DNA of 63,653 nucleotides, counting the filler, from Welwitschia mirabilis (taxonomy: Eukaryota), in NCBI GenBank assembly GCA_051453625.1. It is 4 parts of one record of this genome, joined end to end, with 100 filler letters (N's around TTAATTAATTAA, not from the genome) between each part and the next. Parts side by side here need not be neighbours in the genome. Positions count along the whole stretch, not along the records: positions 23,985 to 49,895 come from JBOZIK010000001.1; 3 more parts are not named here. One strand, given 5' to 3'. Shown in pieces: positions 1 to 63,653 of this stretch (position 1 is its first letter; the number at the start of each line of letters is the position of its first letter). Under the pieces are notes generated by a model. That model worked only from the letters and a program-made list of their open reading frames with translations. It was not told the origin of the DNA and made no database searches. The position numbers were made by a program, and so were the translations under genes.

Positions 1-1600
1 TAAGAATTCTGCAGGGAAGCCATCTATACCTGGAGATTTTCCATCTTTTAATTACTGGAGATTAGTTATAAGCTTAGCATTCAATAATTAATTATCACTT
101 TCAAAGATATATTTATTAAAAGGGGGAGTCACACTAAGATAAATGTTTACACTTTTCACACAGATTAACCCCATCTCAAAAATGCTAGAATAGTAAGAGT
201 AAAACTTTAAGCGAATATCTTTCTAAGTGATGAATAAGTCTTTATCTGAATAAATGGTATCCATTTGGGGAGAGAAAGAATTTCCTTTTAGAAAGTGGAA
301 AAACTCGGGAGAAGACTGGTTACTCATACAAAGCTAAGAAAGACAGTCTTGATTGTGTTGATCATAAGCCTCATGATGCTAAAAATGTTGCAACCTNNNN
401 NNNNNNNNNNNNNNNNNNNNNNNNNNNNNNNNNNNNNNNNNNNNNNNNNNNNNNNNNNNNNNNNNNNNNNNNNNNNNNNNNNNNNNNNNNNNNNNNCAAG
501 CCTCATGATGCTCAAAATGTTGCAACCTGAATTTAGCAGAGAATAGAATTAAAAAATCTAAATTCATACCATTTCCCCATTAGCTATGGTTTAATAAGTC
601 TGAATATTAGAAAGGAGTTCCACCTTATAGTGCTGAGAGTTTCTAACTGAAAGATTTTCAAAGTGATTAACCAAATAATGAACTCTAGTAGAGGCGTTAT
701 TCCACTCATTAGTCCAACCATTATTGTTAGCGGCCTCAGTGATAAGTTCCAGAAGCACAAAATGAGATTATACAAAGAGTTGCTCTGTAAAAATGAAGTG
801 TTGAAAATGAAAAGGATTAGAGAATGATCAGATAACACTTGAGAAAAATCTGCTTAGAGTGGTAAACCTTTTTTTAACTGGAAATGAACTATATTATTGC
901 TAAATTAGTAATCTCAATCAATGCAAGAAGAGATATAGGCATAACCTGATCTAGCATTATTCCAAGTGAACCATTCTGAAGTAGTTGAAGTTCTAAAATT
1001 ATTATTATCATCTTAAAGATTAAACTTGTTTTTAAATTTGATTCAAGTTGATAATTCTAAAAGATCAAACCTTACAACTCTTTCTTCTATTTTATCACAA
1101 GAGTATTCAATCATATTACAGTTACTTGCTATGATCTAGGTGAATTCTGGTAAGGTTTGAGTAAGCTACATCCATAATTTAGTACGATCTTAACCTTGAC
1201 AAGGAGCATAAATACATAAGAAACCAAAGATATGGTTTAGGTAGTTAATGTAGACCCAAAAAAAATTCCCATTATGATTTCTACCAGAATCTATGATATG
1301 ATTTGTCTAATTATTATGTATAATAAGAGCTACTCCTCTCTTACAATTATCATGATCAATAAAATTGAACCAGTCATTACCAAAAGATTCTGAAAAAAGG
1401 ATTCAAGGATAAAGCCTTGAATTTTAACTTCTTACAAAATTACTATATTTACTCTTTTAGCTAATATATGATTTTAGAATATTCTTTTTCTAAGGGGGAC
1501 TGAGAGACCCCTTACATTTAAAGATATGCAATTCATGTTGAATAGTTTGCAGGAATATCATCAACCTTCAACCATTCAAAAGAATTGATTGATTCAAAAA
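1..1600 (-). mobile_element. L1-type LINE ORF2 relic (AP endonuclease to start of RT), frameshifted and with stops; runs off the left window edge
   Basis: Minus-strand translation gives FTWNNARSGYAYISSCID (~915-975), VLSDHSLILF (~810-840, the SDH motif closing the APE endonuclease) and DGKSPGIDGFPAEFL (2-46, the KSPGxDG motif preceding L1 RT). Confidence 0.85.
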
Positions 1601-1949
1601 TTTTTGCAGTAGATTTGCTTGGATGTTGGGCTGAGANNNNNNNNNNGATAAACTTGATTTTCCTCTTGCATCTGAAAGGGATGGTTTCTTCTTAGTGACT
1701 AAAGCATAGATTTTTTTTACCTATTGTATGGCTAGGATTTGCTTAAGTAGTGAGATTGCCAATTCTCTTTAGCCCCATTTGTCTATGATGAGTCCATACT
1801 TGCTATGAAGAAGAGCCAAAATTCTTGAGATTATCTTATTTGTCTGTATTAGAAACACTTTATGTTGACTTGCCTAGTGCATTACATTCAAAACCCTTGC
1901 TTTTAAGTTCAGTTGCCACTTTCTATGCCAATAGTTTCTCTTCTTCTAG

Positions 1950-3000
1950 TTTGGCCAACAATTTAGGGCAATAGGTTTGAATATGATTAGATAGTAGCAT
2001 ATTTCTGATAAGGTTAAGTAAACTATTTTTTGAATGTATTCCTTTCCTTTAGCTTTGAATTTACGCCTTTCTAGGAGAGTTTATGTAAATCTAGAATAAC
2101 ACATAAGATTCCATACTAATAACTTGTCCTAACTGAGATGATAGAATATCAACATGAGCCATAAAATGAGAAGGTAGTTCTAGAAATTTGATCCATATTA
2201 AAATATTACTTTGACTTTCTTTTTCTGTATTAAAATTCTCCACCTAAGGTTTGAGAATAAGATAGGATAGACATTTAATACAAGCTATTGCTTAACAAAA
2301 TCTACCATTTTTTCAGTTTCAAAAGCAAATAGAAAAAAATCCCTAGTCAGANNNNNNNTAAGAGTGACATTGGTATCTTTAGAACCCCATTGTTTTTTAA
2401 TCTAGTCTTGAAAGGCTCCCATAGGTGGTATTTTCCTAGTGAAGAAACCAATAGCATAAAGGTGCTTAAAAGTGTTGACAATTTTATCATAGATGTTTTC
2501 AAGAAATCCAAATTCAATAATTAAAGGCTGGTTTTCCTTAACAACATGAGGTTCTTTGAAGTTACCTAAAGCATTTGCAGGAATTTTTTGGATGTTGAAG
2601 TTCAAAGTTGACATGTGTTTAATNNNNNNNNNNNNNNNNNNNNNNNNNNNNNNNNNNNNNNNNNNNNNNNNNNNNNNNNNNNNNNNNNNNNNNNNNNNNN
2701 NNNNNNNNNNNNNNNNNNNNNNNAATCCAGTCTTGAAATGATCCCATAGGTGGTATTTTCCTAGTGAAGAAACCAATAGCATAAAGTTGCTTAAAAATGT
2801 TGACAATTTTATCCTAGATGTTTTCGAGAAATCCAAATTCAATAGTTAAAGGCTGGTTTTCCTTATCAACATGAGGTTCTTTGAAGTTACCTGAAGCATT
2901 TGCAGGAATTTTTTGGATGTTGAAGTTCAAAGTTGACATATGTTTAATCTTACATCTTTTGAATGGATCTACTGCATGCACAAGGTGCATGTGCTTTAAN
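1950..3000 (-). mobile_element. LINE ORF1 relic (DUF4283-type), upstream of the ORF2 relic
   Basis: Minus strand reads ILKP*VENFNTEKESQSNILIWIKFLELPSHF (~2165-2265), matching the plant L1 ORF1 motif PWxxxFxP...VPIWxxFPxLP. Order and orientation fit ORF2 at 1-1600. Confidence 0.7.
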
Positions 3001-4058
3001 NNNNNNNNNNNNNNNNNNNNNNNNNNNNNNNNNNNNNNNNNNNNNNNNNNNNNNNNNNNNNNNNNNATTTGTTGTATGTAATGCATGCACTGAATTTTTT
3101 ACTGTCGGCATAGCTTGCTTGTTCGATTCCCATTGAGTCACCTTTTTCCTCCCTCTCTTGTTTTTTCTAATTAAAAGGTTTATGGCTCTCCTACATGTGC
3201 AGCGCCCTTCCAAACTCTACATCACTCAAACATGTTGCCTGCACGAAAGAGAAACTGATCAATAAATCACACAGACATTTCCCATTTCACTCAAATGCTC
3301 AGACTCCTTCACTTTACACATCCGCTCTCCAGTTTTGCTCACCATTTCTATGCAGATCTCCACTCAGCCAGCTGCTTAGACTAGTTGTTTGCTACAAATG
3401 CTTGCCGTTTCTACTCACCCAAAGTCATGTACTACAGATGCTTACCCCTCCATACTTAGAAACTTATAAGCGCTACTCACCACCTTTGCGCGCCTTAAGT
3501 CCTTTGTCGTAGATGATTGCCACTACGATGCTTAGGAAATCTCAAATGCTCGCTTGTTTGAAACCTCACCAACGATGTGCTTTATGTGATTTAATGTAAT
3601 TATGTATGCATGTTATAGNNNNNNNNNNNNNNNNNNNNNNNNNNNNNNNNNNNNNNNNNNNNNNNNNNNNNNNNNNNNNNNNNNNNNNNNNNNNNNNNNN
3701 NNNNNNNNNNNNNNNNNNNNNNNNNNNNNNNNNNNNNNNNNNNNNNNNNNNNNNNNNNNNNNNNNNNNNNNNNNNNNNNNNNNNNNNNNNNNNNNNNNNN
3801 NNNNNNNNNNNNNNNNNNNNNNNNNNNNNNNNNNNNNNNNNNNNNNNNNNNNNNNNNNNNNNNNNNNNNNNNNNNNNNNNNNNNNNNNNNNNNNNNNNNN
3901 NNNNNNNNNNNNNNNNNNNNNNNNNNNNNNNNNNNNNNNNNNNNNNNNNNNNNNNNNNNNNNNNNNNNNNNNNNNNNNNNNNNNNNNNNNNNNNNNNNNN
4001 NNNNNNNNNNNNNNNNNNNNNNNNNNNNNNNNNNNNNNNNNNNNNNNNNNNNNNNNNT

Positions 4059-5924
4059 ACAACATAGTAATATAGATGAGAGTCAACCCAAATGCTATAA
4101 TCTATCGAAGGCACTAAGTGAGAAGAAAGAGAATTGAATTTCAAAAAGTACTTTTAGAATTTTCTTTTAGGTTTAACGAAATGAAAAGTACAATGCAAGA
4201 AACATAAAAATACTATGCAAATGCAAATGCAGTCTAATCTAAATGCAATATCTATCTAATTACTAAATCTCTATCACCAATATCGACCTTATATAACCTA
4301 GATTACTTAAGGAAACTATCACTAACTTTAACCAACCTAAGCTATCAAGTGCATCGAACAGAATATGATAACATGCAATGATTTAATCTATGAAATGTAA
4401 AATGCAATGCAATGCAAGATTCTAAACTGACATTTTCAACCTTAACAAAGGTTAGACTTAATGACCTATATCACAAATGAAGATATTATGGATTCATAAG
4501 CAACATAAACCTTAAGGGACATGCATATTAATATGATCAAAACTAAAATAATATTTCCATTAAAAGTCGAACCAACATCTTGTTACAAAGCAGTAGCACC
4601 TCAATGAAGAAGACATAACCCACCACTAAGGAAGGTTCCTCTTTACNNNNNNNNNNNNNNNNNNNNNNNNNNNNNNNNNNNNNNNNNNNNNNNNNNNNNN
4701 NNNNNNNNNNNNNNNNNNNNNNNNNNNNNNNNNNNNNNNNNNNNNNGATTCTAAACTAACATTTTAAACCTTAACAAAGGTTACACTTAATGACCTATAT
4801 CACAAATGAAGCTATCATGGATTCATAAGCAACATAAACCATAAGGCACATGCACATTAATATGATCAAAACTAAAAGAAGATTTCCACTAAAAGTCGAA
4901 CCAACATCTTGTTACAAAGCAGCAACACCTTAATGAAGGAGACATAACCCAACACTAAGGAAGGTCCCTCTTTGCAACTAACAGACAAATCTTTAGCACT
5001 TTGACTCCTGTCATGAGAATTTTCAGTGCAACAAAGATGATCAAAATCAAGGGAAAAGGTGGTATTTATTGACAACAATAGACTCAAAAATAGACAATCT
5101 TAATAGATGCATGAGAAAACCTAATGGACTCTAGAAAGCACATGATACATTGCACAAGTTTGATAAAGTTTAATACATTGACTAAAATTATATTGTCATC
5201 TTGGTTGTTGCCCAGATGATGGTGGGGATGATGCCATGTCAAGAGACTTCTATATTTAGCCTTCATGTCAATCTANNNNNNNNNNNNNNNNNNNNNNNNN
5301 NNNNNNNNNNNNNNNNNNNNNNNNNNNNNNNNNNNNNNNNNNNNNNNNNNNNNNNNNNNNNNNNNNNNNNNNNNNAACGAAGATGATTAGAATCAAGGGA
5401 AAAAGTGGTATTTATTGACAGCAACAGACTCAAAAATAGACAATCCTAATAGATGCATGAAAAAACCTAATGGAACCTAGAAAGCACATGATACATTGCA
5501 CAAGTTTAATAAAGTTTAATACATTGACTAAAATTATATTGCCATCTTAGTTATTACCTAGATGATGGTGGGGATGATGCCATGTCAAGAGAGTTCTATA
5601 TTTAGCCTTCATGTCAATCTAGTCATCATCTTAGTTAGCATGCAAGTGGTGTCATCCTAGTTTGTTGTCTAGATGATTGAGGGGATGATAGTCTTCTTAA
5701 AGATCTTTATTAAGTTAAACTAGCCTTAAAGATCATTAATTCCTCCTTAAAATGTGAAGTTTTAGAATTAGTCCAAAATACCTCCAAAAGTGCTAGTATT
5801 TATGCATTTCCATGACTCTTCATAATCATCATTTTGTACTTAAACCTATCTAAATGTCTTGTAAAACTACTCAAAATACCCCATCAACAACATATAATTT
5901 GACATTGCAGTAGGTACCCTATCA
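4059..5924 (-). mobile_element. LTR (gypsy, Athila-like), probable solo LTR; same family as 40330-41600
   Basis: Ends in ...CCCTATCA (TGATA on the minus strand). Colinear similarity to 40420-41600, e.g. TTCAACCTTAAxAAAGG, GACCTATATC, GAACCAACATCT, TATTTAT and the CCCCAT...TAATTTG end. No coding motifs. Confidence 0.6.
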
Positions 5925-6735
5925 AAATAGCCTGTGTGTTTGTGTATATGTATGTATGTATGTATGTTAATCGTATTACTATAGTGCTTATTCTGTTATG
6001 ATACTTCCCTTCCATTGGCTCACACCAAGATGTTAGGGAGATACGAGGGGTTTCTTAAGCTTAGTAGATGAGGTTATTAATGGATAACTATGGCCAAGTA
6101 ACCAAGGGGTTCATTAGAATTCCTTATTAGGGGTAAATGTTATGATTTCGAGAGTTCTTGACAAGTTTCCTCCTATATTTTCACATATAGCTCCTATGCA
6201 TGTGTATGTATATGTGTGTGTAATACATTGTGGTGTTGTTTTGATTTTGTTTGGTACCATACTCTTTTCTAATTGAGCCGCATATTAATTTCTTGCATTA
6301 TTCTTACATTTATCATGCATTTAATTGCTTACATGGCCACTAATACGAATCATACTGATCTACTATATTCTCATGTTATTAGTGGAGATGGGAATGAGGC
6401 CCAAGATAGAACTACATGCAGTCTAAACTCTTTCAGTTGAGGATACATAAGCATGGTTGCTTAGCTATTGATGCGACCAACCTCTTGATCATGACTTATA
6501 CACTTCTTTTATGTGTTCCTAATTGAGATTTCTAAATAGTGTTAAGATTGCTTGTAGTGTTGCTTAAGTGAGCTATTGTCATATAGTTCTCCTAAGGTGT
6601 AGCTTGTGGGTAATTAAGAGGTAAGTCTCTAAGTCATAACTTAATTGATCTTCTATAATGGTTAATTACGTAATGTTAACTTTTTTTGGAAAAAAATTGT
6701 GATTCTTGAGTCCAACCCAAGGTTGAGTTGTGACA
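5925..6735 (+). mobile_element. Probable Tekay/Del-type (chromovirus) LTR 3' part
   Basis: Ends in CCCAAGGTTGAGTTGTGACA, resembling Del/Tekay LTR ends. Contains TATG/GCAT-rich tracts typical of those LTRs. Family assignment is by recalled pattern only. Confidence 0.35.
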
Positions 6736-9700
6736 AAATTTATTTGAAGTGAACAACATAATTAACAAGGATTCTTCTCACCATGATGGTGTTAGATAAG
6801 ATTGAAAAAGAAAATATCTCACAATTTCCTTTAGCATCTCCTCTTTCTTCCTTTTTTGATATTGGTATTTAAGCATTGGAATGTCTGTTACATGTCTTTT
6901 CTAAATGAAAACACTGACAAATATCTTTTTTAAATAACATGTATTCATCCTTGGGAAGTTTGAGTTACCTTGCCCATGTTAGCACGTTTTAATTGGGATA
7001 TATTTACTCCCATTATTGACTGCATCTCATTTTTAAATGTTTGAAAATAGTATAGAACTTAATTTTTGTACTGCATCACCAAATGTAATTATATTATAGA
7101 AACTTGTCCATTATGAGTCATAATTTGGTTTGTATCCTTTTAATAAAACTAAAATTTAGGTTCTAGTGGTAGTGGTATTTTTGTTAGAGATTTAGTCCCA
7201 TTTTCATAGACCAAGATGAGATTAGACTATGAGAAACTTGCTATATAATAGAGTTAATTTAAGAAATTTATATTTATTTGTATTTCTTAATTTAATACTT
7301 AACTAATTATGATGAATAGACAAGTTATATTCTAAATGATGTGTTTAGTAGATGATATTACAATTAAGACAGGAACTAGGTTTTATTTTTGTTTTCATAG
7401 GAAATATCTCATAAATTATTAATTAGAAGCAAATAATATTATAGATATTTTTCTCATTCCTACATATGTATTGGTGTATCTCAAAGTTTAGAGATTAAAT
7501 TTCTTGTTATGGAACTTATAAATCATAAACAATCTAATTGTGCTACATATATAAGATGCTTATTTATAATTTCCTTTTGTTATACTTTTTCTCATGGAAT
7601 TTATGGTACTTGGTCTTGCTACTTTGATCATTTTTCCTTTTCCATATGTATGATATACCTTTGTGTTAGCTAATTTAAGTATTTTGTTAATTGGTTTGTA
7701 CATACTATGTAAACACTCATATTTGGCATGTTTTCAATCTTTTATGCTATAATTCTACCCTTTTATGGTTTTTTAAATAAAAATATTATTTCACAACATG
7801 AGTAAAAGTTGTACATCCCATGATCGTTTTTACACATAACTATTACAATATTGTATGTTATGATTTATGCCATAAAATGTTTATTATCAGTTAGATATGT
7901 AGGTAAGAAATAAGGACCAAACATTGGAGAATAGTAAACCTTTTTAATTATGATTCTTATTACATAGTTAAGTTTTATTATAGTAATATATTTAAATATA
8001 CAACTTGTTTTTAATAATTTCATTAAATTTATTACGCAGTATGGGATATTTAGAAAATAACTCTCTGATTAAGCACATGTTTTCTACTTCCAAAATTAAT
8101 AAGGTCAAGAGAAAATATTTTTATTAACATTATTAATCCTTGTCTAATTCTTAGGATGTTTCATAAGGGGTTTTTTTAATTATGATGCCTTTGTCTATAT
8201 GAAATATCTTCTCCAATTATGAGGATTTATTCATCCCACTTTTCTTTGAATTTTTTAAATTATTCTAGGAGTATTTCATATAGTATTCATCTAATTATAG
8301 ATCATACATCATTTGTTTTGAACATTATTCTTCTTCTTAGATAGAATATTTTTACTCTTATAGACATGTTCTCTTTTGTATCATTTTCCTAAGTAAATAT
8401 ATTCTTATATTGTAATCCATCTTTATTTTATAATGTTACAGACTTGACTAGTTAGATGTACGAAGTTTTTCCAATGTATACTCATGTAACATTATTTAAG
8501 GCTATGATAAGAACATACTTTTTATTAGGCTAAACCTAGTAAGAGATTTTCCCTATTTTTATACTTACTTATTTTTGTAGTATACTTCATGAATAATTTA
8601 GATAATCATTTATTAATTTTCAGTTTAATATTATTGATTTACCTTAATAATGATCTCATCCTTGGTTTACTTAGTGATAGGTCAAAACCTTCCTTGTAAA
8701 GTTTGTTATATTTGTATCAAAATATAATGAATTGATAGATATTTTAGTATAATATAGCATGTATTAATATTACATTGTTGTTTCATATTGCTAACTATGT
8801 AATAGGGAAATAATGTGAAGTCTAACAGGGGATGAAATGAGTAGCTGGAAAATAGGCTACAGTTGCAGCAGCTTTACAAGTGGCATGAAGCATTGAATAA
8901 CATACAAGTAATTGGGGAAACCTAGAAATGTGGTGAAAAGGGAAAAAACAAATTGCTAACACTATTTGTGTATAGTGGTGGGTCTTTGGAAATATTGGAA
9001 AGGTTCTTAGGAGAAAGAATCATCATTTGGAAGTGCTACAAAGGGAGTTCCAAATCATTGCACCTACTATTACTACACAGAGAACTATTTTTTATTGTTG
9101 AGTTTCTATTAAACTAATAGTAATACAAGTATAACTATTCTGAAAAGAATCTTGTATTATTGTATATGTAAGTTGTAAAAGTTACATGTAATTATTCCAT
9201 GCTCTTAATACTAATTTAGCTGGGGTTAACATGAAAATGATCCATTAGTTAGAAATAGGTAACACACAAAGCCATCTAGAAGTTTATGTATTTTTTAATC
9301 TGCTTTTACCTCCATTTCTAGAAGTATTACAAATAGAATAGAAGTTATTAGAATACCATTTACCAAGGATAGTCATTCTTGATAAGAAATGTGTTCTAAT
9401 GCATAAATAATCTTTATTAGGATTAGAAGCTTGAAAATAAACCTTCCTAAAAATTCCTAATTATTAAGACTATGTTCATGTTTGGTACTTTTAGTTAAAT
9501 TTTCCAACATAGTTTTTGTGTAATTGTAATTTAAGTAGGATTTTTTTTCCTAAGAATACTTTGCTTTTTTCATTATTTTCACTTATGAAAAAGGATTGTA
9601 ATTTTACCATCAAAAGGAGGGCCTTCAAGCCTTTTTAAAATATAAATAATGAAGATCCTTTTAATGAAATAGAAATAAGGAAGGTGGAGGAATGATAAAG

Positions 9701-9929
9701 GAAGATATGTGCAGAATCCTGAAAAATACAAGTTAGATGAACAACTAGTGATGCTTTGAAAGTAGAGATTGATCCGTATGACTTCATAGAAGATATGGAA
9801 ACACTTAAAAAGAGTAAAATAAAATTATAAAGAAAAATAAATCTTTTAATATAAATACAAAAAGGAAGAGGTAAGTCTCTAATGGTGGAAGGATTATGTT
9901 GGGATGAGGAATAGAAATATGACTCAACC

Positions 9930-11400
9930 ACTTTGAGTATAGATTATTATATGCCTATCAAATCCAATCCTATGGATCCTTTAGTTTTAGAAACTCCTAA
10001 TAAGATAAGAAATATAAAAACTACTAATATTTGCACTTTTAAGGCTAAAAATTATGGGCAACATATGCTTCATTTAAGCCTTTTTTATTCCTTTTGCAAA
10101 GCTAACTACTTAGAAATTAATTGGGATTTCTTGATATACTTTCCTTTTTCATTAAAAGGATATGTCCAGTTATGGTTATATTCTAAATCATTCTTTTAAA
10201 ACTTAGATTTCCCTGAGAACAATACTAATTGAATATTTGAGAAATTAAATCTTGAATATAAAGTAAAATGACAAGGATGAGTTTATGGACAAATGTTGGA
10301 TTTCATTAGGAAAATGTCCTCACCACGAGATAATTTTAATNNNNNNNNNNNNNNNNNNNNNNNNNNNNNNNNNNNNNNNNNNNNNNNNNNNNNNNNNNNN
10401 NNNNNNNNNNNNNNNNNNNNNNNNNNNNNNNNNNNNNNNNNNNNNNNNNNNNNNNNNNNNNNNNNNNNNNNNNNNNNNNNNNNNNNNNNNNNNNNNNNNN
10501 NNNNNNNNNNNNNNNNNNNNNNNNNNNNNNNNNNNNNNNNNNNNNNNNNNNNNNNNNNNNNNNNNNNNNNNNNNNNNNNNNNNNNNNNNNNNNNNNNNNN
10601 NNNNNNNNNNNNNNNNNNNNNNNNNNNNNNNNNNNNNNNNNNNNNNNNNNNNNNNNNNNNNNNNNNNNNNNNNNNNNNNNNNNNNNNNNNNNNNNNNNNN
10701 NNNNNNNNNNNNNNNNNNNNNNNNNNNNNNNNNNNNNNNNNNNNNNNNNNNNNNNNNNNNNNNNNNNNNNNNNNNNNNNNNNNNNNNNNNNNNNNNNNNN
10801 NNNNNNNNNNNNNNNNNNNNNNNNNNNNNNNNNNNNNNNNNNNNNNNNNNNNNNNNNNNNNNNNNNNNNNNNNNNNNNNNNNNNNNNNNNNNNNNNNNNN
10901 NNNNNNNNNNNNNNNNNNNNNNNNNNNNNNNNNNNNNNNNNNNNNNNNNNNNNNNNNNNNNNNNNNNNNNNNNNNNNNNNNNNNNNNNNNNNNNNNNNNN
11001 NNNNNNNNNNNNNNTCCTCACCATGGGATAGCTTTAATAGAATAAAAAATAGCTTTGTTGAGGGATATACAAAGTGATTATTTGGAGAAATTAGGAATGC
11101 TCCATGGAGGTAGTATTAAGAATGACAACACCCCAAAAATTAAAGTGAGTATGAATAAACTATATAAGATAAATTAAGGGCAGAATCAGAGAAAGGTTAA
11201 GGGAATGAAAAAGATAAATTAAGTTACTATAGAGAAGGGAATAAAAATGAAACATGTAAATATGTTAGACGAGACTCATAAGAAAATATAAGCTTTAACT
11301 GAAGAAATAAATAGAATAAAACAAGATTAAGAAGTTAAAGCTTGCGAACATTATAATTAAAATAGTCATTAATCTATAGAATGTTCCTAAATGATAGGTT
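9930..11400 (+). pseudogene. Gypsy gag relic
   Basis: FCKANYLEINWDFLIYFPFSLKGYVQLWLYS matches the retrotransposon-gag FPFSLKGxAxxW motif. Also KCPHHG/HE either side of the gap. Confidence 0.7.
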
Positions 11401-12239
11401 TTATAGAATGGTTATATAATAATAGAATTAACTACAATATAAGCAATGTACCTGAGGCTAGAAATAAGCCTTATCCTAGTCAATCTATAAAATGGAAAAT
11501 CAAGAAAGAGAATTAAATATAAATNNNNNNNNNNNNNNNNNNNNNNNNNNNNNNNNNNNNNNNNNNNNNNNNNNNNNNNNNNNNNNNNNNNNNNNNNNNN
11601 NNNNNNNNNNNNNNNNNNNNNNNNAGAAAGAGAATTCAATATAAATATTTATTCAGTCTACAAGATAATATCAATTTTATTACTATAGAAACTAGAGAAG
11701 TTGAGAAGGAGAGTTTACTAATTAAAATATCAATAAGGAGAACAAACCGTAAGAACCTGCCACACTAGTATAACCTCAATCAAACCCAAGAAAAGCTGGT
11801 TGCAAGGCTATTAAAAATAAGTTAAGGAGAAACTTATATCCTAACTCACCTCTTAGAAAGAAAACAAAAGCAATGGAAAATGAGAAGAAGATAGAAAACA
11901 TCTCAACTAAATAGAGAAAAGAATAGATAACACATTACCTTTTCCAATGAAAAGTAAGATAGTGGAAGATATTCCAAGGAGAGAAGAAAAGAATTTAGAA
12001 TATATCACCATGGATTTGAAAAACACTTTAGTTTTACTAACCTTGATTAAATTGTTAAAGGATATTTCTTTATATTGGAAGAAAATGAAGAATCTTATAG
12101 TAAAAAAAAGAACTAATAAAATGAAGAAAAAAGAAGAAAGTAGATAGTAAAAATAGATATCGAAGTGAAGAAAATAGATCAATTTTCATGGGCTTCTATT
12201 CAAGTCTTATAAATAAATCAAATTAGAAAATATGATAAC

Positions 12240-12570
12240 TCTGAAATAATAGTAGTGGATATAGTGGTAGAAGATTCTTGTAAAATAGAAGCTCTAGTGG
12301 CCTTAGGTGCTAATATTAATATTATCTCTTATGAAATATTTGAATATCTTAAAAGTCCTCAACTAGTCCCTTACAATGGTTAAGTTTACATGGTAGATGG
12401 CTCAACTGTAAGGCTAGAAGTTAAATACATTTATATAGCTTCAAGGATTTAGATACCTAATAGATCTAGCTATCATAAGAACTAAACAAAAGACTCATTG
12501 TATCATCTTGAAGAGATCCTGAATGGTAATAGAAAATGAAACTATCTATTCTAGAAAGGAAGTCATGGGA
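12240..12570 (+). pseudogene. Gypsy aspartic protease relic
   Basis: KIEALVALGANINIISYEIFEYL is a decayed ALxDLGASINxM motif, followed by MVDGSTVRLE. Confidence 0.7.
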
Positions 12571-12879
12571 ATTTGTTTAAGAGATTTATCATAGTAAATA
12601 AAAATATAAGCTGAAGCAGAAATTGAGCACCCTTCCTCTCATAGGGGAGATAATGCCCATATGATTATGATGAGAGAAATACAAAAAATATTAGAAAAGG
12701 AAGAGGTGGATAGAAATGAATACTCATTAACTATGAAATTGGCTAAAAATGAAGAGGAACTTGAACAACCTCCTTTTAAAGAAGGATTTGAATATATAAA
12801 AATCTAAAAGAATCAACCATTAATTATTGACAACATTTTAACTCACTCTTAAAAGAGAAAATTTAAAAGGATTCTAATA

Positions 12880-14200
12880 AAATAAAAATAGAGTATTTGC
12901 TTAGACTTATGTGAATATCATAAGAATGGATACTATAGTCTAGAAAAATAAGATTTGCTTGGATATTACTGTAAAAACTATTAGATAGCTAGAGAGAAGG
13001 TGTAACTCCCATTTGCAGGAATTGATTAGATAGGAAATTTTAAGATTACTAAAGATATATTTCATCTTTATGGTAGTTCCAAAGAAAGGAAATAAGTGGA
13101 GGGTATGGATAGATTTTAGATTATTGAATGTTGGTACCTACAAATATCATGTTTTCTTACTATTTGTATATCACGTTTTAGAAAGAATTTCTAATCATAA
13201 GCATTATAAAATTTTGGATGAGTATAGTGGATATAATCAGATAACTATAGCACTTGAATACCACACAAAGATGACATTCACTTACAAATGTGGCACATGT
13301 GCTTTTAAATTCCTAACCTTTGGACTATGTAATGTACCAACCACTTTTCAGAGACTAGTTAATACTATTTTGCAAAATAAGATTGGAAGATCAATAAAGG
13401 TTTTATGAATGATTGTCAACTTTTGGAAATAATTTTGCTAAAGCTTGAAAGAGATGAGAATCTATAACTGGATGTGAGGGGAAAAAATTTAAAATTAAGC
13501 TAGTTTAAAAGTCATCTCATGGTAATAAAAGAAATTGTTTTATGTTATAGTATATCAGTTCAAGGTATTAAAACTAATAAATAAAAGTTTAGTGTCATTA
13601 AGAAATTCCATCATCCTCTAAACTAAGAGAATTAAGATTAGTTTTGGGCCATATGGTTTATTATAGAAGACTCATTACATATTTTAGTAAAATTGCTAAA
13701 CCATTAAGTAACCTCTTACAAAAAGATAAATCTTATGAATGGACTTAGAAATGTTAAGAATCTTTTCAAACATTGAAAAATAAAATAATAAAAGCACCTA
13801 CTTTGCAAAAACCATATTGGAACACACCTTTTCACATCATAACATATGCTTTAAAGTTTGCAATAAGGTAGAAACATGATAAACATAAACCTTATGCTAT
13901 TTCTTGCATCATAAAAATGTTAATTCTACACAATAAAATTATATGGTCATAGAAAAAGAAAAATGCTTGAAATTATTACATCTTTGAAAAAATTCAGGCA
14001 TTACATCCTAAGATCCAAAGTTAAAGTTCATATAGATCATAGTGTTGTATAAATCCTAATGAATAAAATGAAAGCTAACTCTTAAATTATCAAGTAGATT
14101 CTCTTGATTTAAAATTTGATCTAAAGGTAATAGATTAAAAAGGAAATATATTAAAAAGGAATAGAGAATTTACTAGCTAATTACTTGTCTACACTAGAAT
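12880..14200 (+). pseudogene. Gypsy reverse transcriptase / RNase H relic
   Basis: ORF 13070-13408 has VVPKKGNKWRVWIDFRLLN, LDEYSGYNQI and FGLCNVPTTFQR. Downstream: LGHMVYYRRLITYFSKIAKPLSNLLQKD, EKFRHYILRSKVKVHIDH. Confidence 0.92.
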
Positions 14201-14379
14201 TTCTTGAAGAAGCTAAGAAAATAGATATTATAAATGACTTTTCTCATGAATGTTTACTAATTATTTAACAAGCTCCTTGGTTTGCAAACATCATCAATTT
14301 CTTAGTAAGCAAAAAGATACATCCTTACTTAACATATTATGATAAAAAGAAGGTTATTAAGGCAAGTAAAAGATTACAT

Positions 14380-16140
14380 ATGGGAAGAGAAATCTATTGT
14401 CAAGTTATGTAAGGATGGTATTATTAGAAGGTATGTAAGTGAAATGAAATAGATTAGAGAGAGTTATTACAAACTTTTCTTAAAGAAGAAGGAGGAGGTC
14501 ATTGTGAAGAAAAAAGAACAACCATAACATTATTATATGTAGGATATTATTGGCCTACTCTATTTAGAGACTTTTTTAGTAATGCTAAGAGCTATGATAA
14601 ATGTCAAAGAAAAGAAGCATGATTAAAAGTAATAGATATGTTTCAATAATGAATTCAAGATTTGAAATCTTTTTATGTTTTGTGAGCAGATTTTATTGGT
14701 CTTGTTGATTCAAAATTGTATGGAAAGAAATACATTTTGGTCTATGTGGATTATTTAACTAAATGAGATAAAGTTGAGGATATTTCTAATTGTTGCATAG
14801 AAACAATTATTATATTTTTGTCNNNNNNNNNNNNNNNNNNNNNNNNNNNNNNNNNNNNNNNNNNNNNNNNNNNNNNNNNNNNNNNNNNNNNNNNNNNNNN
14901 NNNNNNNNNNNNNNNNNNNNNNATTCTTTAACAAGCTCCTTGGTTTGCGAACATCACCAATTTCTTAGTAAGTAAAAAGATACTTCCTTACTTAAGATAT
15001 TATGATAAAAAGAAGGTTATTAAGGGAAGTAAAAGATTACATATGGAAAGAGAAATCTATTGTCAAGTTATGTAAGGATGGTATTATTAGAAGGTGTGTA
15101 AGTGAAATGAAATAGATTAGAGAGAGTTATTACAACCATAACATTATTATATGTAGGATATTATTGGCCTACTCTATTTAGAGACTTCTTTAGTAATGCT
15201 AAGAGCTATGATAAATGTCAAAGGAAAGAAGCATGATTAAGAGTAATGGATATATTTCACTAAGTAATTCAAGATTTGAAATCTTTTTATGTTTTGCGAG
15301 CAGATTTTATTGGTACTATTGATTTAAAATTGTATGGAAAGAAATATATTTTGGTCTATGTGGATTATTTAACTAAATGAGATAAAGTTGAGGATATTCC
15401 TAATTGTTTCTATGAAACAATTATTAGATTTTTATCTAGGAATATTTCTAATAGGTTTGGTATGCTTAAGAGTCCTATATTAGATAGGGGATTCCATTTC
15501 ACTATCCTATCCTTTACCAAACTTCTATCTAGATTTGGAATCCATCATAAACTCTCTTCTGCTTACCATCCCTATTTAAATGCTCAAGCTAAGGTTATAA
15601 ACAAAGAGTTAAATCGAATTATAACTAAATCTATAAACACTAAAAGAATTGATTGGGCATAAAAATGTAAAACTTACTAAAGCATTATGGTCCTACATGA
15701 TAACATAAAAGAATGGTATAGGTTTTACACTTGATGAGATAGCTTATGATAAGAAAGCAATTCTACTAATTGAATTAAAATTAAAATCTTATAAATTACC
15801 TAAACAATTAGATTATAACTTAGAAAAATCTTAGGAATAGTAGGTTCAAAATATGATAAAACTAGATCAATATAAAAGGGAAGCCTTAATAACGAAAGAA
15901 TCAATCAAAAAGCAAGTAAAGGCTTAGCATGATAAGAACAATAGAAAACCAACTTTAAAATTAGGAATAACATATTGGTTTTTTATTCTAAATATATAAA
16001 ATATATGTAAAAATACTAAAAAATGGATTGGAATGTATATTTTAATAAAAATCCTACCAAATGTAGTAGTATAAATGTTTGAGAGTGAAACAAAAGAAAC
16101 ATATTAAGTAAATGGTTGTAGTATCAAAACTTATACTGAA
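14380..16140 (+). pseudogene. Gypsy integrase relic (partly duplicated across a gap)
   Basis: GGGH...GYYWPTLFRDFFSNAKSYDKCQR (HHCC region), ADFIG, ILVYVDYLTK, and ORF 15462-15662 DRGFHF...HKLSSAYHPYLNAQAKVINKEL. Confidence 0.9.
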
Positions 16141-19100
16141 GGATTCTCACTTCTATATATAATTGGATAACCTTATAGGATGAAAAGGATTTTGCCCATT
16201 CATGCCTTCCCGTCATAATAATAAAAGTTTTTAAAAATAATACATAAATTTAAAAAATAAAAAAAATCTTTATCATATAATAAGTCTTATTCTCTGAAAA
16301 TGGAAAATGGATGTTTTTCTACATTTTGTGATAGATGGATGTTTCATCTAAGGAAGAAGTAAGACTTTGAAAAATAAATAAGTTACAAAAACAAAAATAA
16401 CTAAATAATTAAAATAAATAGGAGTACTTGTAAAAATATCAATTGATTTAAAAAATAGTTTGCAATGTCCTAACATAAGTAAACTAGGGTAAATAATCTT
16501 GAGAAGAATCTTTGGTAGTGCAATAAGGTAGCTCTGAAAACTCCAATAAGGAATTGGTAGCCCATGATCTAGGTATTTAACTCTGTGAGTCATTATTCCT
16601 TGGTTAATGATTGCACTTTCTTCATTACAAGTGTTTCTTAACACTAATAAAAACATGTTGATCCAAAATTATAAAGGGATAATCATCCTCCGAGTATCAC
16701 TTGAGGGATGATGAGTTACCAACATCTTTTTCAAACCAAGTGTACCTTAAAAACTATAAATAATTACACAAGTACAACTATATTATTCTAACTAATGGGT
16801 TATTTGAATAAATATTTCTTTTTTATATTTATCCTAACAAAATAAATTCTAATGCTAAAAAAGAATCTGTAATGTACATAGTTTTCATAAGTTGGAATTG
16901 AACATATCGAAGTAAAATACAACTAATATTTCATAATAAAAAACTTTTATTTTAGTTTCATAGCATTTACTAGTAGTCTTAGAACAAAAAATAAGAGTTT
17001 TATAGGTATTATTTAAATTTAGAGCATTAAACATAATTTANNNNNNNNNNNNNNNNNNNNNNNNNNNNNNNNNNNNNNNNNNNNNNNNNNNNNNNNNNNN
17101 NNNNNNNNNNNNNNNNNNNNNNNNNNNNNNNNNNNNNNNNCTAGTAGTCTTAACACAAAAAATAAAAGTTTTATAAGTATTATTTAAATTTAGAGCAGTC
17201 AATATAATTTAACTAAAAAGACAAGATACATAATTTAACTAAAAATACTAGATGTAACTTAAGTCTAAAATTTCAAAAGGACTGTCCCTTAAAATTGTTC
17301 TTCCTCCTAGACCTTATTTGGCTAACACTCTCTAATGGTAAGAGTAGATGTAGTTGGTGTAAGTAATCAATTAGGATAACAATCTTCTTAGTGTAGGAAT
17401 CCTAGAAGTTTGAATAAGTTAAATCATCCTAGGAAACCCATATTCTTAAATGATCTTCAACAAAATAAAGAGCTAAAAGACTTAGAGCTAGGTTGTTACC
17501 TTTTATTTGCTAAAATGCTTTACTCCAACTCTTGAATTTGACCTACAAATTATCCTAGGGATGCATCATATCTATTAATTTCATTGATAAGAGTATAACT
17601 TAGCTTAGTGACCCTAATCCTAAGATATTTAATTACTGAGTAATAGAATATAAGACTATAACAAGGAGGAATTACATCATGAATGAATTTATTCTTGCTA
17701 TCTTTATGAAGTATATCATCCAATAGAAATAAAACCTTGAAAACTATATTATAAGAGGATAGATCAATGGTGTAAACATTTTAAATAGAGACTTAAGGAG
17801 ATGTTTCATTCATGCTAGTGATGTTCACTTCTATTTGAGTGTTTCTAAGTTTAAAAAGATAGCAATTTGATTTCTTGATTTGGGGAGGAGTGAGAGGAGG
17901 AGTTGATAGGTTTTGAGAGTTAAAAAACATCTTGTATAAAGACTCTAAGTAAATGATTAAGACAATCAAAGAACTAGTATATTTAAATACATTGAAAAGT
18001 TAAAGGAGAGATAGTGCTTAATTATTAACTTTAGCAAAATAAGGCCATAATTGGTTTTATGACTTACTCCATAGAAGTANNNNNNNNNNNNNNNNNNNNN
18101 NNNNNNNNNNNNNNNNNNNNNNNNNNNNNNNNNNNNNNNNNNNNNNNNNNNNNNNNNNNNNNNNNNNNNNNNNNNNNNNNNNNNNNNNNNNNNNNNNNNN
18201 NNNNNNNNNNNNNNNNNNNNNNNNNNNNNNNNNNNNNNNNNNNNNNNNNNNNNNNNNNNNNNNNNNNNNNNNNNNNNNNNNNNNNNNNNNNNNNNNNNNN
18301 NNNNNNNNNNNNNNNNNNNNNNNNNNNNNNNNNNNNNNNNNNNNNNNNNNNNNNNNNNNNNNNNNNNNNNNNNNNNNNNNNNNNNNNNNNNNNNNNNNNN
18401 NNNNNNNNNNNNNNNNNNNNNNNNNNNNNNNNNNNNNNNNNNNNNNNNNNNNNNNNNAGTTAAAGAAGAGATAGTGCTTAATTATTAACTTTAGGAAAAT
18501 AAGGCCATAATTGGTTTTATAACTTACTCCACAGAAGTAGTACTAAGTTAGAAGAACTCCATCCCTTTGACTATGTTCTTATAAGTGAATTATGTTAAAA
18601 ATATTACATTCTTGCATTGTTGTTGTGATTAGAGCTTGGAAATTCCCTTCAAGTAGTAATTAAGTACTTGAAGACCCACTTTTGAGATCTACTAATAGTT
18701 GAACTAGAAGAAATAAAACTATGAGATTTTATCTCTCTTCCTATTTTTCTTTATCCCTTTGCCTTTTCTAATTATTCCTTGGTTTCTTAAAGACCACTTT
18801 AAGATCATATTATAATGATGGAAGAAGGTTTACACATTACTCATTAAAGACTCATTCAATGAATGAATCCACAACTTTGACCTTGTTTACTTTAAACAAA
18901 GAGAAGTGGTTAAACTTAAGCTTAAGTAAATTTCTACTATTATGCTATAGCTTAAAGAAATGCTACTTGAAGGCCCCTTAAAGTACTCATGGATTGATGA
19001 AGGATCATCTTCAAGTAGAAATAGACTTCTTGAAGGTCCCTTTGAATAACCATTAATTATTTGAAGATTCCCTTTACTTCGGTAAGGAAATGACTAATTT

Positions 19101-19674
19101 GATTCTAACACATGGGTGACAAGCATTAAAAAATTCATAAAAGAACTCAATAATAGGTAGTTTTTTAAATCTAAAGTTATCATTTTTTCTAAATTTTCTT
19201 GCTATAATTTTTTGGTAATATGACTATATCTCTTACTTGATAGAACTCTATGGAAACTTATCATGTCTAGGTAAAAACTTATCTTTGTCTTTATCTTTAT
19301 TATTTAATAAGTATTTAGAACTATGCTATTTTTGTAGTGGGATGAAGTACACAAAAATTTTAAGTTTATTCAAAATCTTCTTATCATTAATGAAGTAAAA
19401 TATGAGCATTTGGAGTTTTAAGAATAGGATTTCTTATATGAATTTTTATATAAGATGAGAACTTAAACTCCAAGCTAACCCTTAAATTATTTTATATAAA
19501 AGCTAAAATTATACCAATTGTAAATTATTAAAAACTTTTTAATGATCTAGAATTTGCAAGACTTAAATAGAGAATTATTAGATTAAATTGGTGAGAATAA
19601 TTAAATTTCATTGAGAAATATAGTAATGAATAAGTTTATTGATTTTATAAAAATATATATTTTTTAGAAGAATA

Positions 19675-21008
19675 TGATAGGATCGAGAATCCTAGGGGGA
19701 TGAATAGGTTCTTTCAAAAGTTAAGCATAAATCTAAAATATGTCTATCTAAATCACAACGTGCATATAAAAAGAATTAAATCAAGAATGACATATAATAA
19801 TGAAAAACTGAAAGCAAAGAATCAAAAATAAAATTCATAAGCTACCAAAATCAATGCACGCTAGATTTACAGTGGTTTTGGGAACTCCCTTACTCTACTC
19901 TTCATGATCAACTTCTCTCAAGCTTGATCTCAGATCTATGTTACTCCACAGGTTTTCCAGGTTTATCTGTAACCCTTACAAGTAGACATTTACAGGCTAA
20001 GTCTCAACCTTTGCAATGGGATTTTACAGGCTAAGTCTCAACCTATGAAATTAACTTTTATAGGTTGAGTCTCAACCTCTGAAAGCAATGGATGTGATAA
20101 AGTGATGCCTTGATTTCTCAGATATCACACGTTCTGTAGCAGTGCAATGAATGGATCTCTTCTCTAATAGATCACAATAATAAAGCTCTCAGATCTGATT
20201 TTGAATAAAGCTCTTATGCCAAAGATAGATCTCNNNNNNNNNNNNNNNNNNNNNNNNNNNNNNNNNNNNNNNNNNNNNNNNNNNNNNNNNNNNNNNNNNN
20301 NNNNNNNNNNNNNNNNNNNNNNNNNNNNNNNNNNNNNNNNNNNNNNNNNNNNNNNNNNNNNNNNNNNNNNNNNNNNNNNNNNNNNNNNNNNNNNNNNNNN
20401 NNNNNNNNNNNNNNNNNNNNNNNNNNNNNNNNNNNNNNNNNNNNNNNNNNNNNAGATATATAATGTCTAGAAATTTTAGTTTTCTGTGCTATCTAGTCAA
20501 CCCCACAAAAATTCGGTCGACCCCATGTGGGCTCTTTCAACCCCATTCTGGGTCTGGTTGACCCCTTACCTCTTAGTGTGAAACTATTTCTTATCATCTT
20601 CTTTGGTCTGGTCGATCTCATAAAAATCTAGTTAAGCCCTTTGATCTCAGTCTGGGACTATTTCTTATCAGTTCCTCAAATCTGGTCGTCCTATGAAAAT
20701 CTGGTCAACCCCTTTCCATTTGGTCTAGGAAAACTGACTTTCAGGTTACAGGTCTGGTCGACCCCATCAGAATTCGACTGATTCCTTTGGGTTCAGTCCA
20801 TTTTTCTTGTGATAGCTTCAGGTGCAGTTGACCCCTTTAGAATCCAGTCATCCCCCATTGAAGAGTAATTTATCTCAGCAGGTTTCTGGTGCATTTTTGA
20901 TCCAATTCTTTCACCTACAAAACTCAATCTCATCTGCACACTAGATACAACATTTTGTACTACACAAGAAATATTAGTTTGATATCAATTGGTAAATATA
21001 ATTTAACA
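19675..21008 (-). mobile_element. Sirevirus/Maximus-like copia 3' LTR
   Basis: TG...CA termini. The end motif CCTAGGGGGATGAATAGG is typical of reverse-oriented SIRE LTRs. Repeated GGTCGACCCC-like palindromes at 20490-20860. Immediately followed by a reverse PPT, ATCTTCCTCTTTGATATTGATGGCAAAC. Confidence 0.75.
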
Positions 21009-22921
21009 ATCTTCCTCTTTGATATTGATGGCAAACAAATAAGTGATTTCAAAAAATGGAATAATTTTAAGCTCTTTCACCAAAACATTTTAGGCATATT
21101 ATAATCAAAACTCCTCCTTACATCAAGGCATATAAACATTTAAGCAAAAAGTAAAATAAACAAGCATTTCTACCCCTTTAATAAAATACTTGAATAAAAA
21201 TACTTTGAGAGTATAACATCTTTAAAAAATACTTTTGAAAGCACTACATATTCTCTTCCCCTTTGATATCAATGATACATAAATATAAAACTTACATATA
21301 CAGCCAGAAGTATCAAATTTTTTTTTCTCCCCCTATCTTAATACCAAATGATAAAATTGATAAGCCAAAAATTTAATACACATTTAGGTATTTTGAATAG
21401 ATAACATTTTGTGCATTTTAATGATATAATTAGATTATGCACAATTTGATAATACCAAATGATAATGCAAAATGTGATAAAAAACACTTATTATAAATAT
21501 TTTGGTTCATTTTTAATTGAGATAGTAATTTAATTCTCTTAAAAAACAAGCATATATAATTTCATGCTACAAATTGAGAAATACCAAATGATGCTAATTG
21601 ATACACAATTTTCACTAAAAAACAAGCCATTAAAAGGATTATAACTGAAAATAAAAAGCACTCGTTAGGAGCATACATCTGAAGATTAACAAATAGGAAC
21701 AATAAAAACCTCTTCTTTTTAAAAACAAAAGTAAACACTAAAGCATAATCTGAAAGACACGAAATTTTAATCTAATTCTTCCTATTCTTCTTCTTCCTCT
21801 TCNNNNNNNNNNNNNNNNNNNNNNNNNNNNNNNNNNNNNNNNNNNNNNNNNNNNNNNNNNNNNNNNNNNNNNNNNNNNNNNNNNNNNNNNNNNNNNNNNN
21901 NNACCCCATCAGAATCCCTCTGGATTTAGTCCATTTTTCTTATGATAGCTATAGGTGCAGTTGACTCCTTTAGGATTTGGTCGATCCTAACTTGTAGGTA
22001 ATTTATCTCAGCAGGTTTCTAGTGCATTTTTTATCTAATTATTTTACCTGAAAAACTCAATCTCATCTACACACTAGATACAACTTTTTGTACTACATAA
22101 GAGATATTAGTTTGATATCAATTAATAAATATAATCTATTTATCTTCCTCTTTGACATTGATGACAAACAAATAAGTAATTTCAAAAATGAAATAATTTT
22201 AAGCTTTTTTAACAAATAATTTTAGACACATTATAATCAAAACTCCCCCTTACATCAAGGCATATAAAAATTTAAGCAAAGAGTAAAATAAATAAGCATT
22301 TCTTTCCCTTTGTCAAAATACTTCAACAAAAAATACTTTGAGAGCACAAAATATTTAAAAAAATACTTTTGAAAGCACTAGATCTTCTCTTTCCCTTTGA
22401 CATCAATGGCACATAAATATAAAACTTAGATATATGGCTAGAAGTATCAAAACTTTTTCTCCCATATCTTGATACCAAATGGTAAAAATGATAAGCCAAA
22501 AATTTGATACACATTTAGGCATTTTAAATAGATAACATTTTGTACATTTGAATGATAGAATTAGATTACTCACAATTTGATAATGCCAAATAATAATACA
22601 AAGTGTGATAAAAAACACTTATTGCAAATATTTTAGTTCATTTTTAATTAAGATAACAATTTAATTCTATCCAAAAATAAGCACAAATAATTTTATACTA
22701 AAAACTAAGAAATACTAAAAGATGCTAAGGGATACACAAATGCTAAAATAGATAACTGATTTTCATTATAAAAACCATTACAAGGATTATAACTAAAAAT
22801 AAAAAGTGCTCATGAGGAGCATACATTTAAAGATTAACAAACAGGCACAATAAAAATCTCTCCTTTTTAACAACAAAAGCAAGAAGAGAACAATAAAGCA
22901 TGATCTAAAAAATAAGAAATT
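21009..22921 (-). mobile_element. Sirevirus 3' internal region with multiple PPT-like tracts (duplicated across the gap at 21803-21902)
   Basis: Repeated CTCCCCCTT/TTCCCCTTTG tracts at ~21110, 21170, 21255, 21325 and in the second copy at 22140-22470. Confidence 0.65.
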
Positions 22922-23884
22922 TTAATTTGATTTTTCTTCTTCTTCTTCCTCTTTAGATTCTTCCTCTTTAGATTCTTCCTTTGAATCTTCATCATCTCCT
23001 CTAGTATCAGTAGAGATGGTTCCTTCAGCTAAGGTATCTATAATTTTATATTTAGCTGGAATGAGTGATTCTTTCATGTGTCTAACGTAGGAGTCAATCC
23101 ATTTTAGATATGAAAGAGTCTCATCTAGAAATGTTGCTTTTGGAGTTTCAAAAGGGGATTTCTTTGAAGAGGCAAAGATATGCATGTGAGATAAAGATGC
23201 ACATCCAATAGGTGACAAAGGCTGAAGAGTCTCCAAAGAAAGATATAAATTTACACGAAAATGGCAACATAGTTTAGTGATAAGCACAGAGTAGGGTAAG
23301 GCCCTAGTTCTATGGTACTCTAACTATGAAGCCATATTTTTCGATATTATGGCAAGAGCATCAATAAAATGTTTAGTCCCTACCAAATACATCAAATATG
23401 CTCTATAGCTGGAGGCTTCATAACGATGACCAGCTAAAGAAAGAAAGTTATAAGTAAAAATTAAATGAATAATGATATTTGGAAGTCAATAAAGAAGTAG
23501 GTAAAGTGTGTTTCCAAGTATGCACTCTGCTATAAAGCTCCTAGTCACCACAGGCTTGTCTTTCATGGTGTCTCTGAGAGGTCAGAACTCCTCATAGTCT
23601 TCCCTTGGAAGATCAGTTAGCTTAGAGATGAGGTACACAGTCACTCTTATCCTTATACCCAAAACAAGGATTTCTAGAGTCCTGGTATCACGATTAAAAG
23701 AATTATTATAATAAAACATCCTAGTAAGAAAAGAATAGGTAGGACCTGAGACATCTAATAAGTGGTATAAATCTTCATCTCTTAAGAGCTAGACTACCTT
23801 CTTAAGTTTTCTGAGCTCATATGTGTTCACAGATCACTCCTAGTACATAGCTCTCTTCTCAAACTTATCAGAGAACTTGTCAAT
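22922..23884 (-). pseudogene. Sirevirus extra ORF ('env-like', putative plant transposon protein), with stops
   Basis: Minus strand reads YSFLTRMFYYN...ILVLGIRIRVTVYLISKLTDLP...IIHLIFTYNFLSLAGH...RALPYSVLITKLCCHFRV, ending in an acidic tail. It sits directly 5' of the PPT region and LTR. Confidence 0.7.
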
Positions 23885-23984
23885 NNNNNNNNNNNNNNNN
23901 NNNNNNNNNNNNNNNNNNNNNNNNNNNNTTAATTAATTAANNNNNNNNNNNNNNNNNNNNNNNNNNNNNNNNNNNNNNNNNNNN
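23885..23984. other. Artificial scaffold spacer (44 N + TTAATTAATTAA + 44 N)
   Basis: The 12-mer at 23929-23940 has stops in all six frames, is embedded in Ns, and recurs identically three times. Confidence 0.95.
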
Positions 23985-23999
23985 TACAATAGTCAATAA

Positions 24000-25846
24000 T
24001 GTAAGTTTATAGATGTTACTGAATGATATAAGAGGTATTTCAAGGTTATCATCTAGTGGAATATTTCTATCAGGGATTTTCTGTATAGATGATATTACCT
24101 TCTATTTAAAAAATTTTCATAGCATTATAAATAAAGAAGGATAAGTGGATATTAATAAAGAAAAGGATGTAGAATTCATTATAATTTTAAGGATATTTTT
24201 GTGAAATTTAGCTTCAATAATTAACAAATAGAAGGCAATGCGTGCTCCTCATTTCTATTTAACTAATACTATGTGAGATCCTTTAAGCATGAACATTGAT
24301 ATTCAGCAAGCTATTTTTTAATACTTTTGTAAATTAATCTAGAGGATTAAAAATATGACAAGGATTAGAAAAATTGATATGGATTTTCCTGCAGTAATTG
24401 AAAAAATTTTGTTAATAAGAAATGTTTTCTAATTTTTTTCCTAGAAATAAAAATAGTATAAAAATTTTTGTCATGATACTTCTTGTATTGAAAACATTGA
24501 TACCATCTAGTCTTTCTTGTACTATGAAGGTTGTTTCTTCTAGTCTTCCTTATTGTATGATGGATGGGGATGTAAGGGGTTGTGTGAGAACAAAGGACAT
24601 AGACATAAGAATTTACATGAGAATAGTGGATGTGGATGTGAATACAAGGGTTTGCTTAAGAATGATAAAGACAAGGATTTGCCTAAGGATGACAGACACA
24701 AAAATATGTATTCATATTATTTTCTTCAGAGCTATTTCATAATCTTCTTAGACAGTAACCATCATCTACTTACATTTGAACCATTTGGACTATGATTTGA
24801 GCTTGAAGAGAAATGATTTTTAGATGACAAACTTTATTAGTAACAACTTCATGAGACTATCAATTGAAGACTGCAAGNNNNNNNNNNNNNNNNNNNNNNN
24901 NNNNNNNNNNNNNNNNNNNNNNNNNNNNNNNNNNNNNNNNNNNNNNNNNNNNNNNNNNNNNNNNNNNNNNNNNNNNNATATCACCTTCTATTTAAAACAT
25001 TTTCATAGCATTATAAATAAAGAAGAATAAGTGGATATTAATAAATAAAAATATGCAGAAGTCATTATTATTTTAAGGATAGTCTTGTCAAATTTAGCTT
25101 CAATAATTAACAAATAGAAGGAAATAAGTGCTCCTCATTTCTATTTAACTAATACTATGTGAGATCCTTTAAGCATAAAAATTGATATTCAGCAAGATAT
25201 TTTTTAATACTTTTGTAAATTAATCTAAAGGATTAAAAATATGACAAGGATTAGAAAAATTAGTATGGATTTTCCTGCAGTAATTGAAATAATCTTGTTA
25301 ATAATAAATGTTTTCTAATTTTTTTCCTAGAAACAAAAATAGTATAAAACTTTTAGTCATGATACTTCTTGTATTGAAAACATTGACACAATCTAGTCTT
25401 TCTTGTACTATGAAGGTTGTTTCTTCTAGTCTTCCTTGTACTATGGTGGATGGGGATGTAAGGGATTGTGTGAGAACAAAGGACATAGACATAAGAAGTT
25501 GCATGAGAGTAGTGGATGTGGATGTGAACACAAGGATTTGCTTAAGAACGATAAAGACAAGGGTTTACCTGAGGATGACAGACACAGTAGTATGTATTAA
25601 TATTATTTTATTCAGAGCTATTTCATAATCTTCTTAGACAGTAACCATTATCTACTTACATTTGAACCATTTGGACTATGATTTGAGCTTGAAGAGAAAT
25701 GATTTTTTGATGACAAACTTTATTAGTAACAACTTCATGAGAATATCAATTGAAGACTGCAAGCTATAAGCTAAATAAAATTTACTCAAGAAGTACGTTA
25801 GTGAGATCACAAAATATCTAACATTTTAAATATTACCTAATGTTTT
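24000..25846 (-). pseudogene. Probable retrotransposon gag C-terminal relic with decayed zinc-knuckle motifs (two copies across a gap)
   Basis: Minus strand has an LQSSID segment, a His/Pro-rich repetitive linker, RKTRLCQCFQYKKYH, and FNYCRKIH...PCHIFNPLD*FTK. The plus-strand ORFs here are antisense shadows. Confidence 0.4.
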
Positions 25847-27214
25847 ANNNNNNNNNNNNNNNNNNNNNNNNNNNNNNNNNNNNNNNNNNNNNNNNNNNNN
25901 NNNNNNNNNNNNNNNNNNNNNNNNNNNNNNNNNNNNNNNNNNNNNNNNNNNNNNNNNNNNNNNNNNNNNNNNNNNNNNNNNNNNNNNNNNNNNNNNNNNN
26001 NNNNNNNNNNNNNNNNNNNNNNNNNNNNNNNNNNNNNNNNNNNNNNNNNNNNNNNNNNNNNNNNNNNNNNNNNNNNNNNNNNNNNNNNNNNNNNNNNNNN
26101 NNNNNNNNNNNNNNNNNNNNNNNNNNNNNNNNNNNNNNNNNNNNNNNNNNNNNNNNNNNNNNNNNNNNNNNNNNNNNNNNNNNNNNNNNNNNNNNNNNNN
26201 NNNNNNNNNNNNNNNNNNNNNNNNNNNNNNNNNNNNNNNNNNNNNNNNNNNNNNNNNNNNNNNNNNNNNNNNNNNNNNNNNNNNNNNNNNNNNNNNNNNN
26301 NNNNNNNNNNNNNNNNNNNNNNNNNNNNNNNNNNNNNNNNNNNNNNNNNNNNNNNNNNNNNNNNNNNNNNNNNNNNNNNNNNNNNNNNNNNNNNNNNNNN
26401 NNNNNNNNNNNNNNNNNNNNNNNNNNNNNNNNNNNNNNNNNNNNNNNNNNNNNNNNNNNNNNNNNNNNNNNNNNNNNNNNNNNNNNNNNNNNNNNNNNNN
26501 NNNNNNGATCACAAAATATCTAACATTTTAGGGTTGATTGTAAATCATCACTGTCTCTTATAAAGTTCCTATATGTGATGTGTAAAAAACATTTGGAGGA
26601 TATTGTGGTCAATTAAAACTAGTATAATTACTTCATACATATAAAACTAATAAGAAAATTTTATTTTATTATCAACTAAATTATTAGTGTTTTCATTGTA
26701 TAATTGTAAAAATATCTATAACTTTTATTTTTTATGATTATATAGATAAATCAATTACTATTTCATGTTGTATTCTTTCCCATTTCAAGTATTTACAAGT
26801 CATGAAATCATCTTATCCTAGTTTCAAAACCCTAAATCATCTCAAGACTTTTTTTTTTTTTGGTAAATCCTATATTAGGATTTTATCTTTAAATGGGTAG
26901 AAAATCCTTTTTCCTTATTATTAATCAAATAGAAGTTCTTATCTTTTCTTATATAATGAATGAGTCCTTATCTTCAAGAGCAAGAGGATCTAACACGAAG
27001 TTTTTTCTATCAATTTTATACTTTACTTTAAAGTTTACTATTGTAATCAGCTTTTAAGATGCTAACCATAAACTATTAATACTTTTCTATAACAATGATA
27101 ATAAATAATAGTCTAATCATTACGAGACCATGATTAACTTGATAAGGTCCTAACTAATGGAATATGAGTTCATTATGTGTTATGCTTGCCTATGCAGTTA
27201 TCATTCAACAATAG

Positions 27215-27900
27215 TACTAATTGAAAATGACTTGAGCCTTAGCTATGTATTGTTAGTTAAAAGCCCATAGTCTTTTCTCATTAAAATGTTGTAATTAAAA
27301 GAGGCGTTCTTCAAGATTGGCTTTGCAACCTAGAAGATTGAAGGCTTGGTAGGTTTCAAGAGATTTAAAGACTACATCACTAGAAAGGACATAGGATTTA
27401 CCATATAGTAGTTTATAAGGAAAGAATCCTAAAAATTCTTTTTAAGAAGTATGATACAACCAAAGAGCTTCATCAAAGTTGACAACCCTAAAAAAGTTAT
27501 GATGCCCCATCATTAGAGACATTACAACTTAATCTTATAGTAATACTTTTCTTTTGCTGTTTGTCATTTTCTTATCTCGACCACATGTTATTGGAAAATA
27601 TGGATTTAATTATAAAATTACCTTAGATTAATGATTAAAATAAGTTAAGCAAAAAGGGAATATGGTGATCAGAAAGAATTTGGTTATTGCTTTAGCCTAA
27701 ATCCTCTTTCAAAAGTACCACTCAAGCCATTGGAGGTTGGAGTATGTGGTGTGCTTTATGGTATTTGTATTCTCTAAAGCTTTTATTTGCTAATAAGAGC
27801 TTTGCACTCATTTATTGAATACATAGGTTGGAAGGTGGCCAAACCTCATTAAATATTTTATGTGCCTTTTATGTTTCATCTATGTTCATGTTAAATTATT
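27215..27900 (-). pseudogene. Gypsy (Athila-like) integrase fragment
   Basis: Minus strand reads MRFGHLP..., STPHTPTSNG, and FDEALWLYHTS*KEFLGFFPYKLLYGKSYVL...EERLF*LQHFNEKRL, matching DDALWAYRT...SPYxLVYGK...RLLQLNELDExR. Confidence 0.7.
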
Positions 27901-28089
27901 TCACTTTATGCTACACTTGCTTCATTAATAATAATTATGCTACTGTTAGTAGAATTGATTTACAAATATAAAATTAGTAGAAAATGAATTAGACTTAGTT
28001 GTCATGTGGTAAGTATGCTTCTACTACTAACACATATAATTACATATAGATATTTGTAGATTTTAATGTAAGTAATATTAATCTAAATA

Positions 28090-31000
28090 ACATTATCTTC
28101 TTATGAAAACATGTATTAGGGCGTCTTATAAGTACAAAGAGGGTGTAAATGCCTTTCTTAATTATGCTTATGCAAATATTGGTTCCTTTAATTTCATAAG
28201 TTATCCATGTATAACATGCCAAAATGGAAGTGGTAAGATGCTTGTTGAAACTATATGAAAACATCTTATTATTTATGGCATTTACCAACTATAAACAACA
28301 TGGGTTGATCATGGTGAAAGAAGACAAAAAATTGTTCATCAACATGTTTCTTTCAAGGAAGCAGAAATTGATGTTGACTACATGATTGATATGGTAATTG
28401 ACACATTTNNNNNNNNNNNNNNNNNNNNNNNNNNNNNNNNNNNNNNNNNNNNNNNNNNNNNNNNNNNNNNNNNNNNNNNNNNNNNNNNNNNNNNNNNNNN
28501 NNNNNNNNCAAAATGGAAGCGGTAAGATGCTTGTGAAACTATAGGAAAACATCTTATTATTTATGGCATTTACCAACTATAAGCAACATGTGTTGTTCAT
28601 GGTGAAAGAAGACAAAAAGAGCCAATAAATGAAGGATTTCCTAAAAATATACAATGCTTTTTCTATTTCTTAGATTATAGAATATAAAAGTAAAACATGA
28701 TTAAATAAAAGCTAGTTTTTTAGAGCTATTATATTTTNNNNNNNNNNNNNNNNNNNNNNNNNNNNNNNNNNNNNNNNNNNNNNNNNNNNNNNNNNNNNNN
28801 NNNNNNNNNNNNNNNNNNNNNNNNNNNNNNNNNNNNNAAGACAAAAAGAGCCAATAAATGAAGGATTTCCTAAAAATATACAATGCTTTTTCTATTTCTT
28901 AGATTATATAATATAAAAGTAAAACATGATTAAATAAAAGCTAGTTTTTTAGAGCTATTATATTTTTTAAATAACATGCATCCAAATGATGATATGCTAC
29001 CAGAGAATGTGTATTATGCTAAGAAGACAATAACTACATTAGAAATAAACTATGAAATGATACATTTATAGCCTAATGATTGTATCTTATATTAGAAGAA
29101 CCATGGAAATAAATCCATGTGTTCTACTTTTGGAGCATCATGTTGAAAAAGATAATTAGATTACAAGTACCACAAAGAGTGCTAATATATTTCCTTTAAT
29201 CTCAAGACTAAAGAGGTTTCATAAGTAATGTTTATTACATTTAGAATTTAAAATAATGTAAAAGTTATATGAGATTTATGAACATGAACTATAGAAATAG
29301 CTATAAGATTATTATTATAATTGCAGCATTCCAAGAATTACTAAAAATTTGAAATTGAATTTTAACAATAAAAGTTAAGATGGCAAGATGAGAAATCCTA
29401 TTGATTCCTTTATTTGGAGAAAAATTAGTAATAGATGGTCATATTTTGCTACNNNNNNNNNNNNNNNNNNNNNNNNNNNNNNNNNNNNNNNNNNNNNNNN
29501 NNNNNNNNNNNNNNNNNNNNNNNNNNNNNNNNNNNNNNNNNNNNNNNNNNNNATTAAATTACAAGTACCACAAAGAGTGCTAAGATATTTCCTTTAATCC
29601 CAATACTAAAGAGGTTTTATAAGTAATTTTTATTGCAATTAGAATTTAAAATAATGTAAAAGTTAAATGAGATTTATGAACGTGAACTATAGAAATAGCT
29701 ATAAGATTATTATTATAGTTACAGCATTCCAAGAATTACTAAAAATTTGAAATTGAATTTTAATGATAAAATTTAATATGGNNNNNNNNNNNNNNNNNNN
29801 NNNNNNNNNNNNNNNNNNNNNNNNNNNNNNNNNNNNNNNNNTTTTGCTACTAATTTAAGAAATATAAGTTTGAGTCTTGTAATAGATGGTTTTAATTCAT
29901 TTGCAAGTATGAATAATAGGTATACCTATTGGCTAGTGTTTATTATGATCAATAACATATCACCATCATTATGCATGAAAAATGAATTTTGTTTATTAAC
30001 ATTGCTGGTGCTAGGTCTTGAGCAACCAGAAAAAGAAATTAATATATATCTCCAACCTTTGATATCTAAACTATAACAATTATGTAAAACTAGTTCAAAA
30101 ACTTTTAATTCTCATATAGAGAAGACAATTAACATGAATGTAGACTATTCATGATTTTCCATCATATAGATATCTTACTTGTTGTAAGACTAATGGGTAT
30201 TATGCTTGCCCTACTTGTAGAGAAGGTAAATGTACAAAGTATCTTTAATACAGCAAAAAGGTAGTTTACATTAAAACATAGAAAATTCATCCCTAGTGAT
30301 CATCCATTTATAAAGCAAAAAAACCCAATTTAATAAAGAGGTAGAATTTAGTAAAGCTTTAAAGCATTTAATTAGTACTCAAATTTTGAGAAATAGGGGA
30401 AAATAAGGATATCATATGGTAAGAACATTTCAAATAAAATAAAAAGTATAGGTATAAAACATGGTTCATGATATATTCCAGGATTGACAAGAAAGACGAT
30501 ACTTTATGATCTTCCTTAGTGGAAGGTTAGATTACAAATTTGTATCTTAATTGAATTTGATGCTATTAGCTACTACTTTTTTCTTAGACTACTTTAATAA
30601 TTTTATATATCTTTGTAGGATATGCACATTTGTCATAATTTGGACATGATGCCCAGTGAGAAGAATATATGTGAGAACTTTATTTCAATAATTTTGAACA
30701 TCAAAGATAAGTTAAAGAATAACTTATATGTACATTAATATTTGTTAACTTTAAAGTTACAAAAACCCTTATGGCCACAAATAAAAGGGGAAAAACATCC
30801 GGTTATCTCCATTAAAATATGTTCTCACACAAATGAAAAGCAAATATTTTATAACATGCTATATGACTTAGAGGTNNNNNNNNNNNNNNNNNNNNNNNNN
30901 NNNNNNNNNNNNNNNNNNNNNNNNNNNNNNNNNNNNNNNNNNNNNNNNNNNNNNNNNNNNNNNNNNNNNNNNNNNATTATTTAAAGGTCTCTATTAGTTT

Positions 31001-33230
31001 TAGTTCAAATTAAAATCATCGAATATGTTTGAAAGATCTTGAGCATAAAGGATTTAAGTCACATGGTTATCATTTTATTATAGAGTATTTATTACCAATA
31101 TTATTAAGAAATGCTTTAGTTAATGAAAAACCCTTCTGTAAGGCTACTTGTCAACTTTGTGCATTGTTTAATATTTTTTGCTCAAAGGTGATTGATTTAA
31201 ATATTTTGAATTTATTGCAACATGAATTGATACAACATTATGCATATTTGAGTAGTATTTTCCATCTCATTTTTTTTGTAATCATGATACATCTCTTAGT
31301 TCATCTAGTTGAAGAGTTGTAATGTCATGGACCTATTAGATATAGATGGATGTATTCATTTGATAAGTAAGCTAGGTCATAAGTAGAAAGTGATGAATTT
31401 CTATTGTTATATTAGTTGATAATTAAATATTAACATATTATATATTGGATGACTTAGAGTTATGAAGAATTCAAAGGCATATGTAAAAATTAATGCTAGA
31501 CTTGAAGGATGCATAGCAGAACAATACATTATTGATGAGGATATCCTATTGTGCATGGAGTCTATTTTTATTTTTTTANNNNNNNNNNNNNNNNNNNNNN
31601 NNNNNNNNNNNNNNNNNNNNNNNNNNNNNNNNNNNNNNNNNNNNNNNNNNNNNNNNNNNNNNNNNNNNNNNNNNNNNNNNNNNNNNNNNNNNNNNNNNNN
31701 NNNNNNNNNNNNNNNNNNNNNNNNNNNNNNNNNNNNNNNNNNNNNNNNNNNNNNNNNNNNNNNNNNNNNNNNNNNNNNNNNNNNNNNNNNNNNNNNNNNN
31801 NNNNNNNNNNNNNNNNNNNNNNNNNNNNNNNNNNNNNNNNNNNNNNNNNNNNNNNNNNNNNNNNNNNNNNNNNNNNNNNNNNNNNNNNNNNNNNNNNNNN
31901 NNNNNNNNNNNNNNNNNNNNNNNNNNNNNNNNNNNNNNNNNNNNNNNNNNNNNNNNNNNNNNNNNNNNNNNNNNNNNNNNNNNNNNNNNNNNNNNNNNNN
32001 NNNNNNNNAGATGACCTAGAGTTATGAAGAATTCAAAGGCATATGTAAAAAATAATGCTAGACTTGAAGGATGCATAGTAGAACAGTACCTTATTGATGA
32101 GGATATCCTATTATGCATGGAGTCTATTTCTATTTTTTTAAAAATTCATGTAAGAAAATAATTTTCAAAGTTTTCATACTCTTTATAGAATGAAGTTGAG
32201 GCTGATATTGAGGAGAAGCCATTAGAGGAAGGGAACCTATATTGATTAAATAATATAGAGTTTAATTACTGATGCAAGTGAGTCTTGTTCTCCTATGATG
32301 GAATAGAATAATATGTTGCATAAGTATCTTTTACAAACTATTATTTTATTTAAAAAATTATATAAAATTTTTTCATAAACTATTTAAATGCTTTCATATA
32401 GATAATATAATAAGGAGCTTATAAAATAAACAAGCATGATGACAAGAAAGAAAAACAAAAAAACTAGTGGATTTGTTGATTTTATTTCATGGTTATAAAA
32501 GAAGGTAAGATACATAATATACATATTGTAATGTTTATTACATTAAATATATTACATTATCATTTCTTTTATTAATAATTACTTACATAGTTTTTTTTAG
32601 ATGAAGACGGAGAGTAATGATGCAATTATGAAGGTGCTTGTTCAGTCACCTTACTTTTTAGTAAAACCATATAGTCGTTGTCATGTTAAAGGATGGGTAT
32701 TTATGAAAAAAGATAATGAGATACATAATACAACACAAAATAGTGGTATATTCATAGAATAATTGATAAAGTATAGAGTAAGTGTCAAGGATACTAATTA
32801 CAAGGAAAAAAGTGCTATCCTGCTATGATGTTGTGAAATCAATTATCAAACTAGATTGCATTGACTTTAAACAAATAGTATTCAAATGTGGTTGGGTGAG
32901 TATAGAAGATGAAATAAATAGTTACAAATATGATTACAATCTAGATACTATTATAGTAAACCTATAAAATTTGAAAGGCAAAGAAAATGTAGATAATAAA
33001 TCATTCATTCTTGCATCTCAAGCAATTCAAGTATTTTATTCTAAGGACCTTTCAGATCTAAAATTGCACGTTGTACTAGACTCATGTTAAAGGATGAAAA
33101 AATATATTAATAGCAAAAATAGTTTTGTAGATAGAGGAAATCATCAACTTGCAAAGCCAAATACTACTTTGATTTGCAATAATAAAAATGATCTTCCCAT
33201 CTTAATGAAGAGGGAAAATGAATAGAATGA
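28090..33230 (+). mobile_element. CACTA (En/Spm) TnpD/Tnp2 transposase relic with introns
   Basis: N-terminal HLIIYGI...WVDHGE domain; LPENVYYAKK...PNDCILY; VPQRVLRYF; DGFNSFASMNNRYTYWLV...INIYLQPLISKL (Transposase_21); FKSHGYHFIIEYLLP, MIHLLVHLVEE, ARLEGCIAEQYI (DUF4218-like); YDVVKSIIKLD...FKCGWV and FILASQAIQVFY (DUF4216-like). GT..AG introns, e.g. ~30526-30619. Confidence 0.93.
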
Positions 33231-33489
33231 TCTATTTTCGTGATTATAGTTTTAATATAAGAGTTATAGAATTTCTTCATTATGAGTTTTCTTACCAACT
33301 TGTAATAATATTTTAAATGGATTATAGTTAAATGACATCGTCTATATGTTATTTGAATTTCTAGTTATGAAATGAATTAACATTTTATCCATCTTTCATT
33401 ATGTGAATTTTTACATCTTATTATTTAACAAATGGTGGTATGTCGTCTTGTATATGTCTTTCACTATGAAAATGTTATGAACATTACTA

Positions 33490-35470
33490 ATCATAGTTGG
33501 AGATGAAAGAAAGAAAAACTAAAAAATAAAATACAAAGAACATGAAAAATCTGCATGCAAAAATTAAAAAATGTAATATTATCTTAATTTATAATGTTAG
33601 ATTTACCGTTTGTTATGATATATTAGGCTAAATAAATACATATCTTCTTTTAATGTTAATAGAAGAAATATAGAAAAGAAGTAGTTCAAAAAGTTCCAAA
33701 AGATAAGGGGTGAAAATAATTATAAAAATTACTTCTGATAAAGACCCTTTAAAGGTTCAAGTCAATGAATTTGATCAACTCATAGGTTTTAACTCACAAA
33801 AGTTATCTACTTATGTGGGATTCATTACTCATATTCATGCGTCGATTACCATCTCTTCATGAAAAATGGTGGAAAATGAAAGAAAGGACTTCTCATGGAG
33901 TTTGACAAAGGTATTTTTAACATGGTTTATTATAATTACAGAAATAATGGATATTGTAATCACTCTATTATAGTTACAATTTGAGGTAGAAGACATTGTA
34001 AAAGAAGTAATGCTGTTAATTATAAACAACTATTAGAAATAAGAAAAATATGAACTATGAAAGATTTTAATTTATAATAGAGAAAATGCTAAAGAAATAA
34101 AGAAGAGAACATCCCTAGGAGTGAAACCCAAATATGGAAATGTGTTTGTGACCCAAACTACATTGGAAGATTTTTAGGTAATTTAGTAGTAATATTTTTA
34201 ACTAAAACAATTATTGTTATGAGAATATAAGATGATAGTTATAAAATGTGTTTAATTTTTTATTGTATTTCAGTTTACCTATAAAATAAACAAAGACAAT
34301 AGATCAAAATGGCTCATACCCTAATACAAAAGTAACCATGGAGATGCAAGAGTCATAGAGGATATTGTAAGGATAAAGAAGTAGTCAAATGTTTTTAGAA
34401 CTATTATTATCTATGGTCCTTGATGTATCATTTCTATAAATTTTATATGAAAATGTGAATTAGGTATTCAAGAAAGGCCAAATAGGTTTATTGTATGGGA
34501 CAAATTGCATTCAAAAGATGAAGTTCTATGTTGGTCGAAAGAGGGTCAAGATAAATTAGTTAGTAGTTAATTTTTTTAATTTATAGTATGTGATAGCTAG
34601 AGATTTATTCTTATTTGATAATATTATATTATTCCTAATTTTAATAGGATTATTTCAAAGTAATATTTTCATCTAGTGATGCACATAAAGAAATAAGTGA
34701 AATCGATCTTGTAGCATCCACTTTTGAAAAAGACAATTAGGGTAAAGTGCATGTAATGAAAAGGGGAATTTCTCCAAACATGCTATTTAAATAAAAGTCT
34801 TTGTACAACAAAATAGATGAGAAATAGTACTGAAGTAATCTTTAGAAGTTGTTTTTTCTAATAGGAAGTAAAAATTGGATTAGATGCAAAAATAAATTGA
34901 GAATAAAGTAAATGCTTTTATAGAAGTAGCATTATCAGACTTTATGGTAATGATATATTTTAATATATTTTTGAAAGTTTATAAATCATGTTATCTAGAA
35001 ATAATCATAATATTTTTACTATTGAGACTAGAAAAAAAAAGTATTGTTATCATTGGCTACAGAAACTATTTGCTCGTCATCATCAAAATTCTTTCCTAGT
35101 GCAGTAAAGTTTTAATATACCTTAAAGACTTACAGAACATTGAGTTTTGTAAATTGCATGTATGATTAAAGTATAAATGCTTATTTCTCTTGTAGGACAT
35201 ATAAAAGACTACTTCAATAAAGAATAAAAATTGTAAAATTATTTTAATAGGAAACTATGAAAATATTGTTGCCATAAAAAAGGTTGAATGTGATGATCCT
35301 AACATAATAGTCCATGGGTGTAAATTAGCTGAAACATGCTTCAAGATTATGATAGATATTATACTTTAAGATTCTACTAGTGTGTTTAAGAAATTTAGAG
35401 GGTTGAAGATGTTAGAGTAAAAGGGTCTATAACATGGTCCAAATTCTTTGTTTCTTTTGATGTTTGAGCA
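33490..35470 (+). mobile_element. CACTA TnpA-like second gene relic (multi-exon)
   Basis: Directly downstream of TnpD in the same orientation. Exon-like blocks read KVQVNEFDQLIGFNSQKLSTYVG and VECDDPNIIVHGCKLAETCFKIMID, as in TnpA/Tnp1-type C-termini. Confidence 0.6.
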
Positions 35471-36899
35471 TATTTTGTCATAGTCTACTATATGGGATAT
35501 CTTTTTTACATGTCTAAAAATGATGAGATGTATTTTAGTTCAGAAATGTTATTAAAATTTAGAACCCAATATTTAAATGAATATGTTACAATATATTGTT
35601 TATTAAATTATGAATAATTAATATTAATAATTTCCTTTTTTAATTACTTTTACTAACATTATCTTCAAGTGTAGGTAATTGTCTTTGACATTCTAATGTT
35701 GGTATTAAATCTAATAAAGGAAAAGGATCTACAAAATTTATTATGAGCAATTATTATTTTTAAATCTATTTAAATAGATGGGATTTTCATTATTGTCATT
35801 ATGTGATAGTTTATTTTGTTTTTTGAAAGCATCTCATTTGTAGTACTGATGCTGATTGTAGTTAGACCCCCTTGTACAATGAGAATTTAATGTTTCTTAT
35901 CAAAATATATGGATGTTTCATGTAGATCAATATGTCATTAAATAAGTGATTGAGACAATGAAGGTAAGTTGGTTTATGATAAAAATATTAATAGCTTAAG
36001 ATTATTTTATGGGTTTTATTCCCAAAGAGTCTTACATGTGATATGTTAACACATTTTTTATGGCACTATGTTAAGAATTTAGTTTATGGTAGGTATTCCT
36101 TTACAAACAGGTTCCAAAAATGATTAAATCAGTTAGTCTATATGTTCATATGGTAGTGTAGTTCTGCTATCAACTGCTTTGATTTGAGCAGTGGTAAGAT
36201 TCTTATTAATTACATCTCTACATATTGTAATGTTTTTTTAATTTCCACTTGTTAAGTGTTATTAAGCATTCTGATATAAGTCAATTATTAAAACTTCTTC
36301 TTCTAAACCTATGTCTTGGTTATTGTTTTGATTGTTATCATAATGTGTATTGTAGACTACACAACTTGCAAGCTATAGGATAATTGTGCTTGCTAATTCA
36401 CCCATACCTGATGATTTCATTTGTAAGGTAATTTAATCATTAATGAAACTTAGATGTTGTTAATTAATTTTGTGTTTTAAATATTAATAAAGAAATGTGA
36501 TTAGCTCCATTTTCTCCTAGAGTTCTAGGTATGTTCTACTGGTAAAGAATACTTGCTATGCAACCAAGACTTGCAAATTCATAGAAGATGTACCCATCAT
36601 ATTATCAATCAGTGATTATTTATTTCTAGATTCATTCTTTATAGTAGCTTTAAAGTTCTAAAACACTTAAAAAGATTTAAGATTCACTTTAATGAAAATA
36701 ACCACATCTCTACTATACATGTCTGATTTCCATTCTGATTGCTATTACTAAAAGTGGGAGATCTAATAAGTAATCTTAAATGTAATAGATTAAAATTAGT
36801 TTTTTTAAATTTCATTGTTCATATGAATCATTCTTATTTGGGTCTTGCTACTTAATTTTAAATTGCTATGAATAATAGAACATGAAAACAAAGCCCTTA

Positions 36900-38035
36900 G
36901 AGACAAGTACGTTCAGACCATTATCAATCACATGCCCAAACCTGCCAAATAGTAGCAACATTTCCTTCTTTTATTGTACACATAGTTCTTATGCAAGGAA
37001 TAGCATATGGAATGTAGAGAGATCCTACCTTCTAATCCATTTTAAAGACATTGATCTAACTAGATCCAATGTTTCTTTTATCCTAACTATTCTTTATCTA
37101 TGCTTGTATTTGAGCTGTTAGCAATTCTTTTTGACATGTCACTTTTTTTTTAATAATAATAGTAAATAATATCTCATCCATGATATTTTTTTATGCTCTT
37201 GCCGCTTGTAGTGGGTCCTCTGAAATTGGATCAATCCTTGTTATGAAGTTTAAAGCTTATAAAGAGGACTTTCTTGTAGAAGTAATAAGCATTATTATTT
37301 GTGCATCTAATAATATAGAAATCATTGAATTCAAGAATTGGCTAGAGGAGTTAACTTGAGCCACAAGTAAAGTAATTACATTTTGCTAGCTACTAGTTAA
37401 AGAGATAAGAATGGCAATGAAACTATCTGACAAGGGAATTCCTAGGTCATCTATCTAGTTGAGAATACTTTGTGTCTTATCTAAGTGTATCAATAGTTCT
37501 AATAGCACATAATTTGCTAATCATGGAAGGTTAATAATATTTTTTTAAATCCCATCTTATTTTCTTGTGTAATATTTATTTTCACATGTGCCTACGAAAC
37601 ACTATTTCTTGGACAAGGGCTAATGAGCTATAAAGTCTCCTAATCCATTACATTCCAATCTACCTTTGGATATAATTTGTTAAAATCAACATTTAATANN
37701 NNNNNNNNNNNNNNNNNNNNNNNNNNNNNNNNNNNNNNNNNNNNNNNNNNNNNNNNNNNNNNNNNNNNNNNNNNNNNNNNNNNNNNNNNNNNNNNNNNTA
37801 ATATTTATTTTCACATATGCTTATGAAACACTATTTCCTGGACAAGGTCTAATGAGCTACAAAGTCTTCTAATCCATTACATTCTAATATACCTTTGGAT
37901 ATAATTTGTTAAAATCAATATCTAATATAATTTTTTTAATTACAATCCTCTTGGGATTAAAAAATGCACCTAATACCTTTTTGTCTAAGAATTTTATCCA
38001 TCAATTGTTTTAGATGCCCTAATCATCAGGGCTTG
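36900..38035 (-). mobile_element. Heavily decayed LINE ORF2 endonuclease and linker fragment
   Basis: Minus strand has GLGDFIAH (GDFN motif, ~37620-37650), YSQLDR (~37450-37470) and LKWIRR*D (KWLxxGD motif, ~37020-37045), in the expected order. Confidence 0.45.
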
Positions 38036-40329
38036 TTAGGTAGTTTGTAGTTAGTAGGTGTTTTATTTTAGGTAATGAAAAACCTAAAGATTTCAGAGAG
38101 TGTATAACTTTTTTAGGTTTCTTTGAATGGCTATAATGATTTTATAGACATTTCAAAAATTTTGAGGTTACATGCTTCACATGCATGTGATGTGCTATGC
38201 TTAGGAAAAAAAAAAAAGAAAGAGGGAAAACTCCATGTTGTTCAGTATGATAAGAGATATCTCATGGGGACTATTATTAAAGCAACATTTTAATATCCAT
38301 TTTTCAAGAAAATAATAGCAGAAGTATTAAAATACTAAACAAAACTAGAAACACATAATAAAAATACAAAGAGATTTTGTGGTTTAAATTATTTTCAACA
38401 TTCATCCCCAAGAAAGTAGTGTAGAGCTCTTATTGAAATGACTTCATAGTCTATAAGGTAATNNNNNNNNNNNNNNNNNNNNNNNNNNNNNNNNNNNNNN
38501 NNNNNNNNNNNNNNNNNNNNNNNNNNNNNNNNNNNNNNNNNNNNNNNNNNNNNNNNNNNNNNTTAGTAGGTGTTTTATTTTAGATAATGGAAAACCTATA
38601 AATTCCAAAGAGTGTATAACTTTTTTGGATTTCTTTGAATGGCTATAATGATTTTATAGACATTTCAAAAATTTTGAGATTACATGCTTCAAATGCATGT
38701 GATGTGCTATGCTGAGAGGGGGAAAAAACCAAAAAACATAAAGAAAGAAAGGGGGGAAACTCCATGTTGTTCACTATGATAAGAAATAGCTCATGGGGAC
38801 CGTTATTAAAGCCACATTTNNNNNNNNNNAGAAACACATAAGAACACCACAAAGAGATTTTGTAGTTTAAATTCTTTTCAACATTCATCCCCAAGAAAGT
38901 AGTGTAGAGCTCTTATTAAAATGACTACATAGACTATAAGGTAATAATGAGCATTGAGATTTAATTATAGTGATTTAATTTCTTACTTTTACATGGGAAT
39001 CACTATTTTGTCCTACTCAGAAATCACTGTCTTTTCCATAGGAATCACATCTCAAATGACATACTCAATGCACAACACAACTTTAAGGAAGCCATATAAA
39101 ATGCCAAGAGAGAATCTTCTAGAAATCCTTCAATCTATAGGAGCCTCTAAAATCCCTCAGACCTATAAAAATATTTAGAACTACTAGATATAGCTCCTTA
39201 TTTTAACTTTACTTTGATATTTCATATGCTAATTTTATAACATAATCACCTTTTATAACATTAATTATGATCAATATCAAAACATAACAAACAAAAGGCC
39301 CAAAAATATAAATATTTCTTCATCATAAATGAGATCAATCTTTAGTGCTTTAGTGCTAATTTTCAAAAATTGATTATATATACCCTCATACAACATTTCT
39401 CTATCATACCATCCCTATATTATATTTTTTCCCCCTTTCTTTTTGGACTTGGATGAAATATCTTAATATGTAAGGGAACTAACTTCTATTGTATACTATT
39501 TTTTCTTATTATGAGTTTGACAGCTTGACTGTGGCTCACTNNNNNNNNNNNNNNNNNNNNNNNNNNNNNNNNNNNNNNNNNNNNNNNNNNNNNNNNNNNN
39601 NNNNNNNNNNNNNNNNNNNNNNNNNNNNNNNNNNNNNNNNAATATGTAAGGAAACTAACTTCTATTGTATACTATTTTTTCTCATTATGAGTTTGACAGC
39701 TTAACTGTGGCTCACTAATTAATCTTACATTATCTTCATTATACTTCTATGAGAATATTATACTTTTATTTTCTTCTATTAAACACATATTTTTCTTTAT
39801 TAAGATAGAAAATATTTTCCTATTTTAACATTTTGTCTTATTATGGTTGAAAAATGCACCTTTTATAGCCCTAAGTCATTTGTTCATTTTAATTATGCAT
39901 TAGAAGGATATGGAGGTATAAATTTATTCAATACTATGAGCTCATTATTAGTTATTACTATTAAGTAAAACCAAATCTTTTTTGTCCCTTATACCTTTTG
40001 TTCCATCTTATACTTTAAAAGTGACCTTATGATAAGGTGACTTCAAGTAATACATATTTATAACTAATTTAAATTATTAGTTACTAATTCAAACATATTA
40101 TCCTTGGGTATTTTGAGTTTATAAGCTACAAGTATTACATGTTGAATTAGTCAACTACATGACAAATGGGAGTTCCAGTTAATGGTGTGTTTTAGTTTTA
40201 GATGAGTCCCTTGTTCATAATGCTGTGGGTATATGTAAAGAAAATAAGCACCCATTATAATACATTTTCTCTCTCAAGTGGGGTATTGTATAGGTAGGTT
40301 ACTGTTTGATTCCCACATAGTGGGGTATT

Positions 40330-41600
40330 TGTTACAGTGTGTATTTTTGCAACTTCACATCTTACTCTAAATCATATTAATCAAAATATATAGGTTGTAA
40401 CATACACACTCTAGTATAAATGGGAGTAAACCAAATGTCGTAACCCATTAAAGACTTATAAGAGAATAATGAGAATTGATTTTTGAAGAGAATATGATAA
40501 TTAAAACTTAAGAATAGTGCAAGAAATAAAGATGCGAAGTAATGCAAGCATAACTAAATCTAAATGCAATGCAAAATGACTAAAACTAATTTCTTCAACC
40601 TTAATAAAGGCTTCCCTTAAGACCTATATCGTCAATGAAACTATCACCAGATCAATGACAACATAAATTATAAGAAANNNNNNNNNNNNNNNNNNNNNNN
40701 NNNNNNNNNNNNNNNNNNNNNNNNNNNNNNNNNNNNNNNNNNNNNNNNNNNNNNNNNNNNNNNNNNNNNNNNNNNNNAACTATCACCAGAATAATGAAAA
40801 CATAAATTATAAGAAAGATATAATAGAACTAGGATGTACAATTGTAATAAAAATGTGTACTAGAGTAGAACCAACATCTAGGTTACAAACCAACCAAGGC
40901 TTAATGGAGGATGCATAGCCCTTCATCAAGGTAACATCTTTCTGCAACTTACGAGATGGATCTCTAGTCCTTCAATCTCCTATCACAAGAATTTCTAGTG
41001 CAAATGAAGATGGAAAGGAAAGTCAAGGAAAAGGCCTTATTTATAGGGCTAAGAAGTAAAACTGTCACATAAAAGGCACTACAAAACATGCTCAATTACA
41101 AAAAAGAAATAGATGAAATAGACAAAGTTCAACTAATAGTTATAACTATTATCCTACCTATCATGGAGATGACCAAGGGGATGATGGTATTATTGTCCTT
41201 CATGTCATGGAGACTACATGGGGGATGATACCTTTATAAAAAAGGATTTCATTAGTTCTAGCTCTAGTCTAGTCAGCATCCTATCTTGGCATGTGTAGGG
41301 CTATCGTCCTATCTGTCATGGGGATAATAGCGAGGACAATAGTCCTCCTTTGCTTTTCAAGTACCAAGAAAATATCTCTAGCATTAGTGATTTTCCTTAA
41401 AAGCACTGAACATCAAAAAGTACCTGAAATGCTTTCAAATATGCCAAGAATTATGTATTTTAGTGATCATCCATCAAATTCCCATAATCCTTAGAATTGC
41501 ATATAAACCTGTATTAAAGTCTTGCAAAATAGCTCATAACACCCCCATAAAATACATGTAATTTGGTAGAATATCATAACCCCTTACTTATCCTTTATCA
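40330..41600 (-). mobile_element. Solo LTR (Athila-like), same family as 4059-5924
   Basis: TG...TATCA termini and colinear similarity to 4059-5924. Flanking 5-mers GTATT and GTCCT match only partly. Confidence 0.6.
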
Positions 41601-44600
41601 GTCCTTAATAAAAAAGCAAGTAAATAACTACAATTGCAAGCTAAATTGTCTTTAAAAAAAGTCCATATAAAAATTAAAAAATAGGCTCATAAATAATCTT
41701 AAACACATTACATAGTAAAATAACATGTAACACATAATGTGTATGGAGTGAAAATTTCAAAAATTATATCTCATGAAATATTTAAAATAACTTGAAAAAT
41801 AATGAAAATGAGCCATGAAAATGAGTCCTACCCTTTCCTCGATAAAAATAATACATCTTGTATTGGCTAGTGAAGTAAAGAAAGTAGATAAAAATGAGAA
41901 GGCAAACAATGGGTGTCTTTGAATTTGGAAAATTAATGAATGAAGTGTAAAGCTGAGTATAGAAATGTCAAATTTAAAAAATCAAGATGTATGAAATATT
42001 CTGACAAGCATGGAAAGAGTATGCAATGAAAATGTGATAAGTAGAATGAAGTAGATTTATAAATGCCCAAAAAATGTACCATCACAAAAATAATTAGAAG
42101 CAATGTTTAGAACTATAAAAGACTAAAAATAACATCATAAAGAAACACATCTATGCAAGAAATGAATTCTTTATTAAAGATTAAGCAAGGAAACCATTAA
42201 ATGTTAAGGTCCTAAAATGATAAGAAAATACAGAAATGACTTTCGAAAAACTAACTAAATAAAGAAATAAAAACAAAAATAATGAACATAAGACAACACA
42301 AAGAAGATAGCATAACTACCCTCAATTTTAATCTAGCATACTCCCATGGAAGAAATAATAACATTACTTAAATTTTAAAATGCATGACTTAATATATAAA
42401 AAATTCCATTCAATAAGGCATTGGTTATAATGANNNNNNNNNNNNNNNNNNNNNNNNNNNNNNNNNNNNNNNNNNNNNNNNNNNNNNNNNNNNNNNNNNN
42501 NNNNNNNNNNNNNNNNNNNNNNNNNNNNNNNNNNNNNNNNNNNNNNNNNNNNNNNNNNNNNNNNNNNNNNNNNNNNNNNNNNNNNNNNNNNNNNNNNNNN
42601 NNNNNNNNNNNNNNNNNNNNNNNNNNNNNNNNNNNNNNNNNNNNNNNNNNNNNNNNNNNNNNNNNNNNNNNNNNNNNNNNNNNNNNNNNNNNNNNNNNNN
42701 NNNNNNNNNNNNNNNNNNNNNNNNNNNNNNNNNNNNNNNNNNNNNNNNNNNNNNNNNNNNNNNNNNNNNNNNNNNNNNNNNNNNNNNNNNNNNNNNNNNN
42801 NNNNNNNNNNNNNNNNNNNNNNNNNNNNNNNNNNNNNNNNNNNNNNNNNNNNNNNNNNNNNNNNNNNNNNNNNNNNNNNNNNNNNNNNNNNNNNNNNNNN
42901 NNNNNNNNNNNNNNNNNNNNNNNNNNNNNNNNNNNNNNNNNNNNNNNNNNNNNNNNNNNNNNNNNNNNNNNNNNNNNNNNNNNNNNNNNNNNNNNNNNNN
43001 NNNNNNNNNNNNNNNNNNNNNNNNNNNNNNNNNNNNNNNNNNNNNNNNNNNNNNNNNNNNNNNNNNNNNNNNNNNNNNNNNNNNNNNNNNNNNNNNNNNN
43101 NNNNNNNNNNNNNNNNNNNNNNNNNNNNNNNNNNNNNNNNNNNNNNNNNNNNNNNNNNNNNNNNNNNNNAGAAGTTCAAAGTTCAGTTCAATTCGAGAGC
43201 AGAGTTTTCAAAGATTTTACTACTAGCCTTGTGAAAGTGGATGCCCCTGTTTCTGAAGAGAAAACATTTTAGCTCCATCTCCAGGTTTTAAATTTTTATA
43301 TTTCAGATGTTGTAAATGTTATATTTCTGAGTTTAATTCCTTAGTTATTTGAACTCAATAGATGTGCTGTAGCATTTCTTTCTATGAAAGCAAGAAACTC
43401 TTATGTGTGCATAATATGTTCAGCTGCAAATAATTGGAAACCGGTTACTGCAAGTGAGAATTCATTTCAGTTTTAGATAAGTGAATGTTCCATTATATAC
43501 CAGAAATTTCCAGAATTTTATTTTATAGAGTAGATGGTTCAAAAGAAATTTCTTAATGAAAAACATATGGATTTATCTTCCTTTTATTTTCTGATCTCTA
43601 AATACTTGTCCTATTCTAAAATTGTTACCATTAGATCTTGTGATAAAGGCCTCCTTTTATTAGCATATTAANNNNNNNNNNNTTGCTGTCAACAAAAGGG
43701 AATCTCTACAGTAGTCTTAACACTACTTGTATAAATAAGAAACTTTGAGGTTGAAATAGAAATTACATATTACACTGGGAACTTCAAAATCATCCTTCGA
43801 AAAGATGTAGTTAAAAAGTATTTTTTGATGATAAGAAGCATATCAAACCATATGTAAAACATATTTTTCTAATATCACAACCCTTTTCCATAGCTCTAAT
43901 GGCTCCTGTCACAACCATTTTCCCACTAATAGCTTACAACATCCCTTTTCTTAGTCATTATGACTTTAAAAAGCCTCTTTACCGACACTATTTTCTTAAT
44001 TCCATGGTCAAACCCTCACATAGGTGCTAGTATTCTGACAACATCACAAGTCAGGATTTTCATATCAATTTCTCTTACTATTAGGGTTTACTTTTAGCTG
44101 CTTCTTCTTTTGTTTATTCTTTTTGCATGTTTGATAACATATATTTGAAAAAAGGAGAAAAGCTTTTTGTAAATATTACTAGGATAGCAACAAGCTTTTG
44201 GTAACAATTTAATTCTTAGCACATGTCTATATTAGAACTTTTCAACTAGTAGTTTAAATAAAACGCTCTTTATTTTATATGGAGTTTGGTATTAAGTAAG
44301 AATATTTTTACTTTATTTCGTTTAAATATTATTACTATGTCCTACTAAGGAGGAAGTATTATTTGGTAGATTTTTCCTTTAGAGTCTTAGGCTATGCCTC
44401 ATTATGGCTCTGCGTCGTCATCTTGTAATGGCTAAAAATTATAGACTGTTGCCAAAAACTAAAGGCAAACAAGAGTATTACTACTTTAGTTAACACTCAT
44501 CAGGTTGTAATTAGCATTAGGGGTCCCTCTTTAAGATGACACAAAATACTTTATTTTGTACTAAACTCAAAATATTAAGAATGGATACACGAATGATGCA

Positions 44601-44884
44601 ACATCTAGAAATGTCTGAAGAACTACTAGAGGGATTGTGAGGAAAAGATATTTGAGCTAACACACAGAGAGATTTCTAGAAAAGTGAAAAGAGAAAAAGG
44701 GAGAAAACTAATGCATGTCATTATAAAAGAATCCCACTGTGTCTTTCAATTCAAAGAGAGTAAGTAGATGACATTGTTAGAGGGCACAAAGCTAAGCATG
44801 TTGCTAAAACACTCCAATTCTTTTAGGAAGCAAATTTCTCTTAGTCTAGAACCCTATAAAAGATAAAGAGAGTGAGTCTAATGA

Positions 44885-45696
44885 ATGCCCTTACTTGTAT
44901 AAAAAGAATGCAGAAGCAACTTGACCCACTTGTGCAAGTTCTTTATAGTCATGTACAACATGTTATCATCTTCTTCTTGGGTTTCCTCTCCTAGTGTAAA
45001 TGCATCATCAAGCGCTTTAAAAAGTTCTTATGGGTTATCAATGTTTAGTAGGTATTTGATTATCCAAACTTTCTTAAGAAGTAACTTTTAAAGATGTAAT
45101 ATAGCATTCTCATATGAATGCTTTATCATATTTCTTATCTCTTCATGAGTGGCATTTGTGTCTCTAGTAAAACCCCATGCTNNNNNNNNNNNNNNNNNNN
45201 NNNNNNNNNNNNNNNNNNNNNNNNNNNNNNNNNNNNNNNNNNNNNNNNNNNNNNNNNNNNNNNNNNNNNNNNNNNNNNNNNAGTAACTTTTGAAGATGTA
45301 ATATAGCATTCTCATATGAATGCTTTATCATATTTCTTATCTCTTCATGAGTGGCACTTGTGTCTCTAGTAAAACCCCATACTTTTGATAAAAGTGATAT
45401 TAATATTAAATTAAGTTGGTTTATCCCAGAGAATTTCTATTGACTGGGGAAGAGGTTTTAAAGGTGGTAAAGAGTATGCTTCGTCAAGTTTGAATGCTGC
45501 ATCTTCTAGTTTTCTAGTACTAAAGCTTGCATTATCATGTGCTTANNNNNNNNNNGCCAAATCTGCTATCTTTCTTTTACTATACTCAACATCATCATAA
45601 TGTTTATTTATAATGTCTTGGAGTTATAACCTCAAGTTTTGTGGGATTGGTTTTAATTTTCTTTAGAAGCCCATCATGCTTTTGCACATCTTGGTC
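44885..45696 (-). pseudogene. Intronless fragment of a CDB1/CDB1L (At4g37920/At1g36320-family) chloroplast protein, 3' partner of the chimera
   Basis: With frameshifts: [11 protein letters not shown] / [136 protein letters not shown]. These match recalled family motifs NQLDSTLVLMITKAW, KYLLNIxDPEE..AL.DAFxPG and LYTTPKELHKWIK. Confidence 0.75.
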
Positions 45697-46113
45697 AATG
45701 GCATGTTTACTCTCATCCATGTTAGCTTTGTTCCCAACTAATATTTTATTCACATTGTCTAAGGCATGTTGTTCAATATTCCTAATCTAACTTATAATAT
45801 TGTTAAATGATGATTCATATATCATATTGTAGATAAGAATAATTCCCATAGCACCATAATAATAAGCTGTTATAATAATGCAAAATCACTCTTAACCAAT
45901 AGTATTCCATATTTGTAATTTTATGCGCTTGTCATCAAGTTCAATTATCCTTAACTTGAAATCAATCCCAATAGTGGTTATGAAACTTGTAGTAAAAGAA
46001 TCATTAGAGAAATAAAAAAGAATACAACTTTTCTCAATATAACTTTCACCAATTAGTAATAGCTTGATGACACAATCGTAATATGCTTGAGCTTATGCTA
46101 GTGCAGAAGCCAT
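45697..46113 (-). pseudogene. RABE1: Processed (intronless) RabE1/Rab8-type small GTPase pseudogene, 5' ~139 codons
   Basis: One continuous frame: [134 protein letters not shown]. It is colinear with plant RabE1, has four in-frame stops and has no introns. Confidence 0.95.
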
Positions 46114-48723
46114 GCTAAAGCAAGATAGCTAGAACCTGAAAGCCTAAGAAGAAGATGTTTGAAGCCATAAGATTATTATATCTTTTGATTTTGATAAAAT
46201 ATGAATGAGATAAAAGCCTCTACTTTTTGAAAATGATTTGTTTAGTTTCTTTTGAAAATTTTTTAAAAACCTAAGATGATTTATTTGTTCATTTTCTTAT
46301 GTAAAATGATCTGTTCATCTAAAATGTTAATAATTATTTTATATTCTCTTATATTATTGTAATTTATAGCATAGAAAATAAAAAGGCTTAGTGGTAATAA
46401 ATAATATAGCTTGATATAGTATTAAATAGAGAGGTTTAACCTAAATGTAAAGCTAGGAAAAAGGGGGAAAGGTATGTATTAATAAATAGAGTAAGCCTAT
46501 TGTATTGAGCTAAGTTACAACTTTGATTTCTTAATAATAAAGAGCCTTTCTCACAAATATTACTTATAAATTGATGCTTAAGTTATTTCACATGAGAATA
46601 AACCATACAAATACTAACAACTATTTGCTTAAATTAGAGGGCAAAAAAAAGCCCTTATTGAACTTGGTAAGCAAATTAAATAATATTGCTTGATTGATGT
46701 GCCATTTCTAATGTGCTATATCTTTAAGGCCTTTGTAAGTTATATACATATTTACAATTAGTGTAACTTTCAAAATTAAATTCCTTCACTTCTATGTATC
46801 ATTGATTTTATCCACACTCTTTTTGCTTATAGGGCTTAAACATAATTTTTACTTCTATTAACATTCTTCAATGGTAAAACTTGGATTAAAAATCTCTAGT
46901 AATTATTTATTATTGAGATAATTGCATCCTCAAAAACATGCAGGATGAAGCATTTGCATATGATTTATGTCATGGAATTGAAATGCATTATCAAGTAAAG
47001 ACACTTAGCAATGATGATTTCATGCACCAAAACCTGCATAGCTTGAGACATTTAGCAATGATTGGTGGAATGGAATGTGTGTTGTGAGGTTTTAGGTGTT
47101 ATTGTGCTTGAAATTTATCATAGAAAGGAAGTAAATAAATTGGAAAGAAGTAAAATTAGAACATTTCAACGGTTTATGAAGCCTCTACAATCAAGCAAAA
47201 GTCATATTACTTTAAGTGAAATTAGCTGTACATTTGAATGAAGAATTTTGCTGCACTCTTTAGCTGTGATTTTTTGACTTCTATATTGATTTTTATGTTT
47301 CAACCTTGAAAAGTTGTGATTTAGAATTTAGGATTTAGGGTTTATCGTTTAATATTAATTAAACTAGTGGTTATTAATACATTGCTTATTTAATAGAGTT
47401 TTTTTTAAAACTGATTAGTATCATATGATAAAATAGGATTTAGACTTTTAGTACTACTTATACATGATACTAATCCTAAATTAAGATTATTCATGATTAA
47501 TTTAGAATTTTAAACATCTGTCTTTCCATTATATTTTTTGGATTCTCATATAACCATAATGGATTTTTCTCTTTTCCCTTAATGTCTTTATTGAGATGCA
47601 AAGAAAGATGCATTTGTCATGTTCATCTATAATAATTTACCTTGTGTTGAGACTATTATAGGAACACATCTAATGACATCATCATATCCATCGTCCTCAT
47701 CTAATAAATCCATTTATGCAAGGGACAAGAGCTAGATGTTTATGAATAGGTATTACATATCCAATTACATTTAAAGTTATNNNNNNNNNNNNNNNNNNNN
47801 NNNNNNNNNNNNNNNNNNNNNNNNNNNNNNNNNNNNNNNNNNNNNNNNNNNNNNNNNNNNNNNNNNNNNNNNNNNNNNNNTAGAAAGGAAGTAAATAAAT
47901 TGGGAAGAAGTAAAATTAGAACATTTCAAAGGTTTATGAAGCCTCTACAATTAATAAAAAGTCATATTGCTTTAAGTGAAATTAGCTGTACATTTAAATG
48001 AAAAATTTTGCTACACTCTTCAGCTGTGATTTTTTGACTTCTATATTGATTCTTATGTTTCAACCTTGAAAAGTTGTGATTTAGAATTTAGGTTTTAGGG
48101 TTTATTATTTAATATTAATTAAACTAGTGGTTATTAATACATTGCTTATTTAATAGAGTTTTTTTTTAAACTGATTAGTATCATATGATAAAATAAGGTT
48201 TAGACTTTTAGTCTTACTTATACATCATAATAATCTGAAAGTAAGATTATTCATGATTAATTCAGCATTTGAAACATCTATCTTTCCATTATGTTTTTTT
48301 GATTTTCATATAACCATACTGGCTTTTTCTCTTTCCCCTTAATGTCTTTATTGAGATGCAAAGAAAGATGCATTTGTCATGTTCATCTACAATAATTTAC
48401 CTTGTGTTGAGACTATTATAGAAACACATCTAATGACATCATCATATCCATCATCCTCATCTAATAAATTCATTTATGCAAGGGACAAGAGCTGCATGTT
48501 TATGAATAAGTATTACATATCCAATTACATATAAAGTTATTTCTATAACTTTAAAAATTTTACATANNNNNNNNNNNNNNNNNNNNNNNNNNNNNNNNNN
48601 NNNNNNNNNNNNNNNNNNNNNNNNNNNNNNNNNNNNNNNNNNNNNNNNNNNNNNNNNNNNNNNNNNTTTAAAGTTATTTCTATAACTTTAAAAATATTAC
48701 ATACTTATTTGTCTAATATTACT

Positions 48724-49860
48724 ATGTATAGGAGATGTAAGAAGTCGAAGAATGGTGTAAATAGATTCATAGGTTTTGTGATTAACAATTTCTTCAGTTC
48801 TCAAGGCATACTTTATCCATGCGTAAAATGCTGCAACACTTGTTATCAATAACCAAATATTATTTTTGAGCATATATTATGGAAAGACATGAATCTTACA
48901 TACGTAAGGTGGATTATGCATGAGGAAGTATCAAAAGAATACTATGACAAATGTAAAGGCCTAAATATAATATAGGATGACCCTATTTCCATGATAAAAG
49001 AAGCCTTTATGTTCTTTAATGATGGAGAGAAATCATATGAAGAAAAAAACATCATGGATTTCTTAAATTCTAATAACTTTAGTGGTGATGTAAAAAATGT
49101 AGAATATGATAAGTTAATCAAAGAAGATAAGGACCCATTTTACCATGGGTGCGTAAAATATATAAAGCTTTCTATGAGTATCAAATTGCTTAACATTAAA
49201 GCATGGGTAGATGATCAAATTCAACATTTTCAATGTTGCTTGATCTCTTACATAACTCTTTTCCAAAAGGTAACATTAGATTATATTTTACTGATTGATG
49301 TCAAACTAATGTTTTTTGTATAGCAAATTTTGTATATCTTGTGCAGNNNNNNNNNNNNNNNNNNNNNNNNNNNNNNNNNNNNNNNNNNNNNNNNNNNNNN
49401 NNNNNNNNNNNNNNNNNNNNNNNNNNNNNNNNNNNNNNNNNNNNNNATCAAAAGAATACTATGACAAATGTAAAGGCCTAAATATAATATAGGATGACCC
49501 TGTTTCCATGATAAAAGAAGCCTTTATGTTCTTTAATGATGAAGAGAAATCATATGAAGAAAAAAACATCATGGATTTCTTAAATTCTGATAACTTTAGT
49601 GGTGATGTAAAAAATGTAGAATATGATAGGTTAATCAAAGAAGATAAGGAGCCATTTTACCCTGGTTATGTAAAGTATTCAAAGCTTTCTATGAGTATTA
49701 AATTGCTTACCATTAAAGCAATGGGTAGATGATCAAATTCAACATTTTCAATGTTGCTTAATCTCTTACATGACCCTTTTCCAGAAGGTAATGTTAGATT
49801 ATGTTTTACTAATTAATATCAAACTAATGTTTTCTGTATAGCAAATTTTGTGTATCTTGT
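48724..49860 (+). mobile_element. Second CACTA transposase, N-terminal part (cut by the scaffold end; partly duplicated)
   Basis: GVNRFIGFV...ILYPCVKCCN...IFEHILWKDMNLTYVRWIMHEE (transposase-associated domain), then YDRLIKEDKEPFYPGYVKYSKLSMSIKLLTIKA. Confidence 0.85.
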
Positions 49861-49895
49861 GCATAAGATGTTAATCACTTGAAAGTCTAAAGATA

Positions 49896-49995
49896 NNNNN
49901 NNNNNNNNNNNNNNNNNNNNNNNNNNNNNNNNNNNNNNNTTAATTAATTAANNNNNNNNNNNNNNNNNNNNNNNNNNNNNNNNNNNNNNNNNNNN
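49896..49995. other. Artificial scaffold spacer
   Basis: 44 N + TTAATTAATTAA (49940-49951) + 44 N. Confidence 0.95.
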
Positions 49996-52299
49996 AAGAT
50001 CCTTGTGAAGGTTTTGGGCCTTACTATGCATTTAGGTCAAAATTGTAACCTACATTTATAAGTTAGGAGCTTCACATTTTGGCTTCCAATTCTACAATGT
50101 GGGTTAGCTTATGGTTCATATCTATTATGTATTCAAGGCGTGGCAGGGTGTGGGCTTCAACATCTTGGGTAGCTTGGATATTTGGTGTCTAACTCCTAGG
50201 CTGGTAGGGACCACCCATTTGTTTTCACCATAGTAAGTGCAGTACAATTTGCCATGTATTAACTTAATCACCAAGAAAGAAAAAAGAAAAACTGTTGAGA
50301 TTACATATTATTTCCTTCTATTTTGGCTTTTTTTCAACCATATTAGTATTTGATCCACACTGTTATAATCTTTTTTTGTTATATCTCAAGAAATCTCACA
50401 CTCATCATTTTGACTCTATTGGTCTCCATGACCATACTGCTATCTTATCTTGGGAAGCTGAGATTGGACATCGAGCAAAATGTAATCTCTGGAAATCCAG
50501 ATTCATCATCTTCATCACTATAAATAGTCTTTTCTTGTAATATAATCTGTAATGGCCTCCTGGTAATGCTGTTTTGCATTAGTCGTTATTTTTGTGTTAG
50601 TTTCCTAGATATTTTTGCAGGCTTGTGTCTCTCTGCTCAACCAATTTTATGTGATTCTGAGCTTTTGCTTGGTTGTAACTCTGCTTTATTTCAAGGTATA
50701 TCAATCATAAATAAATGGAAAAATTTTCATGGCAATAAAGGTACGAACCCAAACTCATGGCTCCTATAAAGTATAACAACTTAAACACAAATTCTGTTAA
50801 AAAGATAACAACTGTGTCTTTCAATATACAGAGGAAAATGAAAAGAAAATTTAAATACGTATGCCACTCTGGCATAAATATTTGTTTTGAATTAGAAGGA
50901 AAAAAACATGCATGGAAATGTGCTGTAAGATTTCACTGGAAGAGAAGCACTTGTTTCCTAGCATGGCCTTGCTTCCCGAGGGCCTTTTCCAATGCCACAT
51001 TGAAATTAAGAAAAGAGGTCGTTTCCATTCTGTAAAAGCAGAAAAGAATGCACTGTTATTCGATAAAATGACAGCATTTACATTTTCAAGGGCCTCACAT
51101 GATCAGAAAAAAGCAAATTTTGAAGTAGCCAGATCAAATAGTAAAACTAGTAGAAGCATAATTGTTCCGTCATGGGAGGGAATTTAACACAATATTTGTC
51201 ACCAACATCCCACATGATACTTATACTCAAGTAAGATATTTATATCTAAATAAAGAAAACCCAGGAGAGATATCTTCACAACGAAAAATTACCTCGGTGT
51301 TCTGGCAATTATTTTCATCAGTGTTCATTTTATAAAGTTAAGATAAATGAACTAGATCCCTGCTAAGGAAGATAGCTCTGTACATGTTCAATTCAGCAAC
51401 AAATTCCTTGATCAATTAACCTCAATGAGGACATTCAAGTTAATTAAAAATAATGTATATAGAAAAGCCTCAAGATACATCTTGAATAATTGGTCATATT
51501 GGAGGTCACAAGAGTCAAAAGGGACTCAAGAGAGCCCAACACTATCAAATGGACAAACATATTGACGAAAAACGAAACTAAATTGATCAAGATATCTTAG
51601 ACTCAATCGATTAGGATATTCTCAGAGACCATTTTTAATAAAAAAGAATAAAAAAGAATTAAGGAAGATAATACTTTTGATGACATTTCCTAGTACTGAA
51701 ACCTTTGTTCAGAAATTGAAGGTTACTTTTTCAAACTCAAATGTCAAAACACATACAAATGGAACAAGAGAGCAGAAGATGTAACAATGGTTTGGCCTTT
51801 TTTTAGTTTACATCTATGGGAAAAGCATAACACAAAGCTAATCTATTGATCTTGACAACATAGAAGATGCAGCATCCTGCATGAAAATCTTATCAAACCA
51901 AATTTCAGGAGCCTACTCCAGAGACAAAAGNNNNNNNNNNATGAATAAGCAAAAATAATTTTACATAGCTTATTCCTTCTCTTTTACGACTCAAAAGCTC
52001 AGCCTAGGGGAAACAGTATACTAATTATGAGTTCTACCCTAAATATTAGTCTACAACCTCCAAACTCAAGGTAAAGGGTCTTGAACATGAGATCTAGTCA
52101 AGTGACACACGTGTTGCACATCTTTAAAACTTCACAGCAAACAACTTAATTTTGTTGACATCCAGTTTCCATAGCATGCTTTAGAAGTCACTTCTTTTTT
52201 TAATTTTTTTAATTTAAACATGAAAAACAAAATCTGCCATCTAGAAAACAAGAAAACTCGAGAGCCATTCACCAAGGTGCCAAATTTGTTTGACATGCA

Positions 52300-53225
52300 A
52301 TCTTATTCCCTTACAACAATGAGGCTATTAATATGTAGAAATAACATCTGCAAGTTATCATTCATGTGGATCTTTACAATGTACAACCACCCATCCTTTA
52401 AGATTTTCTCCATGAATAGGTACTTGATATCAATATGCTTTGTACTTAAACAAGAAGTTGCATGTCTGGTAAAATCTACAATATTTTGACTGCCACTAAA
52501 CATCCAAGATCTATTCTGCTTGTATCCAAGCATGCCAAGGAAGAGTCTGAACCAAATCATTTGGTTAATTACTTTTGTTTGTTGGAGGGGGTTTTATTAC
52601 CTTTGTTGCAACTATGTCTCGACATTTGTCAAAGGAGGTTCAAAAGAGTTCAAGTGTCAAGTGCATCACTGACGATAAAGACAACATGGCAGTTGCAAAC
52701 CAAAGTATAAATGCTAACAATGTGTACCTTTTAGTTACCTTCACATCCATTTAAACTATTTCCTAATGATAAGGTACAGGGCTGCTGATGAACCTTAAAA
52801 CAACCCCTGCTATATGTGCAATATTTATCCGTCTAGAAACCACACATACATCAGACTTCTCACCATAGAAATATAGGGAATCGAACTCATATACTGCCTA
52901 CTGTTCACAATCAAAGGACAAACTTCTACAACTACTTAAAACTGAGGAGGTTGCAGAGTTGTATTAATTAAAAAAATACAGAGAAAAAAGAAATATTCCA
53001 TCACCATGCTAACCTAAATGACATAGGTTTTTTTACTTACTTTATTAGTTTATTCTTGGCACATCTATCTCTTGAAATCTTCACACCAAGAATATGCTGG
53101 TTAGAATTATGATAGGTGGTTACAACATGTGATCCCATCTCCATGAGGCAGTCTATGTCTTGACAAACATTTCCTACAATCAACATATCATTAAAATAAA
53201 GTAGTGTTGTGGGACTCACCATAGG
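52300..53225 (-). pseudogene. Ty1/copia RT-RNase H relic
   Basis: LLYFNDMLIVG (decayed YVDD), HILGVKISRDR, AIWFRLFLGMLG and STKHIDIKYLF. Confidence 0.85.
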
Positions 53226-54146
53226 TCCTTACAAACTCACTGAGTTGCAGATTTGTGGGCTGCAGCAAGTATATTCTCTTGAACTCATTGAGACAAGTTC
53301 AGGTGTTGCAAACTCACCAAGTTTGAGAAGCAAAGAAGCCCATAAAAAGGGTTAGGGAGTATTGACGTGCATTTCAGATTTACACAAGAAATTTCAGAGA
53401 AAACAATAAGGGCCAGCTTCCATTTTCTCACTTTTTCACATTATTTTGCTATTTCTCTCCTTTTTCTTATGCTAGGAAGCTTAAGTACCAAAGAATATGT
53501 TTTATGGTTCACTTGGTTTTGTGTCTTCTTAATGTCTTTGCACTGTTCTATATTATTAGTACTTGTGTAACATTGTGTATCTTTAGAAATTGCAAATGTT
53601 TTCCAAAAATGAAAAACTATGGTAAACATAACTCATAATGACAACTTTGACACATGGTTGTTTTATTTTTCATTAATGTAGTGTATTCCAAAACTTGTCT
53701 AATATACAGAAATCTTTTATGACCTATTTGAATGAATGAAAATTCATTACTCTTTAATAGATCGTAAGACAACCCAATCTCTTTTCACCTTCCTAAGTTT
53801 CATTCATGTTTTGCTAACGTGTCCAATTCTAGGAAGCCAAATGAGCTTGGCACCAAGTCTGAATTTCAGAACCATGAAATACAGTAGTATAATGATAGTC
53901 TTACTTCCAAAGATTCCCATAGGAATACACAATGAACAACATCACATCTCATGTACCACTTTTTCATTAAAAAATCATATTTGATATACTAGCACTTGAA
54001 GTCTCATTTCAAACCATATAGGCCTTGTCTCACTTTGCAAACATGGCTTGGAGTTGTGTTTTCAAACCCTTTTTGGCCAGTGCATGTAAATTTGTTCTTA
54101 CAAATCTCCATATGAGAAAGTAAAAAGTTTTGGTCTATGACTAAAG

Positions 54147-54498
54147 TGTTGATAGTGAAACCAAATTTGTTATTTTTAATCTTCTAACGCTATATTTTAA
54201 TGTTGACCCCTTTGTAATGTTGTAAAGGAAACATGTTACTGACTCCTTGGGGTGTTTTATAATTTAAAAAAGGGAAGGTAGTTTGAGTTGGTTTGAAACC
54301 CCTAAAACCTATTTAAAGGTTGCTTAGGGGGTGGGTTTGTAATTCGATTCCCCTTTTCCTCCTTGAAGAAGATTAAGAGCTTTGGCTGTTTCCCATGGCC
54401 TCTCTTGCAAAGGTTTCCACGTAAATTCTTTGTGTGTTCTTTCTTTTGCTTGGTGTTTCAATTTCTTTAGTGCCGATTTATAGTTAAAATTCATAACA
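54147..54498 (+). mobile_element. Small copia-type solo LTR with near-perfect target-site duplication
   Basis: TGTT...AACA termini, flanks TAAAG and TAAAA, TATA-like CCTATTTAAA (~54308), and the LTR-end motif TTTCCACGTAAATTCTTTGTGT. Confidence 0.65.
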
Positions 54499-54849
54499 TA
54501 AAATTAGGTCCACATATGTGACTAGAGAAATGATGATTTTAATGTTGAATGCTCCAAAATAAATGAGAATTCTTGTAAAGTCCATGCCTTATTTTTGCAC
54601 AAAGCCTTTGACTTCAAGCCTTGCCTTAAACTAGACAATTGCAAATCCAGCAATCACAAGGAACACAAACTATTCTTGTAGCTCAAGCCACAACCTACAT
54701 GTGAATGCAAATGGCTTCAACTACAACCACACCCTCATAGGGAGTCCTTGCCCTGCTTTTATAGCCTTTGCTAGCCTTAGGATTTGATACAAAGCCCACA
54801 CACTCCTTTTTTACCTTTTTCCTTTTTGACTTTATTAACATGGGTTACT

Positions 54850-55281
54850 TTTGACATAAAAGGGGAGGTATAAGGTTTGGCTTCATAACTATGAACAATT
54901 TCCGACTTGAAGGCAAATCCCTCACCTTTCAAGAAACCTACAACAAAAAACCAATCTAAAGAGTTATGCTAGTTATAAACAATCTTTAAGTTATGAAGCT
55001 ACAAGTCCAAGCAATGAAGTGCAAAGCTTATGCTTGCTCACATGTAAAACTTTTGTTAGTGTTAACAACATTGTATGAATCTTCCAAATCTGCACATCAC
55101 CATTCTCAATCATTTCATGAATATAGTGGAACCTCAGGTCAATATGCTTAGTCCTAGTATGATAAGCAGAATTTTTGGCCAAGTGAAGGGCACTCTGACT
55201 ATCACAAAGTAGAGTATAATACTTCTATGTCTTTCCCAACAAATCAAGAAGTTGTCTCAGCCACAACATTTCTTTGTAGGT
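54850..55281 (-). pseudogene. Ty1/copia RNase H C-terminus and 3' region
   Basis: CDSQSALHLAKNSAYHTRTKHIDLRFHYIHEMIENGDVQIWKIHT. Confidence 0.9.
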
Positions 55282-56659
55282 NNNNNNNNNNNNNNNNNNN
55301 NNNNNNNNNNNNNNNNNNNNNNNNNNNNNNNNNNNNNNNNNNNNNNNNNNNNNNNNNNNNNNNNNNNNNNNNNNNNNNNNNTTGCTTTTTTTGAAGTTGA
55401 ACTAGACTTTCCCCATGCCCGACCAAAGTCCTTTTGCTAGTTTGCTTTTGCCATTAGAGCCTAAGGATGGAGGAAATAATCAAGAATCTATTGAAAACAA
55501 ACACAAGAAACAAATTGGAAGCAAACAAGAATGTTTTCATTTGATTTAATGATTCGTTACAGATTCCACAATACAAAAAAAAAAAAAAAAAAAAAGAAAT
55601 GAGTTGATACTAAAAAACATTGGTAATACTTTTACAAATTGTAATGGGAGAAAGGTGAATGGATGAGACATTGAGAATTATAAAAATCATAGACAAGAAT
55701 TAAAATGCTTAAGTGCTTAACTACCAAATAAGAAATAATGCTTGATTACTAGATACATCTAAGTATTGACTCATACTTGAGCTTCTTACTTTCTATTATC
55801 TAAGATTCTAATGAATTTCCATATCTATAATCTTGTAAAATAAGCAAAAGGAATTTCCATATTTATAATTTTGTAAGATAAGCAAATGGTGTAATTGGGG
55901 CTTATGCTACCACAAAAATATAGTCATAAAGTAATATACTAATTCGCTACAAATAAAGAAGAAAAAGAGCCCCTCTTGCAAATGAAAAAAACTTGATAAA
56001 TGATAAGAACACAAGTCTTGTTTTCTAGGTTTTAGTTTTTAGAAGTTAAGAAATGCTCAAAATTTGAAACTGATAAATCAAAACTTCTTCCAACCTTTTC
56101 CAAGTGAATAATAATCTTTGATTCAGGTGACTCAAATTGTTTTCCAAGTGTTGGAGACTCATGAGAGGAATGAAGAATGAACGAAATGAAGCAATCTATC
56201 CTTTTTCCCCCTTTTTTTTGCCTTTAAAATGGTCAGTTATGTGTCAGTCATTCTAGATTCATGGAATTGTGGGAGTCACGCTTCGTAGGTGGAGAGCGGG
56301 AATCACGATTTTAATGATTGGAATCACGATTTTTAGGAAAACACAGTTTCGGGGTAATTCAGCCGGTTTTTCGGGAATGACAATTCGGGATTGTTGGAAT
56401 TGCAACTCTAATTTGCTTTTTAATTGTATGGCTCCATCTGATTGATTGCAAAACTAGCAGTCATAAGGAACATAAGTTATTTCGCTAGACTAAATCACTA
56501 ACAGAGGCGAGATTTCAAATCAGTACAACTACAATAACACCCTTATAAGGAAACCCTACCCTAGTTTTATGGCCTTAGGTGGTCTCAGAGTTTGATCCAA
56601 AGCCTTAAATTAATATTAACCCCACATACCTCCTCCACTCCCTCTCCCCACCCAAAGTT

Positions 56660-57351
56660 TGAATTTATTTTTAACTTGACATAGGGTTGCTTTTAACATA
56701 ACATGAGACATATAAGATTTGGCTTCATAATAACTAACATTCTCTCACTTGAAGGTAAAAACTTCCTACCTTTCAAGCAAAATATAACAAAAAAACAATC
56801 TAAAGGGTTATGCTGGCTGTAAGTAAGCTTCATCTTATGAAGCATCATGTCCAAGCGATGAAGTGCAAAGCTAGGGCTTCCCCATAAGCACAACTTGTAT
56901 CAAAGTGTCAGCAATATTGTCCTTTGTATGAGTCTGTTGAATCTGTACATTGCCATTCTCATTCACTTCACAAACATAGTGAAACCTTAGGTCAATATGC
57001 TTAGTCCTAGCATGATAAGAAGAATTTGCAGCTAGGTGAAGAGATCTTTTACTATTACAAAATAGAGCATAATTTTTCTATTTCGTTTTCAACAAAAAAA
57101 GAAATTGTCTCAACCATTACATTTCTTTGTAGGTTTCCATCAAAGCAATGTATTAGATTTTATTGTGCACAAAGTTACCAAGGATTGAAGCCATGATATC
57201 CGATTAGCAGCATGTCCACCAAAAGTGAAAACATACCTTGTAGTGGAACGCATAGGGTCCACGTCAACAAAATCTGTATCAACATACGCCGTCACTTGGA
57301 GGCTTCCTCTTGCAAACCGTAATCTTTGTAACTAAGTACATTTTAAGTATC
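56660..57351 (-). pseudogene. Second related copia RT-end/RNase H fragment
   Basis: RYLK...AYVDTDFVDVDPMRSTTRYVFTFGGHA, then HLAANSSYHARTKHIDLRFHYVCE...IQQTHTKDNIADTL. Similar to 54900-55280. Confidence 0.9.
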
Positions 57352-58581
<1,230 letters not shown>

Positions 58582-58599
58582 GTCATATTCTCTAGCGCA

Positions 58600-59254
58600 A
58601 TCGTTGAGGCTAATGAGTGAAGATTATCCCTTGGGGGTAGGACTTAATTGGCATTAAAATTAAATGAGATTTGAATTGAATAGATCTTGGAAATGCCAAT
58701 TTGTCAAGTTTCTAACAACTATATTTCTTCTTCTTTAAAAGGCTAAAAGCAATTCATTTTCTGACTAATGAATTTTGTGNNNNNNNNNNNNNNNNNNNNN
58801 NNNNNNNNNNNNNNNNNNNNNNNNNNNNNNNNNNNNNNNNNNNNNNNNNNNNNNNNNNNNNNNNNNNNNNNNNNNNNNNNNNNNNNNNNNNNNNNNNNNN
58901 NNNNNNNNNNNNNNNNNNNNNNNNNNNNNNNNNNNNNNNNNNNNNNNNNNNNNNNNNNNNNNNNNNNNNNNNNNNNNNNNNNNNNNNNNNNNNNNNNNNN
59001 NNNNNNNNNNNNNNNNNNNNNNNNNNNNNNNNNNNNNATTCATGTCTCTCCCTAAAGAGTGGAGTAGGCACATTGTCGAACCACTATAAATTCTACGTTT
59101 TGATTATTTTCTTCATTGCCTTATTTTGTATCAATTTTCTCTTATGCAAGGCTGATTAAAATTCTAGGAGTAGAAATAGTTTATTAGTTTGAATTTCAAT
59201 CCTATTAACACACACCACCACCACCCTCCCTCCCCCTAACCTCTAGGATTTTCA
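58600..59254 (+). mobile_element. Copia (Sirevirus-like) 5' LTR, partial
   Basis: Ends in CCCCCTAACCTCTAGGATTTTCA, followed by AT and the PBS. Confidence 0.65.
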
Positions 59255-59256
59255 AT

Positions 59257-59268
59257 TGGTATCAGAGC
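59257..59268 (+). promoter_or_regulatory. Primer-binding site for tRNA-iMet
   Basis: TGGTATCAGAGC, 2 nt after the LTR-terminal CA. Confidence 0.92.
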
Positions 59269-59309
59269 TAGGTTACTCTTAATAGAGTTTTACCACTCTG
59301 AAAGATCAA

Positions 59310-59650
59310 ATGGGATCCAACTTTGATGAAGCCCATTCAATCTCGAGGGCCCCCTTCTTCAATGGATCTAATTATTCCTTTTGGAAAACAAAAATGATTA
59401 TATTTCTAAAATCTCTTAATTTGAATATCTGGGACAGTGTTGTGTGTGACTAATCCGAACCTGTCATTCCTTTGGTAGGTTGGTCAGACGAATAGCGGGA
59501 GGAAGCAAGGCTCAACGCCAAAGCAATGAATGCACTAATATGTGCTCTGAGTCATGAAGAGTATATCCAAGTAGTAAAGTGTTCCTCTACGAAAGAAATC
59601 TGGGACACCCTCGAAATTGCACATTAACATACCAGCATTGTTAAAAATTC
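59310..59650 (+). pseudogene. Copia gag N-terminus with stops
   Basis: MGSNFDEAHSISRAPFFNGSNYSFWKTKMIIFLKSL...NAKAMNALICALSHEEYIQVVKCSSTKEIWDTLEIAH*. Confidence 0.9.
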
Positions 59651-59750
59651 NNNNNNNNNNNNNNNNNNNNNNNNNNNNNNNNNNNNNNNNNNNNTTAATT
59701 AATTAANNNNNNNNNNNNNNNNNNNNNNNNNNNNNNNNNNNNNNNNNNNN
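59651..59750. other. Artificial scaffold spacer
   Basis: 44 N + TTAATTAATTAA (59695-59706) + 44 N. Confidence 0.95.
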
Positions 59751-60480
59751 TTATATCCAAAAGAGCTACTTCATCTTCACTTTCTAGTTCTTTATTAGAT
59801 CCTTCCTTGATATTGGGATTTTCATGAGCAACTATCAATGCTATACTTTTTATCTTCTACTTTCCAAACTTCAGTTCAAATGTATGAAGGTTTCTTTGGA
59901 GCTTATTCATCTTCATGATATTTAGGTCCTTGCTTTATTTGATGTCCATTACTTTAGACTTAAATCTCTTGGGCAGGGATCTTATGCTTTGTGTATACTA
60001 TTGAATCACTTAGGCCATGTATAGAATTAACAATATCTATTAGTTTTGTGAAAAAATCATCTATACCTTCATCTCCTTCCATCTTGATATCTTCAAACTG
60101 AGTGATGAGCATTTGAAGCTTAGCCTACTTTATTAGGCTAGTTTATTCATAAGCAGTCTACAAGATGTCCCATGCTTCTTTTGCTATAATGTAATTTACT
60201 ACTTATTTGAAATATTCTGGACCCATGACACAAAAGATGGCATTTAGTCCTTTGAAATTGCAAGAGGCTATCGACTTTTCTTCAGGTGTTTACTTGTCTT
60301 TAGTCTTCAAAGTAGTTAGCTTGATTACAGGATCCTACACAATAGGAAGACAATAGCCATTAGTGACAAACTTCTATGACTCAAGATTAATGGATTGAAC
60401 AAAGACCCTCATTTTTGCCTTCCAATAACCATAATTGATTCCATCAAAAAAGGAGGCCTTATGACAGAATTTTCTTCCAA
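59751..60480 (-). pseudogene. Copia gag relic (second element)
   Basis: Minus strand: FFDGINYGYWKAKMRVFVQSIN, NFKGLNAIFCVMGPEYFK, AKEAWDIL*TAYE, AKLQMLITQFEDIKMEGDEGIDDFFTKLIDIVNS. Confidence 0.88.
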
Positions 60481-60544
60481 GGGCTGACTTATTTTATAGG
60501 GTTGATTGGAGCAGAGATCTGTTAGAATCTGTTGTTCAACCTTT

Positions 60545-61996
60545 CTCTAATACCAATTGAAAATACAGATCGAATCTAATAGGGAGGAATAGGTTGTAAG
60601 AAAAATATTCATCCACTTTGAAGACCTACAAATAAAATTCAAACACACCACTAAAAATCATAGAATATGTTAATGGTGGATAGACACCACCCTTCAGCTT
60701 TTAGACCACCTGTCTCTAGCTAGTATAGATTAACCTCAAAGTTTGATTTTCATGCTCTTGATAAATCTATACATTCACTAGAGTATTTTGGGACTAATCT
60801 ATAACCACAAATAAAAGTATATAAGCAAAGTGCACAAATGCACAATTATACTCCATAGGAATAAGAGATATAACAAGCTCTTACAAGTGATGGTATGAAG
60901 AGAAGCTCCCAACATAAATTTGAACTCATAGTCATTTAAGTACAGAATGATTGATGTAATAGTTTAATATCAAAAGAGGTGGCCTTCACTTTAGATAGGA
61001 AAGTACTTAAATAGAGTAACCAAAAGAGTTAACCATTTGAAGATAAAAAGTGGATCATTGCAATGGATTCCACACTTTTTCATGAATTATGAAAGTATAA
61101 CAGCTATATTTATAATACGTTGGGTTGACCTCAAAATAAACTTGGTTACCCTAGTATTTTGTTGCTCTTGTTTGTTTCATTCTGTCATCCTTCCTTTATT
61201 TGGATTTATCAGTCTGTTGTATAGGAACATTTATTTCCCCTTCAATAAACATGGGGCTGATATTATTTAAGTTACCCTAACTTGAGATACTGATTAACCT
61301 CTTTACAATAGTTTTTAGGTAGTAGGCAATTGCCCTTAATTAAACACTTAGCTGCCCTTATTATTAGTAGATTAAAATTTTTAGAATACAGTTTGATCGC
61401 CCTTAAGCATATAATCGGTCGCCTGTTTTTATCTTAGCTTGCCATAAATTTGAAAGTCGATTGCCCTATGCAACATGCATGGCCACCCATGGTAGAACTA
61501 GTCTTCATCTAATTAATAGTTTAGTCACCCTAACTTGGAATCTCGGTCACTCAATACTGACGTAGATTTACCTTACTAATAGTCTGGTCACCCTTTGAAT
61601 TCCATGCGGTACCTCACTTATTGTTTAGTGTAATTTCATATAACAGGTCGGTCACCCAGATTTATATAGTAGATACCTAGTGTTGGAAAATCTCCGCACA
61701 ATAACTAACTCCAAAAAAACTCATTTAATTTGATCAATGACAATAGATTCTCAATAAAGGGATAACCATTCATAAGATATAAATAAACTATAATTATTTT
61801 AAAGATGTCTCGATTATCTTCTTAGAAGTAAACATCCATCAAATTAGAGCTATGAAGAAGGGATTATAGGAATTTAAAAAGGATTTTGAACTAGATATAA
61901 GTTGATAAAATATCAAAGCATACTTTATGATTACTTAGCACAACATGCACAAAGTAATGATTAGAACGTTGAAGATGTAGGATATGGAAGAGACGT
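60545..61996 (-). mobile_element. Decayed PBS and Sirevirus-like 5' LTR of the second copia element
   Basis: Reverse of TCA-AT-TGGTATTAGAG at 60545-60560, a GGGAGGAATAGG end motif, and repeated GGTCGCCC/GGTCACCC motifs at 61390-61660. The distal boundary is uncertain. Confidence 0.7.
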
Positions 61997-62200
61997 CACT
62001 ACAATAAAATAACTTTTAATGACAAATTTTAATGATTGTTTTTCACTATCATCATATTAATATTAGAATTTTAAATCAATTATGATTAAAAACCATCATC
62101 AAATATTTATTTTCTAAAGAAAATTAATGATAATTTATAATCATCATCAAAATTTTAAACAATGATGGTTTTAATCCATCACAAAATATACTCATATTAA
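61997..62200 (+). mobile_element. CACTA terminal inverted repeat and subterminal repeats
   Basis: CACTACAATAAAATAACTTTTAATGAC, followed by repeated TGATGGTT/CCATCATCAAA motifs in both orientations (CpG-decayed subterminal repeats). Confidence 0.75.
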
Positions 62201-62360
62201 AAGCATATTTTTTGGTTAATCATTTTGTTCTCACATGCCTATAGTTTTTTTCATTACCAAGGCTTTTTCCACCATCAATAATACTAGAATAGCTTAATTC
62301 ACCAAGTGTTTTTTTATTGCTAAGATTTTCTGACCACCAGAAACATCATAATTTCTCAAT

Positions 62361-62975
62361 TACCACTTCTTAGACTTCTTGAAACTAGTAATTAAACAAT
62401 GATGGGCTTGTAGTCTAATTCCATCTACATTAGGATCACATTCACATGAATGAAGGGTACATAATCATTTCTAAGAATCTTAATTACATTCTTATTTGCC
62501 TTTACTTTGAGTAATTCCTTGAGAATCCTAATCAGATCTAAAATAGACACATACAATGTGTTATCCACATTATAGATCCTCAACTATGTAGGACCTATCT
62601 TCTTCCCACAATTACCATTACTCTTTTATCTACTATCTAGAGCATCTATATATCCCTTCACAATGTCATCAATGTAGGTAAAATCACTAATAATATTAAT
62701 GTTCTTAGAATCCTAAAAGATGGAAATAGTTTTACCTTGAAAAATGTCCTTTATGAAGAAGAAATTTACAATGTTAGGCCTTTCCCAGGGGCCATAAATA
62801 GTAAAAAAATGTAGCTAAATAATGAATAAGTTATTTATGTAGTTATCCATGTGAGAAATCTCTTTGTTAGTCTTCTTTTAGTCACCTACAAACTTGTAGG
62901 CTAGTCCTCCTAATGGGTTTCAGAGAATGGACTCTCTTTGTTAAGATCATAGATAAAACTATAAGATGCTATATT
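62361..62975 (-). pseudogene. GAE: UDP-glucuronate 4-epimerase fragment (C-terminal half)
   Basis: ASYSFIYDLNKESPFSETH*ED*PTSL; KEISHMDNYINNLFII*LHFFTIYGPWERPNIVNFFFIKDIFQGKTISIF; SDFTYIDDIVKGYIDALDSR*KSNGNCGKKIGPT*LRIYNVDNT; LIRILKELLKVKANKNVIKILRNDYVPFIHVNV. All are colinear with plant GAE proteins. Confidence 0.92.
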
Positions 62976-63029
62976 ATGATAAGTTAATGCATGTAATAAT
63001 GCAAATAAAGTAGCTTAATTTGATCTTTA

Positions 63030-63653
63030 TAGTCATGAGGTATCTCATTCTTTAGAAAAGCTGAGATTGTGGCTTATGCCCGATTAATGATAAACAATTT
63101 ATTTTAAGAAGGTAATTTTTTTGAATCATGGATAGCATATAGTGAAGAACTTAATAATGATTAAAAAAATGTCATTTTTCTTTGTAATAAAGTGGCCTAA
63201 AGCACATCTTAGTGAAACCAAAATTAGTAGAGGGTCTAGGTCTAATTAACTCCATAAAGATGAACAAGGCACTAATTTTATCTTAGCTTTGGGATCTAGC
63301 TCTCAAGAAGGACAACCTATGGATTACATGGTGTCATGAATACTATTTTAAACACTCAAAAATTTGGCATTATCAAGTAAAGTAGACCACTTCTTGGGTC
63401 ATTTGAAAAGTGTTAAAGTTAAGAGCCCTAGTAGATATTTGTAGTTATCCAGCATCAAATCCTTTGATTTAGAAAGCCCTTGGTATCCCTTTCTTTACTT
63501 CTTCCACATATTCTTAGTTATGTGATCATTATTCCAATGTAGATTGGGGCTCCTTAATCTAGAATAGATATTTCACTCCCAAATACTCCTTTATATCTTG
63601 ATTGACCTATAACAATAGGCTCTCTAAAAAAGAAAGATTATTCAAGTTTAGAA
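63030..63653 (+). mobile_element. L1-type LINE ORF2 fragment (post-RT region)
   Basis: NKVA*..., PKLVEGLGLINSIKMNKALIL, then WDLALKKDNLWITWCHEYYFKHSKIW...SWVI*KVLKLR, matching KVAW...PKxEGGLG...NKAL...W...KDSLWVKW. Confidence 0.8.

What the first reader, a model, noticed from the sequence alone, without database searches (positions are those of the whole stretch)
44885..46113. Chimeric intronless retrocopy: RabE1 GTPase fused in frame to a CDB1-family chloroplast protein
Seen: on the minus strand the RabE1 frame runs from ATG (46113) to ...[12 protein letters not shown] and continues without a frame change into [12 protein letters not shown]. That is followed by ~800 nt resembling the At4g37920/At1g36320 (CDB1/CDB1L) family. 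Known: angiosperm RabE1 genes have several coding introns in this stretch, and none is present here. Inference: two unrelated spliced mRNAs were joined during reverse transcription (template switch), or a chimeric spliced transcript was retroposed. The junction falls close to where I recall a RabE1 exon boundary (MDESKR/AVP), which would favour a splice-type join. The locus is now dead, and the ORF track misses the Rab part entirely.
Basis: partly seen in the sequence, partly recalled or inferred. Interest (0 to 1): 0.78.

Follow-up and report, generated by a model that had tools for sequence, protein, structure and literature searches.

The report
Dead Rab–CDB1 chimeric processed pseudogene
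This is a long-dead, intron-free DNA copy of a hybrid messenger RNA that joined the front of a Rab GTPase gene to the back of a chloroplast-biogenesis gene, and the joint looks like the work of the splicing machinery, but such fossils are a known kind.

Summary
On the minus strand, 46113-45700 is an intronless, stop-riddled RABE1/Rab8-type reading frame (Pfam Ras E 2.3e-33). It runs in frame at 45700|45699 into residues 76 to about 300 of an At4g37920 (CDB1/RP8) family protein (tblastn 7e-40).

Contigs from two DNA studies cross the joint. A second copy, 10-12% diverged, has the same joint. RNA reads of both parental mRNAs part from the window exactly at the joint, with no shared bases.

The CDB1 half starts exactly at a widely conserved exon start: 48 of 148 family representatives lose homology within a few residues of it, 39 of them at residue 75 or 76. 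The Rab half ends 3 nt past the conserved ESKR|A exon junction, just before a GT.

I read this as a chimeric spliced RNA (cryptic Rab donor, genuine CDB1 acceptor) that was reverse-transcribed, duplicated and decayed by C-to-T change. Reverse-transcriptase template switching is less likely.

- No poly(A) tail or target-site duplication was found, and the 3' end is truncated.
- Both flanks are repeats.
- There is no sign of expression.
- Two assembly gaps and a 102-nt gap-flanking duplicate lie inside the locus.

It is a new member of a known kind, of modest interest.

The parts
46276..46500 (.). Upstream flank. It is repeated elsewhere in the genome without the chimera.
   Evidence: 3 contigs (X1) and 4 contigs (X4) match from 46276 upward and carry unlike sequence below it. 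Summed contig depth is 24-81 here, against 4-34 in the bins over the chimera.
46114..46275 (-). Stretch derived from the Rab mRNA 5' UTR. Its outer 50 nt are uncertain.
   Evidence: parental Rab RNA reads cover 46076-46223 (depth 75 falling to 10-22). They are essentially absent from 46224 upward.
45700..46113 (-). RABE1/Rab8-type coding sequence, codons 1-138. It has no introns, 4 in-frame stops and ruined G motifs.
   Evidence: Stops sit at codons 7, 74, 76 and 109, where the family has R, Q, R and W (A1); each is reachable by C>T or G>A changes. Introns seen in relatives at codon 25 (L008) and codon 49 (L020) are absent here.
45699..45700 (-). The chimeric joint. It is blunt and in frame (Ala138 of Rab | Ile76 of the CDB1-like protein).
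   Evidence: loose ends. Rab mRNA reads match down to 45700 and then go on as V-S-T-A-R-G-Q-A-L-A (71 and 46 reads). CDB1-like mRNA reads match up to 45699 and go on upstream as L-L-K-L-H-R-V-L-N-E (51 reads). Contigs X4 rec11, X4 rec13 and X1 rec7 cross the joint.
44881..45699 (-). At4g37920 (CDB1/RP8) family part, P0001 residues 76 to about 300. It has no introns, is frameshifted, contains stops, and is 3'-truncated.
   Evidence: Contiguous over family intron positions near 126-132, 213|214 and 275|276. Parental RNA reads stop matching at 44895 (61 and 55 reads). Flank-repeat contigs begin at 44878 and 44887.
45605..45614 (-). Site of a copy-specific deletion. The second copy keeps 34 nt here; parental RNA reads show a joint at the same place.
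   Evidence: table 5c (34 letters in X1 and X4 contigs, reading F-S-M-D-F-I-E-H-I-M-L, close to P0001 108-118). Table 5 shows an RNA joint at 45609-45615 (20 and 14 reads; letters between not given). One search shows a frame change here.
45427..45433 (-). Frameshifting 2-nt deletion.
   Evidence: table 4: 42 of 42 (X14) and 28 of 29 (X17) RNA reads carry two extra letters after 45427. One search shows a frame change at 45432/45433.
45080..45383 (.). 100-N gap (45182-45281) flanked by 102-nt near-identical copies. Probably an assembly overlap rather than a real duplication.
   Evidence: D11 (97% identical). The same pattern appears at other N gaps of the window (D2, D3, D5-D8, D10, D13). Both copies encode P0001 201-233.
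45546..45555 (.). 10-N assembly gap inside the CDB1 part.
   Evidence: X4 rec11 fills it with 21 letters (table 4).
44300..44880 (.). Downstream flank: repeated sequence, not parental mRNA.
   Evidence: RNA depth is 0 to about 2 below 44892. 2 contigs (X1, at 44878) and 3 contigs (X4, at 44887) match below and carry unlike sequence above. Contig depth reaches 55 in 44818-44891. No poly(A) run is seen.

Best explanation
The locus is a dead chimeric processed pseudogene. A hybrid mRNA carried the 5' UTR and codons 1-138 of a RABE1/Rab8-type GTPase, joined in frame to the second coding exon onward of the conserved core of an At4g37920 (CDB1/RP8) family gene. That mRNA was reverse-transcribed and inserted into the genome.

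The hybrid RNA was most likely made by the spliceosome. The acceptor was the genuine acceptor of the CDB1-family exon that starts at residue 76. The donor was a cryptic GT lying 3 nt inside the Rab exon that follows the conserved ESKR| junction. That donor suggests either that the Rab moiety was already an intronless retrocopy (or read-through partner) upstream of that exon, or that trans-splicing was involved.

The insert was later copied at least once, lost its 3' end (or was only partly copied), and decayed by C-to-T/G-to-A change, stops and small deletions.

Shown: the anatomy, the exact joint, the multiple copies, the absence of introns, and the decay. Inferred: the splicing origin and the order of events. 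The confidence of 0.65 is for the whole statement including the splicing origin; that the locus is a dead chimeric retrocopy I hold at about 0.9.
For: (1) Both halves are identified, colinear with the proteins, and free of introns.

(2) The families have introns inside the copied parts.
- Rab: codon 25, phase 1, with a 3' splice site visible in L008; codon 49, with a GT...AG intron in L020.
- Rab: ESKR|A. In A1, 7 exon-skipped isoforms read ESKR|SAKTN and 7 read-through forms read ESKR|V..., out of 24 comparison sequences. I picked 20 of these from the 120 listed hits for odd length, plus four full-length references.
- CDB1 family: 75|76, about 126-132, 213|214 and 275|276. PMC8866770 (passage, section 18) gives 6 exons and 5 introns for Arabidopsis CDB1.

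(3) The joint is exact and blunt. The loose ends show both parental mRNAs leaving the window at 45700|45699 with no shared base.

(4) Acceptor side.
- Of 148 family representatives from the exhaustive search, 48 have their homology to P0001 end at residues 71-81. Of those, 36 end at 76 and 3 at 75, typically as ...KLKE-V followed by unrelated residues (S, C, G, F...). This is what read-through of a GTAAGT/GTATGT-type donor after E75 gives.
- P0244 is a one-exon ORF ending KLKE|VSCME*.
- So the CDB1 part starts at the first base of a conserved exon. My estimate of chance for a random break is about 5 junctions in about 1300 nt, or roughly 0.4%.

(5) Donor side. The Rab mRNA continues after the break with GT (Val codon GTT); chance is 1/16.

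(6) The joint is not an assembly artefact.
- X4 rec11 (1152 nt, 45327-46456, 38 differences) crosses the joint in another species label.
- X1 rec7 (17 differences in 171 nt) and X4 rec13 (51 in 428 nt) are a second, 10-12% diverged copy with the same joint.

(7) Decay. Against the window, RNA reads show A>G 55 and T>C 63 versus C>T 14 and G>A 13 of 182 differing places (X14). X17 gives 67 and 74 versus 15 and 14 of 212. There are 4 stops in the Rab part, and the G1 and G3 motifs are destroyed.

(8) Processed, non-chimeric Rab pseudogenes exist in the same genome. Three X1 contigs run on past 45710 as decayed Rab coding sequence across the ESKR|A junction (19 of 30 letters match the Rab mRNA and 9 of the 11 differences are transitions, by my hand comparison).
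Against: - The Rab break is not at the canonical exon end. It lies 3 nt into the next exon, and the implied donor (GCC|GTTTCC) is a poor match to the plant donor consensus.
- No poly(A) tail and no target-site duplication were found.
- The CDB1 part lacks its last 45 or so codons and its 3' UTR. That is unusual for LINE-type retroposition and typical of partial copies made inside LTR-retrotransposon particles (PMC5470649, passage in section 5).
- Exon positions come from other plants, mostly angiosperms, not from the true parents.
- One parent-like genomic contig of the same organism (X1 rec6, 44902-45093, carrying the RNA-type variants) is itself uninterrupted across the 275|276 intron position. 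The expressed parent may therefore lack some introns, or the contig may be another retrocopy.
- The RNA runs come from a related species label (organism B). The window matches organism A.
Confidence: 0.65

Rival explanations
1. Reverse-transcriptase template switching. During one reverse-transcription event (LINE target-primed, or inside an LTR-retrotransposon particle), the enzyme copied the CDB1-like mRNA up to codon 76. It then jumped to a mature Rab mRNA and copied that to its 5' end. On this reading the exon-start coincidence is chance.
For: - The joint is blunt.
- The 5' part reaches the Rab 5' UTR (depth table).
- The Rab break is off the exon junction by 3 nt.
- The insert is partial at its 3' end and flanked on both sides by repeats. 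PMC5470649 (section 5 passages) describes this pattern for LTR-mediated chimeric retrocopies.
- A reverse-transcriptase remnant lies in the window at 13034-13408.
- Chimeric pseudogenes made by LINE template jumps are documented (PMC2104539; I saw the listing and the start of the abstract only).
Against: - The CDB1 break falls on the first base of a conserved exon.
- The Rab break precedes GT. My estimate of the joint chance is about 3 in 10,000.
- There is no microhomology at the joint, whereas the LTR model cited expects chance similarity at switch points (PMC5470649 passage).
- Six-frame Pfam scans found no LTR, gag, integrase or RT domain within 41000-50000.
Confidence: 0.2
2. DNA-level juxtaposition. 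Two separate processed pseudogenes, or fragments picked up by a DNA transposon, were brought together by deletion, end joining or capture.
For: - A CACTA/TNP2-type transposase-associated domain lies 3 kb away at about 48730-48930 on the + strand.
- Both flanks are repeats.
- Non-chimeric Rab pseudogenes exist in the genome.
Against: - The fusion is in frame, base-exact at an exon start, and has no filler.
- No inverted or direct terminal repeats bracket the insert within 30000-63653.
- No other copy of the flanks is found in the window.
Confidence: 0.08
3. Assembly mis-join of two unrelated contigs in a gap-rich draft.
For: - The window has 44 N runs.
- Gap-flanking duplicates occur, one of them inside this locus.
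Against: - The joint lies in gap-free sequence (45556-46113).
- It is crossed by contigs of two runs from two studies and two species labels, and by a diverged second copy.
Confidence: 0.02
4. A live or recently live chimeric gene.
For: - The fusion is in frame.
- It is kept in two species labels and in two copies.
Against: - There are 4 stops in 138 Rab codons, and the P-loop is ruined.
- Two frameshifting deletions and further stops lie in the CDB1 part.
- No RNA read is 99% or more alike, and only 24 of 1175 and 8 of 761 reads are 95-99% alike.
- None of 8 long or odd family hits carries a Ras domain.
Confidence: 0.03

Closest known systems
PIPSL (hominoid PIP5K1A-PSMD4 chimeric retrogene)
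   Same: Exons of two unrelated genes are joined at the RNA level. The chimeric mRNA is then reverse-transcribed into an intronless in-frame fusion (PMC3747384, passages in sections 9-11).
   Different: - PIPSL comes from read-through between neighbouring genes, uses canonical splice sites, carries L1 hallmarks and is expressed.
- Here the donor is a cryptic GT 3 nt inside an exon, and whether the parents are neighbours is unknown.
- Here no poly(A) or TSD is seen, the copy is 3'-truncated, and it is dead.
Template-switch chimeric retrocopies (LINE-mediated bipartite or tripartite pseudogenes; LTR-retrotransposon-mediated chimeras such as maize Bs1)
   Same: - Intronless fragments of different cellular RNAs are fused head to tail.
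- The copies are partial.
- They are flanked by repeats (PMC5470649 passages; PMC2104539 abstract start).
   Different: Their joints bear no relation to exon borders. Here one side is exon-exact and the other precedes GT. No LTRs or retroelement genes were found next to the insert.
Plant chimeric retrogenes that recruit flanking exons (rice, poplar, Arabidopsis)
   Same: A retrocopy forms part of a hybrid coding sequence in a plant genome (PMC5470649 passages; PMC6881317 abstract start).
   Different: Those chimeras are intron-containing genes built at the insertion site. This locus is a seamless, fully processed copy of an already chimeric RNA. It could be a second-round retrocopy of such a gene.
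RABE1 (Rab8-type) GTPases and CDB1/RP8 (At4g37920) proteins
   Same: These are the sequence sources of the two halves.
   Different: Each is present only as a fragment. The Rab part lacks its last 78 or so residues and the prenylation cysteines. The CDB1 part lacks the transit peptide, the first core exon and the C-terminus. Both are inactivated.

Membership tests
Processed pseudogene / retrocopy | No introns at positions where genes of the family have them | tested here: met
   Rab: codon 25 (L008), codon 49 (L020) and 137|138 (A1) are all uninterrupted in 45700-46113. CDB1 family: about 126-132, 213|214 and 275|276 are uninterrupted. The positions come from other plants.
Processed pseudogene / retrocopy | Colinear with the mature mRNA, including UTR | tested here: met
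   Spliced parental RNA reads cover 44892-46223, including about 110 nt upstream of the ATG.
Processed pseudogene / retrocopy | 3' poly(A) tract | tested here: not met
   No A run follows the CDB1 part. Homology stops about 45 codons before the stop codon.
Processed pseudogene / retrocopy | Target-site duplication | tested here: inconclusive
   The ends are defined only to within about 10-50 nt. I saw no direct repeat by eye in the sequence, and ran no search for short repeats. Heavy decay could hide one.
Processed pseudogene / retrocopy | An intron-bearing parent elsewhere in the same genome | not testable with these tools
   No genome is held. The one parent-like contig, X1 rec6, covers only 192 nt and shows no intron at 275|276.
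RABE1/Rab8 GTPase | Ras-family domain with RABE1 as closest named subfamily | tested here: met
   Pfam Ras E 2.3e-33. Top named hits are RABE1c/a/d and Rab-8A.
RABE1/Rab8 GTPase | Intact G1/G3/G4 motifs and C-terminal prenylation cysteines | tested here: not met
   GDSGVGKS reads [14 protein letters not shown] reads NTIG*E, and NKAD reads NKAN. The sequence ends at residue 138 of about 216.
At4g37920 / CDB1 / RP8 family (PF26740) | Significant sequence similarity over the conserved core | tested here: met
   tblastn 7e-40 to P0001. P0001 matches named At4g37920 proteins at E about 1e-82.
At4g37920 / CDB1 / RP8 family (PF26740) | Direct Pfam PF26740 match | tested here: inconclusive
   The local Pfam copy returns nothing for the window frames or for P0001. 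PF26740 appears only as a precomputed label.
At4g37920 / CDB1 / RP8 family (PF26740) | N-terminal transit peptide and complete open frame | tested here: not met
   The copy starts at P0001 residue 76, has two frameshifts and in-frame stops, and ends near residue 300.
PIPSL-type retroposed spliced chimera | Joint at splice sites of both parents | tested here: inconclusive
   Acceptor side: an exact conserved exon start. Donor side: 3 nt past the conserved exon end, at a GT.
PIPSL-type retroposed spliced chimera | Parents adjacent and co-oriented (read-through), or a source locus present | not testable with these tools
   No genome is held.
Template-switch chimeric retrocopy | Joint unrelated to exon structure; LTR or LINE sequence abutting | tested here: not met
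   The joint is exon-exact on one side. No retroelement domain lies in 41000-50000. The flanks are unidentified repeats.

The most novel reading that the evidence does not exclude
The pseudogene copies are fossils of a lineage-specific fusion gene, and possibly of a still-existing source locus. In that gene a Rab retrocopy, or the Rab gene itself, was spliced onto the CDB1-like gene. The result would be an in-frame Rab(1-138)-CDB1(76-end) protein that had a functional phase before its retrocopies died. That would make it a plant counterpart of PIPSL.
Probability: 0.1. Interest if true: 0.6.

Novelty: new member of a known kind. Interest (0 to 1): 0.33.

Why it matters
Chimeric retrocopies record rare RNA-level events. 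In most cases one cannot tell whether the joint was made by the spliceosome or by a jumping reverse transcriptase. Here the joint can be read to the base, with an exact conserved exon start on one side and a GT on the other, so it is a fairly clean plant example of a retroposed spliced chimera.

It also shows that such a copy can persist and be duplicated in a very AT-rich, methylation-decayed genome.

The practical value is for annotation:
- The locus should be labelled as one chimeric pseudogene.
- The internal duplicate is an assembly artefact.
- The same gap-flanking duplication affects much of this scaffold.

No function is expected.

Tried and rejected
- Whole-genome search for parents and other copies: no genome is held.
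- Earlier findings by sequence and by place: nothing on record.
- Pfam on the three frames of the 3' half: no family. Pfam on P0001: no family.
- Self-comparison of the insert and both flanks against the window: only the gap-flanking duplicates, with no second copy and no empty site.
- Repeat search in 30000-63653: no LTR-like or TIR-like pair around the insert.
- Six-frame Pfam scan of 41000-50000: only Ras/Roc and one Transpos_assoc hit.
- Metagenome scan with Arabidopsis RABE1 (P0226) to obtain genomic Rab loci. The 80 loci kept (570 of 598 stretches confirmed) were almost all intronless cDNA-like contigs. Only L008, L020 and L031 showed an intron.
- I first inferred exon borders at P0001 54|55 and 230|231 from single odd gene models (P0085, P0109). 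The larger sets did not bear these out.
- Search for a Rab-CDB1 fusion protein: none of 8 long or odd family hits has a Ras domain. Only 150 of 291 hits were listed, so this is weak evidence.
- Expression: no RNA holder was listed for the stretch. In the two RNA runs that were laid, no read was 99% or more alike.
- A possible retained intron at the 3' break (the window reads GTAAG right after 44895). I rejected this as the simpler reading, because a 6-nt deletion followed by K-G-I also fits the parental N-T-R-K-G-I-F. It stays ambiguous.
- Literature: no listed paper links RABE1 or At4g37920 with retrocopies (10 of 488 listed, 6 of 6 listed).
- Supplementary files of PMC8866770 and PMC8695849 (alignments and gene models) were not seen. 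They might give the exon borders of At4g37920 directly.

Full report
**What is there**

The window is a very AT-rich draft: 17-38% G+C per 2-kb bin, with 44 N runs.

On the minus strand, an ATG at 46113 opens a 138-codon frame with four stops and no frameshift. It matches Pfam Ras positions 1-125 of 162 at E 2.3e-33. Its closest named relatives are RABE1c/a/d and Rab-8A at 68-74% identity; 1598 of 1708 candidates had E<=1e-10 and 120 were listed.

The stops lie where the family has R7, Q74, R76 and W109. The G motifs are ruined: GESYIEKS for GDSGVGKS, NTIG*E for DTAGQE, and NKAN for NKAD.

The same frame continues into [12 protein letters not shown].... From there on the sequence matches P0001, a 345-aa transcript-derived protein, at 73% identity. 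It is colinear over residues 76-106, 119-182, 183-233 and 201-307 (tblastn).

P0001 belongs to the At4g37920/At1g36320 family. All 120 listed hits carry PF26740 and many are named 'uncharacterized protein At4g37920'. The nearest named species are gymnosperms at 43-48% identity. At4g37920 is CDB1 (PMC8866770, abstract and passages) and RP8 (PMC8695849, abstract and passages).

**Artefacts inside the locus**

A 10-N gap (45546-45555) and a 100-N gap (45182-45281) interrupt the CDB1 part. The 102 nt on either side of the 100-N gap are 97% identical, and both encode P0001 201-233. At least eight other N gaps in 30000-63653 are flanked in the same way (D2, D3, D5-D8, D10, D13). I therefore take this duplicate to be an assembly overlap.

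**Reads**

No genome is held for this window. I laid two DNA contig sets (X1, X4) and two RNA read sets (X14, X17) on 44300-46500 at 80% likeness.

Which organism the window belongs to, and the other species label:
- X1 contigs are identical to the window: 0 differences in 441 nt and in 203 nt. The window is therefore organism A.
- In organism B, a 1152-nt contig (rec11) covers 45327-46456 with 38 differences. It crosses the joint and fills the 10-N gap with 21 letters.

A second copy:
- A second copy, 10-12% diverged, also crosses the joint. It appears as X1 rec7 (17 differences in 171 nt) and X4 rec13 (51 differences in 428 nt).
- That copy keeps 34 nt that the window copy has lost at 45605-45614. 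They read F-S-M-D-F-I-E-H-I-M-L, close to P0001 108-118.

So the joint is real, exists in two species labels, and was duplicated after it formed.

**The parents in RNA**

Most laid RNA reads are under 90% alike: 901 of 1175 in X14 and 574 of 761 in X17. They are parental mRNAs, not transcripts of this locus.

- Rab-part depth is roughly 60-300.
- CDB1-part depth is roughly 20-80, lower beside the two N gaps.
- Depth is about zero below 44892 and above 46224.

The loose ends fix the joint to the base:
- Reads of one Rab paralogue match down to 45700 and then continue V-S-T-A-R-G-Q-A-L-A (71 and 46 reads).
- A second Rab paralogue is clipped at 45710 and continues S-K-R-A-V-P-T-A-R-G-Q (138 and 92 reads).
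- CDB1-like reads match up to 45699 and continue upstream L-L-K-L-H-R-V-L-N-E, which is P0001 66-75 (51 reads).

These translations are my hand reading of the printed consensus strings. There is no shared base at the joint.

**Intron positions**

Rab:
- Among 24 comparison sequences (20 chosen from the 120 listed hits for odd length, plus four full-length references), 7 skip exactly AVPT...FFET, reading ESKR|SAKTN.
- Another 7 read ESKR|V followed by unrelated residues. That is the signature of reading into a GT-initiated intron.
- L008 shows a 3' splice site at codon 25, and L020 shows a GT...AG intron at codon 49.

CDB1 family:
- An exhaustive search returned 291 hits, of which 150 were listed.
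- Of the 148 I compared with P0001, 48 lose homology at residues 71-81: 36 at residue 76 and 3 at residue 75. They nearly always read ...KLKE-V followed by S, C, G or F and then junk.
- P0244 is a single-exon ORF ending KLKE|VSCME*.
- Further borders lie near 126-132, 213|214 and 275|276.
- Arabidopsis CDB1 has six exons (PMC8866770, section 18 passage).

The window copy is uninterrupted at all of these positions.

**Reading the joint**

The CDB1 half begins on the first base of a conserved exon. The Rab half ends one codon (GCC, Ala138) past the conserved exon end, and the parental Rab mRNA continues with GT.

A random break would hit an exon start about 0.4% of the time and precede GT about 6% of the time; these are my estimates. 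This favours a spliceosomal join from a cryptic Rab donor to the genuine CDB1 acceptor, followed by reverse transcription of the chimeric RNA.

A cryptic donor is easier to understand if the Rab moiety was already intronless. Non-chimeric processed Rab pseudogenes do exist in this genome: 3 X1 contigs run on past 45710 as decayed Rab coding sequence.

The closest precedent is PIPSL (PMC3747384 passages).

**What does not fit neatly**

- There is no poly(A) tail and no recognisable target-site duplication.
- The CDB1 part stops near residue 300 of 345. Parental reads stop matching at 44895. A 6-nt deletion followed by K-G-I may extend the homology to about 44881.
- Both flanks are repeats that occur elsewhere without the insert. 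Contigs break at 44878/44887 and at 46276, and contig depth is higher outside the insert.

Partial, repeat-flanked chimeras are what LTR-particle template switching produces (PMC5470649 passages). That rival keeps about 0.2. However, I found no LTR pair and no retroelement domain within 41000-50000.

One parent-like contig (X1 rec6) is uninterrupted at 275|276. The gene structure of the true parent is therefore unverified.

**State of the locus**

It is dead.
- Besides the stops, it has frameshifting deletions at 45605-45614 and at 45427 (42 of 42 and 28 of 29 RNA reads carry the two missing letters).
- The differences from the parents are dominated by loss of G/C. In X14, A>G 55 and T>C 63 against C>T 14 and G>A 13. 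In X17, 67 and 74 against 15 and 14.
- No read is 99% or more alike.
- No Rab-CDB1 fusion protein appeared among 8 long or odd family hits.

**Verdict**

This is a confirmed chimeric processed pseudogene, most likely a retroposed spliced chimera. It is a new member of a known kind and of modest interest.

Noticed in passing
window 30000-63653 (e.g. 47121-47780 vs 47881-48540; 48930-49345 vs 49447-49863; 38051-38462 vs 38563-38945): Most 100-N gaps are flanked by near-identical (87-97%) copies of the same 70-660 nt. This looks like a systematic scaffolding artefact, with overlapping or allelic contig ends placed in tandem. It would inflate tandem-duplicate counts on this scaffold.
   Followed up: partly
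window 48730-48930 (+), repeated after the gap near 49447: A transposase-associated domain (PF13963, E 5e-10), typical of the N-terminus of CACTA/TNP2-type transposases, lies 3 kb upstream of the chimera on the other strand. No link to the chimera was shown.
   Followed up: partly
window 13034-13408 (+): A 124-aa open frame matches reverse transcriptase RVT_1 (E 7.6e-09), a retroelement remnant.
   Followed up: no
window 23885-23984, 49896-49995, 59651-59750: Three identical layouts of 44 N, 12 bases, then 44 N. Two of them score as a perfect 101-nt inverted repeat only because of the Ns (I1). These are probably masked or templated gap fillers, not biology.
   Followed up: no
elsewhere in the genome of organism A (X1 contigs laid at window 45710 upward): Three contigs continue past the chimeric joint as decayed Rab coding sequence, crossing the ESKR|A exon junction. 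This means non-chimeric processed Rab pseudogenes also exist.
   Followed up: partly
protein P0001 (residues 296-312) and RNA reads at window 44895: The expressed CDB1-like protein of this lineage carries a 17-residue insert (TRKGIFMEAKLYPDPTM) that is absent from the other aligned family members (182 in the alignment). It also lacks the roughly 90-residue N-terminal region that includes the transit peptide. All 61 and 55 RNA reads at that point carry the start of the insert. The expressed gene may itself be an unusual or retro-derived copy.
   Followed up: partly
protein P0328 (391 aa): This family member has an unrelated 138-residue N-terminus joined at the same exon start (residue 75/76). 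It shows the same acceptor used with another upstream exon. It has no Pfam domain.
   Followed up: partly
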